Source of the DNA: Octopus sinensis
Lineage: Eukaryota
DNA length: 15,971 nt
Assembly: GCF_006345805.1 (NCBI RefSeq)
Contig: NW_021825307.1
Coordinates: 1-15,971 of the forward strand
Direction of reading: 5' to 3'
Shown here: positions 1 to 15,971 of the stretch, one piece after another
How the letters are laid out: each line of letters begins with the position of its first letter
Numbering within the stretch: the first letter of the stretch is position 1
Program-made: the position numbers and the translations under genes
Notes under the pieces: generated by a model
The model's input: the letters and a program-made list of their open reading frames with translations, nothing else
The model's database searches: none
What the model was told of the DNA's origin: nothing

Positions 1-195
1 ATATATATATATATATATTAATAAATAAACATATGCATATATACATACATATATCTGTACGTACCTACCTCTTCATGTATATATACACACATATATGAGT
101 ACAAGACACCAATATATATATATATGTGTGTATTTACACATATATACATTATATATTATGTAAACTTTATTTAAAGCAGCAGAAAATTCAACAAC

Positions 196-233
196 CTGTT
201 ACTCTGAGTTTCCCATTGCCGTTCATCGGACAG
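196..233 (-). ncRNA. Minimal type-I hammerhead ribozyme motif, degenerate (U4C, weak stem II)
   Basis: Minus strand: CUGU | CCGAUGA | ACG-GCAA-UGG | GAAA | CUC-A-GAG-U-A(cleavage) | ACAG. Stem I CUGU/ACAG, stem III ACUC/GAGU, GUA triplet. Confidence 0.65.
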
Positions 234-249
234 TTATTTCTAAGCAAAA

Positions 250-287
250 CTGTACGATGACCGGCAACGAGAAACTCATAGTAACAG
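250..287 (+). ncRNA. Minimal type-I hammerhead ribozyme motif, degenerate (C3A, U4C)
   Basis: Plus strand: CUGU | ACGAUGA | CCG-GCAA-CGA | GAAA | CUCAUAG-U-A(cleavage after 283) | ACAG. Inverted partner of 196-233. Confidence 0.6.
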
Positions 288-396
288 ATTTTGTTGAATT
301 TTCTGCTGCTTAAAATAAAGCATATTACTCTACCACTGGTATTTGAGTACTCTTTTTTCCACCTTGTTTCACATTTATGTGTTTTTTCTACTCCGG

Positions 397-437
397 TATA
401 TATATGTATATATATAGTATATATGGTAATATACATG

Positions 438-523
<86 letters not shown>

Positions 524-549
524 TAGATGGATAGATAGATGGTTAGACT

Positions 550-604
<55 letters not shown>
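397..604. repeat. Compound microsatellite (TA)n-(GA)n-(GATA)n
   Basis: Read directly: pure (TA)n 442-487, (GA)n 492-522, (GATA)n 522-604. Confidence 0.97.
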
Positions 605-606
<2 letters not shown>

Positions 607-1679
607 ATGATAGAAAATGAATTGAACGTCATTCTGTATTTAAATTCACTACAATTGTTTCGACACATTTTTACATTCACAGTACACTCAATAACATGCA
701 TAATCTCTCTCATCCATACAAGGTATAAGACGCTCATCTTCAGATGGTTGCTTAAATAAGTTCTTCGGTACCAACTTGCAATTATAAGGTGTAAGAGCTA
801 CCTAAACTCAAAGCTGTGAAAGTAGCAGATACTTGTCCAAGATGCAAAGCTATTTTATCTCGAAACCAGAACCGTGTGGTTGTGAAACTCTATTTTTAAT
901 CTAACGTTGGTGTTTGCATCCATTCGAAGTGCTAGAAATTTTCTCACATTACACTGTCAAATCTACTCTAAAGAATGTATCAATATAGAATCTTTGTAAC
1001 TCGAGGAGGGGCGAAACTATTCGAAGTAGTGCTCGGTGTCACTTGGTCTTTGAAATATATAGAATGAGTGAGAGAAGACTTGAGGCTGATCGGAAGTAAT
1101 AAAAGAAGGCGCTGCAGAAAAGGAAGTTATTGGTGTAGAAACGGAAGGTAGATCGGGGAGAAAAATATAATCTTTGAGAAATAATTCTTTGGTTGGTGGA
1201 TTGCACGTGATACTTGTTAACAAGTGAAGCATTCCAAATTATTTTTGCGTCGTTTTCAAGTCTTGAAGGCAAATTTTTAAATACTGGAATATTTGTGAAA
1301 TCATAAGTTCGGAACAGTGTTCCAAAAATCGAAGGTAGTTTGTTTTTAAATGAAGAATATAACAAAAAAAAGCGTAAACAAAGGATGTGTTGACGAAAGC
1401 ATAAGGGAAAAATTACACAGAATTAATTAAAGTTTTAATTAAAAAATAAGAAAAAGAAATAATATTTCGGTCCCTGTAGCTCAGAAGTCTTGGCTTTCAT
1501 CTAAGACTTCATTTATTTTCAAATAGCTTCAGAAATGTCTTTGAAAATATGGAAATTTCTGATGAAAACACTCTAATGACTAAAAAACAATTATCAAAAA
1601 GATGATTTGTTAATAATTTGTTCATAATTACGGTTGGCTTTATTTAGGTCACGAAAATATGTGGTCATAATTATACTTG

Positions 1680-1682
<3 letters not shown>

Positions 1683-1717
<35 letters not shown>

Positions 1718-1751
1718 TTCTCTTTCTACGTGTTTATCTATCCATCCATCC

Positions 1752-1816
<65 letters not shown>

Positions 1817-1854
1817 CCTACCTGTATATCTATCTATCTATCTACCTACCTGTA

Positions 1855-1910
<56 letters not shown>
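1683..1910 (+). repeat. (CT)n followed by (CATC)/(TATC)n microsatellite
   Basis: (CT)n 1683-1711; (TATC)n with variants 1735-1910. Confidence 0.97.
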
Positions 1911-2356
1911 ATCCTTGTGGCTATGGCGAAAGAATGTATCTGGTGGACGCGTCTGAAAGGATTGTAGACAAACACTTTCCTCTCTAGTCAATCTCTCATC
2001 AACTTCTTCAAGTACCACTTGAAAAGGAAAGTGAGAGTAGAGAGGCAAGTTTTGTTTAGCGAATGTTTTAAAAAAAGATGGGTGAATGTAGCAAGGATGG
2101 CACCTTGAGCATAATCCTATGAACCCAGAAATTGAAAACAGAGGGTTACCCACTCACAAACAAATGTGGTAACATATTACAAGGCTTTTCTTCCTTTTTT
2201 TTCCTTTTACGATCCCTTTTGATCGAAAACCTACGCCACCTTTTTTTTTGTTTCCTTTGTTTTTTGTTTTTTGTTTTTTTTCATCCCCCCAAAAGAAAAG
2301 CTCTACCTTGTAACTTGTCCCATCTGTGTGCAGCCCTGTGTGGCCAATAAAGAAAC
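1908..2356 (+). mobile_element. 5'-truncated Tx1/L1-type LINE copy 1 (end of ORF2 plus 3' UTR)
   Basis: 1908-2103 matches 6118-6313 at 191/196 nt without gaps, followed by a 19-nt deletion. The 3' UTR ends CAGCCCTGTGTGGCCAATAAAGAAAC on (TATC)n. Confidence 0.93.
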
Positions 2357-2378
2357 TTATCTATCTATCTATCTATCT

Positions 2379-2524
2379 GTTTTTCTCTCTCTTTTTACGA
2401 TTCCTTTTGATCGAAAACCTACCCCCTTTTTATTTTTATTTTATTTTTTTCTCCCCCCAAAAGAAAAGCTCTACTTTGTAATTTGTCCCCTCTGTGTTCA
2501 GCCCTGTGTGGCTAATAAAGAAAC
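2379..2524 (+). mobile_element. Severely 5'-truncated Tx1/L1-type LINE copy 2 (3' UTR only)
   Basis: Contains the TTTTACGAT...GATCGAAA hairpin, the AAAAGAAAAGCTCTAC block and the terminal CAGCCCTGTGTGGCTAATAAAGAAAC shared with 6600-6730. Confidence 0.9.
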
Positions 2525-2570
2525 TTATCCATCCATCCATCCATCCACCCACCCATCCATCCATCCATCC

Positions 2571-2609
<39 letters not shown>

Positions 2610-2659
2610 CATCCATCTATCTATCTATCTATCTATCTACCTATCTATCTATCTATCTA

Positions 2660-2747
<88 letters not shown>

Positions 2748-2761
2748 CATCTATCTATCTT

Positions 2762-2800
<39 letters not shown>
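2525..2800 (+). repeat. (CATC)n/(TATC)n microsatellite
   Basis: Read directly. Confidence 0.97.
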
Positions 2801-2801
<1 letters not shown>

Positions 2802-2881
2802 AATTTCTCACAAAGAAACTGTACTGGGATCTCCTCGAGGACAAACCAAAGGAGGAGAAAGCAAAAACTTTCGAGCAGTAA
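2801..2881 (+). pseudogene. Probable C-terminal remnant of LINE ORF1 ([26 protein letters not shown])
   Basis: Open frame starting at the TATC junction and stopping at 2879-2881, 44 nt before the ORF2 ATG. Supported by position only, with no recognisable motif. Confidence 0.4.
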
Positions 2882-2925
2882 GTAACCCTCTGTTCCTTTC
2901 ACTTGTATTCTAATTCATTAGGACT

Positions 2926-5900
2926 ATGATCAAGATTGGTTGTGTAAATGCGCTTGGCTTGGGGTCCCCTTGGAAACAAGGGTACCTCTTAAATGACATA
3001 AAGTCACATAAGTTAGAAATCTAATGCCATAAGTGAGACCAGACTCCACATCCGCGGGCCCTAAAGACCATGTTTGGCGGACAGTTCAACATTTATTTTT
3101 CCCCCTGTCTGCCGAGAATGGGCGGTAGTGCACCGCGGTACTTTTTCACAAGAGTCTGGATCTCAAAGTAAGACAATATTCGTAGACCCGGAGGGTAGAC
3201 TGGTCGTCCTGGATGTCGACGTCAGCAATGGGTGCGCTTTTCGACTCGTATCAGTCTACGCACCGCCCTTAACAGGTCGGGCGGATTTCTTTCAACGTCT
3301 AGAAGTATTCTTGGAAACGTCTCGTCCTTTACTCTTAGTGGGGGATTGGAATGCTACCTTGGACACGCATGTAGACTACGTGGGTAGAGATAGGAATAGA
3401 CGGGGATGCAAAGCCTCAGAGACCTGCTCAGACGCTTTCAACTGTCTGACAGGTTCCGACTAGACCACCCGAATGCGCCAACGTGGTCATGGAGCAACCG
3501 CATCGGGTCGTCGAGATCGTATCTAGATAGGATACTGTGTAGGACAGTAGACAGAGATAGCATAGGATGTCCACAATTCAATTCACATAGTCAGCTACAC
3601 GGATCACAAACTTGTGACATGTACGCTAGACTTAGGTAAGACACTTAGGCAGGGTCCCGGATACTGGAAACTAAACGCGTCTTTCCCATCGAGACAGGTT
3701 TTCAGAGACCGGATTAGCACACTAATAAAGAGGGCTTTGACGGAGCCATCATCAACAACAAATGGTGGTTTGCCCTCAAGAGAGCAGTAAAAGCAGAAGC
3801 GATTAGGTACAGCAAAGCACTAGCCATAGATAGAAATAGAGTAGAGGGTGAGCTAGTTAAGAAGCTAGAAGAGGCAATTAGAAGCGGCATCGCATCCGAC
3901 GTTTTGGCGGCGAGTTGGCCCTCGACCAACACTTCAACGCCAAACACGAAGGATGTGCTGTCAGAGCTAGGATGCGTGCTCTAAGGAACGAAGGTGTTGG
4001 AGCCGCGAGAGAGGCCCGGGGGCAGAGGCGCAACAGGGCAACAAAGCCACCATTCGGTCCCTGGTAGATGAACAGGGGCGCGAATTGCTCGAGCCAAGTA
4101 AAATGTGTGAGGCCTTTCAGCAGCATTTTGCCCGACTGTTCGGAACGAGTGGAGGGCAAGAACGTAGGGTGGACTTCAGTGCCTACCTACATAGCCTACC
4201 ACGACTCTCGACAAGAAAGGCAGGGTGCTGCGAAGGTGCCATCACGGCGGCGGAAGTGCAGGGAGCGATGGCAGAATGCTCGAGGGACAAATCACCGGGT
4301 TTGGATGGTCTACCCTACGAGCTTTACAATTGTATGCCAGACTTGTTTGGAGATCTCTTGGCGGCGGTGTACTGCAACTGGCAGCAAAACGGGAGCATTC
4401 TGGTTTTGTGAGCCGAGGAGCCGTAACACTGCTGAAGAAAGATCTAAACAAGGGAAATGTAATAGATAACTTTAGGCCCATCACTCTGCTTAATGCAGAC
4501 TTGAAAATTTTGGCCAAGGTGCTAGCCAAGAGGTTGGCGCTTGTCATCGAGAAACTGGTCGACAGGGCGCAAACATGCGCCGTGCCAGGCCGGACCATCC
4601 ATGACAACCTCGACCTGATGCGCTACATCATAGACAGGGTAGTTAACGAACCTGGCATGGGTGGGGCGCTGATCAATTTGGATCAATCGAAAGCTTTCGA
4701 TAGGGTGGACCATCGATACTTGGAGGCGGTCCTCGAGCGGCTGGCTTCGGTCCCGTCTTCCGCGGCTGGATAGCCGCTTTGTACAGAGGCATCCGTTCGG
4801 TAATTCGCGTGAATGGACATCTATCGAGACCCTTCGACATCGCACGTTCGGTCCGTCAGGGATGCCCCCTCTCGTCGCTTCTATACGTATTGACTCTCGA
4901 GCCATTATTGCGGAGGCTGGCAACCTTGAGAGGCATCCCGCGAGAACTGGGATGCGGGACGAGCGTGTCTGCATACGCGGACGACGTCACCGTCATAGTG
5001 TCTAGCCACGAGCACATCGAGCAGGTCGGCGAGACCTGAAAAACTACGAAGCAGTGACAGGAGCGAAAATCAACCGGGAAAGTCAGTGGGCTTGCGACTA
5101 GGCACCTGGAGAAGCAACCCATGCCGTCCACCAGCGCCTCCGTCGTGGGACGCTGGACCGACGGCCCGGTTGAGTTGCTCGGGGTCTGGTTTGGTCCGGA
5201 CCTCCAAGTGGAGAAGAACTGGAACGAAATAACGAGTAGGGTGGTCACTCTCGCCCGGCAATGGGCCGAGAGGAAACTGTCCCTAAAAGGTCGGGCGGAG
5301 GTGGCGAACACGTACACGCGTCCGTCATCTACTACCGCCTGACCGTCGTACCTTGTCCCGACCCTACCATCACCAAACTACAACGCATTCTCTTTCGCTT
5401 CTTGTGGAAAGGATGCGTCCCGATGGTCAGGCGATCCATTTGCTGTCAACACCCGTTAAAAGGAGGGCTGGGCATGCCGTGGTTAATGATGCGCAGACAC
5501 GCGCTGAGACTGCGACATCTCTGGCTCTATGTAGACGACGGCGAACAGGTGTGGTCGCCGTTTGTGAGGCACGCTTTTCCGCAGCTCGTCTCCATGACCG
5601 AACTGCAGTCGTGGATCAAAGAGTCCGAAGAAGGGAATGGCACCGCGAGTGTCGCGTTGCTCTCAAGCAACTCTGCCGTCCTGGGTCGACCTTGAGTGAC
5701 TTCAACACAACCAAAGCATTCTATAGGGGTTTAGTGGAGGGAAGGTACGACGACGAGCTCGGGGCGAACCTGGACGTCGACGAGGAGTACTTGACCCGCC
5801 TGTTCAGGACGACTTTCGGGCCAGGGCCCATGGACAACTTCCAGAGATCCCTGGCCTGGCAGTGCTACCGAGAAGCGCTACCCGTTCGGGATAAGCTCTA

Positions 5901-6351
5901 CAGACACGGCTCGAAAAACACGGGGCCGACCTGCCCGAGATGCGGTCAGAGCGACGAAACCGTTCTGCACGCACTCGTGCAGTGTCCAACAATTTCCGAC
6001 CTGTGGGCTTATGTCGAACAACTGCTGTCACGTGTGGGACGAGTCGGTTTATCAGCTGAGTCTATCGTTAATATTGTCACGCCTCCCTCCTTCAAACGGG
6101 AAGGAAGAGCTATTTTCATCATCCTTGTGGCTATGGCGAAAGAATGTATCTGGTGGACGCGTCTGAAAGGATTGGAGACAAACACTTTCCTCTCTGGTCA
6201 ATCTCTCATCAACTTCTTCAAGTACCACTTGAAAAGGAAAGTGAGAGTAGTGAGGCAAGTTTTGTCTAGCGAATGTTTTAAAAAAAGATGGGTGAATGTA
6301 GCAAGAATGGCACGTATGAATGACGAAGCCACCTTGAGCATGATCCTATGA
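2926..6351 (+). pseudogene. LINE ORF2 (APE endonuclease, reverse transcriptase, CCHC zinc finger), frameshifted in this sequence
   Basis: Stitched motifs: MIKIGCVNALGL (2926), ISETRL, SVYAP, LVGDWN, RSYLDRIL, YTDHKLV, GPGYWKLN, KSPGLDGLPYELY, NFRPITLLNADLKILAK, LDQSKAFDRVDH, VRQGCPLS, YADD (4974-4985), LLGVWF, CPRC-x8-H-x4-C, stop at 6349-6351. About 16 frameshifts. Confidence 0.93.
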
Positions 6352-6730
6352 ACCCAGAAATTGAAAACAGAGAGTTGCTTATTCGCAAGAAAAAAAAAAA
6401 AAAAGAAATATAACATGTGACTCCATTGACCGAGGTTACCGTGGTCTTTTCCGTAGGCTTTTCTTTCCACGGGCAAACCTCACCTGTCCTCCCCTTTACA
6501 CTTCATATTGACATTTCTGTGATAACGATCCCTATTGATCAATTTTTTTTTTTTTTTCCTCTCCCCCTTTTTTTTAACCCCCCCTTTTTTTGTCCTCTTT
6601 CCCTCCTTTTACGATCCCTTTTGATCGAAACTCCCCCTTCCTTTTTTTTTTTTTTTAAACCTTCAAAAGAAAAGCTCTACCTTGTAATTTGTTCTATCTG
6701 TGTGCAGCCCTGTGTGGCTAATAAAGAAAC

Positions 6731-6749
6731 ATATCTATCTATCTACCTA

Positions 6750-6787
<38 letters not shown>

Positions 6788-6795
6788 CCTATCTA

Positions 6796-6837
<42 letters not shown>

Positions 6838-7024
6838 ACAATCTATCTATCTATCTACCTATCTATATCTATCTATCTACCTATCTATCTATCTATCCGT
6901 CTATCTATCTAACTACCCATTCATCTATCTATCTATCTATCTATATCTATCTATCCATCTATCTATCTATCTATCTATCTAACTACCCATTCATCTATCT
7001 ATCTATCCATCTATCTAACTACCC

Positions 7025-7098
<74 letters not shown>

Positions 7099-7123
7099 CA
7101 TCTATCTATCCATCTATCTATCT
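6731..7123 (+). repeat. (TATC)n microsatellite with variant units
   Basis: Read directly; contains three copies of a TATCTAACTACCCATT variant block. Confidence 0.97.
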
Positions 7124-7605
7124 CTACAGGCGATCTACTTATAAGGATCTATAATCGCGGACCTTCATGCAAATATGATCTTTTTTGAGAAAGATACCGT
7201 CAGTCTGTTTACAATCTTCTCTGCTAATCTTCTACTCTCCTGATCTTACAATTCGGACACGGAGCCAACCTGAGCCTTGGGTAGGGGAACAGGTTCAAAG
7301 GACATCAGAGAATGCCCACACAACTGTGGACCTTTGTGTCATATTCTTAGGGACTAGCCTTCCTCCCGAGTTCTCTATGCTTTAATCACGCCTTAATCAC
7401 AGAACTTCTTTCATTTCTTCCATAACCGAACCTCTGTTGAGGTAATACGACCAAATACCTGCATGTGGACTCGGATGAAGCAGTGACTAAGAACTCTATA
7501 TTGAATTTCTGAGCTGGAACCTCACCAACGAATGAGGTTTAATGCTTTATTCAGGACACGCAATATTTAGGCTATAATTTACAGAAATAGGACTGTGATC
7601 AAAAT

Positions 7606-7889
7606 CACTCCTGCTCCAGAGCGTCGGCTGCGGGGTCATTCCGAAAAGCTCTACCTGCGACGATTTCATCTCAATCGAAGGAGAGGAGCTTTCTCCGTTC
7701 GGGTTGCGGATCCGTGGAACAAGCTGCCAGACGAGATGGTGAAGATGCCGACGACCGCTTTGTTCAAAGTCTCCCTTGACCTCAAGTGGCCTGAACTCTT
7801 TACATGAACACCACCCTGTACATAACTCCATGTCCCCCTACATGGCCTTGCTTTTTGCTTTTGAGCCAAAAATTAACTAACTAACTAAC
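7606..7889 (+). mobile_element. CR1-clade LINE 3' fragment (ORF2 C-terminus, 3' UTR, (TAAC)4 tail)
   Basis: Peptide RGHSEKL...RRGAFSVRVADPWNKLPDEMV...FKVSLD fits the CR1-type C-terminal signature RGH-KL...F-RV-WN-LP...FK-LD. Stop at 7805-7807; short tandem-repeat tail 7874-7889. 5' boundary approximate. Confidence 0.85.
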
Positions 7890-7974
7890 ATATCTGGTCT
7901 TATAAAGTGTATAATTACAGAAAGATGGCACTTCTGAAAATTTATTTGGCCACATGTAGATATGTAGGATATAA

Positions 7975-8269
7975 AAGGGTAAAGACCCCCTTCGGTGATG
8001 AGTGACCATGGAATTGCACCTAGAAAGTTACCCTCTGAGGCACAAGTCCAGGCAAGGTTGTTTTATGGAAGACTAGCAGTCATCCATGCATACCAGTCTC
8101 CCCTCTTCATGCTACAGGTGTTGTCCAAGGGAAAGGCAAAGGCCGAAACAGCATGGCACCAGTCATTTCTACAGCTGAGTGAACTGGAGCAATGTGAAAT
8201 AAGGCATCGAACTCACAACCTCATGATTATGAGCCCGACACTTTAACAACCGAGCCATGCGCCTTCACA
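7975..8269 (-). mobile_element. tRNA-derived SINE with 13-bp target-site duplication
   Basis: Minus-strand head GTGAAGGCGCATGGCTCGGTTG (A-box-like) and GAGTTCGATGCC (B-box). TSD ATGTAGGATATAA at 7962-7974 and 8270-8282. Confidence 0.85.
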
Positions 8270-8380
8270 ATGTAGGATATAATGCAGAGAAAGGCTTCGA
8301 ATGTCCCGCCCGTGTTTTTTGTATCGTTTTCTAAATGTTTTACATTCTTGTCCCAGTTTGTATTTTTCTACATAAAATAA

Positions 8381-8412
8381 TATATATACACACACACACA
8401 TATATATATATA

Positions 8413-8465
<53 letters not shown>

Positions 8466-8650
8466 CACACACCACACACACAACATATATATATATATAC
8501 ACACACACATATATATATATATATATAATACACACACACACATATATATATATATATACACACACACATATATATATATATATACACACACACACACCAC
8601 ACACACACAACACACACACACACAACACACACAATATATATATATATATA
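8381..8650. repeat. Interleaved (TA)n/(CA)n microsatellite
   Basis: Read directly. Confidence 0.97.
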
Positions 8651-8832
8651 CAGTTAATCCAAACATGAAAACACAAAGGGAAAACACAACAACGCGAGGA
8701 CGTGGAACAAGCATAGTGTTATTATTGGACGCTCAGGAAAGGAAACAAAGAAGGAGGATTTAACGTTTCGAGCGGAGCTCTTCGTCAGAAACATAGGAAA
8801 AGGAAAGGTCCAAGGAAGGGAAGACGGAGAAA
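8651..8832 (-). mobile_element. Penelope-like terminal-repeat fragment carrying a hammerhead motif
   Basis: Contains the hammerhead at 8758-8792 and runs into (TA)n/(CA)n about 110 nt downstream on the minus strand. Boundaries approximate; family inferred. Confidence 0.55.
8758..8792 (-). ncRNA. Minimal type-I hammerhead ribozyme motif with intact core
   Basis: GUUU | CUGACGA-A | GAGC-UCC-GCUC | GAAA | CG-U-U(cleavage) | AAAU. Stem I 4 bp including a G-U pair, stem II 4 bp, loopless palindromic stem III ACGU. Confidence 0.7.
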
Positions 8833-8918
8833 TTGTAGACATAATTGTGTTTGGTCGTTTTTTAGCTAAGATACTAAGATATAAGAAAGCTGACATGGTT
8901 GCCATTATTAAAGAAGGA

Positions 8919-9077
8919 CAGGCTTCTTTCAGTTTCCGTCTACCGAATCCACTCACAAGGCTTTGGTCAGCCCGAGGCTATAGTAGAAGACACTTGCCCA
9001 AGGTGCCACGCAATGGGACTGAACTCGGAACCATGTGATTGGGAAGCAAGCTTCTTACCACGCAGCCACGCCTGCAC

Positions 9078-9080
<3 letters not shown>
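8919..9080 (-). mobile_element. tRNA-derived SINE head and core (CORE-like)
   Basis: Minus strand GGTGCAGGCGTGGCTGCGTGGTAAG (A box), GAGTTCAGTCC (B-box-like), CCTTGGGCAAGTG (CORE-like). Homologous to 10272-10433 and 10501-10667. Confidence 0.8.

Positions 9081-9120
<40 letters not shown>
9081..9120. repeat. (TA)n microsatellite
   Basis: Read directly. Confidence 0.97.
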
Positions 9121-9122
<2 letters not shown>

Positions 9123-9573
9123 TTTAAAAGCCTTGTCACTTGTCCGTGGAGTTCTCAGCCACGTACGTTAATTTCACGACCATTCTGATCCGTTGATCGA
9201 ATCAACTGGAACACTCATCGTCGTAAACGACGGAAGGCCATTTTTTTTTTTTTTTTGCCACCGTTGTTGTTGACGTCGTTCAGTTAGCCCCCGACGTTGC
9301 TCTGGCTGAACAGATACATGATCAAAAGGCTTTCCCAACATGACTCTCCTGCCCTTCTCTCGCGGGAAAGTAATCTACAACTACATTAAGTGATAACTAC
9401 ATTATTATCTCATTTGTTTTACTCTCTCCCCTTTTTTTTTTTTTTTTAATCCATTTTTAATCCATTTCCGATCGATGTTCCCATTTAAAGACATTGATTT
9501 AACAAAGTTGTTTTTAGCAAAGTGAACTTAATGGCGCAGATTTCTTTTTTTTAATGGATTCGGCCATTGAAAA

Positions 9574-9778
9574 CATCATCATCATCATCATCATCATCGT
9601 TTAACGTCCGTTCTCCATGCTAGCATGGGTTGGACAGTTCGACCGGGGATCTGGGAAGCCAGAAGGCTGCACCAGGCTCCAGTCTTATCTGGCAATGTTT
9701 CTACAGCTGGATGCCCTTCCTAACGCCAACCACTTCGTGAGTGTAGTGGGTGCTTTTTACGTGCCACCTGCACTGGCA
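9574..9778 (-). mobile_element. Retroposon 3' end with (GAT)n tail (SINE or RTE-related)
   Basis: (CAT)n 9574-9598 abutting a GC-richer block containing GGATGCCCTTCCTAACGCCAACC, a motif type recalled from invertebrate short retroposons. Family not determinable here. Confidence 0.55.
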
Positions 9779-10006
9779 ATTTTTAGAATATTTTGGAGCC
9801 AAATTGGAAACAATTCCAAGTGTTTGGAGATGTCTAATGTTCTACTCCGCCTCAGGAATTGGTCGTGGTGGTGGGAATATTTCTGGTAGTCACGGCACCA
9901 TGATAAATGAAACTGTGTAGTCATATCTTTATTCAGGATGAATCTCGAAGTGAATGCAGCTATATCCAATAGTTTGTAATACATTGACATACATCGTTGA
10001 TACAGA

Positions 10007-10238
10007 TATTCTTTTATTTTTTTACTTGCTTCAGCAATTTGACTGCGGCCATGCTGGAGCACCACGTTAAAGAGTTTTAGTCGAATAATCGACCCCAAGA
10101 TTAATTTTTTTAATAAGCCTTGTACTTATTTTATCGGTCGCTTTTGTCGAATCGCTAAATTACGGGGAGGTAAACACACCAGCACCGGTTGTCAAGCGAT
10201 GATGGGAAAAAGACGCAAACAGAAACACACACATGCAA

Positions 10239-10275
<37 letters not shown>

Positions 10276-10433
10276 GTTTCCGTCAACCAAATCCACTCAC
10301 AAGGCTTTAGCTGGCCCGAGACTATAGTAGAAAACACTTGCCAAGGTGCCACACAATGGGACTGAACCTGGAACCATGTGATTGGCAAGCAAGTTTTTTT
10401 TTTTAATTTTATCACACAGCTACTCCTGCGCCT
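10007..10433 (-). mobile_element. Near full-length tRNA-derived SINE with internal (GT)n tract
   Basis: Head GGCGCAGGAGTAGCTGTGTG...AGGTTCAGTCCC at 10433-10272, homologous to 8919-9080. Internal (CA)n at about 10226-10271; 3' body ending in an A-rich tail near 10007-10025. 3' boundary approximate. Confidence 0.75.
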
Positions 10434-10500
10434 AATGCTTCGATATACGAGTTAATTTTTTCGTAAAGCGGATCCTCGTAACTTGATGTATTACAATATA

Positions 10501-10667
10501 TGGGCGCAGGAGTGGCTGTGTGTTAAGTATCTTATTTACCAACCACATGATTCCGGGTTCAGTCCCACTGCGTAGCACCCCGGACAAGTGTTTTCTACTA
10601 TAGCCTCGGGCCGACCAAAGCCTTGTGAGTGGATTCGATATAAAAAAAACTGAAGGAGACCCGTCGT
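10501..10667 (+). mobile_element. tRNA-derived SINE head and core, same family as 8919-9080
   Basis: GGCGCAGGAGTGGCTGTGTG (A box), GGGTTCAGTCCC (B box), AAGCCTTGTGAGTGGATT; ends on (TA)n. Confidence 0.8.
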
Positions 10668-10696
10668 GTATATATATATATATATATATATATATT

Positions 10697-10822
10697 TAAT
10701 ATTATTAGAGACAAAACCACTATTTTGCAAAACAAACAAGGAAGACTTAATCAATACATAAAATTGATTAGTCTTTCCTTGTTTGTTTTGCAAAATAGTG
10801 GTTTTGTCTCTAATTAATATTA
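10697..10822. repeat. Long near-perfect inverted repeat (hairpin)
   Basis: 10704-10743 is the exact reverse complement of 10775-10814 (40 bp). Pairing continues imperfectly to a 7-nt loop (10756-10762) and outward to 10697/10822. Confidence 0.95.
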
Positions 10823-10905
10823 TATAATATTTTACTATAAAATTGGATTTAATCCTAAATCTGATTTTTTTTCCTGTAAATTTGGATTTATTCCCTAATA
10901 TTTAT

Positions 10906-10940
<35 letters not shown>

Positions 10941-10945
<5 letters not shown>

Positions 10946-11095
10946 CACAACAAACACAATTGCAGCGTGGAAGGTGTTTATAAGCCATTTAAAAACATAA
11001 AAGACCGTTAGATTCACTTCAGCATTTAAATTTTATTTGTGAAAATATTTTCGTCGCTTTGAAACCACGACCTGTTCAGTAACAAAATTACGTGC
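10941..11095 (-). mobile_element. Penelope-like terminal-repeat fragment carrying a hammerhead motif
   Basis: Hammerhead fold at 11036-11086 followed immediately by AATAAA on the minus strand, then about 100 nt to (TA)n. Bounded by microsatellites on both sides. Family inferred. Confidence 0.5.
11036..11086 (-). ncRNA. Type-I hammerhead motif with core variant CUGAACA (C at position 8)
   Basis: UUUGUUA | CUGAACA-G | GUCG-(11 nt)-CGAC | GAAA | AUAU-U-U(cleavage) | UCACAAA. Stem I 6/7 pairs, stem II 4 bp, palindromic stem III AAUAUU. Confidence 0.6.
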
Positions 11096-11126
11096 TACAT
11101 ACATACATACATACATGCATGCATCA

Positions 11127-11157
<31 letters not shown>

Positions 11158-11281
11158 CATACATACATACATACATACATACATACATACATACATACAT
11201 ACATACATACATACATACATACGTACGTACGTACGTGCGTACGAACGTACATACATACATACGTGTGTGTGTGTGTGTGTG
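11096..11281. repeat. (TACA)n/(TACG)n/(GT)n microsatellite
   Basis: Read directly. Confidence 0.97.
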
Positions 11282-11588
11282 AGTGTAAATATAATATGTA
11301 ACAATTATTCGGTATACATGATAAAACTCCGGGTTTCGGATGTTTACATAATATCGAGGTCTCTTCCATTCTTTTGTTGTCTTACCATTTCTATCAATAT
11401 ATAATATATATATGCATTACGGCCATAATACACTAATATCTGGACATCCTTGTTACTTATTTGCTTTTTATTCACGTAATTTCGAGCTGTGCGGACAATA
11501 CCGGACTGACTCGGTGATTCAACTTCGAGCTGTATATACGAGGATCCCGTGCATAACAGAACGCAATAAAATGCATAATATATATATA

Positions 11589-11817
11589 TTTCTTTACTAC
11601 CCACAAGGGGCTAAACACAGAGGGGACAAACAAGGACAGACAAACGGATTAAGTCGATTATATCGACCCCAATGCGCAACTGGTACTTAATTTATCGACC
11701 CCGAGAGGATGAAAGGCTAAGTCGACCTCGGCGGAATTTGAACCCAGGACGTAGCGGCAGACGAAATACGGCTACGCATTTCGCCCGGCGTGCTAACGAT
11801 TCTACCAGCTCGCCGCC
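11589..11817 (-). mobile_element. Full-length tRNA-derived SINE with a Tx1-LINE-like 3' end
   Basis: Head GGCGGCGAGCTGGTAGAATCG (A box), GGGTTCAAATTCC (B box), central GCCTTTCATCC..GGGGTCGATAAA..AGTACC block. Terminal 42 nt are 37/42 identical to the LINE 3' end at 2482-2523. Both flanks are TA-rich. Confidence 0.88.
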
Positions 11818-11950
11818 ATATATAATTTAATTATTACATATATAATTTAATTATTACATATATATTACATATATAATATACGTGTTATACAAAAGCACTC
11901 TGTTTAATACGATACTCAAAATAGATGGAAAATTCGTAATTCTATTCTTT

Positions 11951-12020
11951 CTGTGCGGTCCGGTGCCTAACATTGCACGGCCTAGAACTGATCTGCAGCC
12001 CGGAGATCGGAGATCCCCTG
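11951..12020 (-). mobile_element. hAT (Charlie/MER1-like) DNA transposon terminal fragment
   Basis: Minus strand CAGGGGATCTCCGATCTCCGGGCTGCAGATCAG...TGTTAGGCACCGGACCGCACAG resembles the CAGGGGTCCCCAAC...GGGCCGCGGACC...TGTTAGGAACCGGGCCGCACAG terminus recalled for this family. The opposite end was not found. Confidence 0.6.
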
Positions 12021-12516
12021 TTTTTAAATGTCGATCCTGGAAAAAGGAAACTCAAAATTCGAACTCGATAACGCGTTAGATTTTCAGAAAGTAGAACAAC
12101 GTCTCGAAACACCACAAGGTATAGACATAGGAATATTGTCCGCCACTCAACCATTTTAGTCACACGATACTGCCATAAGTATTAACCATACGTATTATAT
12201 TAATAAATAACGTCAAGAAGAGAAAAAAATTCAAATTAACTGAAGGTAGTGGGAATTGCTAAAGTAGTAACCATCAGACCAAGACTGCCTGGAACTATTT
12301 GGTAAAAGTTGGAGAACTTCAGGGGAAAAAATTGGAAAATTCGTTCCAAAAATGATTTTCTTTAGATTATTAAAAAAGTAATCTTCTTCTGGATTTCTGT
12401 TCGCTAAAAATAATATCAGCTCAAGCTATCATTTATATCATTTCTGTTTATTTCTTGTTAATATACATTCACAAATGAAATTATTTAAGTGTTATATAAC
12501 TTTATATTATGCATTA

Positions 12517-12917
12517 CTAGCAGTATCGCCCGGCGTTGCTCGGGTTTGTAAGGGAAATAACTATATAAGCATTTTAGTGAGTTATAGCAAAAAAATAGCA
12601 AAAAAATGCATTAAAAATGGAATAAAAAATGATGGTAATTTTTTTTAAAATCGTTGACTCATCGTAGACATTTTTAGAGAGTTACTTCCCTTATATAATA
12701 GCGAAAAATGCATTAAAATGGAAAAAGAAAGATGTTAAATATTTTTTTAAATCGTAGACTCATCGTAGACGCGCGCTAATACCTAGACGGGCTCGATATG
12801 AATCACGACTATAAGATACCCGGTTTTGGTTAAACTGCACCGCAAAATGTGGGAGTAGTTAGGAATCTAAATCGAAGGGGACAGACACTCACACAACTTC
12901 AGTTTTATATATATAGA
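12517..12917 (-). mobile_element. Non-autonomous Helitron (401 bp)
   Basis: Minus strand begins TC (12917-12916) and ends CTAG (12520-12517), inserted between A and T with no TSD. GC-rich hairpin CCCGAGCAACGCCGGG 8 nt before the CTAG. Internal imperfect tandem duplication of about 100 bp. Confidence 0.85.
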
Positions 12918-13104
12918 TTTAATAACATAGGAACAAAGTTAGACATGAATAGAAGGAGAGGAAAAAACTGAAATATATCGACCCTAGTGCATGACCCCTG
13001 TTTTGTTTTATTTACCAGGAGGTAACGTTGTCGTTGGTGTAGCGAGACTTGATCTTAGGATGTAACGAGATGCCTCCAAAGTATTTTTATTCGGTGCAAT
13101 AATT

Positions 13105-13603
13105 GTGACAAACCACTGTTCTCAATCTAAGTTCCAAATAAGTAAGAGTAGCGAATCGCCCTTTTATAGGATGTGTGGCAACAGAAACGAAACAGTCTCA
13201 CATGTTGTGAGTGAATGTAGCAAGCTGGCCCAAAAGCACTACACAAGGAAGCACGGTAATGTGGCTAAGTTCGTCCACTGGAGACCATGTGGGAAAGTAC
13301 GGCCTTAACAGAGTACAGAAATGGTACGAGCATGAACCGGAAGGGGTCACCGAGAACAAGGAACATAAGACACTGTGGGATTTTACAATCCAATGTGACT
13401 CCCTCATCGAGGCTCGGAGACCGGATATTGTTGTGGTAGATAAAAAGAAAAAAGGAAACGAAGATTATAGATATTGCAATACCTGGAGATGCACGCATAA
13501 GTGACAAAGAAGTAGAAAAGATTGGAAAGTGGAGACTATTATAAGACGAAATTGCCTCCCAGTAGTTGTAGGGGCACTCGGAGCACTAACAGCTAAGTTC
13601 GAG
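13105..13603 (+). mobile_element. R4/Dong-type RLE non-LTR retrotransposon fragment A (degraded CCHC plus PD-(D/E)xK endonuclease), 3' end missing
   Basis: Stitched peptide SESPFYRMCG...ETVSHVVSECSKLAQ...HGNVAKFVHW...KWYEHEPEGV...LWDFTIQCD...RRPDIVVVDK...IIDIAIPGD...PVVVGALG; several frameshifts and a stop. Confidence 0.85.
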
Positions 13604-14220
13604 AGGGATGAAACGGTATGGCACATCGTTAGCGAATGTCCGAAATTGGCACAACGCGAATACAAAAGACGCCATGATAACGTGGCAAGAATGATCCAAG
13701 AGCAAAGACGTGGTATGAGCAAACCCCAGAAGGAGTCACCGAGAATGAGAATCGCAAAATTATGTGGGATGCCATGCTTCAGTGTGATCACCCGACCAGG
13801 CATAGGAAAACGAACATTGTTGTGGTGAAAAAAAAAGAAAGTACATGTATGATTATCGACATAGCATGCCCCAGTGACAAGATCAAAGAGAAAGAAGAAA
13901 AAATAAACAACTATGACGATTTGAAGGGGGAAATACGAAGGTTGTGGTCAATGAAGAGTGTAGACGTGATACCAACCGTAATTGGTGCACTTGGAAGTAT
14001 CTGCACTCAATTACCAACATGGTTGGAAAAAATCGGTGCAAGGGTGAATGTAGAACACCTACAAAAACCAGCATCGATTGGAACTGCAAGAATTCTTTGC
14101 AGGGTTCTTGAAGCATGACCAGTAAACAAGTGTCACCTTGGTCTGCTGGCTGTGGACACCTGACACTTTCCATCATAACAGAGCAAAATAAGCTGTGAGC
14201 TTTTAACACATAATAATAAT
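13604..14220 (+). mobile_element. R4/Dong-type RLE non-LTR retrotransposon fragment B with 3' UTR and (TAA)n tail
   Basis: ETVWHIVSECPKLAQREYKRRHDNVAR...MWDAMLQCD...MIIDIACP...VIGALG...GTARILCRVLEA* (stop 14116-14118); tail TAATAATAAT at 14211-14220. Confidence 0.87.
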
Positions 14221-14329
14221 ATCCCTTAGTGGCTGACGATGTGTGCATCTTTGATCACGAGCAGAAGTAGCCGGGGATTATCATAGGAATGTGTTGAGAG
14301 GGATTCTTTGGGTTTTCGTTCATTATTTT

Positions 14330-14548
14330 TAAACGACCCCTATCCAGGGACCTCTGAGCAGAATGGGCTGCTCGACCTGTAACTGCAAGGTCATGCACTG
14401 TTCATCTTGATCCCCATGCTTCGCACATATGGTTGTGAGGCATGTGCCTGGTGTACCCTTATCAAACAGGTAGTCACAATGGGTATGATGGGCTTCGTAT
14501 ATTTGCACCCCAGTTTCACTTTGATGGCATGCGCTGCTCTCTCGCTCA
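14330..14548 (+). mobile_element. Probable retroposon 3' end of unassigned family
   Basis: GC-richer non-coding block running directly into a (TAC)n/(TAA)n tail. No diagnostic motif; boundaries approximate. Confidence 0.35.
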
Positions 14549-14549
14549 A

Positions 14550-14582
<33 letters not shown>

Positions 14583-14628
14583 AATAACTACTAATAATAA
14601 TAATAATAATAACAATAATAATAATAAT
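14549..14628 (+). repeat. (TAC)n/(TAA)n microsatellite
   Basis: Read directly. Confidence 0.95.
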
Positions 14629-15708
14629 GGTTCCAAATTTTTGTATAAAGCCGGTCATTTTAGAGTGGGTGGTACTTTATTTTGTGGACCCCAGAGAATT
14701 ATCTTAAATATCCATGTGTCTGGAATATTTAGCCATTTAGAAGTCGATTCTACAAGTAGGTATGCAGTGGGTTGAACAATGGATGACACATCACAGAGGA
14801 TATCGGTGTATTGCAGAATTTACCATTATGCAAATGGTTTCCTGAAGTATTTCGATTGCTAGGAGAGTGAAATTTTCTTTTTTTTTTTTTACTCCAACAA
14901 CAGAAAAAAATGTTCATATTACGAATCAAATTATTATTTTTCCCTTAAAAATGTGCAAGCGAAAATGAGGAAGCGAGAGACTGAAGAAGAAAAAATAATA
15001 AATTATGCAAATAAAAGTAATAAAAATGCAAATTTTTCATATAACTCCCATGAACATTGCGAATGTGTTTCATCGAAATTTTATTTATTTTTTTAAATTC
15101 GTTTCTCGGTTTATTACCATAAAAATACAATATTTTATAATTTTCTTTTTTTTGAAAAAAACATACCCAGAAATTTGCAAATACAGATTAAAATCACAAA
15201 ATATAAAGAGAAAAAGAAAAATGAATTTTCCAAACTACGAAGAAATATTGTGCCCCCAGTTAAATAAAAATTGTGTTACTATTTGCACCGATAGTAGCAT
15301 TACAGAAGCAAGAGGGTTTGCTTCTTTTACCCCAAAGTCTTAAATTTATTTTTGGTAATTAAAGATTTATTAACATTGAAATTTATGACTGGGCCATAGT
15401 CAGATATTGTCAAAGCTTTAAAATAAATGCATTTTGAATGGGAATATCAACACAATAAGCTGTTATAGGAAGATGATATTTAGAAAATTTAGTAATGCTG
15501 GTGAGAAGTTAGGAAAAAATGTAAGGTGGTGTCAATAAATATAAACAAAGAGAAGATATTGTATTACCTTACGTAGGTTCTTTAATGCTTCTATGATATT
15601 TCGGGAAACATCCTCCTAATCAAATATTAGAAAATAATCCATTAGTTCGGAGAAAAGCTTTGTTACAAGAAGGATATATACATGCAAAGACGCATTGATA
15701 CGTATTCC

Positions 15709-15712
15709 CACA

Positions 15713-15777
<65 letters not shown>
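15709..15777. repeat. (CA)n-(TA)n microsatellite
   Basis: Read directly. Confidence 0.95.
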
Positions 15778-15778
<1 letters not shown>

Positions 15779-15802
15779 AATATGTGTTCCAAGTACATAT
15801 AC

Positions 15803-15961
15803 ACTTCCGTTTTGTGATTCATTTACACAATAGAATAAAGCAATGCGGTCCGTGATTCACCTGCATAACGATTGATACAGCAGAGGAGGTTAATACTATA
15901 TAGATTGGCTGAGAACACGCCACATGTAATCGCCACTGAGTCAGCGGCAGTCCATGGCAAC
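15803..15961. promoter_or_regulatory. Candidate promoter or enhancer motif cluster
   Basis: ETS-like ACTTCCG 15803-15809, reverse CCAAT box GATTGGCT 15903-15910, AP-1 TGAGTCA 15937-15943, RFX X-box-like GTCCATGGCAAC 15950-15961, in a locally GC- and CpG-richer stretch. Confidence 0.4.
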
Positions 15962-15971
15962 TTCATCGCGT

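What the first reader, a model, noticed from the sequence alone, without database searches (positions are those of the whole stretch)
11589..11630. A tRNA-SINE shares its 3' end with the Tx1-type LINE: a SINE-LINE partner pair in one window
Seen: SINE terminus (minus strand) TTTGTCCCCTCTGTGTTTAGCCCCTTGTGGGTAGTAAAGAAA versus LINE terminus (2482-2523) TTTGTCCCCTCTGTGTTCAGCCCTGTGTGGCTAATAAAGAAA is 37/42 identical without gaps. Both stop at the same position and run into a TAT-starting microsatellite ((TA)n for the SINE, (TATC)n for the LINE). Established: SINEs borrow the 3' ends of the LINEs that mobilise them. This is common for CR1, L2 and RTE partners and uncommon for L1-clade elements. Inference: this SINE family is mobilised by the Tx1-type family, implying stringent 3' recognition and possibly inherited microsatellite targeting. 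This is the strongest candidate for an undescribed system here.
Basis: partly seen in the sequence, partly recalled or inferred. Interest (0 to 1): 0.83.

Follow-up and report, generated by a model that had tools for sequence, protein, structure and literature searches.

The report
Octopus SINE carrying a Tx1-LINE tail
A short parasitic repeat (SINE) in this octopus DNA ends with about 60 bases copied from the end of a Tx1-type LINE that also lies in the window, which is the usual way a SINE borrows a LINE's copying machinery but is rarely documented for this LINE group.

Summary
The last 42 nt of the minus-strand SINE (11589-11630) match three LINE 3' termini in the window without gaps: 37/42 at 2482-2523, and 33/42 at 2314-2355 and 6688-6729. 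The next best match is 23 and the null maximum is 27.

With gaps the homology runs about 50-64 nt. It starts where SINE subfamilies in a 76-kb Octopus bimaculoides locus begin to differ (SINE nt ~166).

The LINE has an APE endonuclease, RT and C-terminal CCHC. Its RT scores higher against fish proteins named after Xenopus Tx1 ORF2 (206-224 bits) than against human L1 ORF2p (120 bits). Three 5'-truncated copies lie in one (TATC)n array, all in one orientation.

SINE and LINE tails are also shared in Argonauta. A CTTGT-loop hairpin motif recurs in more distant Tx1-like LINE 3'UTRs, one from cuttlefish, and in a second octopus SINE tail type.

Three points are not supported:
- tRNA detectors do not recognise the head.
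- The SINE shows no microsatellite targeting.
- The window's LINE family is a relative of the mobiliser, probably not the mobiliser itself.

This is a classical stringent-type SINE/LINE pair in an unusual clade, not a new kind of system.

The parts
11589..11817 (-). Complete SINE copy, 229 nt, running from GGCGGCGAGCTGG... to ...GTAGTAAAGAAA
   Evidence: Read directly. A full-length homologue on ENA scaffold L086 is 85% identical over 1-229. About 18 copies sharing nt 1-166 occur in 76 kb of O. bimaculoides.
11721..11817 (-). SINE head (nt 1-97): a tRNA-like region with a box-B-like GGTTCAAATTCC and a degenerate box A
   Evidence: Motifs read from the sequence. ARAGORN default and Rfam are negative. 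ARAGORN at -ps70 gives a cloverleaf-like call over the head. The tRNA origin is therefore plausible but not shown.
11652..11720 (-). SINE central domain (nt ~98-166), ...GCCTTTCATCCTCTCGGGGTCGATAAATTAAGTACCAGTTGCGCATTGGGGTCGATATAATCGAC
   Evidence: Conserved in O. bimaculoides SINEs of all tail types, and in Argonauta SINEs that carry a different head.
11589..11651 (-). LINE-derived 3' module of the SINE (nt ~167-229)
   Evidence: O. bimaculoides SINE copies stop aligning at nt 166 unless they carry this tail. The module aligns to LINE 3'UTR ends over 42-64 columns.
11599..11611 (-). Predicted hairpin GCCC-CTTGT-GGGT in the SINE tail
   Evidence: Present in the minimum-free-energy fold. Pairing is kept across 21 tails with two pairs changed on both sides.
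11579..11588 (-). (TA)5 directly 3' of the SINE: either its own A/T-rich terminal repeat or the flank
   Evidence: The other two copies of this tail type continue GAAA+TAAATAAT.. and GAAA+TAAATATAT... A short A/T repeat is therefore probably part of the element.
2801..6730 (+). Tx1-like LINE copy 3, 5'-truncated at the end of ORF1. ORF2 has at least 8 frame breaks.
   Evidence: Stop-to-stop frames, Pfam, and tblastn of P0124 and P0001 along 3176-6342.
3176..3912 (+). Apurinic/apyrimidinic-type (APE) endonuclease region of ORF2 (decayed)
   Evidence: Pfam Exo_endo_phos at 3215-3373, E = 0.005, below the curated cut-off. tblastn to aa 84-330 of the full-length relative P0124. A related element (L090) has a full Exo_endo_phos ORF just upstream of its RT ORF, and the YTX2-named fish proteins carry PF03372.
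4334..5375 (+). Reverse transcriptase region
   Evidence: Pfam RVT_1, E = 4e-12 and 1e-10. 68% identity to the Argonauta protein P0001.
5848..6006 (+). C-terminal CCHC zinc-binding domain (zf-RVT). The ORF2 stop is at 6349-6351.
   Evidence: Pfam PF13966, E = 2.7e-8.
6352..6729 (+). LINE 3'UTR. The last ~50 nt are homologous to the SINE tail, the hairpin AGCC-CTGTGT-GGCT lies at 6706-6719, and AATAAA follows just downstream at 6720-6725.
1911..2356 (+). LINE copy 1: 5'-truncated, covering the end of ORF2 plus a shorter 3'UTR variant. ATC microhomology at the 5' junction.
   Evidence: 97% identical to 6118-6313 (D10). The 3'UTR differs from copy 3 by internal deletions. The terminus is at 2355.
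2381..2524 (+).
1683..1910 (+). (TC)n followed by a (TATC)n array upstream of LINE copy 1
   Evidence: Tandem Repeats Finder and sequence.
2525..2800 (+). (ATCC)n/(ATCT)n array between LINE copies 2 and 3
6731..7123 (+). (TATC)n array, about 100 units, 3' of LINE copy 3

Best explanation
The element at 11589-11817 (minus strand) is a 229-nt composite SINE from an octopod genome. It has three modules: a pol-III-type, tRNA-like head; a conserved central domain; and a ~63-nt 3' module copied from the 3'UTR end of an octopod Tx1-like (L1-group) LINE.

Three decayed, 5'-truncated copies of one such LINE family lie at 1911-6730. All sit in a single (TATC)n array in the same orientation.

Proposed mechanism (inferred, not shown). 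The ORF2 protein of a Tx1-like LINE recognises the shared 3' module, which is a small hairpin with a CUUGU loop followed by A(A/G)UAAAGAAA. It does this on its own RNA and, in trans, on SINE RNA. It nicks A/T-rich DNA, since target duplications begin with (A)TAT. It then primes reverse transcription using short homology between the nicked DNA and the element's terminal simple repeat. That repeat is TCTA/TATC units in these LINEs and TA/TAAA in this SINE.

The LINE family in the window is a close relative of the mobiliser rather than demonstrably the mobiliser.
For: 1. Tail homology is far beyond chance. The ungapped scores are 37/42, 33/42 and 33/42 against a null maximum of 27. Gapped local alignments give z = 8.6-20.6.

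2. The module boundary is seen independently. O. bimaculoides SINE copies share nt 1-166 and then diverge into three tail types. Only the copy with this tail aligns through to nt 229.

3. The relation is replicated in Argonauta hians. SINE copies there end ...TCGGCCCTTGTGGCTAATAGAGAAATCTAT and LINE 3' ends read ...TCGGCCCTTGTGGCTAATAAAGAAATCTAT. The homology runs about 60 nt.

4. LINE clade. The element has an APE endonuclease, RT and zf-RVT CCHC. The window RT scores 206-224 bits against fish proteins annotated 'YTX2' (the Swiss-Prot name of Xenopus Tx1 ORF2), 120 bits against human L1 ORF2p and 55 bits against R2. For Argonauta P0001 the figures are 215-245 against 150. A YTX2-named protein scores 192 bits against the L1 RT.

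5. Hairpin. On the MAFFT alignment of 21 tails, 92.8% of cells pair, against 80.5% in shuffles (0/500) and 10-51% when the partners are slid. Two of the four pairs show changes on both sides (G-C to C-G and C-G to G-C) (hand count).

6. Motif distribution. [AG]G[GC]CC?TTGTG[GC]C[CTA] occurs 15 times in 470 kb of held sequence. Thirteen instances are readable SINE tails or Tx1-like LINE 3' ends. One lies in a LINE 3'UTR ~400 nt further downstream (L090 5807, not examined) and one is a LINE-tail-like sequence (L001 13909). It is absent from about 80 loci of more distant LINEs.

7. Junctions. TSDs recovered for SINE copies start with (A)TAT: TATAAGGCCTA, TATTTCAAGGAA and TATTATCTTT...
Against: - Only three copies of this SINE tail type were recovered (window, L085, L086).
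- No LINE with exactly the SINE's tail (GCCC-CTTGT-GGGT) was found.
- The window's full-length LINE copy matches only 33/42.
- The hairpin is only 4 bp, and folding energies do not differ from shuffles (z = +0.1 to -2.2).
- The tail sequences are related copies, and I chose the structure from them, so the covariation counts are inflated.
- The Tx1 assignment rests on similarity ranking against proteins whose names were transferred by annotation. It is not a phylogeny with curated references.
- 3' ends of other octopus LINE clades (RTE, CR1, Dong-R4) were not available for comparison.
- No experiment bears on mobilisation.
Confidence: 0.75

Rival explanations
1. The SINE is mobilised by a LINE of another clade, such as RTE, CR1 or Dong-R4, which are all abundant in octopus. 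On this view the similarity to the Tx1-like 3' end reflects a shared captured module or recombination, not partnership.
For: Octopus genomes hold active RTE, CR1 and Dong-R4 families (PMC13282606 Table 1; PMC9115989). I could not compare their 3' ends. SINE tails are swapped readily, with three tail types on one head and core.
Against: Every instance of the motif that could be examined in 470 kb lies in a SINE tail or in the 3'UTR of a Tx1-like LINE. In Argonauta the SINE and Tx1-like LINE tails agree at 28 of the last 30 nt, terminal TCTAT included. A second SINE tail type (A) matches the 3'UTR motif of further Tx1-like LINEs.
Confidence: 0.12
2. The apparent composite is an accident of this locus. 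On this view a SINE lacking this tail happens to abut a 5'-truncated LINE 3' fragment.
For: 5'-truncated LINE tails as short as 60-140 nt do exist (window 2381-2524; Argonauta L001 14236 and 5126).
Against: The same junction...GTCGAT.TAATCGACTTAATCC|GTTTG..., with the same head, core and tail is seen in L086 and, more diverged at the junction itself (...ATCAATGTAACCTATTTAATCCCTTTG...), in O. bimaculoides L085. Each copy has different flanks.
Confidence: 0.02
3. The (TATC)n arrays are not a pre-existing target. They are the LINE's own 3' terminal repeat, expanded, and copies 1 and 2 arose by local duplication within the array rather than by separate insertions.
For: Argonauta SINE and LINE copies all end GAAATCTAT, which is one unit of the same TCTA/TATC repeat and so part of the element. 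A relative ends in (ATT)n. Copy 1 is 97% identical to copy 3 in the coding part.
Against: An array also lies upstream of copy 1, next to unique DNA, with no LINE upstream of it. The three copies have different 5' truncation points and different 3'UTR indel variants. A TATC array without any LINE exists at 445-614. The two readings can both hold: a terminal repeat that also guides re-insertion into such repeats.
Confidence: 0.35

Closest known systems
Stringent-type LINE/SINE pairs, e.g. eel UnaL2/UnaSINE1 (L2 clade; Kajikawa & Okada 2002; PMC1636434)
   Same: The SINE carries the last tens of nt of the LINE 3'UTR. There is a small conserved hairpin in the shared tail and short terminal repeats after it. 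The inferred mode is trans-recognition by the LINE RT.
   Different: The LINE clade differs (Tx1-like versus L2). The hairpin here is only 4 bp with a CUUGU loop and has no experimental or thermodynamic support.
L1-clade stringent pairs: maize/sorghum SINEs with LINE1-1_ZM, and Chlamydomonas SINEX-3_CR with L1-1_CR (PMC3472496)
   Same: A SINE shares a specific 3' end with an L1-group LINE, which argues against purely poly(A)-based ('relaxed') recognition.
   Different: Those are plant and algal L1 lineages that end in poly(A). This one is an animal Tx1-like lineage ending in TCTA/TATC-type repeats with no poly(A).
SINEU and Tx1-Mar in crocodilians (PMC4494074)
   Same: A SINE proposed to be mobilised by Tx1-clade LINEs.
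   Different: That pairing rests on shared target preference and shared snRNA-derived 5' heads. SINEU elements have poly(A) tails, and for SINEU-1 no LINE in Repbase matched its 3' half. Here the evidence is a shared 3' tail, and target sharing is weak.
Microsatellite-specific Tx1 families Kibi (TC)n and Koshi (TTC)n, and crocodilian (TTCC)n/(TTTC)n families (Kojima & Fujiwara 2004, as cited in PMC4494074)
   Same: A Tx1-group LINE found inside one microsatellite type in a fixed orientation.
   Different: The repeat unit is TATC. A (TATC)n-associated family was not mentioned in the papers I could read. The evidence here is three copies at one locus.
Octopus SINEs (OK, OR1, OR2 of Ohshima & Okada 1994; 'tRNA-Deu' and 'tRNA-Core' in RepeatMasker-based surveys, PMC8967140 and PMC13282606)
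   Same: The same host group, and the same abundant tRNA-class SINEs (11.6% of the O. vulgaris genome).
   Different: I could not obtain those consensus sequences, so identity with a named family is untested. The papers I read name no partner LINE.
Bivalve SINEs with highly conserved central domains that use multiple LINE partners (PMC11481361)
   Same: One head and core combined with several alternative LINE-derived tails.
   Different: The word Tx1 does not occur in that paper's text. Here all three tail types carry a CTTGTG core, and types A and B match Tx1-like LINE 3' ends.

Membership tests
SINE (composite: small-RNA head, body, LINE-derived tail) | Head derived from tRNA with an internal pol III promoter (boxes A and B) | tested here: inconclusive
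   ARAGORN default and Rfam find no tRNA in the window copy or in L001, L085 or L086 SINEs. ARAGORN at 70% threshold calls a cloverleaf over the head. GGTTCAAATTCC resembles box B with one extra base.
SINE (composite: small-RNA head, body, LINE-derived tail) | Short, non-coding, dispersed in many copies with different flanks | tested here: met
   The element is 229 nt. About 18 copies sharing nt 1-166 lie in 76 kb of O. bimaculoides, and a full copy lies on L086.
SINE (composite: small-RNA head, body, LINE-derived tail) | Target-site duplications | tested here: inconclusive
   The window copy lies in TA-rich DNA, and only TATATAT can be matched on both sides. The O. bimaculoides copy of the same type has TSD TATAAGGCCTA, and Argonauta copies have 12-15-bp TSDs.
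Stringent-type SINE/LINE partnership | 3' end sequence shared between the SINE and a LINE of the same genome | tested here: met
   37/42, 33/42 and 33/42 without gaps, and 50-64 columns with gaps. Also seen in Argonauta.
Stringent-type SINE/LINE partnership | Conserved stem-loop in the shared tail | tested here: inconclusive
   92.8% of cells pair and two pairs change on both sides; 0/500 shuffles reach the observed values. The stem is only 4 bp, energies are not significant, and the sequences are related.
Stringent-type SINE/LINE partnership | Trans-mobilisation of the SINE by the LINE proteins | not testable with these tools
   This needs a retrotransposition assay.
Stringent-type SINE/LINE partnership | Overlapping periods of activity of the SINE and the LINE | not tested
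   This needs genome-wide copy sets, and only three SINE copies of this tail type were available.
Tx1 clade of non-LTR retrotransposons (L1 group) | ORF2 with an N-terminal APE endonuclease, an RT and a C-terminal CCHC motif | tested here: met
   Pfam Exo_endo_phos (weak, E = 0.005), RVT_1 and zf-RVT. The element is collinear by tblastn with the 1145-aa relative P0124.
Tx1 clade of non-LTR retrotransposons (L1 group) | RT closer to Tx1 than to L1 proper | tested here: met
   206-224 bits against 'YTX2'-named proteins and 120 bits against human L1 ORF2p, with the same program and the same region. Caveat: the names were transferred by annotation, and only one L1 reference was used.
Tx1 clade of non-LTR retrotransposons (L1 group) | Placement in an RT phylogeny with curated clade references (RTclass1/Repbase) | not testable with these tools
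   No curated Tx1, L1, RTE or CR1 reference set was available.
Tx1 clade of non-LTR retrotransposons (L1 group) | Target-specific insertion | tested here: met
   Three copies with different 5' ends lie in the same orientation, each bounded by TATC-type arrays. This is one locus only.
Microsatellite-targeting SINE | SINE copies embedded in the partner's target microsatellite | tested here: not met
   None of the three type-B copies lies in a TATC array. Their flanks are TA-rich or unique DNA.

The most novel reading that the evidence does not exclude
Cephalopod Tx1-like LINEs may share a conserved 3' recognition module: a 4-bp hairpin with a CUUGU loop followed by an A-rich end and a short simple repeat. 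The octopod SINE superfamily may have captured this module at least twice, possibly three times (tail types A and B, perhaps C). If so, Tx1-type LINEs would be the main engine of the octopus-specific SINE expansion (about 11% of the genome), rather than the RTE element highlighted in octopus brain. They would also be a stringent-recognition lineage inside the L1 group of animals.
Probability: 0.4. Interest if true: 0.6.

Novelty: new member of a known kind. Interest (0 to 1): 0.45.

Why it matters
SINEs are the most conspicuous octopus-specific genome expansion. They are enriched in brain transcripts and lncRNAs, yet none of the papers I could search names the LINE that drives them. A shared 3' module points to Tx1-like LINEs.

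This would add an animal example of specific (stringent) 3'-end recognition within the L1 group. So far the group is known for poly(A)-based recognition, with exceptions in plants and algae. It also gives a short, mutable RNA element that can be tested directly in a retrotransposition assay.

Tried and rejected
1. tRNA detection on the SINE head with ARAGORN and Rfam, on the window and on L001, L085 and L086, gave nothing at normal thresholds.

2. Exact-pattern scans for the SINE core in public collections gave nothing useful. JGI metagenome contigs gave 0 hits and viral contigs gave 0. GTDB genomes gave 2 hits, both chance matches inside bacterial genes.

3. The search for related loci with the LINE protein in metagenome contigs returned 80 loci, but only distant relatives (at most 49% identity). 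None carries the tail motif.

4. Naming by cluster look-up of 10 representatives gave no informative names. Naming came instead from a profile search that surfaced 'YTX2' proteins.

5. Two fetch attempts failed to yield a 3' end. P0104, a LINE fragment filed under a Herbaspirillum MAG, is not on record. L004 ends at the ORF.

6. SINEBase supplementary consensus sequences and Albertin et al. 2015 are not held, so I could not compare with OK, OR1, OR2 or Repbase entries.

7. Thermodynamic support for the hairpin is not significant.

8. The Rfam microRNA-like hits in the window are microsatellite or palindrome artefacts far below gathering scores.

9. The chance-similarity and accidental-juxtaposition readings were rejected.

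Full report
**Origin of the window.** The window is octopod genomic DNA. A stitched translation of the reverse-transcriptase region at 4400-5600 finds its best relative in Argonauta hians (68% identity). Two fragments on short contigs are 76-78% identical. The SINE has a full-length 85%-identical copy on a short ENA scaffold (L086). About 18 related copies lie in a 76-kb Octopus bimaculoides locus (L085).

**The observation.** I compared the 42-mer at the 3' end of the minus-strand element (reverse complement of 11589-11630) with every position of the window on both strands, without gaps.
- It scores 33/42 at 2314-2355 and 33/42 at 6688-6729.
- Nothing else exceeds 23, and 200 random windows of the same first-order composition never exceed 27.

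There are therefore three LINE 3' termini, not one, and all four sequences stop at the same ...AAAGAAA. With gaps, the homology reaches about 50 nt against the window's LINE copies. It reaches 64 alignment columns against an Argonauta LINE 3'UTR fragment.

**Anatomy of the LINE.**
- *Copy 3 (2801-6730).* It begins at the last 26 codons of ORF1 and is therefore 5'-truncated. ORF2 shows a decayed APE endonuclease (3176-3912), RT (4334-5375) and a C-terminal CCHC zf-RVT domain (5848-6006). The stop is at 6349-6351 and a 378-nt 3'UTR follows. There are at least eight frame breaks.
- *Copy 1 (1911-2356).* It covers the end of ORF2 plus a shorter 3'UTR variant.
- *Copy 2 (2381-2524).* It is a 3'UTR fragment only.
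- *Setting.* All three copies are in the same orientation. Each is bounded by TATC-type arrays at 1735-1910, 2357-2380, 2525-2800 and 6731-7123.

**Clade of the LINE.** Among solved structures the best match is human L1 ORF2p: 120 bits for the window RT and 150 bits for Argonauta P0001. R2 proteins score 55-83 bits. A profile of about 1300-aa relatives, taken from an exhaustive search, surfaced proteins from Polyodon and Polypterus named 'YTX2 protein'. That is the Swiss-Prot mnemonic of Xenopus Tx1 ORF2. With the same program, the window RT scores 206-224 bits against these and P0001 scores 215-245 bits. A YTX2-named protein scores 192 bits against the L1 RT. The octopod element is thus nearer to Tx1-like proteins than either is to human L1.

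Surveys of octopus repeats list L1-Tx1 as the only L1-group superfamily (PMC13282606 Table 1; PMC8967140). 'Tx1-type' is supported, with two caveats. The names were transferred by annotation. No phylogeny with curated references could be made.

**Anatomy of the SINE.** The 229-nt element has three modules.
- *Head (nt 1-97).* It carries a box-B-like GGTTCAAATTCC. No tRNA detector accepts it at normal thresholds. ARAGORN calls a cloverleaf only at 70% of its threshold.
- *Central domain (nt ~98-166).* It is conserved in all O. bimaculoides copies. It is also conserved in Argonauta SINEs that carry a different head.
- *Tail (nt ~167-229).* Most O. bimaculoides copies align only to nt 1-166 and then carry other tails. 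Only one copy (L085 40897-40607) and the L086 copy carry the window's tail. The LINE homology begins at this same boundary. This independently marks the tail as a swappable, LINE-derived module.

**Replication in other genomes.**
- *Argonauta (L001).* Five SINE copies end ...GGCCCTTGTGGCTAATAGAGAAATCTAT or a near variant. Several 5'-truncated copies of Tx1-like LINEs there end in close variants, and the best-matching one reads ...GGCCCTTGTGGCTAATAAAGAAATCTAT. The homology runs about 60 nt.
- *More distant Tx1-like LINEs (47-52% RT identity).* One is from the cuttlefish Acanthosepion pharaonis and two are on ENA contigs of unknown source. They carry ...CCCCTCCCCC(A)TTTTTCGGCCTTGTGCCA... or a weaker variant near the end of their 3'UTR.
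- *Majority O. bimaculoides tail (type A).* The motif just described matches this tail...CCCCCTCCCCAAAATTTCGGGCCTTGTGCC..., at 25/29.
- *Distribution of the core motif.* A regular expression for it hits 15 times in 470 kb of held DNA. Thirteen hits are readable SINE tails or Tx1-like LINE 3' ends. One further hit lies downstream within the L090 locus and one is a LINE-tail-like sequence in L001; I did not examine either. There are no hits in about 80 loci of more distant LINEs.

**A possible recognition hairpin.** The conserved core can form a 4-bp stem with a CTTGT loop.
- On the MAFFT alignment of 21 tails, 92.8% of cells pair. This compares with 80.5% in column shuffles (0/500 reach the observed value) and 10-51% when the partners are slid.
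- Two of the four pairs change on both sides: G-C to C-G in this SINE's tail type, and C-G to G-C in type A (hand-aligned count 88/92).
- Against it: the stem is short, folding energies do not differ from shuffles, and the window's LINE pairs in a register shifted by one base. The sequences are also related copies from which I chose the structure.

I treat the hairpin as a reasonable hypothesis, not a finding.

**Microsatellites and targets.**
- *The terminal repeat.* Argonauta SINE and LINE copies all end GAAATCTAT before their differing flanks. One TCTA/TATC unit therefore belongs to the element. A relative on L002 ends in (ATT)n. The terminal simple repeat is thus a family trait, as in other stringent LINEs.
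- *Arrays as targets.* In the window the arrays lie on both sides of the LINE copies. One lies upstream of copy 1 next to unique DNA. This indicates insertion into such arrays, in a fixed orientation, three times.
- *The SINE.* It does not share this behaviour. The three copies with this tail lie in TA-rich or unique DNA, and one has the TSD TATAAGGCCTA. In two of the three copies the sequence after GAAA is TAAATA... The (TA)5 after the window copy is therefore probably the SINE's own short tail.
- *What is shared.* TSDs tend to begin with (A)TAT. This would suit priming by short homology with a UAU-containing RNA end.

**Comparison with what is known.**
- Shared 3' tails between SINEs and LINEs are the classical signature of partnership. 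By 2012 a survey listed 58 such SINEs, including L1-clade cases in maize/sorghum and Chlamydomonas (PMC3472496, PMC3747384).
- For the Tx1 clade, the documented case is SINEU with Tx1-Mar in crocodilians. That case rests on shared target preference and shared 5' heads. SINEU elements have poly(A) tails, and for SINEU-1 no LINE in Repbase matched its 3' half (PMC4494074).
- Microsatellite-specific Tx1 families are known for (TC)n, (TTC)n, (TTCC)n and (TTTC)n (same paper).
- Octopus repeat papers report SINE abundance and L1-Tx1 families but name no partner (PMC13282606, PMC8967140, PMC9115989).
- I could not consult Repbase, Dfam or SINEBase sequences, so a prior record cannot be excluded.

**Verdict.** This is a real and statistically solid SINE/LINE tail homology in an octopod genome. 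It is best read as an ordinary stringent-type partnership whose LINE side is Tx1-like.
- It is new mainly as a member of a known kind.
- The particular LINE family in the window is probably a sister of the true mobiliser.
- The tRNA origin and the microsatellite-targeting inheritance are not supported by the tests I could run.
- The more interesting lead came from the related loci. The major octopus SINE tail types A and B trace to Tx1-like 3' modules, and type C shares only the CTTGTG core.

Noticed in passing
window 8905-9078 (-), 10274-10432 (-), 10503-10668 (+): Three copies of a second SINE family with a CORE-like motif (...GGCACCTTGGGCAAGTGTCTTCTACTATAGCC...GGTAGACGGAAACTGAAAGAAGCC). They end next to (TA)n or (TG)n runs. 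Two copies form a head-to-head inverted pair about 70 nt apart. A third forms a 138-nt, 86% inverted repeat with 10503-10640 across 1.4 kb. These could form double-stranded RNA if transcribed.
   Followed up: partly
window 174-312: A 139-nt near-perfect palindrome (DNA fold -53 kcal/mol, z = -14 against shuffles). It may be a foldback or MITE-like element, or a hairpin of unknown nature.
   Followed up: partly
L085 (O. bimaculoides CM046612.1 3410827-3487124), e.g. 65992-66207, 12920-13127, 40607-40897, 75298-75620: One SINE head and core carries three alternative tails (A: ...TTTCGGGCCTTGTGCCTAGAGTAGAAAAGAAT; B: as in the window; C: ...CTTGTGCCRAAACTTGAAAC). SINE copies are often inserted exactly at the 3' end of an earlier SINE tail.
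   Followed up: partly
L001 (Argonauta hians BAAFZT010000001.1), SINE copies with 3' ends at 1477, 2804, 3137, 13621, 15058, 15308: Argonauta SINEs share the central domain and LINE-type tail with the Octopus SINE but have a different head with a more canonical box B (GTGTTCGAATCCCAT). This implies module shuffling at the 5' side too.
   Followed up: no
L001 7102-12292: A Tx1-like element with open ORF1 and ORF2 reading frames in Argonauta. ORF1 is at least 482 aa and has a CCHC knuckle. The annotated 670-aa protein P0001 covers only RT and the C-terminus. One stop codon lies in the stretch 8597-10000 as I translated it, so ORF2 is not shown to be intact over the endonuclease part.
   Followed up: partly
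L089 5560-5640 (Acanthosepion pharaonis); L090 5380-5470; L003 12700-12780: The CGGCCTTGTGCC motif, preceded by a C-rich stretch, lies 25-60 nt before the AATAAA of more distant Tx1-like LINEs, one of them from a cuttlefish. L003 has only a weaker variant (GGGCCTTGTGACC). The module may therefore predate the octopod-decapodiform split.
   Followed up: partly
window 11092-11282, 10703-10815, 71-161, 15662-15827: Rfam microRNA and snoRNA matches at E < 1 all fall on (TACA)n/(TACG)n/(TG)n/(TA)n arrays or palindromes, far below gathering scores. They are low-complexity artefacts.
   Followed up: yes
window 11817-11864: A 20-nt unit (CATATATAATTTAATTATTA) repeated 2.4 times abuts the 5' end of the SINE. 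This makes the SINE's target-site duplication unreadable.
   Followed up: no
protein P0104: A 466-aa zf-RVT protein filed under 'MAG: Herbaspirillum sp.' is 64% identical to this cephalopod LINE ORF2. It is likely host DNA contaminating a metagenome-assembled genome.
   Followed up: no
L085 72445-72518 (-): ARAGORN calls a tRNA-Ser(gga) here, but Rfam at gathering threshold does not. It may be the head of yet another SINE, or a false positive.
   Followed up: no
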